Shown: piece by piece, positions 1 to 64,000 of the stretch
How the letters are laid out: each line of letters opens with the position of its first letter
How positions within the stretch are numbered: the first letter of the stretch is position 1
DNA from: a virus
Taxonomy: Duplodnaviria > Caudoviricetes
DNA: 64,000 nt
Virus record (IMG/VR): IMGVR_UViG_2595698517_000001
Location: 92,177 to 156,176 of that record
Direction: 5' to 3' (one strand)
Translations under genes and position numbers: made by a program
Notes under the pieces: generated by a model
The model's input: the letters and a program-made list of their open reading frames with translations, nothing else
Told to the model about the DNA's origin: nothing
The model's database searches: none

Positions 1-271
1 CGTCACTGTAATATTTGATACTGCCACCATGATTAAAAATTTTACTATGTAAAGTATCGTTAGGGTAACGTTGTTTGAATAGTAAGTAAGTTTTATCGTT
101 ACGTTTACTAAATCGAGCGGACTCTTCTTTTAGCTTGTCCATCTCTCGTTCAATCTCTTTTTCATTTAACCTTGTAACCTTTACAAACTTACTTTCCTCT
201 TGCTTTGTTGTCAAATTTATATTAAATGTTCGATCAGTATTGTATACGTTTAATCCTTTTTTTCTAGCCAT
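1..271 (-). CDS. Hypothetical protein, truncated by the window edge (MARKKGLNVYNTDRTFNINL...)
   Basis: Not in the ORF track. ATG at 271 with GAGGTG RBS; frame stays open to position 1. Confidence 0.8.
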   Translation of the reverse strand, partial: MARKKGLNVYNTDRTFNINLTTKQEESKFVKVTRLNEKEIEREMDKLKEESARFSKRNDKTYLLFKQRYPNDTLHSKIFNHGGSIKYYSD

Positions 272-318
272 TAGATTTCACCTCGCCCGTAAAGCTGTCT
301 CGTTGTTGTCATCGTCAT
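271..318 (-). CDS. 15-aa upstream peptide MTMTTTRQLYGRGEI
   Basis: GGAGAG RBS before the ATG at 318; stop overlaps the next start (TAATG). Confidence 0.4.
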   Translation of the reverse strand: MTMTTTRQLYGRGEI

Positions 319-376
319 TGTAATCTCTCCAATGTGAATATGTATTTTAGGACTTCGGCTATATCCTACTATCTTC

Positions 377-385
377 ATTATAGCA
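377..385 (-). promoter_or_regulatory. Extended -10 promoter (TGcTATAAT)
   Basis: Perfect TGnTATAAT just downstream of a terminator; no clear -35. Confidence 0.55.
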
Positions 386-390
386 CAAAC

Positions 391-425
391 AAAAAAGTAG
401 AGGAGATTCGGAAACCCCTCTACTT
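391..425 (-). terminator. Rho-independent terminator
   Basis: AAGTAGAGG/CCTCTACTT stem followed by a T-tract on the minus strand. Confidence 0.75.
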
Positions 426-431
426 AGTGTA

Positions 432-641
432 CTATTTATTATATGGATTGTATCGAGCATAGCCCAGGCACCAAACAGCGCTAACCGATACAGGTTTACT
501 TTTATCATACTGGATTCGCTTTAATGTTTCTATAGCTTTAACGATATTCCTAGCATCTAGCTTTATCGTACGGAACTTGTCTCCATAGAAGTACTCCATG
601 TGCCATTTTCTCATTTCACCGTTATGAGCTGAATTTGGCAT
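432..641 (-). CDS. Hypothetical protein
   Basis: 69-aa ORF co-oriented with the operon, overlapping the end of the upstream gene. Confidence 0.6.
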   Translation of the reverse strand: MPNSAHNGEMRKWHMEYFYGDKFRTIKLDARNIVKAIETLKRIQYDKSKPVSVSAVWCLGYARYNPYNK

Positions 642-1395
642 TGCCTAGCACCTCCGATTGTAACGCAATACTGTTAATGACAACCAATAGTTTATCGACC
701 TTATCCTTGTCTACCTTTTCAGGAAGTTCCGATTTTTCATATGCTTGTTGCAGCTTGTCCTCATAGTAAGCTACCATTTCCATAGCTTCTTTTTGTGAAT
801 ACTTCCCAGTCTTACATTCGATTAGCAGTTCCCTGTTAGGTCGGTATGTACAGAAATCATATGTCTCTAAGATTTCAATAGCAGATGTTCTTATTCTAAT
901 GCTATGACAAAACGCTCTTGTGTTATACCCGAATTTTTCAACGATGTCAGCTCTACCCTTTTGGAACTCTTTGTCTTGACCGTTGGCAAAACCACCGAAT
1001 CTACCTTTAACAAGTTTAGACAGGAATAAGTGTCTATTGTCAATTAATAGTTGACCTAGCGGACTGACTTTCATGTAGTCCTGCGGTCTTGTAAATAATA
1101 ACTCAATACTGTTTGGTGAGCTTGACATGGCATCCTTTACAAACTTGTTGATAGGGTCTACTCTAATATCTACGGAATCTTTCGTGCTTCTAAAGTTTTT
1201 CGACCCTACATTATCATAACCTTTAAAGGACTCAAGCCCTAAGTAGTAATCAATAGGTGGGATACATACACCTCTGAAGTCATGATCTGAGTCTTCTGTC
1301 TCTGTCCCGTTAGCACGAGAACCATACGGAGCTAAAATAATCGTTCTGTCTTCCATCCAATCATAACCAACCTCATTTAAATCTAACTTTACCAT
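622..1395 (-). CDS. Pol-beta superfamily nucleotidyltransferase (YcgL/RlaP-like)
   Basis: GS..G....SDxD motif (YGSRANGTETEDSDHDFRGV), PNSIELLF segment and helical C-terminus typical of the family. Confidence 0.85.
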   Translation of the reverse strand: MVKLDLNEVGYDWMEDRTIILAPYGSRANGTETEDSDHDFRGVCIPPIDYYLGLESFKGYDNVGSKNFRSTKDSVDIRVDPINKFVKDAMSSSPNSIELLFTRPQDYMKVSPLGQLLIDNRHLFLSKLVKGRFGGFANGQDKEFQKGRADIVEKFGYNTRAFCHSIRIRTSAIEILETYDFCTYRPNRELLIECKTGKYSQKEAMEMVAYYEDKLQQAYEKSELPEKVDKDKVDKLLVVINSIALQSEVLGNAKFSS

Positions 1396-1406
1396 CTCTT
1401 TTCCCC

Positions 1407-1619
1407 CTAGTATTTGAATCTTTCTGCTTCTTTTGAAAGCATAAATTTGTTATACATTGCTTTTGCTTTTGTCATGAATGTTGCTACTTGCTGAATCGTT
1501 GCATTCGTGTAATATACATGTTTGACTACACCTGTTTGCGGGTCTATAAGCATAGTAATTTCTTCATCTTCAGTACTTATTTGTAAGTCACCGCAGAACA
1601 TTTCTTTCTTAAGTTTCAC
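1407..1619 (-). CDS. Hypothetical protein
   Basis: 70-aa ORF with AAAGGAG RBS, downstream of a sigmaA-like promoter. Confidence 0.75.
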   Translation of the reverse strand: MKLKKEMFCGDLQISTEDEEITMLIDPQTGVVKHVYYTNATIQQVATFMTKAKAMYNKFMLSKEAERFKY

Positions 1620-1651
1620 TGTAACAGCTCCTTTATCTAATTTCTATAACT

Positions 1652-1680
1652 ACTGTAACATGTGATTGTCCTACGGTCAA
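1652..1680 (-). promoter_or_regulatory. SigmaA-like promoter
   Basis: TTGACC-17-TACAGT with TG extension. Confidence 0.6.
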
Positions 1681-1687
1681 CAATAAT

Positions 1688-2332
1688 TTACAACTGATAT
1701 TCTTTCGGTGTAACTTCTTTTCCTTCTCCTCTAACATGTGGTTTAATCCATACTTGACCATTCTTTGTTTTTCTCCAATGTCCCCTAACCGTCCATTTTT
1801 CGATGTGACGCTCGTAAGAACGTGTAGCAGCTTCTAGGCTCTCTTTCGAAACAGAAACTGTGTAAACCTTCCTACGTATCTTTACGGGTGCTTTTTTCTT
1901 AGACTTCTTTTGCTTCTTATGCCCCACCACAACAGTATGCGACTTTACACTTACACTTTCTGTATCATCCTGGGAGTGTTCCATATAAGCCATTAAAGAT
2001 GCATGTAACGAAATAAACACTTCGTTATACATTCGTATCATTTCTTTCTTTAACTGCGAATGTATTGCTTTCCCTTCGCCTGTGATGCTGTTCCATACCA
2101 ATTCATGTGTTACAGTACCATCTTCTAGGACAACACTATACACAAATTCGTCACCTTGCTTTTGGAATACGTATCTAATATCAGGTGTATTCGTATTAAT
2201 AATAACTCCTTGTTCTAGAACAGGGTTGAAGTTTCTAACAAGTTCCTGGTTAGCATCTCTCCAATCAAATAGTAATTCTGCATCCTCCTGAGAGATCACG
2301 ATTCTGTCCCATTTTTCAATTGTCTTATTCAT
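1688..2332 (-). CDS. Hypothetical phage protein with basic linker and C-terminal VRGHWR motif
   Basis: 214-aa ORF with AAAGGA RBS; WTVRGHWRK...WIKPHVRG motif recurs in phage proteins of unknown function. Confidence 0.8.
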   Translation of the reverse strand: MNKTIEKWDRIVISQEDAELLFDWRDANQELVRNFNPVLEQGVIINTNTPDIRYVFQKQGDEFVYSVVLEDGTVTHELVWNSITGEGKAIHSQLKKEMIRMYNEVFISLHASLMAYMEHSQDDTESVSVKSHTVVVGHKKQKKSKKKAPVKIRRKVYTVSVSKESLEAATRSYERHIEKWTVRGHWRKTKNGQVWIKPHVRGEGKEVTPKEYQL

Positions 2333-2364
2333 GTCAACACGTCCTTTGTTTTATTGTTAACCTC

Positions 2365-2393
2365 ATATTACATTAATGTTTTCTTAAAGTCAA
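2365..2393 (-). promoter_or_regulatory. SigmaA-like early promoter
   Basis: TTGACT-17-TAATAT with an AT-rich upstream element. Confidence 0.7.
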
Positions 2394-2421
2394 CAATAAA
2401 TGTATAAAAAAAAAGAAGGGG

Positions 2422-2670
2422 TTATTCCCCTTCTAGTAACTCCACGATCTCTTCTAGTTCCTCAGGCTTGAACCCTACTGATCGTTTTACCTCTACGTCA
2501 TTGTCGTCTAACAGAATTACTGTAGGTACTGAACCGATGTCAAACTTTGCTGCTTCACGAGGTTCTTTAAACGCATCGATTACTCTGTACTCCTTAACTG
2601 CTCTGTCTAAATATTCTCCTACTGCTTTACATGGATTGCAACCTTCGTTTTCGAATTTAATTATTTGCAT
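2422..2670 (-). CDS. Thioredoxin/NrdH-like redoxin
   Basis: CNPC motif and SVPT cis-Pro loop; last gene of the RNR cluster. Confidence 0.9.
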   Translation of the reverse strand: MQIIKFENEGCNPCKAVGEYLDRAVKEYRVIDAFKEPREAAKFDIGSVPTVILLDDNDVEVKRSVGFKPEELEEIVELLEGE

Positions 2671-3112
2671 AGATATGCTCCTTCACAAGTTTTTCAAATT
2701 CTCTCTTTTGGTACTCTCTCGGGTACCCTTCGAATTTGTATTTGGCTAATATCGTATTCTTCTCTTTCAATACGCTTTCTAAGTAGTCTAAGGCTCCGCA
2801 GAATAGTGGGTATTCACTTCTACCACTGCCAAACAGGATAACCTGTTTCCCTTCCATAGATTCTAATGTTTCTTGGAACCTTGCTATTTGGTGAGGGAAC
2901 TCAGGCTCTTGTTGGTATGTGCTTGAATATGTACTTACACCTAGTACGATGATGTCCGCATTGTCCAGGGCACGTTGTATTTCATCCGTACCCCTAAACT
3001 TTGTAATGCGTTCTGTAAACTCAAAATCTTTGTCTTCCAGGTAATCCAGGATTCCTAACGTGTTCCCTTTTTGCGAAGATACGATCAGACTTGCAGGTTT
3101 CTTAGAGATCAA
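2657..3112 (-). CDS. Flavodoxin (NrdI-like partner of RNR)
   Basis: SSQKGNT FMN-binding loop, GVSTY, FGSGRSEYPLFCGA. Start moved from 3181 to TTG at 3112 to avoid a long overlap with nrdB. Confidence 0.85.
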   Translation of the reverse strand: MISKKPASLIVSSQKGNTLGILDYLEDKDFEFTERITKFRGTDEIQRALDNADIIVLGVSTYSSTYQQEPEFPHQIARFQETLESMEGKQVILFGSGRSEYPLFCGALDYLESVLKEKNTILAKYKFEGYPREYQKREFEKLVKEHIYANN

Positions 3113-4217
3113 AGTCGTCTTTCCCGTCTGAGTGCTTGTAGTTGATTGCGTTACCTTGTAAGAAGTCTGCTTTAGGTGCAATCGCTCCCTCAGTTTGTTT
3201 CTTACTTCCGTAGTTTACAATCCATTTTGCTTTTAGTTCTCCATTTTCAGGGAATGGTTCTTGTAATCCTGCATTACGACAAATTAAATTAGCTAAGTAC
3301 TCTGTGTAGTCGTGGTATTCTTTAATAGAAAGCGTGTCAATATCACGGTATAACCAGGCAGACCATTCTTTCTCTAGCTGTACAGCTTCTCGTACAAAGT
3401 TCATAGAGTATTCCATATTCTCTTTTGTATTAAGCTGTGGGTTCTCTGCCATTAGAATTTGAATGATTAACCCGAATATTTCAGAGTGTTGGTTCTCGTC
3501 CGCTTTAATTAGGTTAATCATATTGTTTGATTCGAGCATTTTATTGTCACGAGCTAGTGAGTGGAAGTAAGCAAACCCACCTGAGAAGTATTCCCCTTCT
3601 AGGATTTGATAAGCTAGTAGACCTTCATAAAGCGCTTGTAGCGTTTCATCGTCCATTTCTACAACACCTGTAGCTCTTCGTTTAATGAAATATTCTGTAA
3701 GCGATACAATCATTTTGTCTAGCTTTTCAATGATGAAGTCGTTACGTTTCTTTAGTAACGGTAGCTCTCTTACTTCATTAAACGCACGTTCCTTTTCTGC
3801 GGCACCTAAAACTGTAGATGTCATATGCTCATAGGATACGTTATGAGTTGTTTCGAATGATGCAATGATAGTTAGCAATGTTCGTAATGACGGATCAGAT
3901 GTAGCCATGAATAAATATGTAACAACATCACTAGCCATCGAATCTAACCAGTTTAATGCACCCGAGTTATACTGATAAGCTAACTTCTCAGCATCAGTTA
4001 GTGTCTGATATTGTTCGATGTCTTTTCCCATCTGTAATTCTTCAGGAACCCAGTACTCACCAAATAGTGATTTTTGCCAGTCCAGGAATACAGGATACTT
4101 AACATCGTCCCAACTTCGAATGCCACTAGCCTTCCCACCAAAAATCTTAGTAGGAAGGTTCGGCTGCTCTGCATCGTAGATACGGAAAGGTCGTGCTTCA
4201 AATGAATTATTAAACAT
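3102..4217 (-). CDS. nrdB: Ribonucleotide reductase beta subunit
   Basis: Complete di-metal ligand set (WLDS, ETTH, LEG, DENQH) with the radical Tyr after the first ExxH. Confidence 0.95.
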   Translation of the reverse strand: MFNNSFEARPFRIYDAEQPNLPTKIFGGKASGIRSWDDVKYPVFLDWQKSLFGEYWVPEELQMGKDIEQYQTLTDAEKLAYQYNSGALNWLDSMASDVVTYLFMATSDPSLRTLLTIIASFETTHNVSYEHMTSTVLGAAEKERAFNEVRELPLLKKRNDFIIEKLDKMIVSLTEYFIKRRATGVVEMDDETLQALYEGLLAYQILEGEYFSGGFAYFHSLARDNKMLESNNMINLIKADENQHSEIFGLIIQILMAENPQLNTKENMEYSMNFVREAVQLEKEWSAWLYRDIDTLSIKEYHDYTEYLANLICRNAGLQEPFPENGELKAKWIVNYGSKKQTEGAIAPKADFLQGNAINYKHSDGKDDFDL

Positions 4218-4232
4218 TGTTCTTTGCTCCTT

Positions 4233-6554
4233 TTATGCTTCACACATTACGCAATTTTCAGGTTTTTCCATGTTAGATGTGTGAGTGTAGTAAATTGTTT
4301 TTAAGCCTTTCTCCCATGCTGCCATATCTAAACGTAACAATTCTGAACCTTTGATATTTTCAGATACGTGCATATTGTGGGAGATCGCTTGGTCTACATA
4401 TTTCTGCGCTTCAGCCATAACGTTAATTGACCACATCTCGTCCATTTCGAACGCTGATTTATAGAACCACTTAGTTTGGTTGTTGTAGTTAGGTGGTACG
4501 ATCAGAACGTTAATACCTGATTTGTTTTCTGTGTACATTACATCGTAAGGTGCATCAGCAGAAGGAGAACCGTTCATAATAATACTGTTTGTTGCTGTAG
4601 GAGCTACTGCGGCTGTATATCCGTTACGCATACCTTTTGCTGCAAGCTCACGGTACTCTTGCCATTCTTCTCCTACTAAACCTCTCTTATCGAAGAACTC
4701 TCCTGTTTGCCAGTCAGAACCTTCGAATAGTGGGTAAGAACCTTCTTCCATTGCTAACTTATGAGAAGCCTTAATCTGAGCTTTTAAGTAACGCTTGAAT
4801 AGTTTACCTGTGAACTCAGCCGCTTCAGGAGATTCCCACGGGATTCCCATATTTGTTAGTAATGTGAATAGTCCTAGTAAACCTGCACCTACTGCACGGA
4901 ATAACTCGTTTGTATGGTTCGCTTGTGGTACTGGGGTTCTGTTAAGTGAGATAACACTATCCAGTAACATAAACTGAACGTCTACTACTTCCTGGAACTC
5001 TTCGTCAGTCAAGTCATATGTATTGTGAGCCACTAACGAGCTTAAGTTACATGTTACTAGACCTTCACCTAAGATTTTAGTAACTACGTACCCTTTCTCT
5101 TCTAGCTCTTCAGAAACCTCTGTATCGAAGTCCATAACTTGAATGATTTCTGTACATAGGTTACTTGAGAATGGCATACCTACATGACCATTTGGATTTA
5201 AACGAGCTGAAGTATCAGACCAGTACATGTAAGGCGTTCCACCAGTTTTACGACTAGTAAAGATCGCTTTGTAAATCTCTGTAGCAGTTACTGTGCGTTT
5301 CAGTTCTAAATCAGCTTGTTCAGCCATACGGTAGTAATAAGTGAATGCATGGTCTTCTGCGTTTGGCTCTTCACCATCTTGTAACTTCTTCTTGTCGTAT
5401 AAACGGTTTAGATCAATGCCTAACTTTTTCTTAACCTCGTACGGGTCAAAGATTGTAAATACTTTCTTGTCACGTAAACGTCTCATGAACTCATCAGGGA
5501 TTGTAACAGCAGTTTTGATAGAGTGTGCTCGTTTCTCCTGGGAACCAGTTTTTAAACGTAACTCTAGGAATCCAAAAATATCTGCGTGCCATACTGGTAA
5601 GTATACAGCGATACCCGCTTTACGTGTTCCTGTTTGGTTTACATACTCTGCTGTAGTAGATAGTAAACGTGATGGGTGAATAGCTCCTGTAGCTGCACCT
5701 TTGATACCACGAATCCATGAACCACCTGCACGTAAGAATCCTAAGTAGATACCTAAGCCTGAACCATTTTGACTAAAGCGTGCAGCCTGCTCGATAACAC
5801 GGAAGATACTCTTAAGGTCATCGTCCATTGTAAGGATATGACAAGATGATAATGAACCGTGTGGCGTTCCTGCATTCTTTAATGTTGGTGTTGCTAACCC
5901 GATAAGATGGTTAGAGATAACTCCATAAGATACTTTGATAAGTGTTAATCGTTTCTCTTTTGGTTTGTCTTTTAACATATAAATAAGGGCTGTTAAGAAA
6001 CGCTCCTGTGGTAACTCTACTACTTCTTTATCTTCGTTCTTCACCAAGTATGTAGCAGCTAAGGATTGTAGTCCACTGTAACTGAATAGTTTGTCTTTTT
6101 CCTTGTCGATGATGTTACCAATTTCTTTTAACTCATCTTCGCTGTATGCTTCTAATAGCTTTTCTGAGTATGTGCCTGCTTCTACTTGTTCACGAACGAA
6201 CGTGTAATAATCTCCGTAACCTTTTTTGTAATCGAATCCACGGAGTTTACTAGCTTGCTTATATAAATACCTACGATAGACTGCTGCCGAGAAATAAGTT
6301 AGCTCAGGAGTTTTCGCTGTAATTCGAGAGTTTGTTTCACGAATGATATAATCAAACAATCGTACCGCTTCTACCTTCTCCTTAGATAAGATAAAGTCTA
6401 GTACCTCTTTGAAAATATCTTCAATGATCTGTTTGTCAATCTTCTCTTTATTACTTGTCTCTTCTAATAGCTCCTGAATGAAGTTGTAAAATCTTTGGGG
6501 TTCAAACGGTTTCTCTTGAATGTAACTCCCTCTGTCTTTCGTAATAATCGTCAC
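4233..6554 (-). CDS. nrdA: Class I ribonucleotide reductase alpha subunit
   Basis: ATPTL, LSSC, SNLCTEI, APTAT, KTIYY and C-terminal CVMC motifs. Likely start is GTG at 6554 (GAAAGGGTG RBS). Confidence 0.95.
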   Translation of the reverse strand: MTIITKDRGSYIQEKPFEPQRFYNFIQELLEETSNKEKIDKQIIEDIFKEVLDFILSKEKVEAVRLFDYIIRETNSRITAKTPELTYFSAAVYRRYLYKQASKLRGFDYKKGYGDYYTFVREQVEAGTYSEKLLEAYSEDELKEIGNIIDKEKDKLFSYSGLQSLAATYLVKNEDKEVVELPQERFLTALIYMLKDKPKEKRLTLIKVSYGVISNHLIGLATPTLKNAGTPHGSLSSCHILTMDDDLKSIFRVIEQAARFSQNGSGLGIYLGFLRAGGSWIRGIKGAATGAIHPSRLLSTTAEYVNQTGTRKAGIAVYLPVWHADIFGFLELRLKTGSQEKRAHSIKTAVTIPDEFMRRLRDKKVFTIFDPYEVKKKLGIDLNRLYDKKKLQDGEEPNAEDHAFTYYYRMAEQADLELKRTVTATEIYKAIFTSRKTGGTPYMYWSDTSARLNPNGHVGMPFSSNLCTEIIQVMDFDTEVSEELEEKGYVVTKILGEGLVTCNLSSLVAHNTYDLTDEEFQEVVDVQFMLLDSVISLNRTPVPQANHTNELFRAVGAGLLGLFTLLTNMGIPWESPEAAEFTGKLFKRYLKAQIKASHKLAMEEGSYPLFEGSDWQTGEFFDKRGLVGEEWQEYRELAAKGMRNGYTAAVAPTATNSIIMNGSPSADAPYDVMYTENKSGINVLIVPPNYNNQTKWFYKSAFEMDEMWSINVMAEAQKYVDQAISHNMHVSENIKGSELLRLDMAAWEKGLKTIYYTHTSNMEKPENCVMCEA

Positions 6555-6597
6555 TAATGCTGCACCCTTTCTAATTATGTCTGTAATGCCTATACTC

Positions 6598-6660
6598 ACT
6601 ATACCACATAATATAGTGTATATACAAGCTGTAAGCTAGAAAAAACCCTACATATAGTGT
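6598..6660 (-). promoter_or_regulatory. nrdA promoter with tandem NrdR-like boxes (6604-6619 and 6645-6660)
   Basis: TTGTAT-18-TATAGT with TG extension; CCACATAATATAGTGT and ACCCTACATATAGTGT resemble the NrdR consensus acaCwAtATaTwGtgt and are offset by 41 bp. Confidence 0.6.
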
Positions 6661-6690
6661 TTGTATAACTATATTGTAGGGAATTTTTTT

Positions 6691-7260
6691 TTAATTCTTG
6701 TTATATTCGTCCCACTCAATGTCTTTGTACATACCAAATATGTATTCAGGCTTAAATGAAGTGAAACCATCTAGCGTTGTCAGGATAACATCAAAGTGTT
6801 GTGGCTCTTTACGGATGTTATCAAAGCTAATTCTTTGAATTGCCGCAGGATGACCATTCACCACGAGCTCTCGGTAAATATCAGGCATGTAAGGGATCAG
6901 GATATAGTCCTTATCACGATTCTTTGAGAAGATTAAACAAGGAGCCATTCCATGTTCTTTCATTCTTCGTGCGTCTGTAACTACTTGCTCCCACCATTCC
7001 TTAATCTGCCCTGTGCCCAGGAATAAGTTATGTAAGCCCCATCCTTCACGTTTCTTACACTCGTAAACGAATGAGTTTTTACTACCTACAGGGAATACGA
7101 TGTCACCGTTCATACGACTATCTGCACCCCAGGTAGAACCTCCTGCACCCGATTGGGGAACTCGGTGTACCTGTTCCCCGCTCCATGCAGCTAACTTCTT
7201 TGCTATGTCTAGTTCATATTTAGAACCTTTAACTTTGCTGCCTTTACCCGATGATGCCAT
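6691..7260 (-). CDS. Holliday junction resolvase (Hjc-like PD-(D/E)xK)
   Basis: KGSKYE, RVPQSGAG, GDI and YECKKRE motifs. Confidence 0.85.
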   Translation of the reverse strand: MASSGKGSKVKGSKYELDIAKKLAAWSGEQVHRVPQSGAGGSTWGADSRMNGDIVFPVGSKNSFVYECKKREGWGLHNLFLGTGQIKEWWEQVVTDARRMKEHGMAPCLIFSKNRDKDYILIPYMPDIYRELVVNGHPAAIQRISFDNIRKEPQHFDVILTTLDGFTSFKPEYIFGMYKDIEWDEYNKN

Positions 7261-7263
7261 TTC

Positions 7264-7467
7264 TTAATCGTCCTCTCCGTAGTAAACTAAGAAGTCTTTA
7301 TCATCTTCTTTAATTTGAATGCTGTCTACACCTGAACTAGGTTCGGCTTCAACTTCTAATAATCCGTCAGAGAATGAAAGAACATCATACACTTTACCTT
7401 TGATGTTATAAGTGCCGCAATCGTCCGATACTGTACGTAAGCAAGCTACTTTTAAAGGCTCTTTCAT
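7264..7467 (-). CDS. Hypothetical protein
   Basis: 67-aa ORF, GGAGG RBS, translationally coupled to the upstream gene. Confidence 0.7.
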   Translation of the reverse strand: MKEPLKVACLRTVSDDCGTYNIKGKVYDVLSFSDGLLEVEAEPSSGVDSIQIKEDDKDFLVYYGEDD

Positions 7468-7853
7468 TATTTTTCCTCCTTCGCAGTCTCTTCTTGCTCC
7501 TCCACTTTAACTTCAGGGTGTTGTGGCGCAAGTTGTGTTTTCGCTTCTTCTAGGAATTTGTTGTATTTTACTTTAGCATCTTTGAAGATTTTTTGGTTAG
7601 CCCCTAACTTCTCAAGTACAATACCTTGGATACGTACTTGCTCCATAACGCTACCGATCGAAGCCTGCATGTTTTGAACTGTATAGCCTAATGCTACTTT
7701 GATAAGCGTACCTGCGTCCTCTACAGTGATCGAGCGTTTCTTGATGTCTTCAAGTTGAGCTTTCTCTTCTTCAGTCTCTGTACCACCATCGATTAGGTAG
7801 TTTACGAATAATGCTAATTCCTCATCTGTTAACGATTCAATCTTCTTTGCCAT
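7467..7853 (-). CDS. Hypothetical protein
   Basis: 128-aa ORF within the operon, GAGGAG RBS. Confidence 0.8.
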   Translation of the reverse strand: MAKKIESLTDEELALFVNYLIDGGTETEEEKAQLEDIKKRSITVEDAGTLIKVALGYTVQNMQASIGSVMEQVRIQGIVLEKLGANQKIFKDAKVKYNKFLEEAKTQLAPQHPEVKVEEQEETAKEEK

Positions 7854-8178
7854 TGTCTGTTTGCTCCTCTACTTGTAAGTGTTGTAATAAATCATCTTCG
7901 TTCTCTGCAAATATCTTAAGTATATCTGCTTGTGTTTTTGTATCTAAAGCCGAGATAACAGCTAGTAACCGTATCTCCATTAGACCTTGGTTAGCATCTA
8001 TAAAGCTTGTAAGTTCGTCTGCCATGTTAAGGAAGGCTTGTCCTACGTCCTCTAGGGTAACGTATTTCTCTCTGCCTTCCTCTTGTAAACGTAACAGCCC
8101 TTCACCGTCATGATTCTTCTTTAGGTAGATCGTATCTTCTATGTACTGGATAATCCTGTTATTAGGTGGTTTTCCCAT
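7837..8178 (-). CDS. Hypothetical protein
   Basis: 113-aa ORF between dUTPase and resolvase. Confidence 0.8.
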   Translation of the reverse strand: MGKPPNNRIIQYIEDTIYLKKNHDGEGLLRLQEEGREKYVTLEDVGQAFLNMADELTSFIDANQGLMEIRLLAVISALDTKTQADILKIFAENEDDLLQHLQVEEQTDNGKED

Positions 8179-8184
8179 ACAGCA

Positions 8185-8817
8185 TCAGCCTTTCTTCTTT
8201 GTTCCTGAAGACCCTGTTCCTTTCGTTCCTCGTACACTATCAGGTAGCTTGTCTGATTTTGTGAACTCAGCTTCTACTTTTTCCTGGAAGTGAATTTGCG
8301 CTACTCGGATATGTTTTGCAATGTATACTGTTCCCGCAGGTACTAAGTCTACAAATACATGTTTATCTAAATAAGGGTTCAGACCTGGGTAGCCTAATTT
8401 AGTAGCTTCCTCTTCATAATCTTTACGTGCTTTACGTAACACTTGTTTAGGAATGCTAGATACTTCGATACGGTCGCCTTTTGTATCAAATGCAAACGGT
8501 ACCAAGCGGCTATCCGTAAACACGTTACGAAGGATAATGCCTAAACCATTACGATATGTACCTTCTACAATGCCTGTCCCATTCGATAAGATTAATGGAG
8601 TATCAACAGACACGCCACTGCGTAGGTTCATTTTTAAACCATACTCATCAGGATCAAAAGCTAGTTTGAAATCTGTAGGAACGACTACTGAACTAAATGT
8701 CATTGGTGGTACTAATCGCCCTTCTGAAGCATAGATGTCATAAGCGAAGTCTCCTGGGTATGCTTGAGTTGGTTTCAAACCTTCTTCAGTGTTGTACAAA
8801 ACGTCTACTTTCTTCAT
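8185..8817 (-). CDS. dut: Trimeric dUTPase with internal insertion
   Basis: Motifs AYDIY, RSG, GIVEGTYR, RVAQI and RGTKGTGSSG. Start moved to ATG 8817 (AAGGAGG RBS). Confidence 0.9.
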   Translation of the reverse strand: MKKVDVLYNTEEGLKPTQAYPGDFAYDIYASEGRLVPPMTFSSVVVPTDFKLAFDPDEYGLKMNLRSGVSVDTPLILSNGTGIVEGTYRNGLGIILRNVFTDSRLVPFAFDTKGDRIEVSSIPKQVLRKARKDYEEEATKLGYPGLNPYLDKHVFVDLVPAGTVYIAKHIRVAQIHFQEKVEAEFTKSDKLPDSVRGTKGTGSSGTKKKG

Positions 8818-8880
8818 TAATGTTCCTCCTTGTAATATGTATACATTCAAGAGTGTATCATACAGCCTGGTTACTGTCAA

Positions 8881-9162
8881 TCACTTTTGCCATTCTGCTT
8901 TATAAATTTCACCTGTCTCAATATTCTGTAGGTTACGTTCTGTTTCTCCGTCAATAACACGTAGCCCGTACGGTTCTAACATCTCTGAATTTTCTTCGTT
9001 ATCTAGTTGACCCGAGAAAATTTGTTCCCCTGATTCTCGATCGTATACGTCAAACTCATAGTTCCAGGCAAAGTAGATTGCTTCAGCAACATCTTCTTTT
9101 GGGATGATATAAAAACATCCTTCGTCCCAATCCCACATTTTAAATTTATACTTAGCTTCCAT
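8881..9162 (-). CDS. Hypothetical acidic protein
   Basis: GAGGTG RBS before ATG 9162. Confidence 0.75.
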   Translation of the reverse strand: MEAKYKFKMWDWDEGCFYIIPKEDVAEAIYFAWNYEFDVYDRESGEQIFSGQLDNEENSEMLEPYGLRVIDGETERNLQNIETGEIYKAEWQK

Positions 9163-9174
9163 ATCGTTCACCTC

Positions 9175-9315
9175 TTATTCACTAACTGAGTCAAATAATG
9201 TTTTTCTTATTAGACCTTCGTATGTTAATCCTTCTTTTTCTGCCTTCAGCTCAAGCTTAACCTTTAAGTTTATATCGATCATCTCTTTTATTTGTTTCAT
9301 TGTTTCAGTAGTCAT
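9175..9315 (-). CDS. 46-aa protein, possibly ribbon-helix-helix-like (MTTETMKQIKEMIDINLKVKLELKAEKEGLTYEGLIRKTLFDSVSE)
   Basis: Not in the ORF track; AGGGG RBS; fills the gap in the operon. Confidence 0.6.
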   Translation of the reverse strand: MTTETMKQIKEMIDINLKVKLELKAEKEGLTYEGLIRKTLFDSVSE

Positions 9316-9329
9316 TTCAATGCCCCTAT

Positions 9330-9476
9330 CTAGTTTCCAGTTATTTTGTCGTACAACCTAAGAATAAAAGCCATAGGGAGTAGTACAAACGTACACATAA
9401 CTACTCCGAATAGGAAGTGCCAAAACTTATCATAGTTCTTTCTTTGGTAGAAATCTCGAACCCGTAAATTCACCAT
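9330..9476 (-). CDS. 48-aa single-pass membrane protein (MVNLRVRDFYQRKNYDKFWHFLFGVVMCTFVLLPMAFILRLYDKITGN)
   Basis: Not in the ORF track; TAATG coupling to primase, AAGGAGG RBS, hydrophobic segment. Confidence 0.65.
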   Translation of the reverse strand: MVNLRVRDFYQRKNYDKFWHFLFGVVMCTFVLLPMAFILRLYDKITGN

Positions 9477-10555
9477 TAGCTACCCTCCTTTATAGTCCAT
9501 AGTCGCAACTTCAGTTCTCCTTCACCATCAGCTAGAATAGCTTGTGAAATTAACTCATGTGCCTTGGCTTGCCCTAATTTATTGGCATCGTCATCAGTCG
9601 GGCTGTATACGTAATACACTGGTCTTTCAGGTTGCTTGGCGTGTATCATCTGTGATGTATCTATCATCTCTTTAGTGGCGTTTCGGTCAAGATACAAATA
9701 GATAGGTACGTATACTTTTGTTTTTTCAAGTAACAAGTCTACCTGCTCTGCTGTAATCTTCTTACCAAAGGTTGCTACACCTTCCTGACCGATTGTTAGT
9801 GCATCGAATACACCTTCCGATATGACTATACGTTTACACTTTCTAGCGTTATTCAAATTAAAGATCACGTTCTTCTTTGAATACTCAGTTTCCTTTGCAG
9901 GAGCGTTAAACGATTTAATACTTGGGGATTGCTCGATACTACGAGTGTTCCAGTATAAAGGTTTACGCTTCTCATCGAATGTAAAGAATACAACATGATT
10001 GACAAGGATTAGCTTTCTTCCGTCTACCAGTTCTACTTCACCACGAGTAACGTAAGAAATGTTGTGTTCTTTAATCTGTTCAAGAGTTATACCCCTGCCA
10101 TGTAAATACATAAAGAAGGGGTACGCTTCAGGGTTATTAAAGTTATTAATTAATGTCTTACAGTTAGTTGGTGGTCTAGGGAATGTGTACCTAATCTTAG
10201 GTTGCTCTTCCTCTAACGGTGCCCCTCTTCTTTGAATGTATAATAGCAGTCGCTCTGACTCGGATAGATCAGCCCCGTATTGTGCTATCGTTGCATTCTG
10301 TTTCCTTTGTGCTTTTACATCATAATCGTACATCTCTAGGATTTCTGCGGCTTCAGCAAAATCCACACCGTAGTATTTCATAACGAATGATACGGGGTTA
10401 CCATCTTCCCCACAACGTTTACACTGCCATAGACCTCTTCTATTTTCTACATACAGTTTGTATTTTGTGTTGCCACAGAATGGACAATTAAACCTGGTCT
10501 CATTACCTGCGGGTTTGCTGTCTCCTAGCTCTTGAATAAAAATGTCTAGGAACAT
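9476..10555 (-). CDS. DNA primase (Zn finger plus TOPRIM)
   Basis: CPFC...CKRC zinc-binding domain; SEGVFDAL TOPRIM motif; DANK. Confidence 0.92.
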   Translation of the reverse strand: MFLDIFIQELGDSKPAGNETRFNCPFCGNTKYKLYVENRRGLWQCKRCGEDGNPVSFVMKYYGVDFAEAAEILEMYDYDVKAQRKQNATIAQYGADLSESERLLLYIQRRGAPLEEEQPKIRYTFPRPPTNCKTLINNFNNPEAYPFFMYLHGRGITLEQIKEHNISYVTRGEVELVDGRKLILVNHVVFFTFDEKRKPLYWNTRSIEQSPSIKSFNAPAKETEYSKKNVIFNLNNARKCKRIVISEGVFDALTIGQEGVATFGKKITAEQVDLLLEKTKVYVPIYLYLDRNATKEMIDTSQMIHAKQPERPVYYVYSPTDDDANKLGQAKAHELISQAILADGEGELKLRLWTIKEGS

Positions 10556-10562
10556 ATGTGAC

Positions 10563-11159
10563 TTACTCCCCTTTAGTTAAAAGTTTTTTCATAAGCACAA
10601 GCATGTTATAAATTTCACCTAGTAGCTCAAGCTCTCCCAACTCAGAAGCTCTTGCACATCGGTAAATTTGCTTGTCCCACTCTTCTGTCTGTTGAACGGG
10701 TTGGTAGTTCTCTACCTTTGTTATGTACTTTTCCATATAACGTTTTTCAATCTTTTCTTTTATGTATTGCATATGGTCAGATACAATTTCAAACCCTTCA
10801 TTAACCTGGTTTAGGTCATAGTTGTCTGTAATTGTTGGAATACCCATGAAGCGGGCTTTCATTATAATCTGCACATTTCGTTTAAATACTGGTTCGTTAT
10901 ACGGTACGTCATCCTCAGTAATCGGCAGCTCCTTTGTGCGCTTGAGAATATCTGTCCCGTATACATTTCCTCGATCGTAATGCTTGTCCTGGACTAAATA
11001 CATGTATTCCTTTGCAGCAGAGTACTTATAGTAAAACCCCAGGTTAAAGGGGTACCAAAAATGAATATTCTTTTTTGGAATCAGGATCGTAACTGTCTCC
11101 TGGTCTGTTGTTGATAATTGTAGCTTAATGCCATGATCTAACACGCTAACTAATCTCAT
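10563..11159 (-). CDS. Hypothetical protein
   Basis: ORF between SbcC and primase; likely start ATG 11159. Confidence 0.75.
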   Translation of the reverse strand: MRLVSVLDHGIKLQLSTTDQETVTILIPKKNIHFWYPFNLGFYYKYSAAKEYMYLVQDKHYDRGNVYGTDILKRTKELPITEDDVPYNEPVFKRNVQIIMKARFMGIPTITDNYDLNQVNEGFEIVSDHMQYIKEKIEKRYMEKYITKVENYQPVQQTEEWDKQIYRCARASELGELELLGEIYNMLVLMKKLLTKGE

Positions 11160-13047
11160 GTGTGTTCTTTCCTTCCTGTAATGTTGAGATACCATTGGCA
11201 TCCTTCACAACTGTGATAACCTTCTCAAACAATGCTTTAAAGTGAGCATTGTGTGTAATTACGAATATTGTTCCTACCTTTTTCACTCGTTCACGTAATA
11301 GCGCTACTGCGTTCTCTACACCGATCTCATCTAACCCGTCAAACACTTCGTCATATACGGTAAGGTTTGTGTATTCAAGAACTAAGTCTTGTAGTGCTAA
11401 GGAGATGGCTAAGTCCGCTCGTTTACGTTCTCCGTCCGAGTTTGCCTTGTAGTTATCTCCGCCCGCTCTATTCGTAAGCTGTACATCGAACTTCTCAGTG
11501 TATCCGCCACCTTTTTTAGGTGTTTGTGTACTGAATTTAAGTTCCATATTACTTCCTGATAATTGAGCTAAGTACTTGTTACCATTTTCGTTTAGCTTTG
11601 GCGTAACTAAATCCAATACGTGAGACTTAACTCCTTCATTCGAATACATCTTAACAGCAGTCTCTAATTTAATTTTATCCTTCTCTAAGGCTACCAGGTC
11701 GTGTTTAGCGGCTGTAATCTTAGTTCGAATAGCTTCCCTATCCTTATCTCTTGGCTGCGGCTCAGGGATCGCTAGAAGGTTGTTAAGGTTACGATTGATA
11801 ATCGCTTCCTTGTCTTTAAGAGCCTGTAATGTGCTTGTGTATCTTTGTATGTATTGTTCTCTCTTCTGAATCTCGTTTGCCACTTCTTGGTAAGCTGCTA
11901 AAGCGTTGTCATAAATCGCTTTCTTTTCCAAGTATGTATTGTATAACTCTTGGTACACAGATTCTTGTTTTGTAAGTACCTGGTTCAGTGTATGTAATTC
12001 AATCATTAACTGTCGTACCTGTTCTTTAATAGAAGCCATTTCTTTTTCCCTATGAGTAGGGTCAAGTAGACTTCCACATATCGGACAGTTCGTATCTAAG
12101 CTTAACTTCTTATAATTCTTCACTAGCTCCTCTTTTCTTCGAGTCGCATTAGCAATTTCATTTTTCGTAACCATTACTTGTTGCTGTGCCTGAGCTACTT
12201 CAGTTTGATACGTAGAGATGTTGATAGTATTCATTGTATCTTTTTTCTCCGTAAGCTCTGCTATATCTTCTTTTGCTTTCTCTACAATAGGGAAGTGCTT
12301 TGCGGGGAAATCGTGTAGCTCTTTGATGGCTGCCGCTAGGTTTTTCTGTTCTTGTTGAATCAGGTTACGTGTGTTTTGGTAGTGCTGTGCGTCCTGTTGT
12401 TCTAAAGTATCAACTTGTCCTAGTTGCCACTCTAACTTTTCCATCTCGTTTTTCTTTGCTAGAATTTCCGCATCCTTCGCTTTCACACGATCCTTAGCTA
12501 CTGCTTGCGCTATGGAATAAATGTCTAAGTTTAGGATACTGTCTAACACTTCTTTCTTACGTGAATCAGGAAGTAATGCGAATGCTCCTAATCCGTCAGC
12601 CTTCTGTGCAAATAAGATACTGTTTACAAATGTTGTATACGGAAGTCCAACTATATCCTCAATCAATTTGTTTGTAGCAGGTGCAGTATCGGCTGTAATT
12701 TCTTTGTTGTTACAGAATAACTTTACTTTGTTCTTATATGTAGAATGTTTTCGGTATCGTTCAATACGGTAGGTATCGTCACCTTTAACACCTTCTAAAA
12801 TAACTGCTGTGTTCTTACCAATCTTGTTATTGATTACTTCGTCTGCCTGTAACCCTTTAGTCGTTACATTATAAATAACATACGATAGAGCATCAGGAAC
12901 AAGCGTACTCTTACCTGAACCATTACTCTTAAACTTCGGGTCGCTGTTATTTATCCCTTCGATCAGAACTAATCCTTGGTTGTCTAGTTCCAGTTCTGCT
13001 TCGTTAATGGCTAAAAAGTTTTTGACAGTTAACTTTGTCCACTTCAT
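11146..13047 (-). CDS. sbcC: SbcC/Rad50-like recombination ATPase
   Basis: Walker A NGSGKS, coiled coil with CPIC zinc hook, SDGE signature, YDEVFDGLD, ITH. Confidence 0.93.
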   Translation of the reverse strand: MKWTKLTVKNFLAINEAELELDNQGLVLIEGINNSDPKFKSNGSGKSTLVPDALSYVIYNVTTKGLQADEVINNKIGKNTAVILEGVKGDDTYRIERYRKHSTYKNKVKLFCNNKEITADTAPATNKLIEDIVGLPYTTFVNSILFAQKADGLGAFALLPDSRKKEVLDSILNLDIYSIAQAVAKDRVKAKDAEILAKKNEMEKLEWQLGQVDTLEQQDAQHYQNTRNLIQQEQKNLAAAIKELHDFPAKHFPIVEKAKEDIAELTEKKDTMNTINISTYQTEVAQAQQQVMVTKNEIANATRRKEELVKNYKKLSLDTNCPICGSLLDPTHREKEMASIKEQVRQLMIELHTLNQVLTKQESVYQELYNTYLEKKAIYDNALAAYQEVANEIQKREQYIQRYTSTLQALKDKEAIINRNLNNLLAIPEPQPRDKDREAIRTKITAAKHDLVALEKDKIKLETAVKMYSNEGVKSHVLDLVTPKLNENGNKYLAQLSGSNMELKFSTQTPKKGGGYTEKFDVQLTNRAGGDNYKANSDGERKRADLAISLALQDLVLEYTNLTVYDEVFDGLDEIGVENAVALLRERVKKVGTIFVITHNAHFKALFEKVITVVKDANGISTLQEGKNTHEIS

Positions 13048-13092
13048 GGTTGTCCTCCTTCTAACTAGGTGTGTATACAGTTCTGTAGCATC

Positions 13093-13121
13093 ATTGTATC
13101 ATTTGACCTATTTTATGTCAA
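13093..13121 (-). promoter_or_regulatory. SigmaA-like promoter for sbcC
   Basis: TTGACA-17-TACAAT with TG extension, just after a GGAGGTAT/ATACCTCC terminator hairpin. Confidence 0.75.
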
Positions 13122-13164
13122 CACAAAAAGGAGGTATTATAGGCATACCTCCTAAATTTTCTGA

Positions 13165-14241
13165 CTATTTTCTCATCGCTTCGTTTAGTATGTCTAGAGC
13201 TAGGTCTACTATCTCAGGAGCATACTCTTTCGCATAAGCTTCCACGATCTCTTTCTCACTTGAAGTAACCGCAATATTAATACGGGTTTCAGTGTGATAC
13301 TCTTTCTTTATTTCCAATCGGACATTATCTGTACTCTCCTTGAACACTGCGACTTCTGTAGCTAACTCCTGCGGCAGGATCAAACGTACATAGTTATTAT
13401 CGACAATCTCCTGGATGTTATCAGGGATGTGGTCAAGCGTAATGAACTTCTTATTTTCGATAGGGATAAACTCAGGTTTACCGATAGTGTCTACATCAAG
13501 TCTAAACACACCTTTATCTTGTCCCTCATCTGAAAAGCTTGCTTGTATCGGGTTGCCCGAGTAGAACATATTGTCTGTTCCACCTAAGAACTGTCGCTTA
13601 TGATAATGTCCTAAAGCTACATATGTAAACACATTCGGATAAAGGTCTCCTAGTTGGAATGCTCCTTCTAATCGGTGACTGTATCTCCCTGTTTCACTAC
13701 CGTCTACTCCCAAGTGCCCGACTAAGATCGTAGGTTCTTCGCATGTCTTCGCATGTTCCGCAAACTCTTTAATCTTCGTCTTTGCCATTGCTACATCATC
13801 CGAGTATGACACAGGATAAATCATACATGAGCCTGTATGAACTGGTTTAAAATCATCCAGGATAGTTACCCTTGGGATCGTTCTAAACGTTCTCAAGCTG
13901 TGTTCAGGGATCGGTGAGTTATCCTTTTGGTCGTGGTTCCCGACTATCATGTACATATTAATGTTTGGGTAGCGCATCATATTCTCATAGATGGTATCGA
14001 AACCTAAGTTAAATACTAATGTCGGTATTCGGTTACGTGCATGGAAAAAGTCCCCATCAAATAAAATGTCTGCATCGTTTTCATTAGCGATAGCAAATAT
14101 CTTATTTAAGGTTTCTATCTGTGCCACCAGGCGGTCAGTTAGTTCCATCTCCCTACCGAAGAAGTTGTATGTCATCGGCTTGGCGTAGTCCTCAAAGTTA
14201 TGTAAATGAAAATCAGCGAAATTAATAAGATTGCGTCCCAT
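13165..14241 (-). CDS. sbcD: SbcD/Mre11-like metallophosphoesterase nuclease
   Basis: DFH, GDFFH, GNHD and GHYH motifs. Confidence 0.93.
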   Translation of the reverse strand: MGRNLINFADFHLHNFEDYAKPMTYNFFGREMELTDRLVAQIETLNKIFAIANENDADILFDGDFFHARNRIPTLVFNLGFDTIYENMMRYPNINMYMIVGNHDQKDNSPIPEHSLRTFRTIPRVTILDDFKPVHTGSCMIYPVSYSDDVAMAKTKIKEFAEHAKTCEEPTILVGHLGVDGSETGRYSHRLEGAFQLGDLYPNVFTYVALGHYHKRQFLGGTDNMFYSGNPIQASFSDEGQDKGVFRLDVDTIGKPEFIPIENKKFITLDHIPDNIQEIVDNNYVRLILPQELATEVAVFKESTDNVRLEIKKEYHTETRINIAVTSSEKEIVEAYAKEYAPEIVDLALDILNEAMRK

Positions 14242-15711
14242 TTAGTTTGCTCCCCTCATGTTCTGTATGGACTGATTGATTTCTTCTGCGTAGTTTGGCA
14301 TCTGTGTATTGTCTTGCTTACCCTTACGCTTGTTCTTAAACATTGCGTCCCGTGCGTCATCTATCGACTCAAGAATAGCTAAATGCTCGTTCTTTTCTTG
14401 TTCCGACTTGTAGTTACGTACGGTTTGGGCACTACCTACAACCTTCAGCCCTATCATCTTATCAAACTGTCCTTCAGGAGGGTTACGGAGCTTGTCCGCA
14501 TATAATCGAACGAATCCTGCTCTAAACTCTTCGTCAGACTGCTGTACTGCCAGGATTAACTCCGCAGCATTCTTCTTACGAAGTGAACCTTCCATATTTT
14601 CAGAGGTACGGATTGTTGCACTGTAAGCTGTACGGTTCATCTGAGCTGCTGTCCACATTACCACATTATACTCTTGTCCGATACGTCTCATCTCTTCGAA
14701 TAAACGTCCACCATCTTCTGCTTCATTACCTGTAGCGTTTGGGTTACGAAGTAATTCAGGATAGTCAATGATAACAACGTCAAGGTCAATACCCCAACGA
14801 ATCTTAACATCCGAGATTAACTGTTCAATCTTCGCAGGTGTGATCGTACGTGGGGAGTAACGAGCAAAGAACAAGTTACCAAAGTGTTGTCGGTTTTGTT
14901 TAATAAATTCTTGGTTCTTATTAAACTCTACCTGGTTTAAAGCATTACCTGTTAGAATCTGACTTCTGTTTCTACGTAATAATGATTGCTCTAACTTTAG
15001 AAGCATTCGGTTCTCTAATTCCTCTAGGGCAATGAAGAGAACATTATACTTATTCTTCGTATAGTTGGTAGCTAAGTTCGTCAGGATTAATGTTTTACCA
15101 GTACCTGAAGCGGCTACCACCATACCTAACTCCCCTTTTGCTAACCCCCCATTATTAAGATGGTCAATGTCAGCAAAGCCTGTAGGAATCATATTTTGGT
15201 ACAACGTAGATAAAGATGTTCGTTTGTATTCTGTATCGTCTAGGACGTTAATGATTTCATCACGTTTACCTGTAATGTTAAGTAAGAGAATCTGCTTAAA
15301 CTCTTCTGCCGCCTTATCCATATAAGACGGGTTCTCTAAGTTCATTGCTACTTTAGTCATCCAGTCGATTTGCATTGCTTTACGAATATGCAACTCAATG
15401 TTTTCATCGATAACAGAATCGTCTGTATTATCTCTAACCTTATACAGCTCATGAATCTTATCAAAGTACTTCTGCTGTTCTTCTGCATCCTTCCGCATTC
15501 GGTCTAGCTTGGTTTGGGTTAGTGTAAGGAATGCGTCTTCATTTAAAATGTTACGGTTCGTTTGATAGTACCTCTTGATAATCCCAACTAACTCCTTGTA
15601 TTCCTGGGAGCTGTTAAATACCGATAGCGGGATAATAGGTAGAACCTCCTTCGAAAACGAGGGAGATTCAATAGCCTTTCTTAAAATCTGTTTCATAATA
15701 GGGGTTTCCAT
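14242..15711 (-). CDS. DnaB-like replicative helicase
   Basis: IPTGF, ASGTGKT, ALEE, IIDYPE, TAAQMNR motifs. Confidence 0.92.
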   Translation of the reverse strand: METPIMKQILRKAIESPSFSKEVLPIIPLSVFNSSQEYKELVGIIKRYYQTNRNILNEDAFLTLTQTKLDRMRKDAEEQQKYFDKIHELYKVRDNTDDSVIDENIELHIRKAMQIDWMTKVAMNLENPSYMDKAAEEFKQILLLNITGKRDEIINVLDDTEYKRTSLSTLYQNMIPTGFADIDHLNNGGLAKGELGMVVAASGTGKTLILTNLATNYTKNKYNVLFIALEELENRMLLKLEQSLLRRNRSQILTGNALNQVEFNKNQEFIKQNRQHFGNLFFARYSPRTITPAKIEQLISDVKIRWGIDLDVVIIDYPELLRNPNATGNEAEDGGRLFEEMRRIGQEYNVVMWTAAQMNRTAYSATIRTSENMEGSLRKKNAAELILAVQQSDEEFRAGFVRLYADKLRNPPEGQFDKMIGLKVVGSAQTVRNYKSEQEKNEHLAILESIDDARDAMFKNKRKGKQDNTQMPNYAEEINQSIQNMRGAN

Positions 15712-15882
15712 CTAGCGTTCCCCCCTAAGTAGACGGATACGTTCTGACGGGGTTTCTTTTTCTCCCTGTATTCTATCGATTGTTAACTCAAGCGCCTTCA
15801 AGTATCTTGCTCTTTGTCGTGCTTCATACCGTTCACCTTGAAGTTTTTTGTGACTTCCTTTTCTTCTTGACCTTACTGCCAT
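15712..15882 (-). CDS. 56-aa basic protein (MAVRSRRKGSHKKLQGERYEARQRARYLKALELTIDRIQGEKETPSERIRLLRGER)
   Basis: Not in the ORF track; GAGGAGG RBS; stop abuts the helicase ATG. Confidence 0.7.
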   Translation of the reverse strand: MAVRSRRKGSHKKLQGERYEARQRARYLKALELTIDRIQGEKETPSERIRLLRGER

Positions 15883-15915
15883 ATCATGCTCCTCCTCTAA
15901 TGATGACTGTACATC

Positions 15916-15944
15916 AGTATATCATGATTGCACTGCTCTGTAAA
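15916..15944 (-). promoter_or_regulatory. Promoter TTTACA-17-TATACT
   Basis: TG-extended -10; GGTTTACAG -35 context shared with the promoter at 17670-17697. Confidence 0.55.
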
Positions 15945-15955
15945 CCGAGCTGTAA

Positions 15956-17620
15956 CTAATTAAAAAACTCTTCCAGTAGGTCATCTACTGATTGCTTCTC
16001 TTCTACTTTACCTTCTAGCTCCCAGGTTTTCTTGTTTGTAATGTCGTTATGATCTATCTCTTCACTATCTACCTTGTCTATAAATTTAACTATTTGGTCT
16101 ACATCTAGCATAGAAAATTCATCCACAGGTACTTTTTCTTTACCGTATTCCTTGAATGCTTCTTGTATGTCTGCTAACGATAAATACACACCTTGGAACT
16201 CCATGATTAGTCGTAGTACATCGTAGGTCTCTTCTAAAGCAATCATGCGGTAGTATAAGTCAAAACCTAGTTTCTTTTGGTTAGCTACTGTTTCTGTTGG
16301 GTGCGCTAATCGCCCTAGAGCCCATTCGTATTTCCATCGTACAGGGTTCACTGGTGTAGCTTCTCGTTTAATCGTTGCTAACATAATCTGTGTCATTTCT
16401 GAGCCCAGGATGACATGCTCAGGGAGATTCTGTGACCCGCCAGTTTGGATAAGGGATTGCAACATAACGAACTTCTTAATAGTGTTTCGAGTTTTAAATG
16501 AAACCTCTTTAGCTCGAAGGTTCTCGTTTGTTATGTCATAGAAGTCTAGTAATGCACATTCTGTATCACCGAAACCTTCTTCCTTAAAGAAGTCTGTAAT
16601 TGCTGCTCTATAATGCCATAACCCTTTTCCTTTTGTTCTTTCATCGTAACCGTCACGAATAGCACGAACTACAAAGTCATTGACGAACTTTGCAGGAATC
16701 TGTTGGACTGATCTAAACGTAGTGCTGTACTTTTGTTGGAATCCGCAATATTGGGCGAACACTTCATAAGAGGTGTCACTAATTAAAGCATTAACGAATG
16801 GAAGTACTTTTTTGCTCCTCTTCGTAACTGCGTCAAAGATAGAACGGTTAAATTGTGCGGAAAGGTATACAGCGGGGTCGATTCCGTTTTCGTCACAGAA
16901 CTCACGGAACTTTTCAAATTGTGACCACCTAACAGAGCCATAGAATCGCTCAGGCAATACATCATATTGTTCACTAATCATTTGTACTTCGGGTGCGTCC
17001 TTCAAACCACTACGTACGTCTATGTTATGTTGGTCTGTAAATAGGACTGCATAACGATTGTATAAACGAGACAATAAGTATGTACGGTAGTCGTCTACAG
17101 GATTCTCCAATTGTTCGAACCAGTTCCAGTTCGGCTTACCACCTAAAGCTTCTAAACGATCGTTAATTTCGTCAATATTATTTTGGTGTTTTTTCTGTAG
17201 TAACTGAGCTTCTAACATTTGTTGTTTTGTTCTACGACTACGCTTGTTTTCTTTCTTTGGTTTTTTCTTAGTTGGAATCTTCTTTTCCAGTACATCGTCA
17301 ATAGAGATTGGTTCTTCTGAATTGACCAATGCCTTGTCAGATGTTTCAAAACGAATAAGAGCAGAGTTGAACATGATTACGGTTCCACCGCCACGTCCAC
17401 GCTTACCCTTTAACTGGATTATCTTTCGACTCTCCAACTCTTTCAAATAACGAGAGGTTGTCCGAATATCCTTACCGAAGTCCTCAGACAACTCTCTCTT
17501 TGTAAATGTTAATACGTATTCACTTGCTTGTTTTGCCTTCTCAACTAGCTTTGTTAAAAAGTCTAATACTTTAGGCTTAATGTCTACAACAGATGATTCT
17601 AGGTACACACCGTACTCCAT
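15956..17620 (-). CDS. Winged-HTH DNA-binding/Rep-like protein conserved in Herelleviridae
   Basis: N-terminal HTH (TKRELSEDFGKDIRTTSRYLKEL) and GKRGRGGG wing; located between the two helicases. Confidence 0.75.
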   Translation of the reverse strand: MEYGVYLESSVVDIKPKVLDFLTKLVEKAKQASEYVLTFTKRELSEDFGKDIRTTSRYLKELESRKIIQLKGKRGRGGGTVIMFNSALIRFETSDKALVNSEEPISIDDVLEKKIPTKKKPKKENKRSRRTKQQMLEAQLLQKKHQNNIDEINDRLEALGGKPNWNWFEQLENPVDDYRTYLLSRLYNRYAVLFTDQHNIDVRSGLKDAPEVQMISEQYDVLPERFYGSVRWSQFEKFREFCDENGIDPAVYLSAQFNRSIFDAVTKRSKKVLPFVNALISDTSYEVFAQYCGFQQKYSTTFRSVQQIPAKFVNDFVVRAIRDGYDERTKGKGLWHYRAAITDFFKEEGFGDTECALLDFYDITNENLRAKEVSFKTRNTIKKFVMLQSLIQTGGSQNLPEHVILGSEMTQIMLATIKREATPVNPVRWKYEWALGRLAHPTETVANQKKLGFDLYYRMIALEETYDVLRLIMEFQGVYLSLADIQEAFKEYGKEKVPVDEFSMLDVDQIVKFIDKVDSEEIDHNDITNKKTWELEGKVEEKQSVDDLLEEFFN

Positions 17621-17669
17621 ACTAGTTCCTCCTTGTGTTATTTCCTTACATTCCGTAGTTTATAACTCT

Positions 17670-17697
17670 ATTATAACACAGACTGTAGTTCTGTAAA
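17670..17697 (-). promoter_or_regulatory. Promoter TTTACA-16-TATAAT
   Basis: TG-extended consensus -10. Confidence 0.55.
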
Positions 17698-17707
17698 CCC
17701 GATGATG

Positions 17708-19483
17708 CTACTCCCCAAGCATCTTCACATCGAAGCTCTCATTTTGGTAAATCTTAAGACGTTCTTTACTGTGTGACAACAGATGTTTATTTGTCATATC
17801 GTAGAAGTCAAATACCAAGACTGTATTTCCATCGATACCATTAAGACGTAATCCACGACCGATACGCTGTAGGTTCTGACGTAAGCTTTTGTTACCACCT
17901 GACATCAGCAGCATACCGATACTCTTAATGTCAACCCCCTGGTCAAGGATACTCGATGCAATTAGTACTCGGGATTCCTTTGTACTAAATCTGCGTAGGT
18001 ATTCGTCACGATCTTCCATATCTAAGCTACCGTGTGTGAAGTCACTATCGAAACCAAATTCCTCTTTGAGAATCTTTTGGATTCGCTCCCCGTGCTCAAT
18101 ATGGTTTACACTAATAAGCACCCCACCTGGTCGGTTACGTAAATACCAACTTGCAGTTTGGGCAATGATTCTGTTCCGTGCATCGTTTTCCGTAATACCT
18201 TTCTTGTATGCTTCCAGGTAGTTACCAACAAGCTCAATGTCTCTCGGCTCGGATATAGGTATCATACGAATAACTGGTTTAGATGAAACACCTTGTCCAA
18301 TTAAGTACTCGTTCGATACTTTGAATAGGTCGCTACCGTATACACACTGCATACGTTGCCACAGCATTTTATTCTTTTGGTCTACGGTACCTGTTAATGC
18401 AATACGGTACTGTGCATTCGGTAACTGAGTCATTGTATCAAATACAGTTGCTCCGTTAATCTCGTGCGCTTCGTCCTGGATCGCTACTCGAACAGATTCC
18501 ATAAACTCTTTCACTTCTTTAAACTTCTTATACTTCTTTTTGTTCTTCTTTTCCATAATCTTATCGAACTCGACCACATATTTATTGAGCTGCATCTGAG
18601 CGCCTTTATCTGTGAATCGTTGGTCGTAAGCTATGTACATTAGCTGCTCTTCTGAGTCCTTCCATACTCGTGTATCCAGGTTACAGTTCTTCAGATAATT
18701 ACGAATAAGCTGTCTTGTATTCACTGTATTTCGGAACTTAGGTGTAATCTCTTCTGCAATGAATTTGATAACCCGTTCCTTTGGTGTGAAGCTAATACCT
18801 TTCTTCGGGTCTTTTAATGCACTTGCTAATGTCGGGATCATAACGAACACGATCTTCTTATTCTTGATGTCAAATTTACCGTCACCGATTTTACCGATGT
18901 CCTTCTCCTTCAGGTTCAAACGTTTACGTACACGCTCTGCCCCCTGGTGGAAAATCTCTTTCGAGTTACAGAAGAATGCTAATCGTTCCCCTCGTTTTAC
19001 ATGCGGCATTAGCTGCTGCATAATACCTGAAGCACATTCTGTTTTTCCTGCATTCGTTGCAAGATTCAGAATTTGCACTTGAGATTCTAGCGCTTTCTTA
19101 ACCGCATTGTACTGGTATGGTCGTAACGTAATTGGTTCTTCGTCACCGTTACCTAACACAATCTGTTCATCCATGCTGTCATGATGCATAATCTGAGGAG
19201 GTCGAACATCTTCAATCTCGTAAGCAAGCATCGGGTACTGGTCTTTTAATGCACGCATACCGTCCATGAATTGAGGAAGTAGCCCTGTAAGGAACTTATC
19301 TTCTTTCTTGTCATAGAAGTCCGTGATACCGTCCCAATGTCCTGCTTTGTATGAAGGTGAATGGAAAGCGCTATCCTCTTTAATACCCATCTTAATGTGC
19401 ATCATTGCTTGCACTTTCTCTCGAAGTAACGTGTTTCCTTGGAAGTCTACGTGGGTATACATTATGTCTACAATAACTTTCAT
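17708..19483 (-). CDS. SF2 (DEAH) DNA helicase
   Basis: LRPYQ, ATNAGKT, DEAH, LTGT, QGVDI, QRIGRGLR motifs. Confidence 0.93.
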   Translation of the reverse strand: MKVIVDIMYTHVDFQGNTLLREKVQAMMHIKMGIKEDSAFHSPSYKAGHWDGITDFYDKKEDKFLTGLLPQFMDGMRALKDQYPMLAYEIEDVRPPQIMHHDSMDEQIVLGNGDEEPITLRPYQYNAVKKALESQVQILNLATNAGKTECASGIMQQLMPHVKRGERLAFFCNSKEIFHQGAERVRKRLNLKEKDIGKIGDGKFDIKNKKIVFVMIPTLASALKDPKKGISFTPKERVIKFIAEEITPKFRNTVNTRQLIRNYLKNCNLDTRVWKDSEEQLMYIAYDQRFTDKGAQMQLNKYVVEFDKIMEKKNKKKYKKFKEVKEFMESVRVAIQDEAHEINGATVFDTMTQLPNAQYRIALTGTVDQKNKMLWQRMQCVYGSDLFKVSNEYLIGQGVSSKPVIRMIPISEPRDIELVGNYLEAYKKGITENDARNRIIAQTASWYLRNRPGGVLISVNHIEHGERIQKILKEEFGFDSDFTHGSLDMEDRDEYLRRFSTKESRVLIASSILDQGVDIKSIGMLLMSGGNKSLRQNLQRIGRGLRLNGIDGNTVLVFDFYDMTNKHLLSHSKERLKIYQNESFDVKMLGE

Positions 19484-19538
19484 GTATGTAATTACATCCT
19501 CTCACTGGTGTATGGCTTGATACACAGTGAACTGCTGC

Positions 19539-19811
19539 TTAAAATTCTATGTCGTCAAACATTACTGAATTAAACTTAAGGAATGGATAACCTACAAACT
19601 CTACTTCCGAACTCCAAGCGCTAACATAAATTTCTTGTACAGTCAGAATCTGACCTTCTTTGAAGTGCAGGTTAGCTTGCTTTCTGTCGTGGTCAGTTCC
19701 CCCTGTGTTCGTATACTTGACTAACCTACCATGAGGTGGTGTGTCACTTCCATGCCTTTCCTTGCCAAGGAAGTTATACATGTTGATTCCACCGCTGATA
19801 CTCATACTCAT
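19539..19811 (-). CDS. Hypothetical protein
   Basis: 90-aa ORF with GAGGAGG RBS. Confidence 0.75.
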   Translation of the reverse strand: MSMSISGGINMYNFLGKERHGSDTPPHGRLVKYTNTGGTDHDRKQANLHFKEGQILTVQEIYVSAWSSEVEFVGYPFLKFNSVMFDDIEF

Positions 19812-20084
19812 TTGCTTTCCTCCTCTTAAGTTATTAGATGTATATTATACACCTTTCTATATCTTACCACAATGATACAGCCTTATCAACACAAGTTATA
19901 ATTGACTTATTTACCGTTTATCCATTCCGTATTTATTATTTAATTATTAATTATTTATAAAGTATATAAATATAAAATACACTACGCATAAAATTAAATG
20001 TGTCAGGGAAAGGTAATAAATGATTCAGAAACATTGGTTTACCAGTATTCTAAATATGTCAAAAATATTATTTCGAAATATGTA

Positions 20085-20113
20085 TTGACACTGTGTACAT
20101 GTTCAGTTAAGAT
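20085..20113 (+). promoter_or_regulatory. Plus-strand sigmaA-like promoter
   Basis: TTGACA-17-TAAGAT, oriented against all neighbouring genes. Confidence 0.65.
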
Positions 20114-20119
20114 TAATTT

Positions 20120-20280
20120 GTAGATGCAACCAACCGATGGTCAACTCTACCTGGTCAGTAGAGGTCGGTTATTAGGATTATTTAATATTAATTTTGAGAT
20201 CGAGAACCGCCCTTATCTTTTCCAATCGCTTTCGAGTAGGGCAAAATAAAAAGAGGTACTGTGGGAGGTACCTCTTTTTT
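20120..20280 (+). ncRNA. Candidate ~160-nt small RNA
   Basis: Bounded by the promoter and a bidirectional terminator; contains an AACCGA/TCGGTT plus CTCTAC/GTAGAG hairpin; no RBS. Confidence 0.4.
20248..20280. terminator. Bidirectional terminator at the end of the structural operon
   Basis: AAAAAGAGGTAC-loop-GTACCTCTTTTTT. Confidence 0.85.
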
Positions 20281-20286
20281 CTATGC

Positions 20287-20475
20287 TTATTTTTCTTTAG
20301 CTTGCTTTAATACCGCTTCAAGCTGCTTCTTCATATCTTCTACTTCTTGTAACTTCTTCTCCAACTCTTTTGACTGCTCCTTCATTTGTCGAGCTGCTGA
20401 GATAGTAGACTTTTCAAAATTAGTAGGGACGAATATTAACGCCCCTGATTGTGGATCACGTTGTTCTATCGGCAT
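20287..20475 (-). CDS. Small coiled-coil virion-associated protein
   Basis: RDPQSGALIF start followed by a coiled coil; GGAGGGG RBS. Confidence 0.75.
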   Translation of the reverse strand: MPIEQRDPQSGALIFVPTNFEKSTISAARQMKEQSKELEKKLQEVEDMKKQLEAVLKQAKEK

Positions 20476-20490
20476 ACCGCTTTCCCCTCC

Positions 20491-23400
20491 TTATATAGCG
20501 TCCGTAGTTAGTCCAGTAAACTGTCTTACCCGTGGACGTAAGAATCGGTTATCTCCTTCAAGCGTTAGCTTATACTTAATTGAGTTCTCAACCGCTGTTT
20601 GCGCTACTTTCTCTACGAACGTATAACGAGTAAACTCTGCTGAACGTTTTGCAGTGGTAGGGGTAGACTTACATTCCTTCCAAGTTGCGCCCTGGTCTAA
20701 TGAGTAGTACGGTTTTACACGAGTACCCGCAGGTGCAGCAGCATCGTAAGAGATTGTAACCGTGTTAAACGGAGACTCCCTTTGGTCAATCGTCTTACTT
20801 ACGTAGTCCGCTTTAGTTGCTGATACGAAGTTTACGAATAGTAAATCATCAAGCGCCAACATTGGAGAAATGTATCGGTTCGATTTGAATGTAGCTCGTA
20901 ACTTCGCTAGACCTACTACGAATGGTGTTTGAATACCTGCATAGTTGATTAGCGGCAACCACGGTACACTATCGATTGATACTGTGTTGACATCCGATGC
21001 ATTTACGATCTTAACTTCCCAGTTACAACCAGTGTTCTCAGGTGTTAAGAATGATGCCATTAACAAGATACCGTTAGAGTCGATACCTTTCATTGTGTCG
21101 AACTCGATAATACCTTCTTCAGCAAACTCAGCAGTGTAGATATTGAACTTCATATCTGTCTCCTGGTGTACTGTCCAAGATACTGCGTTCGATGAACTGA
21201 ATAGAACACCGTTTACATATGGCTGAGAAACTACAGTTTGACCGTTACTTCCAAGTGTTTTCTGTCCTAGTGTCGCACACCACATTGTATAGTCCGCACT
21301 ATCTGTAATGAATACGATACAGTAACCTTCACCTGGTTTAACCATCAATGGGTCATCTAAAGCGATTCGTGTTTCTAATGAAGCATCTTCAGATACCTTA
21401 ATTTTATCAGGAGTTAAGATACGTTCAGCGTATACTGTACGGTTAGGTAAACCACCGTCTGATAAACCACGAACCTGCATAATGATGTTATCCGTTGTAG
21501 ACTTAGAACCGAAGTAAACTCCCACAGAAGTAATTACTCTTGCTTGTTGGAAAGCAAACGACTGTGCAAGAGGGTCATACAGGTTGAACGTTACACGAGT
21601 CTTAGTAATTGTATCCGTAGTAATCTTCGCTGTACCTTGAGCTGAGAACGTTGAAGTTGCTAAGTTGTCTGCATTCTGTAACGTTACTTCTCGTGTACCT
21701 GTACGAATACCCGCAGGGATCATAAACTTACCTGTTGCTTCCCCTAACGCATTAGAACGGATTGTACCTGTTTGAGAACCTGCCACTGTTGGTGCTACTG
21801 GTGTTACTGGTACTCGGACACCATCGAATGTCAGGAACAAGTTATCTGTGTTCTTCATTAAGTTTGTTGCAGTGAACGATACTTCGATTTGGCGCATGTA
21901 CTCAATAACTTCGTCACGAGTTGACTGTGCTGATTGCCATAGAACCCCTTCAGCTTTATCCGTCTTAGACCAACCTAACGACTCCTCATTCCATGCAGCT
22001 CCACCAGTTAAAGCAGTGTTATCTACTAACCACTGGTTCCAATCAGAAAGCTTACCGTTAGGGTCGCCTTCCCCTTGGTGAGCCCACCAACGGTTAATGT
22101 TCGTTGTGATATGATCTTCTTCGTAAAGTGTTACACGCTTCTCATCAATCCAGTTATCTCTCTCAGGAGAGAGTTTTAGAACACCTTGCTTGTTGTATAC
22201 CTGGTACGGGTTAACGTTCCAAGCCGATGTAGCTAATGGTTGACTGATTTCTTTAATCTCTTTGAATGGTGCAGTTACTAATCGACCCCATGAGTGTGAC
22301 ACGGACTCGTTCTCCATGAACTTAGGACGTACCTTTTGGTCATCAGGAGTTTTAGTTGGGATTGTGATAGTAGCGTCATCAAATGAGAATGATACAGAAG
22401 ATAGTCCTGTGTCTAATCGATTGAAGTCCGTAAAGGCATCTGCGAACAATCCACGTAGCGTTAATGGGTCTTCAGTCTTTGTAGCCTGTTTCTCAAGCAT
22501 GATTAGGGCTTGGTTGTATTCCAAGTTCTCTACACGAGTCTTAAGCTTCTGTAAGTCTTCCATACGTAAACGCATAACCGCAGTGTTCTTAGCTGCTGCA
22601 AAGTCAGAGTAAGGATAGATGTGAATGTTACCAATTTTCAGAGAAAGCGGGTCACGGTTCTCAGGCTGTTTGGTTACACCTTCACGATCAGGTTGCCCTT
22701 CGATAACTGAGAAGTTACCCGCAGCATCTAGTGTAACGATGTCTTCTCGTGATAAGTAGTAATCGTAATCGACACGAACTGTTCCGCCCTCTTTTGGTTT
22801 AACTCCTGTCATACCATTGAAATCTACTTCAGTAGTTGCTCCTGGTATTTTCTCACCTAATGGAGTATTCGTAACTTTGTAGTCTGTTCCTGCTTTCATT
22901 ACACGGTCATACTCAAACGTTAATTTGTATGTTGTTCCTGGTGTTGGTTCTGTACCATTTAAGCCTGTGTTCCAATCTATGTATTGAATACCGCTGTCCT
23001 GTACAACTTTGTAATCTTTGTCTCGTACGTACACTGTTGTATTGAATGAAAGAACCACAGTAGTAGGGTCTATATTCGTGTACTGAGCAGGGATAGCGTC
23101 TCGACCATCTAGAACACCTTTAGAGATTTGAACGCCACCTGCGGGGCTTAGAGTGCGTCCTACAACGTTTGTAACTGCTTTAACGAATGAACTACCTACA
23201 GTCACTTTCGCCTTAGCTGTGTTATATGTGCTTGTCTCTTGTACAATCGAACGGAACTCTTTTGATTTATTGATTGCAATACGAGTAGATGTAGGTTTGC
23301 TGATACGGTAACCCATTACGTATGCTAGACCTTTATCAATAATAAGGTCAATCTTTTCTGCATCTTGACCTTTCTCAGTCCACATTTCGAACCCTTCTAC

Positions 23401-23991
23401 CTGGTAGTTACCTGATTCTTCTACAGTACGTTGTGCTAACACCTGGTTAATTACAGAGAACTCAGGACGGTCAGGCTCGATGAATAGTTTACCATCTTCA
23501 AAACGATAGATAGAAGCTGTAGTATCATCGTTGTACGTAAGAACTACTTCTTCTTGTAATCGGTCTGCACCAGGAGATAAATAGCTAGGTGCGTTTTGTG
23601 TTTGATCTAAAAGTGTAGGGTCTTCGTTATACGTGATAACTTTTTGAACTACTTTTACACCAATGATTTCTGTACCTTTGTTTGCAAAAGGAATTGTTTG
23701 TTTCTTGATTGGTCGAATCTTACCTGCTAAATAAAGTAACCCTTCTTCAATCGTAATTTTTGTCGGGTTATCCTTGTTGTCAAAGCTGAAAGCCATACCT
23801 GTTTGAATTGCACCATCTGCGAAGATACTATCACCTAATCGTCTTAGGTTGTCTTCTGCAATGGACTGTAACTCATTTAGCTCCGCTTGTTGTAGCGGTC
23901 TGTCAGAACGGAAAAGCGCTTTAGAACGACCACTCTTACGGTCGAATCTGTCATTATACGGATATAGGCTTAAATCGATGTTATCTGCCAA
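20491..23991 (-). CDS. Large baseplate/adsorption protein (DUF4815/VrlC-like)
   Basis: PYNDRFD, LQQAELNELQS, PGADRL, RTVEESGNY and DPLAQSF motifs; position in the module. Confidence 0.85.
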   Translation of the reverse strand: MADNIDLSLYPYNDRFDRKSGRSKALFRSDRPLQQAELNELQSIAEDNLRRLGDSIFADGAIQTGMAFSFDNKDNPTKITIEEGLLYLAGKIRPIKKQTIPFANKGTEIIGVKVVQKVITYNEDPTLLDQTQNAPSYLSPGADRLQEEVVLTYNDDTTASIYRFEDGKLFIEPDRPEFSVINQVLAQRTVEESGNYQVEGFEMWTEKGQDAEKIDLIIDKGLAYVMGYRISKPTSTRIAINKSKEFRSIVQETSTYNTAKAKVTVGSSFVKAVTNVVGRTLSPAGGVQISKGVLDGRDAIPAQYTNIDPTTVVLSFNTTVYVRDKDYKVVQDSGIQYIDWNTGLNGTEPTPGTTYKLTFEYDRVMKAGTDYKVTNTPLGEKIPGATTEVDFNGMTGVKPKEGGTVRVDYDYYLSREDIVTLDAAGNFSVIEGQPDREGVTKQPENRDPLSLKIGNIHIYPYSDFAAAKNTAVMRLRMEDLQKLKTRVENLEYNQALIMLEKQATKTEDPLTLRGLFADAFTDFNRLDTGLSSVSFSFDDATITIPTKTPDDQKVRPKFMENESVSHSWGRLVTAPFKEIKEISQPLATSAWNVNPYQVYNKQGVLKLSPERDNWIDEKRVTLYEEDHITTNINRWWAHQGEGDPNGKLSDWNQWLVDNTALTGGAAWNEESLGWSKTDKAEGVLWQSAQSTRDEVIEYMRQIEVSFTATNLMKNTDNLFLTFDGVRVPVTPVAPTVAGSQTGTIRSNALGEATGKFMIPAGIRTGTREVTLQNADNLATSTFSAQGTAKITTDTITKTRVTFNLYDPLAQSFAFQQARVITSVGVYFGSKSTTDNIIMQVRGLSDGGLPNRTVYAERILTPDKIKVSEDASLETRIALDDPLMVKPGEGYCIVFITDSADYTMWCATLGQKTLGSNGQTVVSQPYVNGVLFSSSNAVSWTVHQETDMKFNIYTAEFAEEGIIEFDTMKGIDSNGILLMASFLTPENTGCNWEVKIVNASDVNTVSIDSVPWLPLINYAGIQTPFVVGLAKLRATFKSNRYISPMLALDDLLFVNFVSATKADYVSKTIDQRESPFNTVTISYDAAAPAGTRVKPYYSLDQGATWKECKSTPTTAKRSAEFTRYTFVEKVAQTAVENSIKYKLTLEGDNRFLRPRVRQFTGLTTDAI

Positions 23992-24006
23992 AGTTGTTCA
24001 CTCCTT

Positions 24007-25029
24007 CTATTGGAACTCAATCATAAATTGCTCGTCCATTTTTAAATCTATTGTGCGCCCTTGTAAGTCCCTGGAATCTGTAATTAGCTTTGTTCCTGGG
24101 CTTGTAACCTCGGAAGGATACATTGTGTCTTTCTTTTCCCCTTTAGGTACTAAGTTAAAGAACAGTTCTACCTTCGAGTAGGCTTGGTCTTGGAAGTCTT
24201 TACCTTCCACTGTTACATTTATGTATAACCACTTCGCTCCCTCGGCTACAGCCTTATCTCTAGGAACGAGAACATACGGTTTGTTACCGTACATTACGAC
24301 TGGATACGGAGGGTTTTTAACGTCCTCTGTATCCTTAAGTGGTCTTGCTAACATGATTTTATGAACCCTCTTATAACCAATTATATCAGATTGTGCGATT
24401 GACACGTATGTACTGTCCCTATTTGCTTGCATTTTCATTGCTTCGTCTACAGGAACTGTCCCCTGCTTAACCTTAAATGGTATTGCATTAGGATTGTATG
24501 CCTTTGGTTGTCTTGTTAAATGAACTGTCACACCTGCGGGCTTAAACTTCTTAACCACGTCTATAACTGCGTAAGGGAAGTTGTTAGCAAAGAATATGTC
24601 AATTACTGCTGTCGTGTAATATTCTCCTAGCAGGTGGTCTTTACCGTTTAGCTTAGATTGGTTCAAGAAGAAAATGTTATTGAATGGCTCATAAATGTTT
24701 ACGTATGTATTCGGGTCTCCTAAGAAAGCCAGGATCGCTTTTTTAATAGCAGGGATTGTCCCTCTGTCAAGCAAGATGTACTGAATGATTCGGGCTCTAT
24801 AGTCCGTATCAGTTTCATTGTCTTGTCGTATAACTCCGAATATGTCTCCGTATTCATCTAGCCATCTACCTGTAGCAGTCTCTAACGATTCGTCTAGCCT
24901 ACTGGAAATAGCATCTGCTTCTGTAAGCTTAAGCTCATCATCGATAGCAGCCAGGATCGCTGCATTCGCTTCTGTTTTATCTACTAGTCGAGTCTTCCAC
25001 CCTGGGTGTAGATGTTTTAAAAATGACAT
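24007..25029 (-). CDS. Baseplate wedge protein (gpI-like)
   Basis: TATGRWLDEYGDIFGVIR...ETDTDYRARI and KPAGV motifs. Confidence 0.85.
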   Translation of the reverse strand: MSFLKHLHPGWKTRLVDKTEANAAILAAIDDELKLTEADAISSRLDESLETATGRWLDEYGDIFGVIRQDNETDTDYRARIIQYILLDRGTIPAIKKAILAFLGDPNTYVNIYEPFNNIFFLNQSKLNGKDHLLGEYYTTAVIDIFFANNFPYAVIDVVKKFKPAGVTVHLTRQPKAYNPNAIPFKVKQGTVPVDEAMKMQANRDSTYVSIAQSDIIGYKRVHKIMLARPLKDTEDVKNPPYPVVMYGNKPYVLVPRDKAVAEGAKWLYINVTVEGKDFQDQAYSKVELFFNLVPKGEKKDTMYPSEVTSPGTKLITDSRDLQGRTIDLKMDEQFMIEFQ

Positions 25030-25041
25030 TCTGTGTACCTC

Positions 25042-26088
25042 CTACTCTAGAGTTACTTTAATTGTTCCTGCACGGATAATCTCATTCCCTGCAACCAGGA
25101 TATTCCCTGTTGGGTTGGCAAATGAGATGTCGTAAATGAGCTGCTTGTCAAGCCCTTTAATAACACTAGACAGATCAGATAGAATCAAACTTTGGGAAGT
25201 CTGCATGTTATTTAAGTAACGAGAAATTTCTCCTACGATTTTATCCTGGAACGCTTTTGTAATAGCTAATTTGTTTGTTAATGTTATTTTAACATCTACA
25301 TCTATTGTTCTACGTACTACGGGCATAACTCGAACTGGAATACCACCTGGTCTGAAATTTTCTAATGTTGCGACAATTTTAGCTTTAACATCGTCAGGTA
25401 GGTCTCCGTTTCGGTCGTGAGCATACACGTTGATAAGACCTGTCTGTTCGTCAATCCATACGCCCGCTACTTCAGGAACTGAACGAGTACCGTATTCAAT
25501 AGCAGGGATCGTACCTTTACTTAATGATTCAATGTATGAACGGAAACGAGACTTCATTTCATCTAGCGGTTCTTCATTCTGTCCAGTTTGGAAAGCTTGT
25601 GCATTATTTACTGTCTTGATGTTCGCTAGAGGAGTCATCATGATATTTACTACGTTTGCAGGAATGTTACCAACCTCACCAGGGATCGTGCAATATACTT
25701 GTACTTCAGCAGTTACTGTTCCTTGCGGGATGTAGTAGTCCACTAATGTTTCGTATGTGTTCGAGTAGTCTCCCAGGCTAGATGTGAAGCGTGTACCTCT
25801 TGCTAAAGCTACTGTTTGCTGTAAGGCATTGTGGAAAACAATTTGCACCTTACCGTATGCTTTACGTGGCGGCTTTCTTGTAAACCCGAATGAAGCGAAT
25901 ATACCTGCTGCAATGGCTTCCTGGATATTCTCCTCTGTTAGTACATAGAACTGCTCTAGCTCTGTAGCAATGGCTTCGTATATCGCTCTCATGGCACTAC
26001 CGATTGAGAAGTCATTAATCTTTCTTGTGTTTGTAATCGTGTGGTCTACAAGTCGTGCGTAGATTTCTGTCATTTGTTTATATCTCAA
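25042..26088 (-). CDS. Baseplate J-like protein
   Basis: DFSIGS, PGEVGNIPAN, GQNEEPLDEMKSRF motifs. Confidence 0.9.
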   Translation of the reverse strand: MRYKQMTEIYARLVDHTITNTRKINDFSIGSAMRAIYEAIATELEQFYVLTEENIQEAIAAGIFASFGFTRKPPRKAYGKVQIVFHNALQQTVALARGTRFTSSLGDYSNTYETLVDYYIPQGTVTAEVQVYCTIPGEVGNIPANVVNIMMTPLANIKTVNNAQAFQTGQNEEPLDEMKSRFRSYIESLSKGTIPAIEYGTRSVPEVAGVWIDEQTGLINVYAHDRNGDLPDDVKAKIVATLENFRPGGIPVRVMPVVRRTIDVDVKITLTNKLAITKAFQDKIVGEISRYLNNMQTSQSLILSDLSSVIKGLDKQLIYDISFANPTGNILVAGNEIIRAGTIKVTLE

Positions 26089-26100
26089 GGTGTAAACCTC

Positions 26101-26844
26101 CTATCTTATATTCGTATCGCTAAAGTTATCGTCTAGTAACAATCTACCTGACTCCCCTGATCTCACTGCAAAGATAAAGGCTTCGTCTAATGCAATCGAG
26201 AAGATTTTGAAAGCTGCTGTGAATGTGTTCCCACTAATGGAATGTCCTAGCTTCTCAACATTTCGAACCCTACCATCTGTTCTTATCGTTCTTTCAATCT
26301 CTACAGCTAATAGTGCCGCATTCTCTTCTGTGTTCTTTTTACCGATGTATTCATGGATTCTAGAACCATATCGAGGGTGTCCCAGGTAACTTCCCATTGG
26401 AGTGATTAAGCGCACGTATAAAGATTGCTTCAGGTTCTCAATACCTCTAATCGTTTTGACATCTCCCTTACCGTCATCCTTCAGTTCTAGTATTTCAGCG
26501 TCCCATCCAGGGCTACCAAACTGTTTAGGTAACGGTAGAATGTCCAAGTCTTTACCTAGCGACAGTGCATAGATTTCTTCCTGGTCAAACTCGTTTGTTC
26601 TCTTTAACGTAGAGATTAGTTCTGCTTCTGTATCATCTGAAACTCGAACCATTAACGTATCACCAATTGTTAATAGATGGTCGGGGTTCTGCATCTTTTC
26701 ATCTACTGTGTCTACGATGTATGGGTAACGTAAGTTGTTGAATCGTGCTAACTCTACCCAACGAGTTACATCCCCATACTCTTGTTGAGCGATTGCTTGC
26801 ATTGTATCTCCGTAAGATATAATTTTCTTTCTGAATTTAACCAT
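26101..26844 (-). CDS. Baseplate wedge protein (LysM-like plus gp25-like domain)
   Basis: GDTMQAIAQQEYGDVTRWVELARFNNL; RLITPMGSYLGHPRYGS. Confidence 0.85.
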   Translation of the reverse strand: MVKFRKKIISYGDTMQAIAQQEYGDVTRWVELARFNNLRYPYIVDTVDEKMQNPDHLLTIGDTLMVRVSDDTEAELISTLKRTNEFDQEEIYALSLGKDLDILPLPKQFGSPGWDAEILELKDDGKGDVKTIRGIENLKQSLYVRLITPMGSYLGHPRYGSRIHEYIGKKNTEENAALLAVEIERTIRTDGRVRNVEKLGHSISGNTFTAAFKIFSIALDEAFIFAVRSGESGRLLLDDNFSDTNIR

Positions 26845-27383
26845 TATCTCACCGTCCAATTGTTGCTCATAATTACGTCAATTTGGTTTTCTAAGTACCC
26901 GAAGGAGATATTCATGTTTCGTAGAGTTTCGATCATACTACGGTATTTCTTTTCCGTACCGAAGTAGTCTGCAAGGTAGTTAATGTTTTCCTTAATTCGT
27001 AGGAAGTCCTTTGCAGCAATGTATTGTAGATTCGTACTAGCTGCTTCTATGCTGTATAGTAGAGCAAACGATTCTAAAACTACCGAAGTCATTAACGCAT
27101 AAATTCTCGGGTTGTATGTAGCTAGGTCACTTTTCATAACTTGGGCTACAATTGTATTTGGGTCTAGCTCCACATTGATTAATTCGATCTTGTCAGCCTT
27201 GATGTCTTCTAATGTCAATCGTGCTACAGAAGATAAACTGTACACAGGATTGTACAAAGTGGAAACAAACTCTTTTGAGTCGTCTAGTACGTTAAATGGA
27301 ATCGTACCGTCACTTAGCACAGGCACACTAGAGACGAATTTCACTAAGTCTAGCGGCTTCTTAATTGCCATTCTTAATACCAC
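26844..27383 (-). CDS. Baseplate-region structural protein
   Basis: Position within the baseplate operon. Confidence 0.7.
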   Translation of the reverse strand: MVLRMAIKKPLDLVKFVSSVPVLSDGTIPFNVLDDSKEFVSTLYNPVYSLSSVARLTLEDIKADKIELINVELDPNTIVAQVMKSDLATYNPRIYALMTSVVLESFALLYSIEAASTNLQYIAAKDFLRIKENINYLADYFGTEKKYRSMIETLRNMNISFGYLENQIDVIMSNNWTVR

Positions 27384-28231
27384 CTTCCGTAGTAACCAAT
27401 GTTAAACCCTAGTCCTGACATTCCGTACTGGTATGCTAACGGTGAAGGGCTTTGTGGGTTAACTGGGTTACGTCCTGTTCCTGGAATATAAATACTGTCG
27501 TCTCCTTTATTATATATCCCATCGTTACCTGAGCTCGGATCGTAGCCCCCGTTACCTTTATTACCGCCTGAACCTGAGCCTGAATTAGACCCTCCGCCAG
27601 GTAAAATAGGTGTAGGCATTCCGATAGACCCACCTAATGGAGGTAGAATCGGGCTAGGAATCCAAACACTTCCACCAGGAGGAGTTACGTTTGGTAGACC
27701 TGAGCTCCCACCACCTGGGTTTACTGTAGGGTATCTGTTTCCGATTTCAGGTTGTACCACATCATCGTCCGCAGGATCAGTAGATTTACGCAGAATAACG
27801 AATTTGATTTCGTATCGATACATTAGTGGAGCGTTAACATCTTGTGTATATGTAACCCCTTCAGGAGACAAGTGGACTACAAAGCTCTCATCGTTTGTAA
27901 AGTTGTGGAAGTAAAAGTCCTCGGCAGCAGTTCTACCATTACCGCCTGTCTCTGCATAATCTTCTAAGAAGGCTTTCATTTCTTTTATCTTAGCAATCCC
28001 TCGGTCTGAAGCTTTACCTGTAGGGTTGAAACCAGTTGTACCACTGATTGTGTAAGTAGGAATATCACTTTGGAAGTCTTCTACGATGATACGACTCTTT
28101 GTTTTCAGTACAGTTGTACGGTGCGGTCTTACATAAGTCATATTCTCAGGGTTTAAAGCAAAGCGGAAAAACTTATTTCCTACCTGGAATGCAATTTTCT
28201 TTAAAACATTTCTACCATCTGACATTGGCAT
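27374..28231 (-). CDS. Baseplate/tail-tube initiator-like protein with Gly/Pro-rich tail
   Basis: FALNPE, ISGTTG, PLMYRYEIKF motifs; position. Confidence 0.7.
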   Translation of the reverse strand: MPMSDGRNVLKKIAFQVGNKFFRFALNPENMTYVRPHRTTVLKTKSRIIVEDFQSDIPTYTISGTTGFNPTGKASDRGIAKIKEMKAFLEDYAETGGNGRTAAEDFYFHNFTNDESFVVHLSPEGVTYTQDVNAPLMYRYEIKFVILRKSTDPADDDVVQPEIGNRYPTVNPGGGSSGLPNVTPPGGSVWIPSPILPPLGGSIGMPTPILPGGGSNSGSGSGGNKGNGGYDPSSGNDGIYNKGDDSIYIPGTGRNPVNPQSPSPLAYQYGMSGLGFNIGYYGRWY

Positions 28232-28249
28232 GTTGTATCACCTCTCTTA

Positions 28250-28259
28250 TAATATAAGA
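28250..28259 (-). promoter_or_regulatory. Late promoter motif TCTTATATTA
   Basis: Variant of the TGTTATATTA motif found before several structural genes here. Confidence 0.55.
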
Positions 28260-28281
28260 AAAGACGGGATGATTTCCCGTC

Positions 28282-28764
28282 TTAAAGCACTCTAGTTAGT
28301 GGATATTTATGTATTAATTCTTCAGGAGTGACATCATAGAGAAATTCCGTATCTTTTCGCTTAACTCCCGCTAGATAAAATGACCTGTCCACGACTTCAG
28401 AGCAAGTAAGTTTCTTTTGATTGTTGAATAAAGTTCGTTTAATACGGAATACTATTCGAACAAACATCTCTAATATTTGTGCATAGTCGTAATCCGTACC
28501 TTCTAAACTAGTCGCAAGCTCTACAATCTTTTCTCTCTCCTCTTGCGTTAGGTTCTCTAAGCGATATATGTGTGTGATATTTTTATCATACTCTATAGGT
28601 ACGATCCTAGTTTTTGTAAATCTATCCGCTTCGATTATTGTATTAGCATTGATCGCTAAAGCAACATGGCTATAGGGTGACTTAGTAAAATAACTAATCA
28701 CCCTGCCAATGAAGCCCGTAGGTCTATAGAATATGACATCTGCCGCTTGTAGATCAGTCGTCAT
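28282..28764 (-). CDS. Permuted papain-like NlpC/P60 enzyme (YiiX/YaeF-like)
   Basis: His before Cys: YSHVAL...YDY...TCSE, plus VTPEEL. Confidence 0.85.
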   Translation of the reverse strand: MTTDLQAADVIFYRPTGFIGRVISYFTKSPYSHVALAINANTIIEADRFTKTRIVPIEYDKNITHIYRLENLTQEEREKIVELATSLEGTDYDYAQILEMFVRIVFRIKRTLFNNQKKLTCSEVVDRSFYLAGVKRKDTEFLYDVTPEELIHKYPLTRVL

Positions 28765-28780
28765 ATCTTAGTCACCTTTC

Positions 28781-28960
28781 TTATTTAGAAGGTTTCTTTG
28801 CTTCTGTTAACTGCTCTTGCAACTTAGCTTTCTCTTCTTCTAACTGACCGATATAAGCCTTCAGCCTAATGTTCTCGGATGTTAAATCGAAGATAGCTGC
28901 CTGTTGTTCGTTGAAAATGAACTTTGGGTTAATCTCTTTTCTTTGTGGTTGTTGTTCCAT
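28781..28960 (-). CDS. 59-aa coiled-coil protein (MEQQPQRKEINPKFIFNEQQAAIFDLTSENIRLKAYIGQLEEEK...)
   Basis: Not in the ORF track; AGGAGG RBS. Confidence 0.75.
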   Translation of the reverse strand: MEQQPQRKEINPKFIFNEQQAAIFDLTSENIRLKAYIGQLEEEKAKLQEQLTEAKKPSK

Positions 28961-28984
28961 TTTGGTTCCTCCTATGCTTATCTA

Positions 28985-29497
28985 TTATTTATTTGGTGCT
29001 TCACCAGTCCAAGAAACTGCTACAAGTTCTTCGTGTGTCGTAGCGTTGATAATAGCATTGACTTTCTCGTTATATTTGAACAACTGAGTTTCTTTGTGTG
29101 TATACGCTTCAGCCTGTACTACTAACCAATCTTCTCTTGTATGTACTACGTACCCTGCATCCTCTGTTTTCCACGGAACCTCCGTAGCTTCAGGGTGGTC
29201 ACGAAGCCAGTCTTTCTTACCTAAGAAGTTAATTTGGTCATTCTCATTTAGACGGTATCTATGTCCGTTAACCGATTTAAACCCTAACTTAATATATACA
29301 TCAGAGAACTCGTCCATCATAGATGTTTTAAGTTCCTTGTGATACTTCAAGATGTCTTCAGGTTTAACTTGCCACATAGTTGTACCTTGCTTACGAGCAA
29401 TAGCGCTAATTAAAGAGTCTTGGTTGTTTGGTTGCATTTTGTTAAACCCTACCATAATAAGTTCTTTGTCATAAACTGGTAAGCTATCGTATATCAT
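28985..29497 (-). CDS. Tail fibre assembly-type protein (DUF4376-like)
   Basis: DQINF, WKTED and 'INATTHEELVAVSW' C-terminal pattern; follows the fibre gene. Confidence 0.7.
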   Translation of the reverse strand: MIYDSLPVYDKELIMVGFNKMQPNNQDSLISAIARKQGTTMWQVKPEDILKYHKELKTSMMDEFSDVYIKLGFKSVNGHRYRLNENDQINFLGKKDWLRDHPEATEVPWKTEDAGYVVHTREDWLVVQAEAYTHKETQLFKYNEKVNAIINATTHEELVAVSWTGEAPNK

Positions 29498-29512
29498 TGG
29501 TTATTTCTCTCC

Positions 29513-32203
29513 TTATGCTAGTTTACTGTTTACTTTTTGTTTTAGTTCTTGTAACTCTGCGTAAACCTCTTGTAGACCTTTCCACGATAATGTTGCCATA
29601 CCGTAAGAGTCTACCGTATCTGCTCCTGAGATAAGTTCAGGTGCTTCCTCTGCAATAAGTCCAATCTTAACTTGTTGGCTTGCGTCCCCTTTATATGTGT
29701 AAGTCTTTGCTACCGAAGAGTTGATAATTTCCATTGCACTGCCTTTAAATACCTCGATGTTATCTTTGTACTCTCTAGAAGATGCGTTGTTCAGGTTCCC
29801 TGCAAGTTCACACCAATTTGTATTGCTTGAGTTTCTTGCTTCCAATCTACCTTGGAAGTTGTTGTAGTTAACGTACCATTTAAGGATACCGCCATCACTA
29901 CCAAATTGGATACATCTTCCAGAGTAGTTCTCGTGTGTGAAGAATGATAAAAACTTACGGTCGTCATGATAGAAGTCATGACCATTGACGTGCGAACGGT
30001 ACTCGTTGGGTTGAGTTGAACCTTTACCAATACCGAATAATAGTCTAGCCCTATTATCCGAATCTTTAAGCGACCATGTATTACCGCTACCTGCATCGGG
30101 TTGACCTTTGATATTTCCAAATACATCAAAGTAAACTCCACCACTGTTTTGTGAATAGAAATCTCCACCGAATCTAAGGTTTCCTGTATTCGGAAACTGA
30201 TAGAAGATGTTTTGGTTGTTCATTCTCATTGCGTAGTCTAGTACACCGAATGTACTATAATCGGCAGCATTTGTAGACCCTGCTGTTTTACCTGGTCTTA
30301 GGAAGTTTAACCCTTGACCTGTAGAACTTACTGGACTACTGAAGTAGATACAGTTAACTGCCATGAAGTCTCCACCGTTGGCGTGTAAGCTCCACTTACC
30401 TTGTGCGATCCACTGGTTAGCCTTTAATTTAAGTATACCATCAACATCCAAGTCCCCTGCTATTTCGAGCCCGTTTGCTGCACTCGTAGGGAACTTATTG
30501 ACACCTAAAGTCTTCTTCACTGTATCGATAAAGAAGATTGGCGTACCGACTGCTACAGTTCTAGTTGCTGTTACAGTAGACCCTACTTTGTCCGTAACCG
30601 TAATTAGTACGTCCCATGCAATAGTGTTATCCAGGTTTACTGTAACATTTGTTGCTGTAAAGTTAGGGAACCCTGTAACTGTAAAGTTCGCTGCTGTATT
30701 GTAAGTACCACCTACCTGTCTGTATTGATATTTAGCTGAAGTAATTGCGTTCTTATTCACTCCACCGATAGTCAATGGTGACGCAGAGCCGCTTAACTTT
30801 AGTGTTGTAGAGGTCTCAAAGTTATTTAAACGGTCTGCACTAGTTGCTAAAGTAGGTGGGGAATAAGCTAACATTAATATAACAGAAGATGCAGATGTTC
30901 TATTACCTCGGCTGTCAATTGCTGTAACTGTTATTGTAGCGTTAGAAGCCGCATCTACGGTACCAAAGTTAAGTGTAAGGTCTGTTGTAGCATAGTTAAT
31001 AGACTGGGTTGCCCCGTTCACTGCTACCTCATATCGAACCATTGTAGCGCTGTTCTGTGCTACAGCTTTAGCAGTCGCAGGAATCTTAACTTGCAACGTA
31101 GATTTATTCTGTACCAGGTACTGGTTATTCCCTGTAAGAGTAGTCGTTGTAGCATTTGTATCTAAATAAGTAAATCCTCCTGTGTATGTAGGGTTACTAT
31201 TTACAACCCGCAGGTTAACTTTCTTATTCTGATCCTTCGGCAAACCATCGTTAATCTCTACCCCGTTATACTTCGTACTTGCCCAAACGTTAGCTTGTTT
31301 CACATTGTCGTTTGGTGTTTGTTGATACATCTTAGCTATGTCTGCATCATCAAAGGTCATTGTGAACGTTTTCCCTACTCCTGTAGAGAATGTTTTTGTA
31401 AAGCTACCGAATGTAAATACTAAAGAATAAGCGAACTCTGAGTAGTAATAATCCAAGGTTACAGGTACGTTTTTCGTTCCAATATCGAAATCAGACAGCA
31501 CAGGTGTAGCAGGTGTGGCACCATATACAGTTCCCCACTTCTCTGTCTCTCCGATTACACTACCATTGTACCATGTCTGTACCTTAATCTTTACAGGTCG
31601 GTTCTCGTAACCGCCTATAGCTTGATACAAAATGGTTGTTTCTTCTTTAGTGAAGTAGAATGTTACGTTATCCCCTACATTACCTCTCCAAGCAATCGCT
31701 GCCATACTGTTATCAGGCTTCTGCACTTCTACTGTAACGATATGGTCAAAAGCTGTTGAAGCACGGTTAATCGAAATAGGTAGAGGTTCGATCGCTGCTG
31801 TCCAACTAATATTAGACGACACCGTACTTGCTCGTGGGATACGATCCAAGTCTACGTATACTACTGCATCGTTAATAGAGAATACATCCGTATAACCACT
31901 CGCACCAATACGTAAGTTTTTAGAACCGTCAGAGTTATGGTTTACTCTAAAGTTACCGCTAACTACTAATGTGTTAGAGTTGTATGTAAATGAGAATCCT
32001 GTTGTGTTTACTGCTTGTTGCCCGTCTACATATAACCCGAAGGTACCCGTACCATATGTTGTATACCCTGTGTTTGTACGAGAGAAACGCATCTCTACGT
32101 ATACGTCACTATAGTTCCCACCAGTGTTCGGGGTACTGCGCCAATTGACAGTACCCGCTACATATTTATTACTGGTAGAGACTCCAAATGAACCACTTGC
32201 CAT
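29513..32203 (-). CDS. Tail fibre/receptor-binding protein with C-terminal intramolecular chaperone (peptidase S74-like)
   Basis: SSREYKDNI...GLIAEE...coiled-coil C-terminus; N-terminus resembles siphoviral DUF859 proteins (LDRIPRAS). Confidence 0.8.
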   Translation of the reverse strand: MASGSFGVSTSNKYVAGTVNWRSTPNTGGNYSDVYVEMRFSRTNTGYTTYGTGTFGLYVDGQQAVNTTGFSFTYNSNTLVVSGNFRVNHNSDGSKNLRIGASGYTDVFSINDAVVYVDLDRIPRASTVSSNISWTAAIEPLPISINRASTAFDHIVTVEVQKPDNSMAAIAWRGNVGDNVTFYFTKEETTILYQAIGGYENRPVKIKVQTWYNGSVIGETEKWGTVYGATPATPVLSDFDIGTKNVPVTLDYYYSEFAYSLVFTFGSFTKTFSTGVGKTFTMTFDDADIAKMYQQTPNDNVKQANVWASTKYNGVEINDGLPKDQNKKVNLRVVNSNPTYTGGFTYLDTNATTTTLTGNNQYLVQNKSTLQVKIPATAKAVAQNSATMVRYEVAVNGATQSINYATTDLTLNFGTVDAASNATITVTAIDSRGNRTSASSVILMLAYSPPTLATSADRLNNFETSTTLKLSGSASPLTIGGVNKNAITSAKYQYRQVGGTYNTAANFTVTGFPNFTATNVTVNLDNTIAWDVLITVTDKVGSTVTATRTVAVGTPIFFIDTVKKTLGVNKFPTSAANGLEIAGDLDVDGILKLKANQWIAQGKWSLHANGGDFMAVNCIYFSSPVSSTGQGLNFLRPGKTAGSTNAADYSTFGVLDYAMRMNNQNIFYQFPNTGNLRFGGDFYSQNSGGVYFDVFGNIKGQPDAGSGNTWSLKDSDNRARLLFGIGKGSTQPNEYRSHVNGHDFYHDDRKFLSFFTHENYSGRCIQFGSDGGILKWYVNYNNFQGRLEARNSSNTNWCELAGNLNNASSREYKDNIEVFKGSAMEIINSSVAKTYTYKGDASQQVKIGLIAEEAPELISGADTVDSYGMATLSWKGLQEVYAELQELKQKVNSKLA

Positions 32204-32224
32204 TATGTTTTCCTCCAATCATTT

Positions 32225-35200
32225 TTAGCTATTGTTAGGGACGAATGCCCAACCTGTAGCTGTGGCACTTTGTATAGAAAGGATTTTTATATTCCCTAGT
32301 GTAATCTCACTTGTTGCTCGAAGCTTTTTCGTTACTGTTTCATCTCCGTTTAGGTAGAATACTTTTTCGAATGTTCCGTTATTTTGGTAATATCCTGCAA
32401 ACTCTGACGGTGTAATTTGAGTGAAACCAATCTCACTACCATTAGCATCTAACTGGGATACACGGATACCGTTAATGTTCATTCGGATGTTTGTATTGTA
32501 TAGCTCTCCTGTAGCTAGAGTCCATTGTAAAGCAACGTCACCGATGTTTAACATGATCCCTGATACAATAGCTTCTACGTTAGCATATCCGATGAAACGT
32601 ATTCTTACTTTATCTTTTGTAGGAGTAAACGTAAGGTATCTAGCTTCGAATCCATTTGTTGTCTGATTGCTGTTGTCCGCTATTTGGTTCCCAGGAGGTA
32701 CAACCCAAACTGACCCATTATACTCTTGAACTTGAATCCAAAAACGATAACTTGTATCTGCTCCTTTTGTCATCTTGTTCAGGTACCAACCTAATGTGTA
32801 GGGCTGTCCAGGAATAACTGATACGTCTTGGTAGATTCCTGTCTCTTGCCCGTTGGCTTTAAAGTAGAAACCCCTACCGAACCCTAAGTTATCTAGTGCA
32901 GAGTTTGAAATCGTGTCTACTAAGTAAGCAGTCGTTAAGCTCCAAAAATCTCTGTCACTATAACCGATAGAATTCTTAATTAAGTTCATTCCGCCTGTCG
33001 CAGAGAACTTAGCAGTAATGTCTGTAGCAGTCTGTTTCAGCTCAGATTTCGTTGCGTATGGGGAGAAGTCTAACTTGTCCATAGCATCTTTAATCTTACC
33101 GTCCACAGCACCTGAAACGTTATTCAACTCATCTTTAGAAGCTAAGTTACCAAGGTCACTAGCATTTGCCTTACTCTTTAGCGCTAGAGTGTACTCTCTA
33201 GAACTGAAGACGGTATTCGTGATAGACTCATCTGTAATCTTCTGCTCTGCGTTAGCAATACGTTTTACCATAGACGGAATAATGTAACGTGTATCCTGGT
33301 TAACTGTTGCTAAGTTAGTACCATACTTGATTGAACCCTTAGAAATTTCAGGTGTCCAAGCAGGGTAGTAAGTCGTTACAACGTTATCCTTATCCCCCAA
33401 TAGCTCTAGTATACCATCAAATTCTACTATCTCTTGGATTGGGTCTTGCAACCTGTATATTAACTGGTAGTAGTTAATCGACTTGTCACTGATTGATGGG
33501 GATTCACCTGTAGGTGCAGTGTTACCTGAAACCGTAGCACGAGACAAATCTTTATCCCCGATAGGGTGCCACACTTTGACGCCTGTTCCTGTATAGTTCG
33601 ATCCGAAGGTTCCGTTACACATCTTCCATCCCAAGAAGTAAGCGTTTATTTCTTCTTTTGTTGGTGTATACGATTCTCCCCAACCACTGTCACTATCTGA
33701 AACAGTCACATATAATATATTATTAGGTGAGTTGATTGCGAACTGGTTATTACCTGCTACGTTCCCGTCATAGTTTAACGAACCTGCATTAGGTTTCACA
33801 CAGATGCTTCCGCCCGATACAGGAGTAGAATACGCAAAACCTTGTGCTCTTAGACGCTTAAACCCTGTGTAGTCTACGTTCATGTCCCAGTTCATCTTAT
33901 CGTCAAGACGAACATCCATCCACTTTTTTGTCTTAACCGCATTACCGTTTGTTTCCCAAGAGAACGTGTCATTGTTTGTACCATCTCCGTAGAATTTACC
34001 CCAAATAGTCAAATCAGTACCACTACTAAATACTGGGTTTGTTACAGGTCGGAAACGATTACCTGCCCCTGCCCAAGCTTCCTCAGGTGCAGGAGTATAT
34101 ACAGGGTTCGCAGTATGCTTACCTACAGCGATTTTCATGTTTGAGATAGTCAGTTTCCCTACTAAGAAGTTACAACGCATGTTGATTCCGTTGAATGTTG
34201 CTACAGTTCCTGCTATAGAGTTAGTCCCTATATATCTACCGCTTCTATTAGAGCTAGAGAATGTAATAGAAGACGTTAATCCTGGGTACGGGTTACTACC
34301 TTGCATATACATAGTACCCGCAGGTGCGTCCCCCTCCACAGACCAGTCGAACATCACAGTAAACTCCCCTACTCCTGTGATAGGTGCAGAGCTACCTGCA
34401 ATGAATGTATAAATAGTAGAAGTTTGGTTATCCCTATTTTCCCCTACCATAGTCTTAGGTGTACCTGTTCCTGCTAATACGTTTCGACCATTAACGTACC
34501 AACTATCAACATGACTCCCCTCAAATTCAGGTAAACCAAGCGTTGCGATAGGTGGTTTAATATTAACTGGGTTAGCGAACGTAGCTCTCGCATAGTTACC
34601 AGTTGTACTAATGGCAGCGATCGTGTCCTTCGTCATCTTTTCTCCGACTTGATCTGTGTACTCTTTCTGACGATCCTGTACTTCGATTTCGAATAGAGCA
34701 TAGCGATTGTAGTACTCGTTCCATTTAGCGTTCCATGTGTTTCTGTCGATATTGATAGTTGCAGATGATGTAGTATCCCAAGGCTTAACAGGCGTTAATG
34801 AAGTAAGATATGTTACTAATGCAGTGTATGCGTCCCCTAATGGCTTGTAGTTTACACTTGTAGATAGGTTTAACCCAATCTTACGTGCCATTCTTCGGAT
34901 AGAGTAGAGTTTACCTGCATTGTAGTTATCATTATCAATCTGAGCTAGGGTAGGCATTGCTTCGTTATAGTTAAGGAATTTACCTACAATGTCGGCAATG
35001 TATCCACGGACTAAGCTACGCTCGAAACGAGTAATCTTTCCATCACTACCTAACGATTCAAGAGAGTCAGCAATCTGATCTACTTGCCCTTGGTCTGCAA
35101 CGTTAAGACCGAAACTAATGTTAGAGTACCATACAGTACTTCCTGTTACGTCACGGTTATTTAAGAATCCAATTTTCACATAAGCTGTTCCCCAAGAGAA

Positions 35201-36088
35201 CTGGTTCTGTGCATCATTACCTGAATTATTAAGACCGCTAATTACGCCTGAGTAATTTGTCCATGTCCCAGGGATAGCTGCGTTTTGCACTGCAATATAT
35301 CGGAATCCTGACCCACTGCTACCTTGACTCAGTTTTGTACCTGCTTTGACTAGCGCCTTGTTCCACGGAGCACGTAAAGTGATAGTTTTATTTGTAGTAT
35401 TAATAGCCCCATCAGCCCATAAGTCTTGTACTGATACGTTTCGAGAGTACGTTAACGGTTGGTATTTATACCCAGTCTTACTTACATAATCCCAAAAAAT
35501 TAATTTTCTTTGGTGTATTGGTGCAGTGTTTAACCAGTTAGTAACGTTATCAAGGTATACAACAGTATCCCCAGGCTTCAAGTCCTGTGTTAATGTTGAG
35601 AACGTACTTTGTACGTACATATGATTCTCCGCATAAATAGGTAATCCGTCCATGTCGTGCTCGTATACACCAACATAGTATTTAGCTCCAACGTACGGAT
35701 TTGTTTTAGCCCATAGAGACAGCTTATAAGATTTACTAATGTCTACAGGAATTAATTCATCAGATAGTTTCTGACTTGCTGCCCCGCTATCCTTAAATGA
35801 ACCTCCACCTGAGTAAGAGTCTGATCCGTCAAATTCGAATGCACTGAAGTTAGAGTTGTTCCCTAACGAACCTCCACCGTTCGATACAAGGTTATCCCCC
35901 TTAGAGTTCACCCAGTTTTTGTAATCAGCAGAAATTACCCAACTTCCTTTTATGTATACGTATAATTGATTGTCTTTTTCGTTTAACCACAATGCCCCCT
36001 CTGTAGGTTTTGGCGGTGGTGTAGGTGATGCTAATACATCGTTCATATTGTAGACGGTCAACTGCCCTGTAACACTGAATTTAGCCAT
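32225..36088 (-). CDS. Long tail fibre/carbohydrate-binding tail protein
   Basis: 1287 aa with several beta-sandwich modules (NLVSNG, RNVLAGT, NLIKNS) and coiled-coil linkers. Confidence 0.75.
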   Translation of the reverse strand: MAKFSVTGQLTVYNMNDVLASPTPPPKPTEGALWLNEKDNQLYVYIKGSWVISADYKNWVNSKGDNLVSNGGGSLGNNSNFSAFEFDGSDSYSGGGSFKDSGAASQKLSDELIPVDISKSYKLSLWAKTNPYVGAKYYVGVYEHDMDGLPIYAENHMYVQSTFSTLTQDLKPGDTVVYLDNVTNWLNTAPIHQRKLIFWDYVSKTGYKYQPLTYSRNVSVQDLWADGAINTTNKTITLRAPWNKALVKAGTKLSQGSSGSGFRYIAVQNAAIPGTWTNYSGVISGLNNSGNDAQNQFSWGTAYVKIGFLNNRDVTGSTVWYSNISFGLNVADQGQVDQIADSLESLGSDGKITRFERSLVRGYIADIVGKFLNYNEAMPTLAQIDNDNYNAGKLYSIRRMARKIGLNLSTSVNYKPLGDAYTALVTYLTSLTPVKPWDTTSSATINIDRNTWNAKWNEYYNRYALFEIEVQDRQKEYTDQVGEKMTKDTIAAISTTGNYARATFANPVNIKPPIATLGLPEFEGSHVDSWYVNGRNVLAGTGTPKTMVGENRDNQTSTIYTFIAGSSAPITGVGEFTVMFDWSVEGDAPAGTMYMQGSNPYPGLTSSITFSSSNRSGRYIGTNSIAGTVATFNGINMRCNFLVGKLTISNMKIAVGKHTANPVYTPAPEEAWAGAGNRFRPVTNPVFSSGTDLTIWGKFYGDGTNNDTFSWETNGNAVKTKKWMDVRLDDKMNWDMNVDYTGFKRLRAQGFAYSTPVSGGSICVKPNAGSLNYDGNVAGNNQFAINSPNNILYVTVSDSDSGWGESYTPTKEEINAYFLGWKMCNGTFGSNYTGTGVKVWHPIGDKDLSRATVSGNTAPTGESPSISDKSINYYQLIYRLQDPIQEIVEFDGILELLGDKDNVVTTYYPAWTPEISKGSIKYGTNLATVNQDTRYIIPSMVKRIANAEQKITDESITNTVFSSREYTLALKSKANASDLGNLASKDELNNVSGAVDGKIKDAMDKLDFSPYATKSELKQTATDITAKFSATGGMNLIKNSIGYSDRDFWSLTTAYLVDTISNSALDNLGFGRGFYFKANGQETGIYQDVSVIPGQPYTLGWYLNKMTKGADTSYRFWIQVQEYNGSVWVVPPGNQIADNSNQTTNGFEARYLTFTPTKDKVRIRFIGYANVEAIVSGIMLNIGDVALQWTLATGELYNTNIRMNINGIRVSQLDANGSEIGFTQITPSEFAGYYQNNGTFEKVFYLNGDETVTKKLRATSEITLGNIKILSIQSATATGWAFVPNNS

Positions 36089-36094
36089 AAATTT

Positions 36095-36772
36095 TTATAC
36101 CTCTCTTTCTATCTTAATATGGCTCCAAGTGTCACCCTTATTAATAGCGGTTATTGTACTCCGTGCCACATTATACATACTAGCTATTTCTTTTTGGTAC
36201 TTTCCTTTGGCTAACAACTTTTTAATTCCTATAACATCTTTTTCTGTAAGCTTAGAGAACCCGTTTCTTTCTCCTTTAGTCTTTCTAGGCTTTCCTATCT
36301 GAGCATCGCTTATCTTCTTTTTAGCTTCCTCTGTATGCTCTCTACCTGTGTTAATTTCAATTAACTTCTTCTTTAAGTCTTCTGACATCTTTTTACCTTT
36401 GCGGGCTTCGCTCATTCTTTTTCGTGCTTCTTCAGTATGAGTATATCCTACTTTACCGTCTCCACCGATTGTTAAGTTATAACCTTTAGCACTCGTGTTA
36501 GCTTCTAATTGCTTAATCCAAAAAATCTCTTTTATATTTAGTTCGTCACAGTCTGTAGCTGTGTCAATAACTTCCCAAGAGAAATTTTCCCAACCGTACT
36601 TTAGAAGTGCTTTATGAAAATAACTTTTATTCTTTTCAGATTTAGCTGCATGTTTGTGTTGTCGTTTTCTTCTCTCTAAAGCACCTGTAGTCTTTCCTAC
36701 ATATACTTTACCGTTTATCTTATTTACAGCTTTATAAATCGTAGCTTGACCCGTTACGCTAAACTTTGCCAT
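36095..36772 (-). mobile_element. Free-standing GIY-YIG homing endonuclease with NUMOD3 repeats and C-terminal HTH
   Basis: IYKAVNKINGKVYVGKT, catalytic R/E, GYNLTIGG, HTEEARKRMS and HTEEAKKKIS repeats. Confidence 0.92.
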
Positions 36773-36842
36773 TCATTTTCACGTCCTTTATAAATAAAGG
36801 AAGCTTATTTCTAAGCTCCCTTTTAACTGTCTACCTCTATTA

Positions 36843-36852
36843 TAATATAAAA
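36843..36852 (-). promoter_or_regulatory. Late promoter motif TTTTATATTA
   Basis: Variant late motif upstream of the endonuclease and fibre genes. Confidence 0.45.
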
Positions 36853-36861
36853 CAGCTCTAA

Positions 36862-38976
36862 CTACTTATCTGCGTTCGCTAATAAATTTGCACTACCGTT
36901 TACATCTGTACTGTCTAGGGTGATTGTATCCCCTTTAACAGTAGGATAGTTCTTTATTAAGTTACCGTTTGGTGCGTATAGCGCCCATGTAAATGTCCAA
37001 CCTGCGGTAGAAACAGATAACCCTGATTGTAGGATTTGTGCTGTTAGAGTGATCGTTCCTTGACCATTCTTAAACACGTTTGTACCGATGATGTTCATTA
37101 CCATAGGGTCTTGGAAGTCTCGTGTCACGATAACTCCACTGTACTTAATCCCAGTACCAGGTGCAGTCGCTACACACTTGAACCCTTGAACTCCGTTGAT
37201 TGCCCAGTTACGGATAGTAATGGAAGCAGAAGTAGTTGTGATATTCGCAGTCGTTGTTGTAGGAATCGCTTCTGCTGTGTTATCAAACTTAGAGATCGTT
37301 ACGCTTCCTGCACTTGTTGTAATATCTCCTGCGTAGAACAAGTTAGCCGCAGCAGTACCGATATACACTCTAGCTTTCGTAACGTTTGCTGCGAATGCAG
37401 GGATCGTAACTTTTAAGTCTTGACCTGCTGTAACTGCTAATGATGCTTGTGTAGAACCGATAGTTTCCCCTGCCAGTCCACACCACGTATATTTTACATA
37501 ATACGTTGCAGCAGTTAATTGTGTATTCGCATTTGCCGCTAGAGCTAGAGTAGGAGCAGTAGTTGGGTTTGCTACGTTCTGAATTAATCTCCAACCGTTA
37601 CCTCCGTCTGCGTTCCCTCCTGAAGAAGTTGTGGCGCTCGGGTCTTGGATGTACCACTGGAATGCTGTAGGAGTTACAGTACCTGCACCCTTGTACATAT
37701 CAGCCTGTAACGTGATGTTACCGTTACTATTCTTAATTGAGTCTCCGCCTGGTGCCCACACGTTTAAGTAGTATGAGTCAACCCCGTTCGTACCGTTCGC
37801 ACCATCTGCTACAATTAAGATTTGTTGCTCATCAATGTTGTTTACAGTTCCGTTCGGTGTAGAACCCGCTAGATACAGGCGTACACGGATTGCTTTAATC
37901 GTGTTACCTGAAGGCGTATACGTTTTAGCTGTTGTCTCATTTGCAGCAGATGTATACTTATCTGCCCAAGTTACACCGTCTGCTGCTAGTTCAGCGATTA
38001 CTAATTTACCTCCGTAGAATGAAGGAGAGCCTGATCCTGTTTGAGACATCATGTTAATAGAGATACTTCCAGGTGTTAGCGTTCCTCCTGTACTCTTTTG
38101 AATCGCTACTGTATTCGGCACTAACCAGTAAGCAGTCGGGGCAGCTCCGCCTTTAACCTTGCTTAGTGTTTGTACCTTTGTAAGTGTGAAGGCTTGTCCT
38201 TTTAATGACTTACCTGAAATCGTGAACGTAATGCTTGCAGTATCCTGTGTGATGTTACTTGCATTTGCAACGCTTGCGAATAGACCACTAGCAGTGATAG
38301 CCCCTGCTGTAATGTTTGAAGCAGCCGCAGTTACTTTATACTTACCGTTTGCAGTACCTGTACCATCGTAAGAGAGTTCCGTTGCACCATCGTATACGTG
38401 AATCTCTGTTCCTGACCCTGCGTAGATACCGTTGTTACCATTTGAATCTGTAGGAATAGATTGAGAGTCATTCGATAGTAAAGCAACGATAGCGTTAGAA
38501 CCACCTGAACCGTTTACGATCTTTGTTACATCGTAGTTTGCTTTCAGAGTAACATCCATGTTTAGGTCTGCATCTGTGTATGTAACAACGCATGTAAAGA
38601 TTTGGTTATTCATAGTTGTTAAGTTTGATTTAATCGATAGCACTTTTGCAGTTGTACCTGGTGACCCTGTAGGTAATGAGTACGATAGCCCGCTAGGTGT
38701 TGTTCCACTTGCTGTCTCCGCTAGAGGAACTGTAGTCTGTGTACCTTCGTACCAAAAAATGCTCTTAACCGCAGCAGAAGGTAACATGTTGCTTCCATCC
38801 CCACCTGCAATATATAACTCAGGTGTAATGACTAGGTTACTGCTTGTAAAGTCAGGTGCGTAAACTAATCCGTTCGGATCATAAATCTGTGTTTTGTAGT
38901 TCGGGTTTAAATAAAGAATGTACTGCTTTGCATCATTTAAGTCTGAAATAGTTATCTGTCCCGTAATTCTTGCCAT
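36862..38976 (-). CDS. Tail protein with tandem Ig-like domains
   Basis: Thr/Gly/Ala-rich beta-strand repeats; position in the tail module. Confidence 0.75.
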   Translation of the reverse strand: MARITGQITISDLNDAKQYILYLNPNYKTQIYDPNGLVYAPDFTSSNLVITPELYIAGGDGSNMLPSAAVKSIFWYEGTQTTVPLAETASGTTPSGLSYSLPTGSPGTTAKVLSIKSNLTTMNNQIFTCVVTYTDADLNMDVTLKANYDVTKIVNGSGGSNAIVALLSNDSQSIPTDSNGNNGIYAGSGTEIHVYDGATELSYDGTGTANGKYKVTAAASNITAGAITASGLFASVANASNITQDTASITFTISGKSLKGQAFTLTKVQTLSKVKGGAAPTAYWLVPNTVAIQKSTGGTLTPGSISINMMSQTGSGSPSFYGGKLVIAELAADGVTWADKYTSAANETTAKTYTPSGNTIKAIRVRLYLAGSTPNGTVNNIDEQQILIVADGANGTNGVDSYYLNVWAPGGDSIKNSNGNITLQADMYKGAGTVTPTAFQWYIQDPSATTSSGGNADGGNGWRLIQNVANPTTAPTLALAANANTQLTAATYYVKYTWCGLAGETIGSTQASLAVTAGQDLKVTIPAFAANVTKARVYIGTAAANLFYAGDITTSAGSVTISKFDNTAEAIPTTTTANITTTSASITIRNWAINGVQGFKCVATAPGTGIKYSGVIVTRDFQDPMVMNIIGTNVFKNGQGTITLTAQILQSGLSVSTAGWTFTWALYAPNGNLIKNYPTVKGDTITLDSTDVNGSANLLANADK

Positions 38977-39006
38977 TAATTATCGTCCTCTCTTTGCCAA
39001 TACGCC

Positions 39007-41055
39007 TTAGCTGTCAGGTACTTCTACGTCACATTCAAAAGTTGCTCTTTTCGGTATATCGACATCTGAGATAGCAAAAGAGCTCCCTACACCTCTATGT
39101 GCTAATTCCCATGCTGCATCCCCGTCTGCATCATCTGATATACGAGTCCAAAAGAAGTTAGCCTTTGGAATTGACATCGTAATCTCTTCCTCACCTTTAT
39201 AGACCTTAACGTAAATAACGCTGTCTATCTCGTTGTTTCGGAAGATAAGTCCATTCGTACTACCAATCATGATTCGGAGTGGAACTTTCTTTAAAGCTTC
39301 CTCCGCATCTTTTTTCGCTTGTTCCGCAGTATCCTTAATTTCTTTCTGTTCTTCCTTCGTTGCCATTTCAGAACGCACGTCTTCTATTTGTTTCGATAAC
39401 TGTTCTGAACTAACTTTTTGTGAAATAGAGTCTGCAAGTTGCGTGATAGAGGAACCGATTTTTCTCATCTCAGTATCTCTATACTTCATTGCATTCTCTT
39501 GTGCTTCTTTAATTCTCGCATCTAGGATTGCCACTAACGCCTGTTCAAAAGATGTTTGCATTGCAGCTATAGATTGGTTATATCCGTCATACGCCTGGTT
39601 AATGGCTGCCCGCTCGTCAGGTGTGATTACTCCGTCTAGCATAGCAATCTCAATAGAGTTAATTAACGCAGCATGTCGGTTATCCAGGTTCTCTTTCGCT
39701 ACAGCAAGTAAATCCTTGTGTGTCGCAGGTAAGAATGGATCAGAAATAATTTGGCTGTACTTTTCATCTATAGCTGATTTCTCTCTGTTAATAGATGTCT
39801 TGTACTCTGTAACCTTTATCTTCTCTTCTTCTGTAACGGTACCATCCTGGAATGCGATCGTCATATAGTCCTGGGCTTCTTTTAACAACGAAGTCATTTT
39901 ATTTAATGCAGCCCTAACTGCGTCCAGTACTTTCTGTTGGTCTTGTCTAATACCGTCCAAGTCGATTTCGATTTCGACTTTATCTATCTTAGTTTCTATT
40001 TTACCATTAATTAGTGTTATCTGAGTGGTTACGCCCTCGATTTTTTCTTGTAACTCTTTAATTATTTCAAGGTCTCCACTACCGCCACCACCTGAACCGA
40101 TTTTCTTACCATCGATAAGAACCCCTTCAGATGTGATACTTAATTTATGGTCAAGCGATTGAATCGTTACATCCCCATTTTCAGCAATCTCGAACTTAGC
40201 AAACTTAGAAGACTTTTCTTCAGGGTTTGTTGTATCATGCTTTTGTACGATAGAGAATGACCCATCGGGCTTCATTTCCTGGTATGTAATTCCTTTACCA
40301 TTCGTATGTCTACTTCCTACACGAAGCGTACCATCCGATTTTAGGAAGAAGGTAACTCGGTGCTTATCATATACCCCTTGATGTACGAATAGTACTGTAG
40401 GGGACTTAGCAGATACAGGTTCGATTAGTTCTCCGTTAGAATAACGTGAACTTGGTAAGTCCGCATAATCGAAAGCCTGGTCTTGTACATATTCGTTATC
40501 AGGGTCTGTATCCGTAATGTACATAAATGATTTACCTGAGAAAGTTACTTCCTGGTTTCCTCGTCCATCTATGTTTTTAAATGTCATAGACGGATACAAT
40601 GTGAATAGCTGCCATAACTCTTGTTGGATATTCTCGTCCGATTCATCGGCACCTGTCATATTCGTTCGAGTTAGTAATGACTGGTTATCCACATCCCCGT
40701 AAATGTTAAGGACGATTGGATTGTCCTTATCCCCTTCAAGGAATCCGATTAGAACTAATGTACCAATAGTGACAAGTGTGTTGGTACCATACACATTTCC
40801 ATCGGGTGTCTTACCACCGAATGTGATAGGTAATCGTGCAGAGTATCTACCATTATCATTCGGGTTTTTCATTGTAGAGTTCTTATGTACTGTTGTAATA
40901 ACCTCAACCGTATTATATCTATAGTTAACTTTTACAACCCTAGCAAGGGAGAGCTTTACTACGTTCTCTCCCTCTTTGTACATACGTTTGATTTCTGAAC
41001 CTAACGCAGACTGAAACCGAATTGGTGACAGGGGTGTGTATTCATCGTTGTACAT
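39007..41055 (-). CDS. Baseplate central spike-like protein with coiled-coil extension
   Basis: OB-fold-like N-terminus (LARVVKVNY...VLIGFLEGDKDNPIV); follows the hub gene. Confidence 0.65.
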   Translation of the reverse strand: MYNDEYTPLSPIRFQSALGSEIKRMYKEGENVVKLSLARVVKVNYRYNTVEVITTVHKNSTMKNPNDNGRYSARLPITFGGKTPDGNVYGTNTLVTIGTLVLIGFLEGDKDNPIVLNIYGDVDNQSLLTRTNMTGADESDENIQQELWQLFTLYPSMTFKNIDGRGNQEVTFSGKSFMYITDTDPDNEYVQDQAFDYADLPSSRYSNGELIEPVSAKSPTVLFVHQGVYDKHRVTFFLKSDGTLRVGSRHTNGKGITYQEMKPDGSFSIVQKHDTTNPEEKSSKFAKFEIAENGDVTIQSLDHKLSITSEGVLIDGKKIGSGGGGSGDLEIIKELQEKIEGVTTQITLINGKIETKIDKVEIEIDLDGIRQDQQKVLDAVRAALNKMTSLLKEAQDYMTIAFQDGTVTEEEKIKVTEYKTSINREKSAIDEKYSQIISDPFLPATHKDLLAVAKENLDNRHAALINSIEIAMLDGVITPDERAAINQAYDGYNQSIAAMQTSFEQALVAILDARIKEAQENAMKYRDTEMRKIGSSITQLADSISQKVSSEQLSKQIEDVRSEMATKEEQKEIKDTAEQAKKDAEEALKKVPLRIMIGSTNGLIFRNNEIDSVIYVKVYKGEEEITMSIPKANFFWTRISDDADGDAAWELAHRGVGSSFAISDVDIPKRATFECDVEVPDS

Positions 41056-41078
41056 TTCGCTACCACCTTTCTATACCA

Positions 41079-43352
41079 TTATACCATTATGTTTCCGACA
41101 CCCTCTACGTAGCGTCTAACGTGCCCGTTGAACACCTTCTGCCAGTATGATGTGCTTAAGTCCTCCTCATGGATACCTGGTGTACTTTGGGAACCGATGA
41201 ATTTACCATTACCTGAGTAGATACCAACGTGTCCGTCTTGCTTATAGGTATCGAAGTAGATAATGTCTCCTTCTCTAATCTGACTCATTGCTATACTCTT
41301 ATTAGAACCACGAGCACTAATTTGTTGTAATCGAGGATCGGTTTTAATTGTATCTGTGGTCATACCTGTTGCTCCACCCTTAAGCTGAACACCGTGTACG
41401 TTATAGCACCACCATACGAATGAAGAACAGTCGATACGGATTGGAGATGACATGAACGGGTTGTTACCTGAACGTCCTCCACCGAATACATAGATAGACG
41501 GTTTACTTGTCATTTCTCGTGCAGTAGCTAGAGCCTTCATTGCCACGTTTCCGCCTGCTCCTCCGCCCCACATTCCTGAGCCTGTTCCGCCACCCATACC
41601 TCCACCTGGGTTGGCATTCTTAGCAGTTTCTAATAACTTCTCAAGTGAGTCCTCACCTAAGTATCCACCTTTGAAATCTTCAGATTTACCCCATAGGTTA
41701 CTGAATCGTTTGGCTCCTTCGTCAGGTAGACCTCTTGTTACACCTAATACAGTTGTGTAACCGCCTGTAAAACTGAACTCGTGCTGTACAGATTCTAAGT
41801 AGAACTCCCAGGTAGTCTGTTGTTCAAAGTCATCATATAAAAGTCGAACCCCTAATCGGTAAGCAGGGTTCCCCAGGATACGAATGTCTCCGCTATAGAA
41901 GTTAGCGTTCTCACAGTACCAGTTGTATAGTTTCTGTGTGTATTTTCCTAGCTTCTCACTATCAACACTTTTCTCCTTAGTTCCTTCTCCGCCTGCTCCT
42001 GATCCTGCCGATGTAATAAGTTGGGTATACACTTCTCGACCAAACTTACCATCTTTCAATGCATCTATAATTCCATTAACCATACTAGCAGGCATTGTAG
42101 TAAACTTCCCTACGATCTGTGCGTACACTTCGTTTCGTTTACGTCTCAATGTTTCAGGGTCTTGCAGATTATTCTCTGTGATGAAAGTTAGTACCTCTTC
42201 ATACCCAGGTTGTTGCGGTGCTTGTGGTTTAGCAGGTTCTTCTTTCACAGTAGGTGCAGGTTGTGTAGCAGGAGTAGGTGTTGGCATACCGCCTGTTCCA
42301 TTCCCCGCAGGCGGTGTTCCTGGTGTTGCAGCGTTTGTACCGCTCTGTCCGATCGTACCACTGTTAGATAACAAGTAGCGGTTCTGTGCATCCAGGCGTT
42401 TGTAACCATACTTCTTAATTAGCTCAGGGTGATATTTTGGGAATACCCCTAAGTCCACGCTGTTATAGTCTAGTAAGTTCGGTGCCCCTACAACGAAGAT
42501 TGAGAACATTTCGTTATCGTTCTTACCGAAGGATTCTTGGATTACTACGTCACTTGTGAACCGATATGTAGGTAATGCAAACCATTTATCAGGATCAAAA
42601 GGTGTAGGTCTCATTAATGCAGCACATTTACCATCCTTTTGAAACTCAAAGAATAGCTCATTAAATGGTTTGGCTACTACGTCCTCTAAGAATTGGCGTA
42701 AGCTACCTTGGTAGTTAATGAATGGGGTAACGTCTGCCAATGCTTCGTCTTCCTTCCAACTTGAGAAACTATGTACGAAGTAGTCTTTTAGCCCTTTACC
42801 GTTGAAATCGTACTGAGCATATTTATATACGAATCTTTCCATTAGTTCGTTACCGATACCTGCGGCAGTATTCTGAGAAAACTTTAAGCCTTTCTGCGGG
42901 TCATCAGGCAACCAACCAGTACTAGCAATAATTGTTGATACTTCTTGAATAACCCCGACATCGAAGTTAATTAATGCTTTGGTCATTGCTTGCCCTGTTA
43001 CACGATATAATAGAGACCCGTTCGCATACTCTCCTTCTTTCTTAATGTCAGAAACTAGACCTACCATAATGTACGGATTATCAGGGGCACCTTTTGTAAC
43101 ATCAGGGAACACTCTAATACGTACCAGGTCATTAGCATTAATAATCTTGTCCCATTTTTCCTTAGCGGAAATAACAAATGAGAATGCAGGACTATCATCT
43201 GACATTGAGTTCTTCACACTAAAAGAAAGTAATGCTTCTTCGAATGACTTTTGGGATATTTGTTTTTGGGTATCGTACTTTAGTAAGTACGGTGTATTTT
43301 GTGTTATGAGTTCGATTTCGAATGTAGGATACCTTTTAACAATGGTAGTCAT
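41079..43352 (-). CDS. Baseplate hub/tail lysin with C-terminal NlpC/P60 peptidase
   Basis: YVFGG...IDCSSFVWW...GDIIYF...HVGIYSG. Confidence 0.88.
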   Translation of the reverse strand: MTTIVKRYPTFEIELITQNTPYLLKYDTQKQISQKSFEEALLSFSVKNSMSDDSPAFSFVISAKEKWDKIINANDLVRIRVFPDVTKGAPDNPYIMVGLVSDIKKEGEYANGSLLYRVTGQAMTKALINFDVGVIQEVSTIIASTGWLPDDPQKGLKFSQNTAAGIGNELMERFVYKYAQYDFNGKGLKDYFVHSFSSWKEDEALADVTPFINYQGSLRQFLEDVVAKPFNELFFEFQKDGKCAALMRPTPFDPDKWFALPTYRFTSDVVIQESFGKNDNEMFSIFVVGAPNLLDYNSVDLGVFPKYHPELIKKYGYKRLDAQNRYLLSNSGTIGQSGTNAATPGTPPAGNGTGGMPTPTPATQPAPTVKEEPAKPQAPQQPGYEEVLTFITENNLQDPETLRRKRNEVYAQIVGKFTTMPASMVNGIIDALKDGKFGREVYTQLITSAGSGAGGEGTKEKSVDSEKLGKYTQKLYNWYCENANFYSGDIRILGNPAYRLGVRLLYDDFEQQTTWEFYLESVQHEFSFTGGYTTVLGVTRGLPDEGAKRFSNLWGKSEDFKGGYLGEDSLEKLLETAKNANPGGGMGGGTGSGMWGGGAGGNVAMKALATAREMTSKPSIYVFGGGRSGNNPFMSSPIRIDCSSFVWWCYNVHGVQLKGGATGMTTDTIKTDPRLQQISARGSNKSIAMSQIREGDIIYFDTYKQDGHVGIYSGNGKFIGSQSTPGIHEEDLSTSYWQKVFNGHVRRYVEGVGNIMV

Positions 43353-43393
43353 TTAAACATCCCCTTCATTTTAATAAAGAAACGGAAGGGCTG

Positions 43394-46300
43394 TTACACC
43401 CTTCTCATTTCCTGCGAATAGAAGTTTAGGGAACTATAAATCATATCATTTATGTTCTTACCTACGTTCTTCATTTCGCTGCTGTTCTTGATTTTGTTTG
43501 AAACGCTTTCGTCTCCTCTAACGTTTACATTGATCGTAGAGTCTACTTTGACAGTACCTGAACCGTTCGGTGCTCCTTTCATGATAGAAGCGATGTTAGA
43601 AGCCCAATCAGAGTTAGTTGCATAACCTGCCTGGTGCATCTTATCTAGAGTGGTTCTACCTTTTCCATAATACTTCTCGGCAATCCATTTAGCTCCACCC
43701 ATGATACCGTTCTCAGCAGCAGAACCTCCACCATCTTTAAACGTGTACGCACTTTCCATTGGACTGTTATCGAAAGCTCCAATACCGAAGAAGTTACCTT
43801 TCTGCTTCGCAATGTTAGACGTACCCCAAGCAGATTCTTCCGCAGCGTGGGCAACTAGGTAACGAGGGTCTAATCCGTACTGTTGACCTGCTTTAAGGAA
43901 GGTTGCGCCCATACCTCTCATCATTGATCCTTGCGGAGCTTTAGCGTCAATCCAAGCATCTAGGTCAGCAGCAGTTAAACCACTGTCTGTGTATCCTAAA
44001 TCACTTTGCTGTAAGTTACTTGCGTTCTGCCATTTCTGACCTTTTGGTAATAGCTTTAAGCTACCTCCGCCTGTAACTCCCATACTTGAACCTACGCCAC
44101 CTGCACCGCCCATACCGTTGCTGTTACCCATGATACCGTTTTGGGCACGAGCTTGAGCAAGTAACTGGTCTGCACGTTGGAGAACTTTCTCATACAAGCT
44201 GATATTCTCTCTTTCGAATGAAAGGTTGTCAGTCTTTTTAAGCTCGGTACGTTGACGAGTGTTCGTGTTCTCCTTATCTACTTGTTCCTTCGTAGAGTTA
44301 ACACTATCCCCTGTGATGCCTTTACTCATTTGGTCTTGCAAGTCCCCTGGTGTAAGAACTCTGTCGGTCAGTCCTGGGTCTAGGTTGTTACTCATCATGC
44401 TCCCTGCTACAGTACCTGCTCCGATACTAGTTGCAGTGTAACCTGCTATAGTACCTCCTTGGCGACCGTAGCCTGTGATACTAGAAGAGTTAGTAGGTTT
44501 GTTTTCGGCTTTTTCTTTTTCTTTCTTAGCCTTAGCTTCAGCTTCCTTCTTCTCCTTCTCAGGGGAAGAGTCGAACATACCTCCGATTTTCCCTCCGCCC
44601 CAAGCACCTGCGATACCACCGATAATACCTCCGATTACAGTACCTATACCTGGGAATACCGAACCTACTGCGGCACCTGCGGCTATACCTCCTCCGACAC
44701 CACCAACAGATGATCCGATAGCTTCTCCTTTCTTACCTTCGGGAGCACTCCAAATGTCGGCTACACTAGATAGGATAGCAAGAGGTAATAAAGCCTTACC
44801 TGCCACTTTACCTGCTCCTTTAAGGAAGCCTTTACCTGTTGAACCCGCTGTCGAACCTGCCGCTACTGCGCCTTCGGTAGCTCCTGAACCTCCACCGAAC
44901 ATTTTTCTCCACCAACTCTGTTTAGGAGCGGCTTCAGTTGCTTGGGCACCTCGACTCCACGTTACAGTGTTACCTGAACCGCCACGGTCTCGTCTACCTC
45001 CGCTACCTCCACCTACAACAGTGGTTCCTCCACCACCGCCACCGCCTGGTCTTCCTCCTCCTTTTCCTCCACCTTTGCCGAAGGAACGACCTAGACCTTT
45101 ACGCATTAGTGTAGAAGCCCCGAAGGAAATTGCAGCACCTGCTGCGGCTACACCAAGAGCAGCGATTGCAGCAGCGGCACCATAAACGATAGGTGGCATT
45201 CCGCCAAGAGAAGCGTTAACTTCACGTAGACCTTCCCCTAAGTCATAGATACCTGCGGCTTGCTTTTCAGTTACACGGTCACTTTGGTTATCTGTAGCTG
45301 CGCTAGAGTCCTTATAGCTCTTTTCTTTCTCCTTAGAGATTTTTTCACCTACAGTAGAACTACTCTTCATTACCTCGTCTAGAGTTTTCTGATTTAGGTT
45401 ACCTTTGTCTTTCTCAGCTAGAAGGGCTTTAGCTTGTTGAATAGACATGTCTGCTCCTAATAGTTCTTTTGAAGCTCTAGAAAGAACCCCTGCTTCAGCA
45501 TCTCTATTTCCGTTACCGTATGACTTAGCCATATTGAATAGTGGGTCTAAGTTCGAAACATCAGAAAGACCTTTCTCCATTTGCTCTTGCAATTTTGCCA
45601 TACCTTCTAGTCCCTGGTATTTTGTACCTTGACCAAATACTAGACGAGCTTTAGGATTATCGAATCCTTGACGGATACCTTGGTCAAGGCTCTGCATTAA
45701 TCTTCCGCCTTTTTCACCACTTATGGATTTATCCCCACTTGAAGATAGAACCGTTTGTAATGCTAACGTGTTCATAACATCCTGGTTAGATAAAGCACGG
45801 TTAGATGACATACCCTCTAAGATACCCTCTAATGCTTTTAATTGGTCTTTCTCACGACCTTCCATTCCGCTACGTTTAATAGCGCCCAGGAAAGCGTTTT
45901 GGAACTCTTTGGTTTGCTTACCGTTCATACCACCTGAACCATATGCAGTATTGAAGAATGACTTTGTATCCTCTACACCGATACCGCTTGTTCGGCTGAA
46001 GATAGCCTGGTTCTGCATAGCTGTATTTAGGTCACCCATGCTTGTGTAACCTTTTTTAGATAGGTAGTTATCCTGGAAGGCGATCATCTCTTGCCCTGAC
46101 ATTCCTAGCTTATCTGCTAGACCTGCATTTAAAGCACCGTTACGAATCTGTTCACGCCACTGGGAACCGTCCATACCGATACGTTGCCCGATAGAGATTT
46201 CATCGTCCCTCATGCCTTTGTTAATAGATGCCCCTTGGTGATAAAGGCTACCTACAGTACCCGCTACAGCACCAGTCACAGCTAAACCGATAGCAGGAGC

Positions 46301-47293
46301 ACGTTCGTATAACATACGAGACATTGTTCCACCAGGCTTAACAGTTACGTCTTGTACACTTGCACTACGTTGTTCCATATTTGCAGTTGTACGTTCAATG
46401 GCTTTGTTTAGCTCCATACGAGCGTGCCATTCTTTATCCATCGCTTCGATAGTTTGCTGCAATGCAATCTTCTTATCGATTTCACGTTGCGTAGCTTGCG
46501 GGTTACGTTCAATGTCCTTGATCTGCTTAGAGATACGAGAACGTTCCATACCCATCTCTGTTAATCGATTTAAGTTGTCAGCCTTCTCTTGCTTCAGTTC
46601 GATGTTTACAATTTGTTGGTCTTTACGGAAGTTAGAAGCCTGTTGGAATGACATGTACTTAGATGCACTTGCTCTACGTGCCAAGCTCTCTGTACGTCTG
46701 TCTAGCTTATTAATTTCACGCATCTTACCTACAACATCGTCAAGCTTACTTGATACACCGTCCGCTTCGTTAGCCATAGACTGTACGATGTTCTTTGCCT
46801 TTTCAAAATCATCCGTAGGTAAGTTAAACACATCGTTAGAATTGAATACATGCTTAAAGTTTTTAGAGTAGTTTTGTTGGAAACTAGCCATTTCACGGAA
46901 AGCTAACTTTGTATCATTGTAAGAACTCTTCAGCATTTGTTGTTGCTGTATTACACTCTGAACGAAGTCTTCTAAATCTCGTTGCTTTTGCTTAAGTTTC
47001 GCTTTAGCTTCTTTACCATCGTCTTCTAAGTTCTTACCGACTTCAGGAAGCTTGCTTGACATGCTCTGTAACTTCTCGATCGATTTAGGTAGGTCTCTAT
47101 ACAGTTGCGCCAGTTCTTTCATGGAACGCATATTCTTGTCCATGTCCTTCTGACTTGTAGTATAGTAGTTGTCTACACCTTTATTACGGAGACCTTCAAT
47201 TTCGTCCATTAACTTACGAATCTTACCCAAGTTCTGAACCGCTTTACTTATCTCCGCATCGACACTAATTATGTAATCTTCCTTATTTGCCAT
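43394..47293 (-). CDS. Tape measure protein with C-terminal GH73 glucosaminidase
   Basis: Long helical and Gly-rich protein; LVAHAAEESAWG, NFFGIGAFD, YAT motifs. Confidence 0.88.
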   Translation of the reverse strand: MANKEDYIISVDAEISKAVQNLGKIRKLMDEIEGLRNKGVDNYYTTSQKDMDKNMRSMKELAQLYRDLPKSIEKLQSMSSKLPEVGKNLEDDGKEAKAKLKQKQRDLEDFVQSVIQQQQMLKSSYNDTKLAFREMASFQQNYSKNFKHVFNSNDVFNLPTDDFEKAKNIVQSMANEADGVSSKLDDVVGKMREINKLDRRTESLARRASASKYMSFQQASNFRKDQQIVNIELKQEKADNLNRLTEMGMERSRISKQIKDIERNPQATQREIDKKIALQQTIEAMDKEWHARMELNKAIERTTANMEQRSASVQDVTVKPGGTMSRMLYERAPAIGLAVTGAVAGTVGSLYHQGASINKGMRDDEISIGQRIGMDGSQWREQIRNGALNAGLADKLGMSGQEMIAFQDNYLSKKGYTSMGDLNTAMQNQAIFSRTSGIGVEDTKSFFNTAYGSGGMNGKQTKEFQNAFLGAIKRSGMEGREKDQLKALEGILEGMSSNRALSNQDVMNTLALQTVLSSSGDKSISGEKGGRLMQSLDQGIRQGFDNPKARLVFGQGTKYQGLEGMAKLQEQMEKGLSDVSNLDPLFNMAKSYGNGNRDAEAGVLSRASKELLGADMSIQQAKALLAEKDKGNLNQKTLDEVMKSSSTVGEKISKEKEKSYKDSSAATDNQSDRVTEKQAAGIYDLGEGLREVNASLGGMPPIVYGAAAAIAALGVAAAGAAISFGASTLMRKGLGRSFGKGGGKGGGRPGGGGGGGTTVVGGGSGGRRDRGGSGNTVTWSRGAQATEAAPKQSWWRKMFGGGSGATEGAVAAGSTAGSTGKGFLKGAGKVAGKALLPLAILSSVADIWSAPEGKKGEAIGSSVGGVGGGIAAGAAVGSVFPGIGTVIGGIIGGIAGAWGGGKIGGMFDSSPEKEKKEAEAKAKKEKEKAENKPTNSSSITGYGRQGGTIAGYTATSIGAGTVAGSMMSNNLDPGLTDRVLTPGDLQDQMSKGITGDSVNSTKEQVDKENTNTRQRTELKKTDNLSFERENISLYEKVLQRADQLLAQARAQNGIMGNSNGMGGAGGVGSSMGVTGGGSLKLLPKGQKWQNASNLQQSDLGYTDSGLTAADLDAWIDAKAPQGSMMRGMGATFLKAGQQYGLDPRYLVAHAAEESAWGTSNIAKQKGNFFGIGAFDNSPMESAYTFKDGGGSAAENGIMGGAKWIAEKYYGKGRTTLDKMHQAGYATNSDWASNIASIMKGAPNGSGTVKVDSTINVNVRGDESVSNKIKNSSEMKNVGKNINDMIYSSLNFYSQEMRRV

Positions 47294-47356
47294 ACTACTT
47301 CACCACCCTTTTTTCTTATAAGTAAAGGTAGGGGCATTGCTTGCACCCCTACCCCT

Positions 47357-47935
47357 CTACAACTCCGTATATTCGTCCTCTTCGTCCTGTTGGTTAAACA
47401 GTGCAATAGACTTGTCCATCGCTTCTTTATCTAGGCTATTAACCTCTTCTGTTTCCCCTGCCAGGTATGCGTCATCTACAAGATGTTTGCCACCTGCTCT
47501 AGCAATACGTTGTGCCTTCTCGTATGCATTTGCAAGTTGCTGATCGATATAGTCACTAACTTCCATCTCTCTAGCTGTTTTCCCTCCTGCTTCAAGGTGA
47601 GCATTATAGTCATCCAGGCTATCAAATTTAGAAGCAAGATTTTTAAGGTCTTCAGCTTTGGTAGCGTCCGCAATCTGTTGAGCAATCTTGTCCGCATCGT
47701 GACCAGGTTTAAGGACATCCCAATCGCCTGCTTCTCTGTTCCAAACCTCATCATCAAAGTCTGAATCGTAGTGTTCGGAATCGATAGCTAAACCTTTTCT
47801 TGCAAGTTCCATCAATCTATGATCTTCCATCATGGAATATCCGATTAGGTCTATTTGGTCATGAGACAGTTCCTTGAATCTCTCATCTGTAGGAAGTGTA
47901 TTAAACTCTTTCATAATCGCCCACAGATTTCTCAT
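47357..47935 (-). CDS. Tail assembly chaperone extension (probably made by +1 frameshift from the upstream gene)
   Basis: Frame is open upstream of the ATG back to the ACC TTT CGA site; no good RBS. Confidence 0.75.
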   Translation of the reverse strand: MRNLWAIMKEFNTLPTDERFKELSHDQIDLIGYSMMEDHRLMELARKGLAIDSEHYDSDFDDEVWNREAGDWDVLKPGHDADKIAQQIADATKAEDLKNLASKFDSLDDYNAHLEAGGKTAREMEVSDYIDQQLANAYEKAQRIARAGGKHLVDDAYLAGETEEVNSLDKEAMDKSIALFNQQDEEDEYTEL

Positions 47936-47981
47936 ATACGGAGAACGTGCTAACTGTTTTAAACCGCCTAAGCGCTTTACC

Positions 47982-48401
47982 TTATCTTCGAAAGGTATCT
48001 AACCAGTTAATGAAGTCACGACCAATCGTGAATACAATCTCTAGGTTGTATAACTCCTCTTCTTTCTTAAGGAACTCAGGTACGTCAATACCACAGATTT
48101 TTAATGTAGATAATGTTTGGTATACAATTAAGATATACTCACTTTGGTAAACGTTTGTTCCACCTAAGTATCTTGATGTTTCCGCATGGATTCTAGCCAT
48201 TTGGATAGCGTTAGGTGCTTTAATCTTAATCGTGAATTTTAAATCGTACTCAGGTAGATCATATTCTTTTATGTATGTATCGTTTACCCCACGGATAAGT
48301 CGGTCAATTACTTGACGTTCTTCTTGTTTTTTCTCTTGCTCTAACTCTTCCTGGGACTTCTTGTTTAAATCAGGCATCTCATTGTTGAAATTTTCAGACA
48401 T
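47982..48401 (-). CDS. Tail assembly chaperone
   Basis: Upstream of the tape measure; ends WLDTFRR at a UUU_CGA shift site; AGGAGG RBS. Confidence 0.8.
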   Translation of the reverse strand: MSENFNNEMPDLNKKSQEELEQEKKQEERQVIDRLIRGVNDTYIKEYDLPEYDLKFTIKIKAPNAIQMARIHAETSRYLGGTNVYQSEYILIVYQTLSTLKICGIDVPEFLKKEEELYNLEIVFTIGRDFINWLDTFRR

Positions 48402-48432
48402 TTTAGTACCTCCTAGTTTTAGTTGTCTCTAA

Positions 48433-48442
48433 TAATATAACA
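48433..48442 (-). promoter_or_regulatory. Late promoter TGTTATATTA
   Basis: Exact match to the late promoter motif reported for Twort-like phages. Confidence 0.7.
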
Positions 48443-48507
48443 GTAACTTGTACACTAATTTAATTATAACATAGAAAAAGCTGCCACCTTGAGTGACAGC
48501 CTTGTTA

Positions 48508-49281
48508 TTATTTGCTTGTATTGTATTGGTAGTAACCGTTACCTACTTTTTCAATTCGAGGATCGATAGCGTTTAGCTTCTTAATAATATCGTACGGGTT
48601 TTTGTATACATACGCAGGATTGATTTCAGCTAACTTTTCGAAGATAACTTTTATTTTCGTTGGTATTCCTGCTTCTTTAAGAATCACTTTAGTATATTGT
48701 GCCACTACTGCCAAGTCTGCATATTTACCTTTGCCTTTTCCAGTACCTTTTTTCTTACCCTTACGTACAGGATTCTTGATATTTCTATTTTTATATTCCA
48801 TATCTTTAGCAAGCTCTTTTGCATGATTGTATTCGAATTTAGGTTCCTCTTCTTTCAGGCATACGACTTCCTTATTCTCTTCTATGAACTCCTCGATAGA
48901 TTGTTCTTCTTTATGCTTAGGAAGCTCTACTACCGCTGCTGCAATCTCATTAGGCGATGATATAATCTTTGGAACATCTTTTGTAATCACGTTTTGCAGC
49001 TCTTGAGCAAATTTCTTTCTTTCTTCTTCAGTCATGTTTTAAAAAGCAGTAACAACAATGTTTTCTGACACCTTAACTTCTTTAACAGGTTCAGGCGGCT
49101 CTACAGGTATAAATGTTTCTTTAGGTGTAGGTACATCCAATTGTGTTGTTCTGTCAATATCGTCTAACTCTCTTAAGCGGTTAAGTAAACTTTCATAGCT
49201 TGTCCATAGGCGGGCACGCTCACCTTCGATATAATCCATCTGCTTTCTTATTGCTTCTCTCTCTGAAAAAGTATGTGTCAT
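48508..49281 (-). pseudogene. Rok-like nucleoid-associated repressor interrupted by an in-frame TAA (49039-49041)
   Basis: N-part FSEREAIR...LNRLRELD resembles the Rok N-terminus (FNEREALR...AKLRELD); C-part is a basic winged helix ending IEKVGNGYYQY; the two ORFs are in frame (TTT TAA AAC ATG). Confidence 0.6.
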
Positions 49282-49329
49282 TTTAAACATCTCCCTTAGA
49301 TTTTTTATATGTGTTTTGCATCTAAGGTT

Positions 49330-49358
49330 ATTATAGGACAAGGTTTTCTTATAGTCAA
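49330..49358 (-). promoter_or_regulatory. Strong sigmaA-like promoter of the Rok-like gene
   Basis: TTGACT-17-TATAAT. Confidence 0.8.
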
Positions 49359-49400
49359 CAATATTTTTGTTATATTTTTAAATTTATTTCATAGACTAGA

Positions 49401-50231
49401 TTAGAGCTCACCCATAAACTCGTTATCGAAATACAGCTCGTCCATGATATTAGACACGATACCGTTAAAGTACGCAAAGGTACCCTTACGCATTTTTACA
49501 CCTTTTTTAATCTTCATTACCAGTTCTTTAGCAGCTTGAATACCGATCACTGTTTCCTGTTCCTTCGTGAATGCATACTTGCCCGTCCCATCAGGTTTAT
49601 TACACTGACGAACTACTTTCCAAAACTCTTGTATTGTTTCTGCTTTACGATAAAAAGAGCTCAGGAAAGAAGAGAAACGTTTTGGAACCCAGTGAGCCAC
49701 AAAATCTGCTTCTGTAATATTATCTTTAGATACAGTAATATCTTGGTATATATTACGTTTGTTTATATCTTTTATGTTTTGTTTTAAAGAAACTGGTTTT
49801 GTATTAATGGTCGGACACTTCTCGGACTTTTCTTGTGGTTTCTTATCGGACATGTTGTTTTCTACAGGCAAAATAACTACAGCATTAGATGTTTGGTTCA
49901 TATCAGACTTGCGTTTCATTGGAATCTGTTTAATAATATTTAAATCCTCTAGTCGCTTAGTTAGACGTTGAATTGTTTTATATGATACTTCCATCTTAGC
50001 CGCTAGTGAATTTTTGCATAGGAAACTAACGCCTACATATTTACAACTGTGGCGCTTTAGCACTTCCAATAATTTTGTTAAATTCATGCGTGCGTCTACA
50101 CGCTTAATAGTAGCTGCGATCATATCTTTATATGTACGGACTGCTTTATTCATATCTTCAATATCATTAAACGAAGCCAGGTTTTTGAACGCTTCTTCAG
50201 ATGCCACAACATCTATCCTTTGTTTTGCCAT
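49401..50231 (-). CDS. HTH-domain, replication-initiator-like protein of Bacillus mobile elements
   Basis: GVSFLCKNSLAAKMEVSYKTIQRLTKRLEDLNIIK winged HTH, QTSNAVVI, C-terminal FAYFNGIV. Start moved to ATG 50231 (GGGGAGTG RBS). Confidence 0.7.
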   Translation of the reverse strand: MAKQRIDVVASEEAFKNLASFNDIEDMNKAVRTYKDMIAATIKRVDARMNLTKLLEVLKRHSCKYVGVSFLCKNSLAAKMEVSYKTIQRLTKRLEDLNIIKQIPMKRKSDMNQTSNAVVILPVENNMSDKKPQEKSEKCPTINTKPVSLKQNIKDINKRNIYQDITVSKDNITEADFVAHWVPKRFSSFLSSFYRKAETIQEFWKVVRQCNKPDGTGKYAFTKEQETVIGIQAAKELVMKIKKGVKMRKGTFAYFNGIVSNIMDELYFDNEFMGEL

Positions 50232-50244
50232 ATGTACACTCCCC

Positions 50245-50298
50245 TTATCCACAATAATAACCGTTATGTAAAATATAGTTATCCACATGTGGATAACT
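50245..50298. promoter_or_regulatory. Three perfect DnaA boxes, two forming a 22-bp palindrome
   Basis: TTATCCACA at 50245-50253 and 50279-50287, TGTGGATAA at 50288-50296; TG-extended -10 TATACT on the minus strand at 50308-50313. Confidence 0.8.
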
Positions 50299-50389
50299 TT
50301 TAAGGTGAGTATACCATAGCCTGTCTATAATTTGCTAGTATTTTTTACAATAAAAAAGCAGGAGTTAGAAACCCCTGCCTTGTACTTAC

Positions 50390-51037
50390 TTATTTACCTA
50401 ATACTGTAATCTTAACTTGCTTACGTCCCCATGCATTAGCCTGGGCATCTGTCGGTAAAAGTACGTCAATACGGTTACCTTTGATTGCGCCACCAGTATC
50501 TAGAGCCATTGCTTCTCCGTAGCCTTCTACATATACTCTAGAACCTAAGGGAATTACTCGTGGGTCTACAGCAATAACTCGTGCGTTTGGATTCTTACTT
50601 AAGTTAAATCCAGTCGCTGTTAATACTTGTCCACCGTATGTACCACCATTTTCACTTGGATGTGGTGTATAAGCAGTAGCTTCCACGATCAAAGTCTTAC
50701 CTTGTGGTTGTGCTTGCTTAGGTGCTTGTTGAACCTGAGCTTGTTGGTTTGGTTGTTGGACAGGCGCTACCTGTTTCTGAGGAGCAGCTACTCCTCTATC
50801 AGCTTTAAGCATGGTAAGTAATTGTACGTTTTGAGCTTCTGTTCCTACGTAATTAGACATTCCGTATGCTTCTGACAATTGTTTACGATGACCAAAGCTG
50901 TGATCCTCTTGTTTGTGGTAAAGATAGTCTACAATACTCCTGTCTGTGTCGAAACCACTTGCTGAAGCTGTGTCTTGTCCAAATAGGAAGAATCCCGTTG
51001 ACAATGCACCTAATGTGATGATAGATTTAAGTTTCAT
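50390..51037 (-). CDS. Secreted 3D-domain (YocH/MltA-like) peptidoglycan hydrolase
   Basis: Signal peptide (ASA), VEATAY, IAVDPRVIPLGS, DTGGAIKGNRIDV. Start moved to ATG 51037. Confidence 0.9.
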   Translation of the reverse strand: MKLKSIITLGALSTGFFLFGQDTASASGFDTDRSIVDYLYHKQEDHSFGHRKQLSEAYGMSNYVGTEAQNVQLLTMLKADRGVAAPQKQVAPVQQPNQQAQVQQAPKQAQPQGKTLIVEATAYTPHPSENGGTYGGQVLTATGFNLSKNPNARVIAVDPRVIPLGSRVYVEGYGEAMALDTGGAIKGNRIDVLLPTDAQANAWGRKQVKITVLGK

Positions 51038-51100
51038 GCATAACTTCCTTTCTTGTTCTATGTCTTCTAATGTAACACATATATACCGCATTTAACCCCC

Positions 51101-51128
51101 TGTAACTGAACTGTAAAGAAACTGTAAC
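51101..51128. promoter_or_regulatory. Triple WalR-like box
   Basis: TGTAAC-N5-TGTAAA-N5-TGTAAC matches TGTWAH-N5-TGTWAH twice. Confidence 0.6.
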
Positions 51129-51143
51129 CTGTAATTTCCATAT

Positions 51144-51176
51144 AAAAGAAAAAGAGGACTCCCGAAAGAGACCTCC
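51144..51176 (-). terminator. Terminator after the tail tube gene
   Basis: GAGGTCTC/GAGTCCTC imperfect stem plus T-tract. Confidence 0.65.
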
Positions 51177-51185
51177 TGATTTTCC

Positions 51186-51614
51186 TTATGCGCTACGTAC
51201 GTTAGCTGAAGTTAAGAAGTAGAAACGAGCGTTCTCACTAGTGATTTCGTTCGCTTTAACATCTTCAGAGTAGCTGTCGATAGAGCATCCACGATATGCT
51301 ACAATTACTTCTTGTGTGTAGTTATCGTAAAGTACAATGTCCATGATGTCCATTTGTAGTACTTCTTCCCCTAAAGCAGCGAAACCTAATGTTGCCAGGT
51401 TCTCTTTCTTCATACGGAAGCGCTCTACTGTTACAGAACCCTCATACTTCAAGTAAACGTGCTCTTGCGGCATGATCGAACCGATTTGGTATACCCCAGT
51501 AGTACCGAAACTACGTTCTGCTGAGATAGATTGAGCACGAGCGATCGGTACGTTTTTAATCATGAAATATACTGTATTACCAGTCTGTACCGTTTGGTTA
51601 GTTACAGATGCCAT
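51186..51614 (-). CDS. Tail tube protein
   Basis: MASVTNQTVQTGN...GVYQIGSIMPQEHVYL, typical of the Herelleviridae tube; follows the sheath. Confidence 0.92.
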   Translation of the reverse strand: MASVTNQTVQTGNTVYFMIKNVPIARAQSISAERSFGTTGVYQIGSIMPQEHVYLKYEGSVTVERFRMKKENLATLGFAALGEEVLQMDIMDIVLYDNYTQEVIVAYRGCSIDSYSEDVKANEITSENARFYFLTSANVRSA

Positions 51615-51669
51615 GTAGTTCACTCCTGTTCATTATAGTAATCATGGAGAGGATTAACCCCTCCATGTA

Positions 51670-53376
51670 TTAAGCAGTTAATTGGTTATCAACGTAGTTG
51701 ATGTAAACAGTGATTGCATCTAGACCACGAGCAGGTTGTACTGTGATGTTGATACGAGCTGTGTTACCAGTGATGATAACTTGGATGTCATCAGGGTTGT
51801 AGTCTACGATTAGCCCATCTACGTTCTTCTGTTTATCTAAGAAAGATTCAACAGCGTTCTTGATGATAGAAGCAGATGTGTTACGTAAACGAGTACCGAT
51901 GAATGTTTCGTCAAGCTCTGTACGTAAGTCAGTTGTTAAGAAGTCAGAAACTTCTCCAAGAGAGATACGGTTTTGTACAGGCTCAGTAGTTGTGTTGTAA
52001 GTAGTTGGGTCACTTACTACACGGAAGTAAGATTTAGCACGAGTACGGTTGAACTCAGCCATGATTACTCCTGCTGCGTCTAACTGATCTAACTGGTCGC
52101 CTGTGAACTTGATGTCTAGAGACTCGATGTTTAACTTCTTGTATGTAGTTGGTTCCCCGATAGGTACACCACTAGCGATACCTGCGATTAAAGCAGCTCC
52201 CATGTAAGCAGGGAAGTTATAAACTCGTCCATCTGACATTCTGCGTGTACCTGAGTTACCGAATAAGCTGATACGAGCGTTACGTAGACCTGCTTGACGT
52301 GCTTTAAGCTTGTCGAATGTCTCTTTAATAGCTCCTCCAACGAATCCTCGTAACTGGTTACCTGCGCCTGACTCGTCACGTAAGAACTGAGATAGCTCTC
52401 CGTGGATTGCTTCTTTATCCGTTAAAGGAAGGATGTAGTAAGCTCCTAAGTCAGCTACAGAAGCAAATAGGTCTGCCCAAGATTCAGCAGGAGTTGAAGT
52501 AGAACCACCCGCTAAGTTTGTAACAGGGATTGTAGCAGGGATTGCTGTTTTTGGATCGTAAGTAAGAGTTACGTAAGGATCAGTCTCAGTTTGGTTAACT
52601 AAGTCTGCACCGATAGCAGTAACCATTTTAGCAGTAGCTTTAACATCTGTTTCAGCTAGAGCGTCTAAGTACTTTGTATCCACGTTTTTGTTTCCACCAA
52701 GAGAGTTCATTACAACTGTGAAATCAGGTAAGTTGCTAATGTCGTTTACTAGCACGTTAAGGCTTTGGTATACACCAGTTCCTAATGTGTAAGTACGAAC
52801 TACAGTAGCTGTGTCTTTAGCTGCACCTGCTTTAAGCGTTAACTTAGTAGCAAGTTTAGTTGTAGCGTCTACCTCGATCATTACAGCACCGTAAGCTAAG
52901 TTCCCTTTGTATTGAATAGAGAAAATGTTACCGATGTTGTCATATGTTTGTTCGTAACGTTCTTTTGTGTAATACACTGTGAAACGTTTAGAGTTTGTTA
53001 GTGCGTTGTCGCTTAAAGAGTATTGGATGTCGTTTGCATCTGCACCGTAAAGTTTAGATGTAACTGTTAAACCACCGCTTGTTTTTGTTCCTTGTTTTGC
53101 ATCGTCTGCACGAATAGCGAAGATTTTACCTGCTCCACGAGTATCAGGAGATGGGTTCCAAGCCATTTCGATAGCATCTAGTAATTCTCCACCACGGAAG
53201 AACTCTCTAGCCTGTGCAAAGTTTGTTAACTCTACTGCTGTCTTTGGTTTTCCGCCTGTAGCAGAACCGATGATTACAAGAGGTTTTTCACTTCTTGTGT
53301 TAGCAGACCCTAGAGCACTAGAATTTAGAAAAATCTCAGTGTGAGGACGTTTTCTGTCGTGTCCGTAAGATGCCAT
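51670..53376 (-). CDS. Tail sheath protein
   Basis: RPHTEI, GSATGGKP, FRGGELLDAIEMAWNPS; 568 aa. Confidence 0.95.
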   Translation of the reverse strand: MASYGHDRKRPHTEIFLNSSALGSANTRSEKPLVIIGSATGGKPKTAVELTNFAQAREFFRGGELLDAIEMAWNPSPDTRGAGKIFAIRADDAKQGTKTSGGLTVTSKLYGADANDIQYSLSDNALTNSKRFTVYYTKERYEQTYDNIGNIFSIQYKGNLAYGAVMIEVDATTKLATKLTLKAGAAKDTATVVRTYTLGTGVYQSLNVLVNDISNLPDFTVVMNSLGGNKNVDTKYLDALAETDVKATAKMVTAIGADLVNQTETDPYVTLTYDPKTAIPATIPVTNLAGGSTSTPAESWADLFASVADLGAYYILPLTDKEAIHGELSQFLRDESGAGNQLRGFVGGAIKETFDKLKARQAGLRNARISLFGNSGTRRMSDGRVYNFPAYMGAALIAGIASGVPIGEPTTYKKLNIESLDIKFTGDQLDQLDAAGVIMAEFNRTRAKSYFRVVSDPTTYNTTTEPVQNRISLGEVSDFLTTDLRTELDETFIGTRLRNTSASIIKNAVESFLDKQKNVDGLIVDYNPDDIQVIITGNTARINITVQPARGLDAITVYINYVDNQLTA

Positions 53377-53404
53377 AGTGTTTATCTTCCTTTCTAATTA
53401 GCTG

Positions 53405-53668
53405 TTATTTTAAATCTAAATATTGTTTAAGCTCATTGAGGAATACCATCTCGTCTGTCTGATAATGACGACCATTCATTAGGGCTTTAAAGCCTGCTTT
53501 CTGCATGTTATTAATGTCATAAAGCTGAACAGCAGTTTGCAAGAATGTGTCGATATGTACATAAGGCTTGACTGGTTCTACCTCTTTGGCTTTTTTCACT
53601 TGTTTATTGTCAGAAGATTCAGTCTTTTCAACCGATACTTCTTCCAGGTTCTTTTCTTCCTTAGCCAT
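53405..53668 (-). CDS. Small conserved virion-module protein
   Basis: YVHIDTFL...AGFKA motif; immediately before the sheath. Confidence 0.8.
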   Translation of the reverse strand: MAKEEKNLEEVSVEKTESSDNKQVKKAKEVEPVKPYVHIDTFLQTAVQLYDINNMQKAGFKALMNGRHYQTDEMVFLNELKQYLDLK

Positions 53669-54527
53669 TGTCGTTCTCCTCCTTTAGTTTCGCTTGCACG
53701 ATGAACTTTTGTATTTTATTTAGTAGAGGAGCATCCAGGTTATAAGAAGTTTTATACTCTACGATTGTCTCTCTACCGTATAAGATTTCAGGTACAGTAC
53801 CATCTGCTGAGTTTCCTGTGACTACTGGTTCTATCTGTCCGAATTGTAACCTTTGCAGCAACATGTTTGTGTGTTCTTCAACATTGGCTCTCATCATAAT
53901 CAGAATAGATTTTACAATTAAGTCCAGGCATCTAACTGTATCCATATTGGTAGATACAACGAGTACGGAATAATGTTCCGTAGCTGTGAAACCTTGTTTT
54001 AAACCTACTTCTTCTTCTCTGTACTCAACGTAAGTTACCATGAACTCATCCGTTAAAACAGCTAGGGTAGGATCATAAGCAAAGTAGATTCTATTTCCTT
54101 CGACCCTTTTGTTGTCGCTTGCAGAGAACGTAATTCCTTCTACCAGGACTAGTTCACCTATAGGCTTGGATACTTCAAAATAGAGCTCGTCCTGTTCAGG
54201 AGTAGTGTGGATAACAGAGGTCTCTGCTATCAACGACCCTTCTTTGAATCCGTATGTGCCTTCAGTGTTACCAATACTAGTGTCCGACTCGCTCCCTTCA
54301 CGTAAGCCGATATAAATAGCTCCTTGCTGCGTTTGCTTATCCTGGGGCATTGTATACACAATTGGAATCTCTCTTCCTTTTTCCCCTGCATACGCTCGTA
54401 TGAAGTTCCTAGAGATAGTAGGATTGATGTCTTTTAAGATTTCCTCTATAATATAACGGTTTGTCAGGATAATTTGTAATTTTTCTTCTATTTCATTATG
54501 TAAATATGAGTCAATACTCGGTATCAC
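53661..54527 (-). CDS. Tail terminator/completion protein
   Basis: Position in the neck module; MIPSIDSYL start. Confidence 0.65.
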   Translation of the reverse strand: MIPSIDSYLHNEIEEKLQIILTNRYIIEEILKDINPTISRNFIRAYAGEKGREIPIVYTMPQDKQTQQGAIYIGLREGSESDTSIGNTEGTYGFKEGSLIAETSVIHTTPEQDELYFEVSKPIGELVLVEGITFSASDNKRVEGNRIYFAYDPTLAVLTDEFMVTYVEYREEEVGLKQGFTATEHYSVLVVSTNMDTVRCLDLIVKSILIMMRANVEEHTNMLLQRLQFGQIEPVVTGNSADGTVPEILYGRETIVEYKTSYNLDAPLLNKIQKFIVQAKLKEENDNG

Positions 54528-54542
54528 CTTACGTCCTCCTTC

Positions 54543-55172
54543 CTACAGTCCATTTTTCATCTTCCATTTCATGAGTCTATTAACATTAGCAACGAATGTT
54601 TTTGATGTATCTTGTGTATTTACTTTACCACGGTTGATAATCCAACTACTTTGCGGAGACTTGTTCGATACTGTTCTGAATGCTACGTAGTCGTGTCGGT
54701 TGTTACCCGAACGAATCTTCGTAATGTTCTTAGATTTCGGTTCGTAGTTTAACATAGAAGCATCGGAGTCTCTTCTACGATCGTATAAGTAATCTGAGAT
54801 AACCGTCTGTCTTTCACTTGGCGCAATGTCGATAGCACGTAGCTGTTCATACATACGTCTTGACATATCTCTAGCTTTACGCTTAATAGGTACTCGTAAG
54901 TACCACCCACCGTCCTTAGACTTCTTACGCTTACTACTGTGTGCGAAGAATGGTTTTAGATCAATAACCTCTAGCTTTTCTAAACGTTCCGAAGTTAGCT
55001 TTAAATACTTAGGCATACGAGTCGCAGATATGTCTTTTGGCTGCTGTCTAATAACCTCTTTCATACCTGCGTCTAGTGTACCTTGTACCAGGGCGTTACC
55101 TACGTTCTGCATTGCAGATTTCGTAGCCTGGTTATTCTTAAGGAATCGAGGTCTTCTAGCGTTCCTAGACAT
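54543..55172 (-). CDS. Basic neck/tail-completion protein
   Basis: GGWYLRVPI and YVAFRTVSNKS motifs; position. Confidence 0.65.
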   Translation of the reverse strand: MSRNARRPRFLKNNQATKSAMQNVGNALVQGTLDAGMKEVIRQQPKDISATRMPKYLKLTSERLEKLEVIDLKPFFAHSSKRKKSKDGGWYLRVPIKRKARDMSRRMYEQLRAIDIAPSERQTVISDYLYDRRRDSDASMLNYEPKSKNITKIRSGNNRHDYVAFRTVSNKSPQSSWIINRGKVNTQDTSKTFVANVNRLMKWKMKNGL

Positions 55173-55957
55173 TAATCTTTCTTCCTAAAGAATCCATTTA
55201 GACCGTCATAGTTCGGCTTACGTTTAGCGTCAATCTCTTGACTAACTGCTTCATTGTCTACACCAATCTCGAAAGCTTCCTTATCGATAAAGATGTCTTC
55301 ACGTTTTAGTAGTAACTTCTGTGGTAGTTTTACACGTTGTCCTTGTTGGTTTCGTCCGTAACGGTGCTCTTTTAATAAGTCCGCCACCAGGTAGCGTAAA
55401 GTCGTTTGGATGTTAATAGAAATGTTTTTACCAAGTAAATGTGCAGCAGGGAAAAATAGATTGTTCGAAAGGTCTACTGTGTAGTCCTTCCCCTCTATTA
55501 ATTCGCCTTCCATACTAGTTGCGAAGTCAATACTCTTTACATCGTACGTCATATAGAATCCATGATCTATTCTTCGTTGTGATGCATCTAAAATGAAAGA
55601 CTGTGGAACCGTAGCTTCCTTAACAGTAAGTCGGTCACGGAAAGCAATTTGTGTATCACGTTCAGGTGTACCAATAGCTGTACCTGCGTCCATTAATCCG
55701 ATGTCAATGTTACTAGAACCTTTCTCCTGGGACTGAATGATAATCTTCAGTGGTTCAGGTGGTAGGTAAGCGATACCTCGTCCGTGACATATTTTACATG
55801 TTTGGTTCGGTTGTCGTGTTGTTCTATCCCTACATGGGCATAAGTAAGACTTCTCCCATAGGGCTTCTAGGGAGAAATCATCTACGTGCTTATCCAATTC
55901 GGGTGTTCGGAATGTAGCAGTAGAAATCTGCTGCAACATAGATGGTTTCTGTGCCAT
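55172..55957 (-). CDS. Neck/head-closure protein
   Basis: CPC...CKICHGRG zinc motif; position. Confidence 0.7.
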   Translation of the reverse strand: MAQKPSMLQQISTATFRTPELDKHVDDFSLEALWEKSYLCPCRDRTTRQPNQTCKICHGRGIAYLPPEPLKIIIQSQEKGSSNIDIGLMDAGTAIGTPERDTQIAFRDRLTVKEATVPQSFILDASQRRIDHGFYMTYDVKSIDFATSMEGELIEGKDYTVDLSNNLFFPAAHLLGKNISINIQTTLRYLVADLLKEHRYGRNQQGQRVKLPQKLLLKREDIFIDKEAFEIGVDNEAVSQEIDAKRKPNYDGLNGFFRKKD

Positions 55958-55969
55958 TGTTTACCCTCC

Positions 55970-56848
55970 CTAGATTAGTCCTAAATTCATTCCGTAATAT
56001 GATCTAAGCGCAGGCACCAGGTCTGCAATGTCTCGGTCAATCTGCATAATATCGGCAGAAGCTCCACCATACATAGCAGACTGAGTTGTATCAATCGATT
56101 GAGATACACCGTCAATAGATACAGACATATTCGCAATACCCGCACCGATGATTAAACGACCCCATTGTTGTAGTACTTCTTTTAAGGCTACCTTGACAAT
56201 AAGAGTCCATAAGTCTGCGTGCATCTCATGTGGTTGTGTTACCCCGCTACGAGTAGGAGGAAGCATACCTGCAACGTATTCTATATGGAATAACTGTGGT
56301 GCGTAGTTATTATTTCCAACTAGGCTCGGAATACCTGAAATCATTGGGTACCCTGAGTATATCTGAGAAACGTTTAAATTGGTTCCCTCACTAGAAAGCA
56401 TTAGTGTAGGTAGCATTTCAATATGACCAGGTAACTTGTTAATTCTCCACCACTTGGTAGGGTATTCAAAAATAGACCCTCCACCATATTCCATACGGAT
56501 TTTTTCCATCTGTACGATCGGTCTACGGTGTGTATGGATGAACATAAAGCTATCGAAGTCATTACGATGGAAGTCGTGATGCTCCTGAACATATCGAGGA
56601 AGAATAACAATGTCTAGCATCTTTTCTACTTGTGCCACTGCCTGCTCAATCTTAGCTTTATAGAATGCATCGGGTAACTCTTCCCCAGTACGAGGATCAG
56701 TAACCTGAATACCGAAATGGTTAACCTTGATTGCATCTACAGTCAAACCATAATCTTCTAGCGTATAATTATTCACAGTCTCTCTATCAAGTAACTGCTC
56801 ATTATTGTGCTCGTAGGGGTTTCCACCGTTTGGGTTATTAAATATCAT
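55970..56848 (-). CDS. Head-tail adaptor protein
   Basis: IEYVAG and SVSIDGVSQS motifs; position after the capsid gene. Confidence 0.7.
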   Translation of the reverse strand: MIFNNPNGGNPYEHNNEQLLDRETVNNYTLEDYGLTVDAIKVNHFGIQVTDPRTGEELPDAFYKAKIEQAVAQVEKMLDIVILPRYVQEHHDFHRNDFDSFMFIHTHRRPIVQMEKIRMEYGGGSIFEYPTKWWRINKLPGHIEMLPTLMLSSEGTNLNVSQIYSGYPMISGIPSLVGNNNYAPQLFHIEYVAGMLPPTRSGVTQPHEMHADLWTLIVKVALKEVLQQWGRLIIGAGIANMSVSIDGVSQSIDTTQSAMYGGASADIMQIDRDIADLVPALRSYYGMNLGLI

Positions 56849-56872
56849 TAGTAACCGCCCTCAGCTTTCTTA

Positions 56873-57082
56873 TTATTCTTTTTCCTCTGTTTTAGCTTTA
56901 CTTGCAGCTTTCTTAGGTGTCGCTTTCTTTGGCTCATTATCTACGAACGTGTATCCAGGTACCTGACCTAGTTCCTTTTGTTGTTCGATTGGTAGTTCGT
57001 TATTCTCACCTTTCTCATTGAAAACAACTTGTCCAAAGATTGTAGCTACTGATTTACCTGCGAATACTGGGTTTACTAACAT
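56873..57082 (-). CDS. Small head-associated protein
   Basis: 69 aa, AAAGGAGAG RBS. Confidence 0.75.
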   Translation of the reverse strand: MLVNPVFAGKSVATIFGQVVFNEKGENNELPIEQQKELGQVPGYTFVDNEPKKATPKKAASKAKTEEKE

Positions 57083-57103
57083 AATATCTCTCCTTTATTA
57101 AAT

Positions 57104-57133
57104 AAAAAGGAGCAGAATATTTCATCTGCTCCC
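57104..57133 (-). terminator. Terminator after the major capsid gene
   Basis: GGAGCAGA/TCTGCTCC stem plus T-tract. Confidence 0.8.
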
Positions 57134-57175
57134 TATTTAGTTTTACTATTCAGTTTTACTTAAGCTCTGTATTCC

Positions 57176-58624
57176 TTACTTAACAGGAATTGTAACATCT
57201 GCTGCTAATGCAGGGATGTATTTAACGTTCTTAATACGTACCCATTTCTTAGGAGCGTATAGAGCTAGTGCTCCGTACCAAAGAACTGTGAACGTGTAAG
57301 TAGCGTTCATTTGAGCTAAAGGTAAACGCATCATTGGTAGTAACTCAAGTAAGCTAACTACTTGTGGGTTCATTTCCCCAAGGAATACGTCTGTAGTTTC
57401 AGGAATAATTTCGTTTGTATCAACGAAAGTAATTACGTTGTTAACTGCTTTAGACATAGCCACACGAGCGATTTGGAAGTAATGTCCAGTCTCTCTACCT
57501 TGACGGTACACAACTACGAATTGTGGTTGTGCTTGGTATAAAGTTTGTAGAGTGATCGCTAGAGATACAGAGTCATCTGCTGCTGCTAGAGAAGCAGTTA
57601 CTTCTTGAGAAGCTACAGATTCTGCTTCGTCAGAGAATACTACAACTTTGTATGAAAGACCTGCTTTAACGTCTTCAGCAGTGAATTTACCTTTTTTGTC
57701 TTTGTTAACTGTAGCTACGATGCTTTGTGGTGGCATTGGAGCGTTAGCTTGTGGTAAACGATCTTCAACTAATACGTTGTCGTTTTCCATGATTGTAGAA
57801 CCGTGTAACTTGATTGCTCCACGTACTGAGTTGAATTGAGTTACAGTGTAACCTGTAGCCATTCCGCCCTCAGCCGCAGGTTGGATAACACGTTGGCGGT
57901 CAAGTAAATTATTCATAAATTCGGCTTGGACACCAATCGGCATAAATGCGTCTGTAGCACGACCGTAACCTTTACCTACAACTACTGCTGCTTTGTTTAA
58001 GATTTGCTCTGTTAAATCAGCACCACGTACATCTAATACGTTAGTTTTTTCATCGATAAGTTTATGTAAACCATCGAACTCAATACCTGCTTGAGGATCA
58101 ATGTCATTCGATAAAGCTGCATCTCCGTAGAAGATTGCCCACTCAATAGACTTCGCAATAACCGAAATCGCATCGTCAGTTAACACTGTCATTGGGTCAG
58201 CAATGTTGTTAACTAAGCCTGCTGCGATCGATTGTTGTTTAGTGTCAGATAAGAATTTCATCTGAACTGTCTTTTGACGAATGTTAGGGTCGTTGATAGA
58301 TGCTACCCCAACCTCACGAACGAAGCGGCTGTGCCCTGTACGTCCATGTTGATAAAATACAGCGTATTTTGCTACTGTGTTGTTGATTTGTTGTTTGCTA
58401 ATCATTGGGTAGATCGTGAAGTCATTGCTAGTGTAAGCTAACATTTTAACTTCTTCGTCAAGGAACTCACGTCTTAAAGCTGCTGCGTTTTGTTGCGTAT
58501 CAGGCGTAATTCCTACCCCAGTTGTAAACGACTTCGAAAGAACTTCGTTAATTTTCTTCTCAGCTTCTTCAGGTAATTTACGAACCTCAGGCTGTGCTTG
58601 GTCTTTGTTTAACTCGTTACCCAT
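57176..58624 (-). CDS. Major capsid protein
   Basis: KSFTTGVGITPDTQ, AALRREFLD, HGRTGHSRFVRE, typical of the Herelleviridae MCP. Confidence 0.96.
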   Translation of the reverse strand: MGNELNKDQAQPEVRKLPEEAEKKINEVLSKSFTTGVGITPDTQQNAAALRREFLDEEVKMLAYTSNDFTIYPMISKQQINNTVAKYAVFYQHGRTGHSRFVREVGVASINDPNIRQKTVQMKFLSDTKQQSIAAGLVNNIADPMTVLTDDAISVIAKSIEWAIFYGDAALSNDIDPQAGIEFDGLHKLIDEKTNVLDVRGADLTEQILNKAAVVVGKGYGRATDAFMPIGVQAEFMNNLLDRQRVIQPAAEGGMATGYTVTQFNSVRGAIKLHGSTIMENDNVLVEDRLPQANAPMPPQSIVATVNKDKKGKFTAEDVKAGLSYKVVVFSDEAESVASQEVTASLAAADDSVSLAITLQTLYQAQPQFVVVYRQGRETGHYFQIARVAMSKAVNNVITFVDTNEIIPETTDVFLGEMNPQVVSLLELLPMMRLPLAQMNATYTFTVLWYGALALYAPKKWVRIKNVKYIPALAADVTIPVK

Positions 58625-58761
58625 GTATGTATCTTCCCTTCTAGTTGAAATCTATTTTAATTTAATAGTTACCGTATGGTTGTCCATCCTATAGATAAAG
58701 CAAAGGTGGGCTAGGAGGAGGAACCCACCGTTTGCAAAGCTATTTCAAGCTTTCATGTCCC

Positions 58762-58771
58762 TAATATAACA
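58762..58771 (-). promoter_or_regulatory. Late promoter TGTTATATTA for the capsid gene
   Basis: Exact motif followed by a ~130-nt leader containing a hairpin. Confidence 0.72.
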
Positions 58772-58795
58772 CTTTGTACTGAATTTTTTGAAATT

Positions 58796-59758
58796 TTAGA
58801 TATTTTTTAAAATTTCTTTGAAAACTTCAATATCTTGTGCTGTACCATCGCCACGTTTTACTCGGCTAACCGCATTACGGATACCTTGAACTGTAGCAGG
58901 GTGCATTTTGTGATGGTTAGCAACCACGTAGTCAGAAACCTTAGATACGTGTTGTGTAGCATCGAATACTTCCTCTTGTGGCTCTTCAGCAGCAGGTGTT
59001 TCATCTTCCTGCGGCTCAACCTCAGGGATGCCATTAGATTTAGAGATATAGCCTAAAGCTTTACCTTCTACTTCTTCTTCCTCTTCAGGTTTCTCTGCTG
59101 ATTTTGCTACTTCTTCCTCAACCTCTGTAACTTCTTCAGTTTCAGGTTCAGAAGCAGGTTCTTCCACAACTGGTTCCTCAGCAGGAACTTCCGCTGATTT
59201 CTCTAACTTCTCAGTTAGTTCATTGATAGATTTCATTACAGTTTCTAACGATTGTTTAATACCGTCTACGTCACCTTGTAATGATCCGTGAGACTTAACA
59301 ATAGCTTCGAATGCACGAAGGAACTCTGCGCCTGTAGGAGCTGTTACTTCTTCAGACTTTTTAACTTCTTCGTCTTTCTTATCCTTGTTTTTGTCCTTGT
59401 CATCTTTTTTGTCTTTGCCTTTATCTTCCTTGTCCTTGTCGTCCCCGTCTTCGTCTTTCTTAGACTTTTCTACTGGTTCTTCAGTAGCTTCGGGTTCAGC
59501 AGCAACAGGTTCTGCTTTAGGCTCAACTTCAGGTTCAGCAGGCTCTTCTGCAACTGGTTCTTCAGTTACAGGCTCTTCCTCTTTGCCTTCTTCCTCTTTA
59601 ACTGGTTCAATAACCACTGGTTCTTCAACAGGTGCTACTACCTCAGGCTCTTGAACTGGTGCAACAGGTTCTGCTCCTGGGACTTTAACTTCCTCAGGTT
59701 TTTCTGCCGACTTTTCTAAATGTTCTGATAATTGAGCAAATGATTTATCTTTAGCCAT
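58796..59758 (-). CDS. Scaffold-like acidic protein
   Basis: Glu/Pro-rich with repeated KS cleavage-like sites; lies between protease and MCP. Confidence 0.75.
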   Translation of the reverse strand: MAKDKSFAQLSEHLEKSAEKPEEVKVPGAEPVAPVQEPEVVAPVEEPVVIEPVKEEEGKEEEPVTEEPVAEEPAEPEVEPKAEPVAAEPEATEEPVEKSKKDEDGDDKDKEDKGKDKKDDKDKNKDKKDEEVKKSEEVTAPTGAEFLRAFEAIVKSHGSLQGDVDGIKQSLETVMKSINELTEKLEKSAEVPAEEPVVEEPASEPETEEVTEVEEEVAKSAEKPEEEEEVEGKALGYISKSNGIPEVEPQEDETPAAEEPQEEVFDATQHVSKVSDYVVANHHKMHPATVQGIRNAVSRVKRGDGTAQDIEVFKEILKNI

Positions 59759-59773
59759 TTATGAAACTCCCTT

Positions 59774-60571
59774 CTATTGTTCGGACATTCTTTCCATTTG
59801 TGCTAAAATCTCTTTAGCCTGGTCTCTAGAATATCCCTTCGAAATTTGTAAGAATAGAATAGCGCTATCGTCAGTGTACCTTCCCATAGCATCTAAGTAT
59901 CCGCCTACTTCGTCCCAAATGTTCTTGAACTGCTCTTCGTCTGTTTCTTTTAGTGCCCAGGATAGGTTATATAAACTTCTTGCCAGGCTGTCAGGATTCA
60001 ATGCAGCAACGCCTGTGCTATCTTCAGGTGTCATTGCATACCCAACTTGGAAACTCTTCATGAAAGCGTCCCATACAGCGTTAGGATTAGCAGGGTTAGT
60101 TGTAACTGCTACGTTTGTAACGTATGTACTCTTGATAATACGAGGATCGCTTTTATCACGAGCTCTAGCAAAACCTTCGATAGAGAATCCTATCTTACGG
60201 TCAATACCTGACTTTTGAATGTTGTTTGCCAGGTTCCAAATGCTTTTCGCATATGGGTTGTTTTTATATAGCTTTCCTTCTACAAACAAACCAACGTCAT
60301 CTACGTGAGTGCCTTCAGTAGGAACACCGATTTTGTACTCTTCACCTTGGTAGTGCTCATAGTTTAAATAACCGTGAGTAATTAAATGGCTAATGTCAAT
60401 ACCTTTAGGATCAACAATGTCATCTTGTAAATCAAGGTCAGGAGTTGTAGCGTAACCTTTCAGGCACCAAGATTTACCGCTAGGGTCTTCATTACTTTTG
60501 CTGATAGACTCGTCTAGGTCAATTGGCACGAATAGGTTGACTTTGTTTGTTAAGGGGTTAATAGTGTTCAT
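59774..60571 (-). CDS. Prohead protease
   Basis: GYATTPDLD, NYEH, GFSIEG, VAVTTNPANP. Confidence 0.9.
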   Translation of the reverse strand: MNTINPLTNKVNLFVPIDLDESISKSNEDPSGKSWCLKGYATTPDLDLQDDIVDPKGIDISHLITHGYLNYEHYQGEEYKIGVPTEGTHVDDVGLFVEGKLYKNNPYAKSIWNLANNIQKSGIDRKIGFSIEGFARARDKSDPRIIKSTYVTNVAVTTNPANPNAVWDAFMKSFQVGYAMTPEDSTGVAALNPDSLARSLYNLSWALKETDEEQFKNIWDEVGGYLDAMGRYTDDSAILFLQISKGYSRDQAKEILAQMERMSEQ

Positions 60572-60626
60572 AGGGTGCCCTCCCCTCTAAGTGGTGTGTG
60601 CTATACAAGCACGTTTTTGATGTCTC

Positions 60627-60636
60627 TAATATAACA
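60627..60636 (-). promoter_or_regulatory. Late promoter TGTTATATTA
   Basis: Exact motif upstream of the protease. Confidence 0.7.
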
Positions 60637-60660
60637 GAAGCACCACTTAGTTGAGGATTT

Positions 60661-60831
60661 TTATGATAATGTTTCTTTTCGTTTGTCGATTAGATACAGA
60701 CGTTTACCATCGATTACCCCTTGCAGGTACTCTTTGGTATCGTCACCCTCGCAACCAAACTTAGGAAGCTTTTTGTACTTAGCGATTCTATAACCATCAT
60801 TCAAACCTTTTTTATAGTTCGTGAGAGCCAT
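60661..60831 (-). CDS. 56-aa protein (MALTNYKKGLNDGYRIAKYKKLPKFGCEGDDTKEYLQGVIDGKRLYLIDKRKETLS)
   Basis: Not in the ORF track; TAATG coupling to portal; AAAGGTG RBS. Confidence 0.6.
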   Translation of the reverse strand: MALTNYKKGLNDGYRIAKYKKLPKFGCEGDDTKEYLQGVIDGKRLYLIDKRKETLS

Positions 60832-62507
60832 TAGTCACCTTTCCCTCCTTGCTTCATAGAGTTTGTGTTCTTAGCGCCTTTTAACTGTCCGTCTTTTCCT
60901 ACGTCCTTGTTAAAGGAACCTTTACCATTAACATTGCTAGAGTCACCGTTCATCCCTTTTTGTTCTGCCTGGGATTGTTCCTCTTTAGCTGTCTGCGATG
61001 GTTTACCTCCTGGAACTTGTCCATTCGGAGTCATAGCCATTTGCTTTTCCATCATTTCTTTTTGTAATAACTGACCTAAACGTTGTACGTGAACTCCTGC
61101 AAGTGTTACGTCTCCACCTTCGATAGGCGGGTAACCTAGCTCGTTACGAATATCATTAATTGTTAATCCGATTTGTGCTTTCGCTTCCAGGATTTCTATG
61201 ATCTCACGTTCAGTCTGTACGTCTCCACCTACAAAGCTGAAAATGTACTTATCTCCAAATTGAGAAACAATGTATTTGTTAATAGCGTCCTCGATGAATT
61301 TAAGTAAAGGCTCTAACCCTTTATCCTTCGAGCTACGATGCTTCTCTTTTGTGCTACCTTCATTTAGAGAGTTACCGCTACTACCTGTAGCCCCTCCACG
61401 GTTCGGGAAGTTAATCTCCGATGGGTCAATAGCATAAATAGAGCAACATACGTTGATTAGGTAGTTCAACCATTTCTCAAATTCCATATCACGAGACGAT
61501 TGTGTCATATTAACGAACTTAACATCTTCCGCAGATACTACAGGAATCTTCCAAGCACCATTGATACCGCTAAACATAGCAGTCCATTCTCTTCTGAAAG
61601 CCTGTAACGCTTGAGTAGATTGTTCTTGTCCTGTTTTAATATGTAATAGTCCTCGTGTCGTACCACCTTGAGCAAAGTAGCGAGCGTTAAATAGCTCTGT
61701 ATTCTCATGGTACTGTAGATGGTTCATAGCGATTTCTAGCTCAGAATAACCGTAACGACCTACAGTAATATCTGTTCTAGGGTTATGTACTTCCCATGCC
61801 ATTTCGTTAGCCTTAAACTCCGCTACTTTTCGCTTGTCCAGGATTTGAACGAACTTAGTAACGTTCTTACCTTTTGGCTCATGACCATTCTCATCTACTG
61901 CAACATATATTGTAGCTGCGTCAACCGCTGTGAATCGGTTAAGTTCGCCTTTTTTGTCATAGATCAATTCGAAGTTAATCTTGTCATAAACCAGTCGGTC
62001 ACGAACAAGCTTCTTAACGAATGTACGTAAGTTATCTTTTGTAAAGTCTTTTTCATCTTTACCAGTGTGCTGCAAGAAACTCTCGATTCGTTCTATCTTA
62101 GCTAGATCGTGCGAAGATGGTTTTTCTTGTGGGTTCTTTAATCGAACCTCGTAACCGATACCTCTATCACTCTGCCGAGCAGGAGTACAGAATAGAGAGA
62201 CCTGGTTCACACGGGTATTAATAATTGCATTAAGGATAATATTCTTTCTTGACCATAGCTTTAATGTTTCAAGTAAGTTATAGTTACCTCTTGCTGAAGG
62301 AGCTTCTTTGTAATCGGGGTTCATCGACATACTACCTAATAACGGTTCTTCGTATGCTTTTGCTCTTCCCTGACTAGCATTATTGCTCTTCATAAGTACT
62401 GCTGCTTGTTCTATCTCTTGAATCCTAGTAGACAACGTATCATGCTCCTGGATTGTTCCTACTGGGGACTCGTTTACCTTTCGACTGAACCAGTCAAATG
62501 CACCCAT
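60831..62507 (-). CDS. Portal protein
   Basis: AIINTRVNQV, YGYSELE, GGTTRGLL, DMEFEKW, GLEPLL motifs. Confidence 0.95.
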   Translation of the reverse strand: MGAFDWFSRKVNESPVGTIQEHDTLSTRIQEIEQAAVLMKSNNASQGRAKAYEEPLLGSMSMNPDYKEAPSARGNYNLLETLKLWSRKNIILNAIINTRVNQVSLFCTPARQSDRGIGYEVRLKNPQEKPSSHDLAKIERIESFLQHTGKDEKDFTKDNLRTFVKKLVRDRLVYDKINFELIYDKKGELNRFTAVDAATIYVAVDENGHEPKGKNVTKFVQILDKRKVAEFKANEMAWEVHNPRTDITVGRYGYSELEIAMNHLQYHENTELFNARYFAQGGTTRGLLHIKTGQEQSTQALQAFRREWTAMFSGINGAWKIPVVSAEDVKFVNMTQSSRDMEFEKWLNYLINVCCSIYAIDPSEINFPNRGGATGSSGNSLNEGSTKEKHRSSKDKGLEPLLKFIEDAINKYIVSQFGDKYIFSFVGGDVQTEREIIEILEAKAQIGLTINDIRNELGYPPIEGGDVTLAGVHVQRLGQLLQKEMMEKQMAMTPNGQVPGGKPSQTAKEEQSQAEQKGMNGDSSNVNGKGSFNKDVGKDGQLKGAKNTNSMKQGGKGD

Positions 62508-62534
62508 CCAATGTCACCTCTGTTTATTAGCACT

Positions 62535-62825
62535 CTACGTTTTGCATTCAACGGAGTCTCGATCAGCATACTCGAATACCTTTCGACTGTTCAGTACGTT
62601 CTCATAAGTATCTGTCACCGATTCTCCTCGTCTATTAACTAATGACACTTGGTTATCTTCGGTGAGGTCTACAATAAGCCGCTTCTCTCCGTCTACAACA
62701 GAGTAAACTAGCACATTCTTACCACCGATAGCCTTGTAATAGCTAATGACTTCTAGCCACGTATAGTTCTGATTTAGTAATTTCTTTGCTGTTTGCCATT
62801 TAGAATCTTCTCTGAATGAACTCAA
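62535..62825 (-). CDS. Conserved hypothetical protein upstream of portal
   Basis: 96-aa ORF, TTG start, late motif TCTTATATTA at 62847-62856. Confidence 0.75.
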   Translation of the reverse strand: MSSFREDSKWQTAKKLLNQNYTWLEVISYYKAIGGKNVLVYSVVDGEKRLIVDLTEDNQVSLVNRRGESVTDTYENVLNSRKVFEYADRDSVECKT

Positions 62826-62950
62826 AATAGGTCACGCCCTTAGGTATAATATAAGACTACATAGTCTAAACTTTGGAAATACGGAGTACGGAATGTGTAC
62901 TTTAATTATATCATAGACAGCTTTTAGGGGGTCTGCTAGAGGACACAACG

Positions 62951-62981
62951 AAAAAAAGCCCTTCGGCACAAAGGACTTTTT
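62951..62981 (-). terminator. Terminator closing the candidate ncRNA
   Basis: AGTCCTTT-loop-GAAGGGCT followed by a T-run on the minus strand. Confidence 0.75.
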
Positions 62982-62997
62982 AATGTATACTATGAAA

Positions 62998-63346
62998 TTT
63001 TGCTACCACATCAGCCACAAGGCAACTACGGAGACCACAAGTGAACTCTCGCAAACCTGGAACAGTGGATTTTATCGAACTTTATCGGGCTATACCTTCT
63101 TGGTAGTCTTTGCCCTCTTTGATCTGTTAACTATGACCTCTGATATATAAGAACTTTGAGTTTTAACCTTTAAGCTGTGAACTTTGAGCTTTTACCCAGT
63201 TGTATGTCTCTGTGTCCACCACTGAGACTATCATGTAAGTAAGCTCTTTCGGCTTAATATTTGGTTAGGATTTTATCCTACAAAGTTCATACTATATCGT
63301 CAGTATGTAACGCACTTGGTTTGTAGTTGTCGATGTAGCAGCAAAA
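62998..63346 (-). ncRNA. Candidate ~350-nt structured RNA with paired ends and a heptamer array
   Basis: 15-bp terminal helix UUUUGCUGCUACAUC/GAUGUGGUAGCAAAA with two G-U pairs valid only on the minus strand, further nested pairings, four internal hairpins, no ORF. Confidence 0.7.
63105..63192 (-). repeat. Degenerate 7-nt tandem array, consensus ANAGNTY
   Basis: AAAGCTC AAAGTTC ACAGCTT AAAGGTT AAAACTC AAAGTTC tt ATATATC AGAGGTC ATAGTTA ACAGATC AAAGAGG gc AAAGACT. Confidence 0.75.
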
Positions 63347-63376
63347 GGTTTCCCCCTCGTTAGAGGGGGTTATTCA

Positions 63377-64000
63377 CTAAGCTAATTCAAGCTCTGTCTT
63401 CGCATTGCTCTCAGAAAGAACAACGTCAACATCTAACTTGAACTTGGTGATGCGCTCTGTTAACTCATCGATCTCCTTACGAAGAGCTAATGGGTCAACT
63501 AAATGAGGTTCGTAACGTTTTTTCACGTTCTTAACGATACCGTTATGCTCCTCATCTGTTAGAGTACGATCATTAGGCTTGTCTTCCGCAAGACGTTTAT
63601 CAGTTTGCTGCTCTAAGTGCTGTACAGCGTAGTTATACGTGTTAACAACTTGAGAGTACTGATTACGTAAGTGCTGAAGAAGCGCTTCCTCGTGGATGAT
63701 CGAGTCTTTACGGTCAATTGCTTCAGCAACTGTCATCGTCTCAGTACCGATCGTTACAAGGGTTTCTGCATTTGACTTAATGATTGCAGCCTTGATTGCA
63801 TTTCTACGTTTGATTAAATCATTTGCCGATTGGTATTTAGCCTTGATTGTTTCTTCACACTCTTTTACAGAGTTGAATCCTTCAGGCTTACCATTATCAC
63901 CTACGTAAAGGGACATGAAAGTTTGATTCGTTGCCTTACGAATGCGGTCTCCTAAAGTCTTTAACTCCATTAAACCACGTTGTACTGACATCTTTTCCAT
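63377..64000 (-). CDS. DIP1984/septicolysin-like long coiled-coil protein
   Basis: IIKSNAETLV...MTVAEAIDRKD and VDPLALRKEIDEL...LSESNAKTEL match the family pattern from memory. The ATG is at the window edge, so the RBS is not visible. Confidence 0.65.
   Translation of the reverse strand: MEKMSVQRGLMELKTLGDRIRKATNQTFMSLYVGDNGKPEGFNSVKECEETIKAKYQSANDLIKRRNAIKAAIIKSNAETLVTIGTETMTVAEAIDRKDSIIHEEALLQHLRNQYSQVVNTYNYAVQHLEQQTDKRLAEDKPNDRTLTDEEHNGIVKNVKKRYEPHLVDPLALRKEIDELTERITKFKLDVDVVLSESNAKTELELA

What the first reader, a model, noticed from the sequence alone, without database searches (positions are those of the whole stretch)
62951..64000. Candidate new ribonucleoprotein system: DIP1984-like coiled-coil protein plus a ~350-nt end-paired RNA
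Seen: after the stop at 63377 comes a GC hairpin (CCCCCTC/GAGGGGG, 63352-63369), then an ORF-free 350-nt segment, then a terminator. On the minus strand the two ends pair over 15 bp (63332-63346 with 62998-63012) with two G-U pairs that would be A-C mismatches on the other strand, which points to RNA rather than a DNA inverted repeat. Pairing continues inward (CAACUAC/GUAGUUG, CAAGUG/CACUUG). Internal hairpins: CAUACU/AGUAUG, UAGGAU-AAA-AUCCUA, UAAGC-cGAAAg-a-GCUUA, GUCUC/GAGAC. I do not recognise it as tRNA, tmRNA, intron, CRISPR or riboswitch. Known: DIP1984-like proteins are helical proteins without an established function. Inference: the RNA is co-transcribed with and bound by the protein, forming a two-part accessory cassette upstream of portal, possibly a toxin/RNA-antitoxin pair, an RNA-scaffolded oligomer, or an anti-defence or superinfection module.
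Basis: partly seen in the sequence, partly recalled or inferred. Interest (0 to 1): 0.92.

Follow-up and report, generated by a model that had tools for sequence, protein, structure and literature searches.

The report
Unrecognised knotted RNA with partner protein
A roughly 345-base, heavily knotted RNA carrying a 7-base repeat array sits directly behind one small helical protein gene in this Bacillus phage, in T5-like and other large phages and in many bacterial chromosomes, and the pair matches no catalogued RNA family, so it is probably an undescribed RNA-protein particle.

Summary
Window 63000-63344 (minus strand) encodes a structured RNA. It has a closing helix P1, three further helices (Px, P3, P4), two long-range pseudoknots (P2, PK2), an H-type pseudoknot (PK1) and a 7-nt periodic array (consensus A-A-a-G-n-U-y), and it ends at an intrinsic terminator.

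- **Catalogues:** No Rfam 15 family matches it here or in 17 homologous loci.
- **Structure:** Compensatory changes support every helix tested.
- **Linkage to the protein:** The RNA always follows the 207-aa gene (PHROG 1491, fold like PDB 3KDQ) on the same strand. My 3'-domain covariance model finds it behind 61 of 80 bacterial and 64 of 80 viral-contig homologues.
- **Co-occurrence:** Among 91 Bacillaceae genomes, 16 have both parts side by side, 74 have neither, and 1 keeps a 5'-truncated RNA relic. Three phages of the window's own genus lack both parts.
- **Function:** That the protein binds the RNA is inferred, not shown. What the pair does is unknown.
- **Earlier notes:** The scan's first-stage readers had noted the heptamer array in this window and the same pair in another phage genome.

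The parts
63377..64000 (-). Gene for the 207-aa helical partner protein (PHROG 1491; fold like PDB 3KDQ)
   Evidence: ORF. PHROG 1491 E 5.3e-76. AF2 model pLDDT 93.3. 3kdq_A Z 11.3. 712 phage records encode a homologue.
63352..63369 (-). GC hairpin between the stop codon and the RNA, specific to Bastillevirinae
   Evidence: Sequence. Kept with covariation in 16 Bastillevirinae (columns 18-33). Absent in bacterial loci, where P1 starts 9-20 nt after the stop. Not called a terminator.
63333..63344 (-). P1 5' strand (closing helix), followed by the conserved CGAC/CGAA junction at 63329-63332
   Evidence: Pairs with 63000-63011. All 12 pairs show compensatory changes and 97.5% of cells pair.
63323..63328 (-). 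P2 5' strand
   Evidence: Pairs with 63024-63029. Best 6-mer complementarity is 5.75 of 6 within a sequence and 4.63 between sequences, 0 of 1000 permutations as high. All 6 pairs compensatory.
63313..63318 (-). PK2 5' strand ('link'), which pairs with the loop of hairpin P4
   Evidence: Pairs with 63039-63044. 5.94 of 6 within a sequence and 5.14 between, 0 of 1000 permutations. All 6 pairs compensatory.
63288..63312 (-). PK1, an H-type pseudoknot (S1 CGU/ACG; S2 CAUACUG/UAGUAUG)
   Evidence: Pseudoknot score of 10 or more in 54 of 68 sequences against 154 of 1360 shuffles. 24 distinct S1 and 35 distinct S2 pairings.
63193..63287 (-).
   Evidence: Conserved only within Bastillevirinae. Length and content differ among clades. 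It holds a tRNA-Gln gene in locus L072.
63105..63192 (-). 7-nt periodic array (A-A-a-G-n-U-y), with a first block in exact register, a short break, then a second block
   Evidence: Identity is 0.457 at lag 7, 0.423 at lag 14 and 0.383 at lag 21, against about 0.28 shuffled. Seven units are in register across 40 sequences, with position 6 U in 96% and position 1 A in 85%.
63069..63083 (-). Conserved single-stranded junction AAAGUUCGAUAAAAU leading into Px
   Evidence: Nearly invariant in A3/A4. It is the start of the covariance-model match 63083-63000, E 5.5e-13.
63064..63068 (-). Px 5' strand
   Evidence: Pairs with 63015-63019. 98.9-99.1% of cells pair and 4 of 5 pairs are compensatory.
63055..63058 (-). 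P3 5' strand
   Evidence: Pairs with 63020-63023. 79.6% of cells pair and 3 of 4 pairs are compensatory. 3.75 of 4 within a sequence and 3.08 between.
63031..63051 (-). P4 hairpin (stem 63048-63051 with 63031-63034). Its loop carries the PK2 3' strand at 63039-63044.
   Evidence: All 5 model pairs are compensatory and 74.9-77.7% of cells pair.
63024..63029 (-). P2 3' strand. It lies between P4 and P3 3', so P2 crosses Px and P3.
63015..63023 (-). P3 3' strand (63020-63023) and Px 3' strand (63015-63019)
63000..63014 (-). Conserved CUG linker (63012-63014) and P1 3' strand (63000-63011)
   Evidence: The G and C of GCUG are invariant in 40 sequences. P1 counts.
62953..62981 (-). Intrinsic terminator that ends the unit
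   Evidence: The same terminator (47 nt, 100% identical) directly follows tRNA-Met in TsarBomba-type phages that lack the cassette.

Best explanation
Window 63000-64000 (minus strand) is a self-contained two-gene module. It consists of a 207-aa helical protein with a DIP1984/3KDQ-like fold and, directly downstream on the same transcript, a ~345-nt non-coding RNA of a class that is not in Rfam.

I propose that the two products form a ribonucleoprotein. The knotted core (P1, P2, Px, P3, P4, PK1, PK2 and three near-invariant junction strands) gives a fixed, nuclease-resistant fold and probably the specific docking site. The single-stranded 7-nt array (about 7 + 4-5 units of A-A-a-G-n-U-y) acts as a periodic track on which copies of the protein bind, one per unit. 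TRAP and HutP read evenly spaced NAG triplets in a similar way.

In the phage the module is the last unit of the tRNA operon, so the particle would be made together with the phage tRNAs. I think it most likely acts on RNA metabolism or translation, but that is a guess.

**Shown:** the RNA-level conserved structure; the periodic array; strict adjacency, shared orientation and co-loss with the protein; absence from catalogues.

**Inferred:** co-transcription, direct binding, one protein per heptamer, and the cellular role.
For: **The structure is conserved by compensatory change.**
- 3' domain, 38 sequences, MAFFT alignment: 84.8% of cells pair, against 60.6% in shuffles and 32-47% with slid partners. 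141 cells changed on both sides against 45.9. 0 of 500 shuffles reach this.
- An independent viral set gives 84.7% against 59.5%, and 156 cells against 52.7.
- P1, P2, PK2 and Px on full-length RNAs: 86.3% against 60.8%, 289 cells against 89, and 28 of 29 pairs compensatory.
- P2, P3 and PK2 pass permutation tests although they played no part in choosing the sequences.
- PK1 is supported.

**The structure is strand-specific:** detector hits in 68 of 100 loci against 3 of 100 on the reverse complement.

**The periodicity is conserved**.

**The RNA is linked to the protein.**
- Model R1 hits once, on the + strand, just after the protein gene in 61 of 80 bacterial loci. 29 of those 61 were seed sequences.
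- Of the 19 loci it missed, 14 still show the AAAU-Px...Px'-CWG anchor with 5 of 5 Px pairs.
- R1 hits 64 of 80 viral-contig loci; one of the 80 is cut off at the gene.
- Each of 4 whole genomes has exactly one hit, beside the protein.
- In 91 genomes of one family: 16 adjacent pairs, 0 protein-only, 74 neither, and 1 RNA-only that is a 5'-deleted relic.
- TsarBomba, McCartney and 0524phi7-1 lack gene and RNA together, while the tRNA-Met gene and the terminator stay in place.
- Distant homologues (Jenst, phage G, DT57C/T5.085, phiPsa374, pVp-1) all have an unannotated 260-520-nt gap after the gene, with the same motifs.

**No other neighbour is conserved in bacteria**.

**Conserved protein residues:** R66, K70, N77, K98 and N199 fall next to the short strands of the model.

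**Expression:** contigs from RNA libraries of three studies cover the homologous B. altitudinis-type locus. This is weak, because DNA carry-over is not excluded.
Against: - There is no direct evidence of binding, of a discrete transcript, or of its ends.
- By my reading of its sequence (not computed), the protein is not basic. It has no recognised RNA-binding domain.
- The minimum-free-energy z-score of a bacterial homologue is only -1.49. This is expected for a pseudoknotted RNA with an unstructured array, but it gives no support.
- R1 missed 19 of 80 bacterial and 16 of 80 viral loci at E <= 0.01, and it missed phiPsa374.
- The sequences are related to one another, so shuffle controls overstate significance.
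- Exact phasing of the repeats could be a legacy of tandem duplication rather than a protein ruler.
- Adjacency is also what one would expect if the RNA were only a cis-acting 3' UTR of the gene.
Confidence: 0.6

Rival explanations
1. Protein-independent RNA. The element works on its own, as a self-processing ribozyme or as a cis-acting 3' UTR that sets the stability or translation of the upstream mRNA. Alternatively its heptamers bind or titrate a host factor, for example the main decay endonuclease, rather than the neighbouring protein. It is linked to the gene only because it regulates that gene.
For: - The multi-pseudoknot core with near-invariant junction strands (CGAA, AUAAAAUC, GCUG) is as complex as known ribozymes.
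- P1 starts 9-20 nt after the stop codon in bacteria, so translation and RNA folding could be coupled.
- The protein has no known RNA-binding domain.
- As I recall it, the heptamer AAAG/NUY resembles published cleavage preferences of RNase E (RN/WUU) and RNase Y (after G). This was not tested here.
Against: - A 250-400-nt RNA with seven supported paired elements is far more than known 3' UTR stabilisers need.
- The exact 7-nt register over seven units is not needed for independent nuclease sites.
- Co-loss of gene and RNA fits this rival too, so it does not discriminate.
- No Rfam ribozyme model matches.
Confidence: 0.2
2. A type III-like toxin-antitoxin or abortive-infection pair. The helical protein is harmful on its own, perhaps at the membrane as its 'septicolysin' label suggests, and the repeat RNA neutralises it by binding. 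Phages carry the pair for addiction, superinfection exclusion or counter-defence.
For: - It is a self-contained two-part module, flanked by terminators, patchily distributed and set among unrelated genes.
- The RNA combines repeats with pseudoknots, as type III antitoxins do (I saw only the abstracts of PMC4627078 and PMC5772629 in the listing).
- Weak helical-bundle similarity to IpaB and Xax/Yax-type proteins: Z 7.6 and Foldseek probability 0.12-0.16.
Against: - No ToxN/AbiQ-like or any PADLOC defence model matches, and Pfam gives nothing.
- The repeats are 7 nt and lie downstream of the gene. They are not 34-45-nt units upstream of it with a terminator in between.
- The module is kept at one locus across the B. 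pumilus group, which is more stable than typical toxin-antitoxin loci.
- The structural matches to pore formers are within the noise for helical proteins, as the tool's own note says.
Confidence: 0.15
3. A DNA-level element: a replication origin or packaging site with iterons and an inverted repeat, next to its initiator-like protein.
For: Direct repeats next to a small protein gene and close to the portal gene. The plus strand also folds better than its shuffles (z -3.35).
Against: - The structure is strand-specific: 68 of 100 loci against 3 of 100 on the reverse complement.
- There are many G-U pairs: 118 G-U against 6 A-C in P1+Px, although the selection criterion favoured G-U.
- Pseudoknots covary.
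- The unit ends in an intrinsic terminator.
- The same element sits in bacterial chromosomes far from any origin.
- A 7-bp period does not fit the DNA helical repeat.
Confidence: 0.03

Closest known systems
TRAP / trp leader and HutP / hut mRNA of Bacillus (protein rings that read evenly spaced NAG triplets)
   Same: A run of short, evenly spaced purine-G motifs in single-stranded RNA. HutP's UAG-N4 spacing, as I recall it, also gives a 7-nt period. There are about 11-12 units here, and TRAP has 11 sites.
   Different: The partner protein here is an elongated helical protein, not a beta-rich or alpha/beta ring. The array is embedded in a large knotted RNA encoded next to the protein gene, not in a target mRNA leader. 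Binding is not shown.
Type III toxin-antitoxin systems (ToxIN, CptIN, TenpIN)
   Same: A protein gene and a repeat-containing, pseudoknotted RNA in one small transcription unit. Found in bacteria and on mobile elements or phages.
   Different: No ToxN-like nuclease is present. The repeat unit is 7 nt, not about 36 nt. The RNA lies downstream of the gene, not upstream. A large non-repetitive core is present.
Large orphan structured RNAs of bacteria and phages (GOLLD, ROOL, OLE, raiA; skipping-rope as a phage-associated small one)
   Same: A large, ornate, covariation-supported RNA of unknown function. GOLLD and ROOL are also phage-linked and lie near tRNA genes (recalled). A skipping-rope RNA sits beside this module in two loci.
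   Different: None of their Rfam models matches. This RNA has an obligate neighbouring protein gene and a 7-nt array.
DIP1984 family / PDB 3KDQ (Corynebacterium diphtheriae protein of unknown function; sometimes annotated 'septicolysin')
   Same: Best structural match of the partner protein: Z 11.3, 150 of 152 residues, 20% identity. Foldseek top hit.
   Different: The protein falls below the family threshold (14.6 bits against 70) and is about 55 residues longer. 3KDQ has no known function, so it explains nothing. I did not test whether true DIP1984 genes also have a downstream RNA.

Membership tests
Any Rfam 15 family (4227 models) | Covariance-model score at or above the gathering threshold | tested here: not met
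   0 matches in the whole window. Only chance-level hits at E 5.5 and 6.8 in 62800-63500. No match over the RNA in 17 homologous loci.
tRNA / tmRNA | ARAGORN detection of a cloverleaf, or of a tRNA-like domain plus tag | tested here: not met
   0 genes in the window.
Type III toxin-antitoxin (ToxIN-like) | Toxin belongs to a ToxN/AbiQ/CptN/TenpN endoribonuclease family | tested here: not met
   No Pfam family above threshold. No PADLOC model at E <= 1 for 4 family members. The model is helical.
Type III toxin-antitoxin (ToxIN-like) | Antitoxin is a tandem array of ~34-45-nt units upstream of the toxin gene, separated from it by a terminator | tested here: not met
   The units are 7 nt, lie downstream of the gene, and sit inside a larger non-repetitive RNA.
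Type III toxin-antitoxin (ToxIN-like) | Protein is toxic and the RNA neutralises it | not testable with these tools
   Needs expression experiments.
DIP1984 family (NCBIfam NF038048) | HMM score at or above the curated cut-off (70 bits) | tested here: not met
   14.6 bits, E 0.028 for the window protein. 15.1 bits for P0020. No hit for two other homologues.
DIP1984 family (NCBIfam NF038048) | Same fold as PDB 3KDQ | tested here: met
   VIA Z 11.3, rmsd 8.1, 150 of 152 residues aligned, next row 7.6. Foldseek E 2.5e-3, probability 1.00.
PHROG 1491 ('tail fiber protein') | Profile match | tested here: met
   E 5.3e-76 over residues 1-206.
PHROG 1491 ('tail fiber protein') | Acts as a tail fibre | tested here: inconclusive
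   Nothing supports the label. The gene lies in the tRNA operon, it is missing from three phages of the same genus, and homologues sit among ordinary chromosomal genes. Virion proteomics was not available.
TRAP/HutP-type periodic RNA recognition | Evenly spaced NAG-type motifs in single-stranded RNA | tested here: met
   7-nt period. Position 4 is G in 69%, position 1 is A in 85% and position 6 is U in 96% over seven units.
TRAP/HutP-type periodic RNA recognition | Partner protein has the TRAP or HutP fold and forms a ring | tested here: inconclusive
   The model is a helical hairpin bundle with a small sheet, and neither family is listed among the structural matches. The oligomeric state could not be predicted.

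The most novel reading that the evidence does not exclude
This is a previously unrecognised, widespread class of ribonucleoprotein. A multi-pseudoknot RNA core nucleates a defined-length protein oligomer along a 7-nt 'ruler' array, and the RNA is encoded with its protein as a mobile two-gene unit. Large lytic phages (T5-like, Bastillevirinae, Otagovirus, Vibrio and jumbo phages) place it in or beside their tRNA clusters and use it to reprogramme host RNA decay or translation. Bacilli and Clostridia keep chromosomal copies.
Probability: 0.4. Interest if true: 0.92.

Novelty: categorically new. Interest (0 to 1): 0.87.

Why it matters
If it holds, this adds a new large structured RNA class with an obligate protein partner.

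- It occurs in model phages such as the T5 group (the T5.085 homologue) and in common Bacillus, Lysinibacillus, Brevibacillus, Paenibacillus and Clostridia genomes, yet it is unannotated in almost all records seen here.
- It gives a function-linked handle on two orphan entities: the PHROG 1491 proteins now labelled 'tail fiber protein', and the DIP1984/3KDQ fold.
- It offers a natural example of an RNA with a periodic track that could set the size of a protein assembly.
- It is directly testable, because natural deletion variants exist within one phage genus, and genetic systems exist for T5 and for Bacillus.
- The recurrent position at tRNA clusters may tie it to the current question of why phages carry tRNA arrays.

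Tried and rejected
**Catalogue and family searches that gave nothing**
- Rfam: nothing at gathering score. At E <= 10 only SNORA41 and CRISPR-DR10, both chance-level.
- ARAGORN: no tRNA or tmRNA in the window.
- PDB by sequence: only 'Hdf' at E 0.18, ignored.
- Pfam: Mitofilin and DAAD, both below threshold, ignored.
- PADLOC: none.
- ESM Atlas: only hypothetical, mostly viral clusters. One 171-aa neighbouring cluster carries DUF6847 on 16% of its members.

**Folding energy**
- For the bacterial homologue L100 the z-score is -1.49, not significant. I therefore rest on covariation, not energy.
- RNAalifold's purely nested model of the 16 Bastillevirinae captured P1, P2 and PK2 but missed Px, P3, P4 and PK1.

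**RNA-seq**
- All four runs laid were contigs, so no ends, strand or level can be read.
- In run X5 the contig over 3498-3891 has word depth 163, against 5.8 for the contig over 2948-3468. In X7 the figures are 19.7 against 6.5. By the tool's own caveat such depths cannot rank parts of a gene, and both runs come from one study, so I draw nothing from them.
- Parts without cover mean nothing.

**Ideas considered and not tested**
- Heptamers as mimics of 7-nt anticodon loops.
- Heptamers as RNase E/Y site decoys (consensus recalled).
- Heptamers as Shine-Dalgarno-like sponges; only AAAGG is shared.

**Other rejected readings**
- The 55-aa antisense ORF at 62983-63150 has no support.

**Literature**
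- 'DIP1984' found 1 paper, and its title is on Acinetobacter baumannii genomic surveillance, not on this protein.
- 'T5.085' found 0. 'DUF6847' found 0.
- 'septicolysin' found 34; the 15 listed look, by title and abstract start, like genome reports.
- Broader searches listed nothing on this RNA.
- One search was badly framed and useless.
- PMC11879866 (passages only) does not mention the T5 gene in its main text.
- Supplements were closed and might hold T5 gene-fitness data.
- Subscription journals are not covered, so 'not in print' means only these searches.

Full report
**What the window is.** The window is the last 64 kb of a Bacillus cereus-group myophage of the PBC6/BC01 type (Herelleviridae, Bastillevirinae, Tsarbombavirus). 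The 426 nt behind the 207-aa gene are 100% identical to both of those records. Genes here run on the minus strand. The 207-aa ORF (63377-64000) starts at the last base of the window and of the genome record. The record's first 2.8 kb carry 18 tRNA genes on the same strand, ending with tRNA-Met at 37-109. If the arbitrary record ends are joined, the order is tRNA array, 207-aa gene, non-coding stretch, 96-aa gene, portal. Sixteen related phages show the same order.

**Checking the observation.**
- The minus strand of 62951-63376 folds to -122.6 kcal/mol (z -5.05). The plus strand reaches -114.9 (z -3.35).
- A minus-strand intrinsic terminator lies at 62981-62953.
- Rfam 15 has no match at gathering score anywhere in the window, and only chance-level hits at E <= 10.
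- ARAGORN finds no tRNA or tmRNA.

**Relatives within Bacillus phages.** blastn finds the stretch in 33 phage records: 32 are named Bacillus phages and 1 is named a Xanthomonas phage. Identity is 70-100%, and in nearly all records the stretch is unannotated. An alignment of 16 of them keeps the closing helix in 16 of 16, with compensatory changes and many U-G pairs. The key contrast is that TsarBomba, McCartney and 0524phi7-1, phages of the window's own genus, lack both the 207-aa gene and the RNA. In them tRNA-Met is followed directly by the same terminator. Gene and RNA therefore behave as one insertion/deletion unit.

**The pair is far wider than Bacillus phages.**
- tblastn finds the protein in 712 of 50,697 phage records, including T5-like, Vibrio, Pseudomonas (Otagovirus), Klebsiella, Erwinia and jumbo phages.
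- In five distant examples the gene is followed by an unannotated gap of about 260-520 nt: Brevibacillus phage Jenst, Bacillus phage G, the E. coli T5-like phage DT57C (homologue of T5.085), phiPsa374 and Vibrio phage pVp-1.
- All five gaps show runs of AAAG/AAG-type 7-mers, and all but pVp-1 end in a UAGCAA-like 3' end (pVp-1 ends in a complementary CUAGA instead). The other shared motifs, such as AAAGUUCUUAU and UCGAUAAAAUC, appear in only some of them.
- The protein also occurs in bacterial genomes: Lysinibacillus, Brevibacillus, Paenibacillus, the B. pumilus and B. licheniformis groups, Clostridia, Sericytochromatia and others.
- In 80 such loci the next ORF of 60 aa or more typically starts 330-580 nt after the stop codon.
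- An nhmmer profile of the phage RNA hits 21 bacterial loci, and the Jenst phage locus, just after the stop codon on the same strand.

**Architecture.** I first read it by eye, then tested it. In RNA sense the order is:
- P1 5' strand
- CGAA junction
- P2 5' strand
- a short A-rich spacer
- 'link' (PK2 5' strand)
- PK1, an H-type pseudoknot
- a variable region of 0 to about 150 nt
- array block I, seven 7-mers in register
- UCUU break
- array block II
- the UCGAUAAAAUC junction
- Px 5' strand
- P3 5' strand
- P4 hairpin, whose loop pairs with 'link'
- P2 3' strand
- P3 3' strand
- Px 3' strand
- CUG
- P1 3' strand
- terminator

P2 and PK2 cross Px, P3 and P4, so the core is multiply pseudoknotted. 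Window coordinates are given under parts.

**Tests of the structure.**
- 3' domain, 38 diverse sequences, plain MAFFT alignment: 84.8% of cells pair, against 60.6% in shuffles and 32-47% with slid partners. 141 cells changed on both sides against 45.9. The covariation score is 0.648 against 0.205. 0 of 500 shuffles reach this. Px pairs in 98.9% of cells.
- Full-length alignment of 40 sequences, with P1, P2, PK2 and Px given as crossing brackets: 86.3% against 60.8%, 289 cells against 89, and 28 of 29 pairs compensatory. P1 has 12 of 12 pairs compensatory and 97.5% of cells paired. P2 (72.7%) and PK2 (65.8%) are lowered by one-column register shifts that MAFFT introduced between clades.
- Anchor-based, gap-free permutation tests on 68 distinct RNAs: P2 scores 5.75 of 6 within a sequence and 4.63 between sequences; PK2 5.94 against 5.14; P3 3.75 of 4 against 3.08. 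In each case 0 of 1000 permutations reach the observed value. These three helices played no part in selecting the sequences, whereas P1 and Px did.
- PK1: an H-type pseudoknot of 10 or more pairs in 54 of 68 sequences against 154 of 1360 shuffles, with 24 distinct S1 and 35 distinct S2 pairings.
- Strand: the P1+Px detector scores 16 or more in 68 of 100 loci, 3 of 100 on the reverse complement and 4 of 100 after shuffling.
- Caveat: the sequences are related by descent, so the shuffle controls are generous. The slid-partner controls and the permutations between sequences are the fairer ones.

**The array.** In the 100 nt before the junction, mean identity is 0.457 at lag 7, 0.423 at lag 14 and 0.383 at lag 21. 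Shuffled sequence gives about 0.28, and there are troughs at lags 3-4 and 10-11. In the 40-sequence alignment, seven units stand in exact register:

| Position | Base | Frequency |
|---|---|---|
| 1 | A | 85% |
| 2 | A | 73% |
| 3 | A | 55% |
| 4 | G | 69% |
| 5 | any | - |
| 6 | U | 96% |
| 7 | C or U | - |

. This confirms the scan's sibling note on the array (e1-6216357) and extends it to all clades.

**Linkage to the protein.** I built covariance model R1 from the 3' domain (84 positions, 14 pairs).
- It hits the window at 63083-63000 on the minus strand (E 5.5e-13).
- It hits 61 of 80 bacterial loci, each once, on the + strand just after the gene. It gives no hit in the three cassette-less phages. 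29 of the 61 were seed sequences.
- Of the 19 loci it missed, 14 show the AAAU-Px...Px'-CWG anchor with 5 of 5 Px pairs. Most are a divergent Lysinibacillus/Solibacillus subtype. Five are ambiguous.
- In 80 viral contigs fetched through the protein, R1 hits 64, again once each and just downstream. One further locus is cut off at the gene. Pair statistics on that set match the seed set.
- Four whole bacterial genomes have exactly one hit each, beside the protein.
- In all 91 genomes held for the family of the B. altitudinis-type genome, R1 hits 17 and the protein profile hits 16. Sixteen of these are adjacent pairs and 74 genomes have neither.
- The single RNA-only genome has lost the protein gene and the RNA's 5' half in one deletion, leaving a relic directly behind the neighbouring permease gene.
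- Bacterial neighbours are otherwise unrelated: methyltransferase, permeases, subtilase, AhpC, TetR, Rok, cbb3 oxidase and others.
- In L100, terminator-like hairpins lie on both sides of the unit. The scan called both on the opposite strand, so treating them as two-way terminators is my inference.

**The protein.**
- No Pfam family is above threshold, and none is precomputed for the 120 homologues listed out of 726.
- PHROG 1491, labelled 'tail fiber protein', matches at E 5.3e-76. I found nothing to support that label.
- NCBIfam DIP1984 scores 14.6 bits against a cut-off of 70. PADLOC gives nothing.
- The AlphaFold2 model built on 57 homologues has pLDDT 93.3. It shows long helical hairpins, with short strands at the N-terminus, at residues 81-90 and at the C-terminus.
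- The best structural match is PDB 3KDQ, a C. diphtheriae protein of unknown function: Foldseek E 2.5e-3 and VIA Z 11.3 against 7.6 for the next row.
- The invariant residues (R66, K70, N77, A92, A94, I95, D192, N199) flank those strands in the sequence. I read this as one conserved site at that end of the molecule, which is an inference.

**Expression.** For the B. altitudinis-type locus, contigs from RNA libraries of three studies cover gene and RNA. Contigs cannot give ends, strand or level, and DNA carry-over is possible. This shows compatibility and nothing more.

**How it most likely works.** The only partner conserved across phages of Gram-positive and Gram-negative hosts and across bacterial chromosomes is the RNA itself, and the two are lost together. 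That is the pattern seen for RNAs that act with the protein encoded beside them. I therefore put about 0.6 on a ribonucleoprotein in which the knotted core provides a stable, specific fold and the 7-nt array is a periodic binding track for multiple protein copies, analogous to TRAP or HutP reading spaced NAG triplets. The cellular role is open. The recurrent placement at phage tRNA clusters makes a role in RNA metabolism or translation my first guess. That placement is seen in Bastillevirinae, Jenst and pVp-1. In addition, tRNAs follow the RNA in two Clostridia loci, and a tRNA-Gln gene sits inside the variable region in L072. Rivals are a protein-independent RNA such as a ribozyme, a cis-acting 3' UTR or a host-factor decoy (0.2), a type III-like toxin-antitoxin pair (0.15), and a DNA-level element (0.03).

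**Comparison with what is known, and novelty.**
- It is not a member of any Rfam family, and it is not a tRNA, a tmRNA or a type III toxin-antitoxin system by the features I tested.
- The protein is DIP1984-like in fold only.
- My literature searches found no description. They cover only open-access papers and bioRxiv preprints, and supplements were closed.
- The scan itself holds an unchecked first-reader note of the same pair in a Caeruleovirus-type genome (e1-6232320).
- I rate it categorically new as a system and of high interest, with function unproven.

Noticed in passing
L072:3698-3774 (RNA spans L072:3626-3963): A tRNA-Gln gene (ARAGORN) lies inside the variable region of the RNA, between PK1 and the heptamer array. 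The variable region can therefore host a whole tRNA, which hints that RNase P/Z processing could split the RNA.
   Followed up: partly
L030:3125-3202 and 3660-3934; L035:4019-4147: Rfam skipping-rope RNAs lie directly beside the module in Brevibacillus phage Jenst (between the stop codon and P1) and in a Paenibacillus genome (after the RNA). A BsrG-family match follows in Jenst. The module tends to sit in clusters of RNA genes.
   Followed up: no
L062:4199-4278 (first copy at L062:3837-3920); L062:21-82 and 587-644: A second, weaker match to the 3'-domain model (E 2.2e-4) lies about 280 nt after the first. This may be a tandem second RNA or a partial duplicate. Two type-P5 twister ribozymes lie upstream on the same contig.
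   Followed up: no
L115 (G022:C4:199600-201700), RNA relic at about 1473-1631: In one B. pumilus-group genome a single deletion removed the protein gene and the 5' half of the RNA. The 3' half and the terminator remain directly after the amino-acid permease gene.
   Followed up: yes
window 62826-62950, compared with L003-L011: Most relatives carry a 279-aa gene between the RNA terminator and the 96-aa gene. It is variously annotated as hydrolase, glycosyl hydrolase or tail spike. The window phage, CM1, Deep Blue and Thurquoise lack it.
   Followed up: no
L032:5069-5624 (DT57C record 30992-31627): The T5-like phage DT57C has an annotated 'RNAX, stable RNA with unknown functions' about 2 kb downstream of the T5.085 homologue. 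The RNA described here, directly behind that gene, is not annotated.
   Followed up: no
L091 and L103, about 60-100 nt into the RNA: In two Sericytochromatia loci the position of PK1 holds a sequence with a tRNA T-arm-like GGUUCGAUUCC motif. ARAGORN calls no tRNA there.
   Followed up: partly
window 62983-63150 (+): A 55-aa ORF runs antisense to the RNA's 3' half. I found nothing to suggest it is a gene. In phage Kioshi a 49-aa CDS has been annotated inside the homologous RNA region (L011:1631-1780).
   Followed up: no
G000:C1:1-2780 (L196): The genome record is cut between tRNA-Met and the start codon of the 207-aa gene, so the record boundary splits one operon.
   Followed up: yes

Follow-up and report, generated by a model that had tools for sequence, protein, structure and literature searches.

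A phased heptad array in a predicted structured RNA that is paired with the gene for a DIP1984-like protein in phages and bacterial chromosomes

In the trp leader RNA of Bacillus, about 11 repeats each contact one subunit of the TRAP ring, and the repeat number equals the subunit number. The TRAP sites are GAG or UAG triplets that are separated by spacers of 2-3 nt (period 5-6) and lie in an mRNA leader. HutP binds the hut mRNA at NAG triplets followed by four spacer bases, which gives a 7-nt period, and its sites form two sets of three in a terminator/antiterminator leader. GOLLD and ROOL are large, intricately folded, cage-forming non-coding RNAs that are frequent in phages and adjoin tRNA genes; we know of no obligate protein-gene partner and of no heptad array in either. 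The vrRNAs of the VIPR system are described as rows of 9-16 short units, in which some positions are fixed and others vary; they occur mostly in phages and adjoin a small protein gene. Their unit has 5 nt (GGY followed by NN), behind the repeats comes a 3' tail that is invariant, structured and pseudoknotted, and the whole RNA measures about 100 nt, often with several per locus (bioRxiv 10.64898/2026.04.26.720920). The same preprint describes Vipr as a RAMP with an RRM fold, a G-loop and a thumb, and the NN positions as hypervariable and matching the targets (bioRxiv 10.64898/2026.04.26.720920). A second preprint reports that Vipr forms a filament by polymerising on the repeats (10.64898/2026.04.26.720927).

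The window analysed here is a stretch of 64,000 nucleotides from a PBC6/BC01-like Bacillus cereus phage of the Herelleviridae. On its minus strand, an array of heptads with the consensus AAAGNUY was observed in what is predicted to be a stand-alone RNA. Like the vrRNA, this heptad RNA combines tandem units with an invariant structured 3' tail, here made up of P4-P6 and a pseudoknot. It differs in having A-rich 7-nt units instead of the 5-nt GGY/NN units and in being a single RNA of about 350 nt with a long closing helix. The partner is also not a RAMP but a helical protein with only one clear structural match (PDB 3kdq), and the free position of the heptads drifts neutrally, whereas the NN of the vrRNA is described as hypervariable and target-matching. 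From the TRAP sites the array differs in its period of 7, its AAAGNUY motif and its location in a stand-alone knotted RNA. With the HutP sites it shares the 7-nt phase and an AG, which occupies positions 3-4 in 10 of the 12 units; however, its RNA is a stand-alone one that follows a gene, and not a leader. As with GOLLD and ROOL, the RNA is large, intricately folded and found in phages near tRNA genes, but no sequence or structure match connects it to either.

The initial annotation had drawn an analogy with TRAP and Hfq. In the 156-kb phage record, no match was found to TRAP (TrpBP, PF02081), for which a control search detected TRAP in B. subtilis, and none to Hfq (PF17209); HutP (PF09021) likewise had no match in the phage. 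Since the phage encodes none of the three, TRAP, HutP and Hfq serve as analogies only and the array cannot be assigned to any of these systems. Some hosts of phages carrying the heptad RNA family also lack HutP, to our knowledge.

The tract had been placed inside an RNA, and the comparative analysis agrees with this. The array is predicted to form the long central loop (about 86 nt) of a non-coding RNA of about 350 nt, which extends on the minus strand from about 63348 to 62998, with its terminator reaching to 62951, just downstream of the protein gene (Table 1). The RNA is closed by a 15-bp helix, P1, and a pseudoknot links the 5' junction to the hairpin loop of a conserved 3' core; compensatory changes were found in each of the three elements. 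The P1 duplex was calculated by RNAduplex at -24.3 kcal/mol. At this site, the homologues have helices of 13-21 bp with unrelated sequences, and the duplex outdid all 50 shuffles in 47 of 96 sequences. An exchange of U-A to C-G in P1 was seen when PBC6 was aligned with Caeruleovirus. In the pseudoknot, Caeruleovirus has CAAAUG and CAUUUG, such that both sides are changed relative to PBC6. Many variants of the pseudoknot occur across the family, and a complement of at least 6 nt was read by eye at the equivalent place in about 50 of 97 members. The variable 5' hairpins also showed compensatory changes among 10 relatives, for example at the alignment pair 24-43 (UA in 5, GC in 3, AU in 2).

Table 1. 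Features of the gene-RNA locus on the minus strand (coordinates of the window)
Feature	Position	Strand	Sequence or pairing	Remark
Partner gene	63377..64000	-		ORF; 207-aa helical protein, DIP1984-like fold; begins right where the record ends
Post-stop hairpin	63352..63369	-	CCCCCUC-UAAC-GAGGGGG	directly after stop codon UAG (63379-63377)
P1, 5' strand	63332..63348	-	CCUUUUGCUGCUACAUC	predicted to pair with 63012-62998
P1, 3' strand	62998..63012	-	GAUGUGGUAGCAAAA	predicted to pair with P1 5' strand
Pseudoknot, 5' strand	63313..63318	-	CAAGUG	complement of CACUUG in the P6 loop
Pseudoknot, 3' strand	63043-63038	-	CACUUG	in the P6 hairpin loop
P2 hairpin	63279-63267	-	AGGAU/AUCCU	variable 5' hairpin region (63206..63279)
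Short hairpin	63255-63241	-	AAGC/GCUU	variable 5' hairpin region
P3 hairpin	63228-63206	-	GUCUC/GAGAC	stems differ among relatives (by eye)
Heptad array, units 1-11	63114..63192	-		six units, UU at 63150-63149, five units
Lineage-specific hairpin	63087..63115	-	GGGC (63115-63112)/GCCC (63090-63087)	within the array; inner stem covarying
Canonical last unit	63077..63083	-	AAAGUUC	directly before the GAUAAAAUCC motif; outside the tract annotated initially
Conserved 3' core	63012..63076	-	GAUAAAAUCC (63076-63067), GGCUG (63016-63012)	
P4		-	CCAC (63068-63065) with GUGG (63018-63015)	covariation across homologues
P6 hairpin		-	GAGA (63050-63047)/UCUC (63034-63031)	loop holds the pseudoknot 3' strand
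Terminator-like hairpin	62951..62982	-	hairpin, then U7	intrinsic; MFE fold

Both motifs of the 3' core, 50-62 nt apart, were present in 93 of 137 distinct homologous regions. All three variable pairs of P4 were kept in 90 of the 93 motif-selected sequences, whereas only 2 of 93 kept them when the partner strand was slid by 2 positions. One P4 position is UA in 44, AU in 33, CG in 8 and GC in 6 sequences, and another is GC in 29, UA in 27, AU in 23 and CG in 12. The covariation score of P4 was 0.548 compared to 0.156 after shuffling, and none of 500 shuffles scored as high (n = 49 sequences). A terminator-like hairpin followed by a T-run was found in 10 of 10 relatives with differing stems. 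For the single sequence, the MFE fold of the RNA had a z of -1.42 and gave no useful information.

The hairpin that follows the stop codon is kept in the relatives with changed stem letters. Among the bacterial relatives listed it has no counterpart, and there the stop codon runs straight into P1; it is possibly an attenuator or a processing site. Two earlier assignments were given up. The block ACGWUAUAGU (63300-63291) had been taken for a promoter marking the start of the RNA, and this boundary was dropped once P1 was seen in the bacterial homologues. Similarly, RNAalifold had paired the array units 9-11 with CUGAUGUGGUAGC, which was discarded because the bacterial homologues pair that 3' strand with the 5' strand after the stop codon, as P1.

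When the covariance models of Rfam 15 were searched at the gathering threshold, no match was found in the window, the best sub-threshold E-values being 4.5 and 5.6, and none over the RNA in 8 homologous loci. A literature search that included the texts of two 2026 preprints found no description of the RNA or of the gene-RNA pair; the supplements of the preprints could list such clusters.

The heptamer pattern, the offsets and the counts per position in the initial annotation all match the letters of the minus strand. From 63192 to 63105, the units 1-6 read AAAGCUC, AAAGUUC, ACAGCUU, AAAGGUU, AAAACUC and AAAGUUC; they are followed by UU, the units AUAUAUC, AGAGGUC, AUAGUUA, ACAGAUC and AAAGAGG, then by GC and AAAGACU. 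Over these 12 heptamers A1 and A3 occur in 12 of 12 and G4 and U6 in 10 of 12, while the positions 2 and 5 are mixed. The best six heptads in phase scored 29 of 30 against A.AG.UY, compared to 21 for the next best site on either strand of the window. When the 371-nt intergenic stretch was shuffled 5000 times, the top score was 23 and 29 was never reached. Tandem Repeats Finder reported only the first part of the array (63154-63192; period 7, 5.6 copies, score 36).

Of the twelve units originally proposed, the units 1-11 are counted here as the array, with the eleventh, AAAGAGG, running into a lineage-specific hairpin inserted in the array. In the RNAalifold alignment, the pairs 206-209 with 238-241 of this hairpin are invariant and the inner pair 218-232 is UA in 7 and CG in 2; three distinct inner stems were found, in PBC6, Caeruleovirus and Deep Blue. 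The GC spacer and the twelfth unit of the first count fall inside the insertion. Since the proposed units 11 and 12 overlap a covarying hairpin, AAAGACU is probably not a unit. In the relatives, the array ends with (A/U/C)AAGUUC followed by GAUnAAAUCC. The architecture in this phage is the same as the family norm of 7 + UU + 5, and the array letters are kept across 10 distinct Bastillevirinae RNAs. In Caeruleovirus, the nearest other genus, the spectral power peaks at period 8 and not at 7, because small insertions shift the phase. The exact 7-nt phase is kept inside the blocks and not over the whole array.

Across the family, the array has the consensus A-A-A-G-N-U-Y and about twelve heptads, typically 7 units, UU and 5 units. 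The distance from unit to unit is exactly 7 nt in 622 of 926 cases. Among 79 distinct bacterial arrays, twelve units are the commonest size (41 arrays) and 777777-9-7777 is the commonest gap pattern. This clustering is what was expected from the proposal that the repeat number sets the stoichiometry of a bound oligomer. Outside the Bacillota chromosomes the unit counts spread more widely, from 12 to 19 when the units were chained generously.

The position-specific conservation noted in the single sequence proved to be genuine. Within five bacterial clades, the mean pairwise differences at the unit positions 1 to 7 were 0.04, 0.07, 0.20, 0.15, 0.35, 0.05 and 0.22. For comparison, the gene differed by 0.30 at codon position 3 and by 0.05 at the positions 1 and 2, and the RNA core by 0.07. 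Purifying selection holds the unit positions 1, 2 and 6 like the first two codon positions, whereas position 5 drifts like synonymous sites. Between PBC6 and QCM8, which are 92.8% identical overall, 6 changes were counted by eye in about 88 nt of the array, and 6 of the 6 T5-like loci listed have the same array stretch.

The family was traced through the protein gene, as nhmmer with a Bastillevirinae profile gave one weak distant match (L029, E 0.0012). The partner protein was found in 730 phage records, including T5, and in the genomes of at least 104 bacterial species; the phage hosts include Bacillus, Escherichia, Pseudomonas and Vibrio. An array downstream of the gene was detected in 61 of 63 phage loci (chain score above the control maximum of 23.9) and in 79 of 80 bacterial loci (above 24). 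In T5, phiPsa374 and pSal-SNUABM-01, a gap of 335-440 nt lies behind the partner gene. The periodicity, whose absence in homologues would have spoken against the initial annotation, was present at every distance sampled; pSal-SNUABM-01 showed no significant periodicity. Among 61 distinct IMG/VR loci, the power at period 6.5-8.5 outdid all 100 shuffles in 52, and the periodicity was higher downstream than upstream of the gene in 60. The strand and orientation of the array relative to the gene are constant. These results show that the gene and the RNA, which always follows it directly, are the two parts of a self-contained module that bacterial chromosomes and many large virulent phages carry.

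The surroundings of the module vary. Here the portal and head genes come directly after it; elsewhere it is found by a DNA gyrase/topoisomerase-like gene, by tRNA genes or among the early genes of T5, and in bacterial chromosomes among housekeeping genes. Anti-defence, immunity, integrase and tRNA genes are among the neighbours, with a Tad2-like gene in 2 loci, which suggests an accessory or conflict function. No other constant neighbour was found among 94 upstream proteins scanned, which were very diverse, and this makes the product of the gene upstream of the RNA the candidate partner of the array. RNA-seq of a T5-like phage, a distant homologue for which only contigs and their depth, a poor measure, were available, gave a summed depth of about 0.25-0.49 million over the gene, whereas the first 150 nt of the RNA had 1.0-1.3 million. 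The depth then dropped to 54,640, to 5,145 and finally to 1,395 immediately beyond the 3' end predicted for the RNA. In RIP-seq and in one RNA-seq run, the T5-like region occurred only within contigs of 4-14 kb, which are silent on a discrete RNA.

The partner protein matched phrog_1491 with an E of 5e-76. AlphaFold2 predicted a mostly helical protein with four short strands (pLDDT 93.2), for which 3kdq, the DIP1984 protein of Corynebacterium diphtheriae (DUF6847), was the only clear structural match (Foldseek E 1e-3, probability 1.00). VIA-align superposed 150 of 152 residues with a Z of 11.2 and an rmsd of 8.4, and the Atlas structure row is a DIP1984 family cluster. The C. diphtheriae protein has about 150 aa compared to 207 aa here, and by sequence the partner scored below the cut-offs of the DIP1984/DUF6847 family (PF20935, 16.1 bits against 27; NF038048, 14.6 against 70). 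Searches of Pfam, NCBIfam, PADLOC and PDB sequences gave nothing above cut-off and no known RNA-binding family. The protein is not basic (pI 6.0 here, 5.1-7.8 in relatives) and has two conserved S-N-A-x-T motifs, each preceding beta-strands. It is at present wrongly labelled as 'tail fiber protein' or, in one phage record, 'septicolysin-like'. In the motif L-[S]-E-S-N, the bracketed residue is an S in 116 proteins, mostly with A3 G4 units, Q in 7 (U3 G4), V in 3 (A3 A4) and A in 2 (C3 G4). Among phylogenetically independent pairs, the correlation of this residue with the unit motif was not significant (5 supported pairs, median p 1).

How the array might be used was considered next to its predicted folding. 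The tract had been thought to be probably single-stranded, which the thermodynamic calculations did not bear out. The mean probability of being unpaired was 0.43 for the array compared to 0.41 for the rest of the RNA and 0.48 for the array shuffled in place, and the array was more open than its own shuffle in only 22 of 91 cases. We give about an even chance to the reading that the closed RNA of about 350 nt presents the array as a periodic docking ruler, most likely for the co-encoded protein. The closed core would present the array of about 86 nt as a protein-coated or protein-wrapped loop, in which every heptad docks a single protomer or a single binding surface of an oligomeric protein. 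The co-encoded protein, the likeliest to dock, may do so through its two S-N-A-x-T motifs, and the unit number together with the fixed UU break would set the copy number and the geometry of the particle. Overall, the interpretation in the initial annotation, by which each unit binds one subunit of a ring or filament, is partly supported.

Alternatively, the RNA might fold or multimerise alone like GOLLD and ROOL, with the A-rich strand engaged in A-minor or tertiary contacts or with palindromic AGCU or AAGCUU pairing between molecules; the neighbouring protein would then be a chaperone or an unrelated partner. This appears unlikely to us. It would account for the compact, knotted core, the partial pairing predicted for the array and the proximity to tRNA genes in phages, as for GOLLD and ROOL. 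The self-complementary AGCU is also frequent in the units, and within canonical arrays the best 4-bp stack is formed between the AGCU copies of the units 1 and 7. However, AGCU is not selected, since its C is at position 5, the freest of the unit (0.35). No covarying helix was found within the array among 12 sequences with the exact 7 + UU + 5 pattern, a unit in which A1, A2 and U6 are conserved and position 5 is neutral does not have the pattern of a helix, and no Rfam family matched, GOLLD and ROOL included. A DNA-level role, with incidental RNA features and with the repeats as iterons for a DNA-binding protein at an origin, a packaging or a regulatory site, is barely credible. Short phased repeats are typical as protein-docking sites on DNA and the locus lies just upstream of the head genes here, but the array is enclosed by P1, P4 and the pseudoknot, whose compensatory changes make sense only in a transcript. 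Its orientation is fixed relative to the protein gene while the genomic context is entirely different between phages, and a 7-bp period is unlike the DNA helical repeat.

We see only a slim chance that the RNA serves as a decoy or sponge that titrates a nuclease or RNA-binding factor of the host which reads AAG/NAG or A-rich repeats, such as a HutP-like or Hfq-like protein or an endoribonuclease, with the phage protein only stabilising the RNA. The 7-nt NAG period corresponds to the spacing of HutP sites, the RNA is apparently abundant in T5-like infection by the weak measure of contig depth, and tRNA and anti-defence genes lie nearby in some phages. The same module, however, sits among housekeeping genes in bacterial chromosomes, and the phages that carry it infect organisms as far apart as Bacillus, Escherichia, Pseudomonas and Vibrio. 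No one host factor would suit all of these, and the partner that stays constant is the co-encoded protein. Finally, the RNA could be a noncontiguous guide like the vrRNA, in which protomers hold the fixed bases, and position 5 and partly the positions 3, 4 and 7 read a DNA or RNA target. With its roughly 12 units, its invariant core with a pseudoknot and its adjoining gene, the locus resembles the layout given for the vrRNA (bioRxiv 10.64898/2026.04.26.720920). We nevertheless hold a guide to be rather improbable, as the partner is a helical DIP1984-like protein and not a RAMP, the unit is the 7-nt AAAGNUY and not the 5-nt GGY/NN, and there is one RNA per locus. Moreover, the free positions vary near the synonymous rate (0.35 compared to 0.30) and are not hypervariable between near-identical phages.

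A further proposal, which we regard as speculative and improbable, extends the docking ruler. The heptads would be the RNA half of an unrecognised, very widespread class of repeat-coded ribonucleoprotein, in which about 12 protomers of the DIP1984 fold polymerise on the fixed bases and the pseudoknotted core keeps the array in a closed loop. The free bases would be exposed as a noncontiguous code for reading a nucleic-acid target, for use when phages, hosts and other mobile elements are in conflict. If true, the VIPR logic would have evolved a second time and independently, in a class that is spread over T5 and its relatives, the Herelleviridae, jumbo phages and many Bacillota chromosomes.

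On the comparative evidence, the heptad RNA represents a new, large and well-supported structured RNA family that is uncatalogued in Rfam 15. It deserves an Rfam entry, which would correct the annotation in hundreds of phage genomes. The module offers a testable case of an RNA repeat number fixing the stoichiometry and shape of a particle and a non-RAMP counterpart for comparison with the repeat-coded RNAs of VIPR. If the docking reading is true, T5, the Bacillus phage family and more than 100 bacterial species would carry an unannotated RNA-protein machine with a 12-step ruler.

The minus-strand array is real and strongly non-random. Its six in-phase heptads fit the pattern A.AG.UY at 29 of 30 positions; the next-best heptad run on either strand of the window reached 21, and the score of 29 was matched by none of 5000 shuffles of the gap. 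The sequence description in the initial annotation was exact, except that the twelfth unit it had counted falls within a lineage-specific inserted hairpin. The plan in the window's phage sequence, here called PBC6, is six units, UU and five units, then the inserted hairpin and a final AAAGUUC.

The 551-nt intergenic region around the array is 100% identical to that of the Bacillus phages PBC6 and BC01 (Herelleviridae, Bastillevirinae, Tsarbombavirus) and about 70-93% identical to its counterpart in other B. cereus-group phages, and the RNA region is present in one copy in the 156-kb record. On the minus strand it follows a 207-aa ORF and precedes a 96-aa ORF, the portal and the prohead protease genes. 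The stretch from the RNA terminator to the 96-aa ORF contains an extended -10-like box and probably serves the 96-aa/portal operon as its promoter. It is 97-98% identical to TsarBomba-like phages, in which the RNA region has no blastn match. In several relatives, though not in PBC6, CM1 and Deep Blue, the RNA is separated from the 96-aa gene by an extra ORF of 262-280 aa (phrog_3783, 'tail spike'); the site directly behind the RNA is an indel hot spot. In six of six relatives inspected (L002-L007), 6-8 tRNA genes end 30-50 nt before the protein gene homologue. The window's record is cut exactly at the start codon of the 207-aa gene, so that the tRNA array would be expected at its opposite end.

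Coordinates of the features in the window and in homologous loci (L-numbers)
Feature	Position	Strand	Remark
207-aa ORF	63377-64000	-	partner gene
P1 closing helix	CCUUUUGCUGCUACAUC 63348-63332 with GAUGUGGUAGCAAAA 63012-62998	-	pairing in PBC6
Heptad array	63192..63105	-	
Inserted hairpin	63115-63087	-	lineage-specific; covariation
Final unit AAAGUUC	63083-63077	-	after inserted hairpin
Terminator-like hairpin	62951	-	locus end
RNA terminator to 96-aa ORF	62826-62950	-	probable promoter; box UGAUAUAAU
Extra phrog_3783 ORF	L003:1990-2778		
Extra phrog_3783 ORF	L004:1991-2830		
Extra phrog_3783 ORF	L006:1979-2818		
Extra phrog_3783 ORF	L007:1807-2646		
T5.085	L038:2492-3130		T5 homologue
ProQ/FinO-domain gene	L040:1274-2002		pSal-SNUABM-01
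T5-like gene+RNA region	L111:1150-2300		in RIP-seq contigs

The 207-aa protein was found by tblastn in 730 phage records, phage T5 included (commonest organism names Salmonella 284, Escherichia 140, Pseudomonas 58, Vibrio 55, Klebsiella 32 and Bacillus 30), and also in 302 IMG/VR stretches and 104 species genomes. In T5, phiPsa374 and pSal-SNUABM-01 an unannotated gap of 335-440 nt follows the protein gene. Otherwise the context is entirely different from case to case, with portal genes in the window, tRNA genes or a gyrase-like gene elsewhere, early genes in T5 and housekeeping genes in Bacillus zhangzhouensis, and the upstream neighbours at the 94 loci scanned are highly diverse. Since all this varies and the gene and the RNA are constant, the module is the gene plus the RNA.

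Against sequence families the protein scored under the cut-off. Its structure, a high-confidence prediction (pLDDT 93.2), is largely helical and includes four short strands; clear structural similarity was seen to one protein only, 3kdq from C. diphtheriae, which is itself uncharacterised. PHROGs (phrog_1491) and many RefSeq records, that of T5 included, label the family 'tail fiber protein', and one record labels it 'septicolysin-like'. The tail-fibre label looks like a misannotation that has spread, since the protein is predicted to fold as a DIP1984-like helical bundle and the T5 homologue is surrounded by early genes (RNase H, exonuclease, early promoters). In pSal-SNUABM-01 the start of the DIP1984-like gene lies within the overlap with a ProQ/FinO-domain gene (PF04352, E 3.5e-7), which would place an RNA chaperone in the operon of the module; the downstream gap of this phage showed no significant heptad periodicity.

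A loss of the periodicity in homologues would have refuted the initial annotation, and the periodicity was kept there. Of 61 distinct IMG/VR downstream regions, 52 had more spectral power at period 6.5-8.5 than any of 100 shuffles, and 60 had more than the upstream control. When units were chained with an iteratively built weight matrix, the real regions scored 47.5 on average (minimum 21.0) and the controls at most 23.9 (upstream) and 23.6 (shuffled), with the real region above the controls in 61 of 63 loci; 79 of 80 bacterial loci scored above 24. Across the family the unit logo reads A.83, A.76, A.65, G.61, N, U.83 and Y (C.42, U.39), and the 926 unit-to-unit gaps comprised 622 of exactly 7, 128 of 8 and 69 of 9 nt. 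Exactly 12 units were counted in 41 of 79 distinct bacterial arrays, where the commonest gap pattern, 777777-9-7777, corresponds to seven units, UU and five units, directly followed by GAUnAAAUCC. PBC6 conforms to this plan, having six units before the UU and five after it. The 7-nt phase is not rigid across homologues: the Caeruleovirus array has small insertions and a spectral peak at period 8, T5-like phages peak at 7.5-8, and in one Salmonella phage the periodicity test was not significant.

That the array lies inside a structured RNA was borne out by covarying hairpins in 10 distinct Bastillevirinae relatives (alignment with 79% column identity) and by the pairing of the closing helix P1 and of P4, a helix of the 3' core. 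The Rfam search of the RNA gave no match. It starts just past the upstream gene's stop codon, as compact bacterial homologues show. At the position of P1, homologues have helices of 13-21 bp with unrelated sequences. The conserved core after the array opens with GAUnAAAUCC and P4; about 55 nt further on come the P4 partner and GGCUG. For P4, 93 of 137 distinct homologous regions were chosen only for having two motifs 50-62 nt apart, and the three variable pairs were all Watson-Crick or G-U in 90 of the 93, compared with 2 of 93 when the partner was slid by two. A formal count gave a covariation score of 0.548 versus 0.156 shuffled (0/500 as high), but its 49 sequences had been preselected with a pairing filter, so the motif-only test is the fair one. 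The 5' junction pairs with the loop of the P6 hairpin in a pseudoknot (CAAGUG/CACUUG in PBC6, CAAAUG/CAUUUG in Caeruleovirus); many other complementary pairs occur at the equivalent position family-wide, single 6-nt matches not being significant individually. In two Sericytochromatia MAGs (L181, L194) a tRNA-like T-arm sequence (GGUUCGAUUCC) separates the protein gene from the array, within the first ~130 nt past the stop codon; the usual 5' domain may have given way there to a tRNA or a tRNA-like element.

For a T5-like phage, a single RNA-seq run gave a summed contig depth of ~0.25-0.49 million over the protein gene; the depth was 1.0-1.3 million over the initial ~150 nt of the RNA and dropped more than 100-fold just beyond the predicted RNA 3' end; these figures, contig depth being a poor measure of expression, give a weak hint that the RNA is expressed. 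In the RIP-seq runs X11 and X12 (~0.65 million letters each) the T5-like gene+RNA region lies within 4.3-kb contigs at a depth of ~50.

Selection on the units was followed as the mean pairwise difference between orthologous loci of five bacterial clades (34 sequences). It was 0.04, 0.07, 0.20, 0.15, 0.35, 0.05 and 0.22 at unit positions 1 to 7, 0.07 in the RNA 3' core, and in the gene 0.30 at third codon positions and 0.05 at positions 1+2. Three heptad positions are constrained like amino-acid-determining codon positions and one drifts neutrally. Such a pattern is not expected from a helix, nor from a guide with a conserved target or a guide in an arms race. The initial annotation took the array to be probably single-stranded; thermodynamic folding did not mark it out as unpaired: P(unpaired) was 0.43 for the array, 0.41 for the rest of the RNA and 0.48 for the shuffled array.

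Among known systems VIPR is the closest concept. In VIPR, phage vrRNAs have 9-16 GGY/NN units and a pseudoknotted tail, and a RAMP protein coats the vrRNA while the free NN bases read DNA (bioRxiv 10.64898/2026.04.26.720920); filament formation is reported in a second preprint (bioRxiv 10.64898/2026.04.26.720927). The layout is parallel to that of the heptad RNA and its gene, but the two systems differ in unit, protein fold, RNA size and in how the free positions behave, and therefore the heptad module is not a VIPR member. The likeness to TRAP and Hfq drawn initially stands as an analogy, and neither protein is encoded by the phage; a search of the phage record for TRAP, HutP and Hfq genes found none. 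With HutP, likewise an analogy only, the heptads share just the spacing rule. Literature searches found no public description of the RNA-protein pair, bioRxiv supplements excepted. The array is part of an RNA-protein module that is widespread and undescribed.

The 207-aa protein has two conserved S-N-A-x-T motifs immediately before beta-strands, and a near-invariant Ser beside the second is substituted in clades with different units: the residue is S in 116 proteins with A3G4 units, Q in 7 with U3G4, V in 3 with A3A4 and A in 2 with C3G4. With phylogeny controlled there were five supported independent pairs and no significance, and the correlation is suggestive only. Whole-clade changes were seen to AAUGNUY in Clostridia genomes (L171, L177, L183, L190, L195, L196), with Q for S in the L-S-E-S-N motif of the protein, and to AAAANUY in L083, L106 and L112, with V for S; such paired changes are a candidate specificity switch, though not a significant one under phylogenetic control. 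The partner proteins are not basic (pI 5.1-7.8), which, like the folding result, counts against RNA docking. A periodic docking platform is nevertheless the best-supported reading of the array, and the initial proposal of a ruler for an oligomer, unproven and to our minds evenly poised, is its best current explanation. The knotted core and P1 would bring both ends of the ~86-nt array together, and each heptad would, through its fixed A-A...U, be recognised by a single protomer or site of an oligomer, for which the co-encoded 207-aa protein is the obvious candidate.
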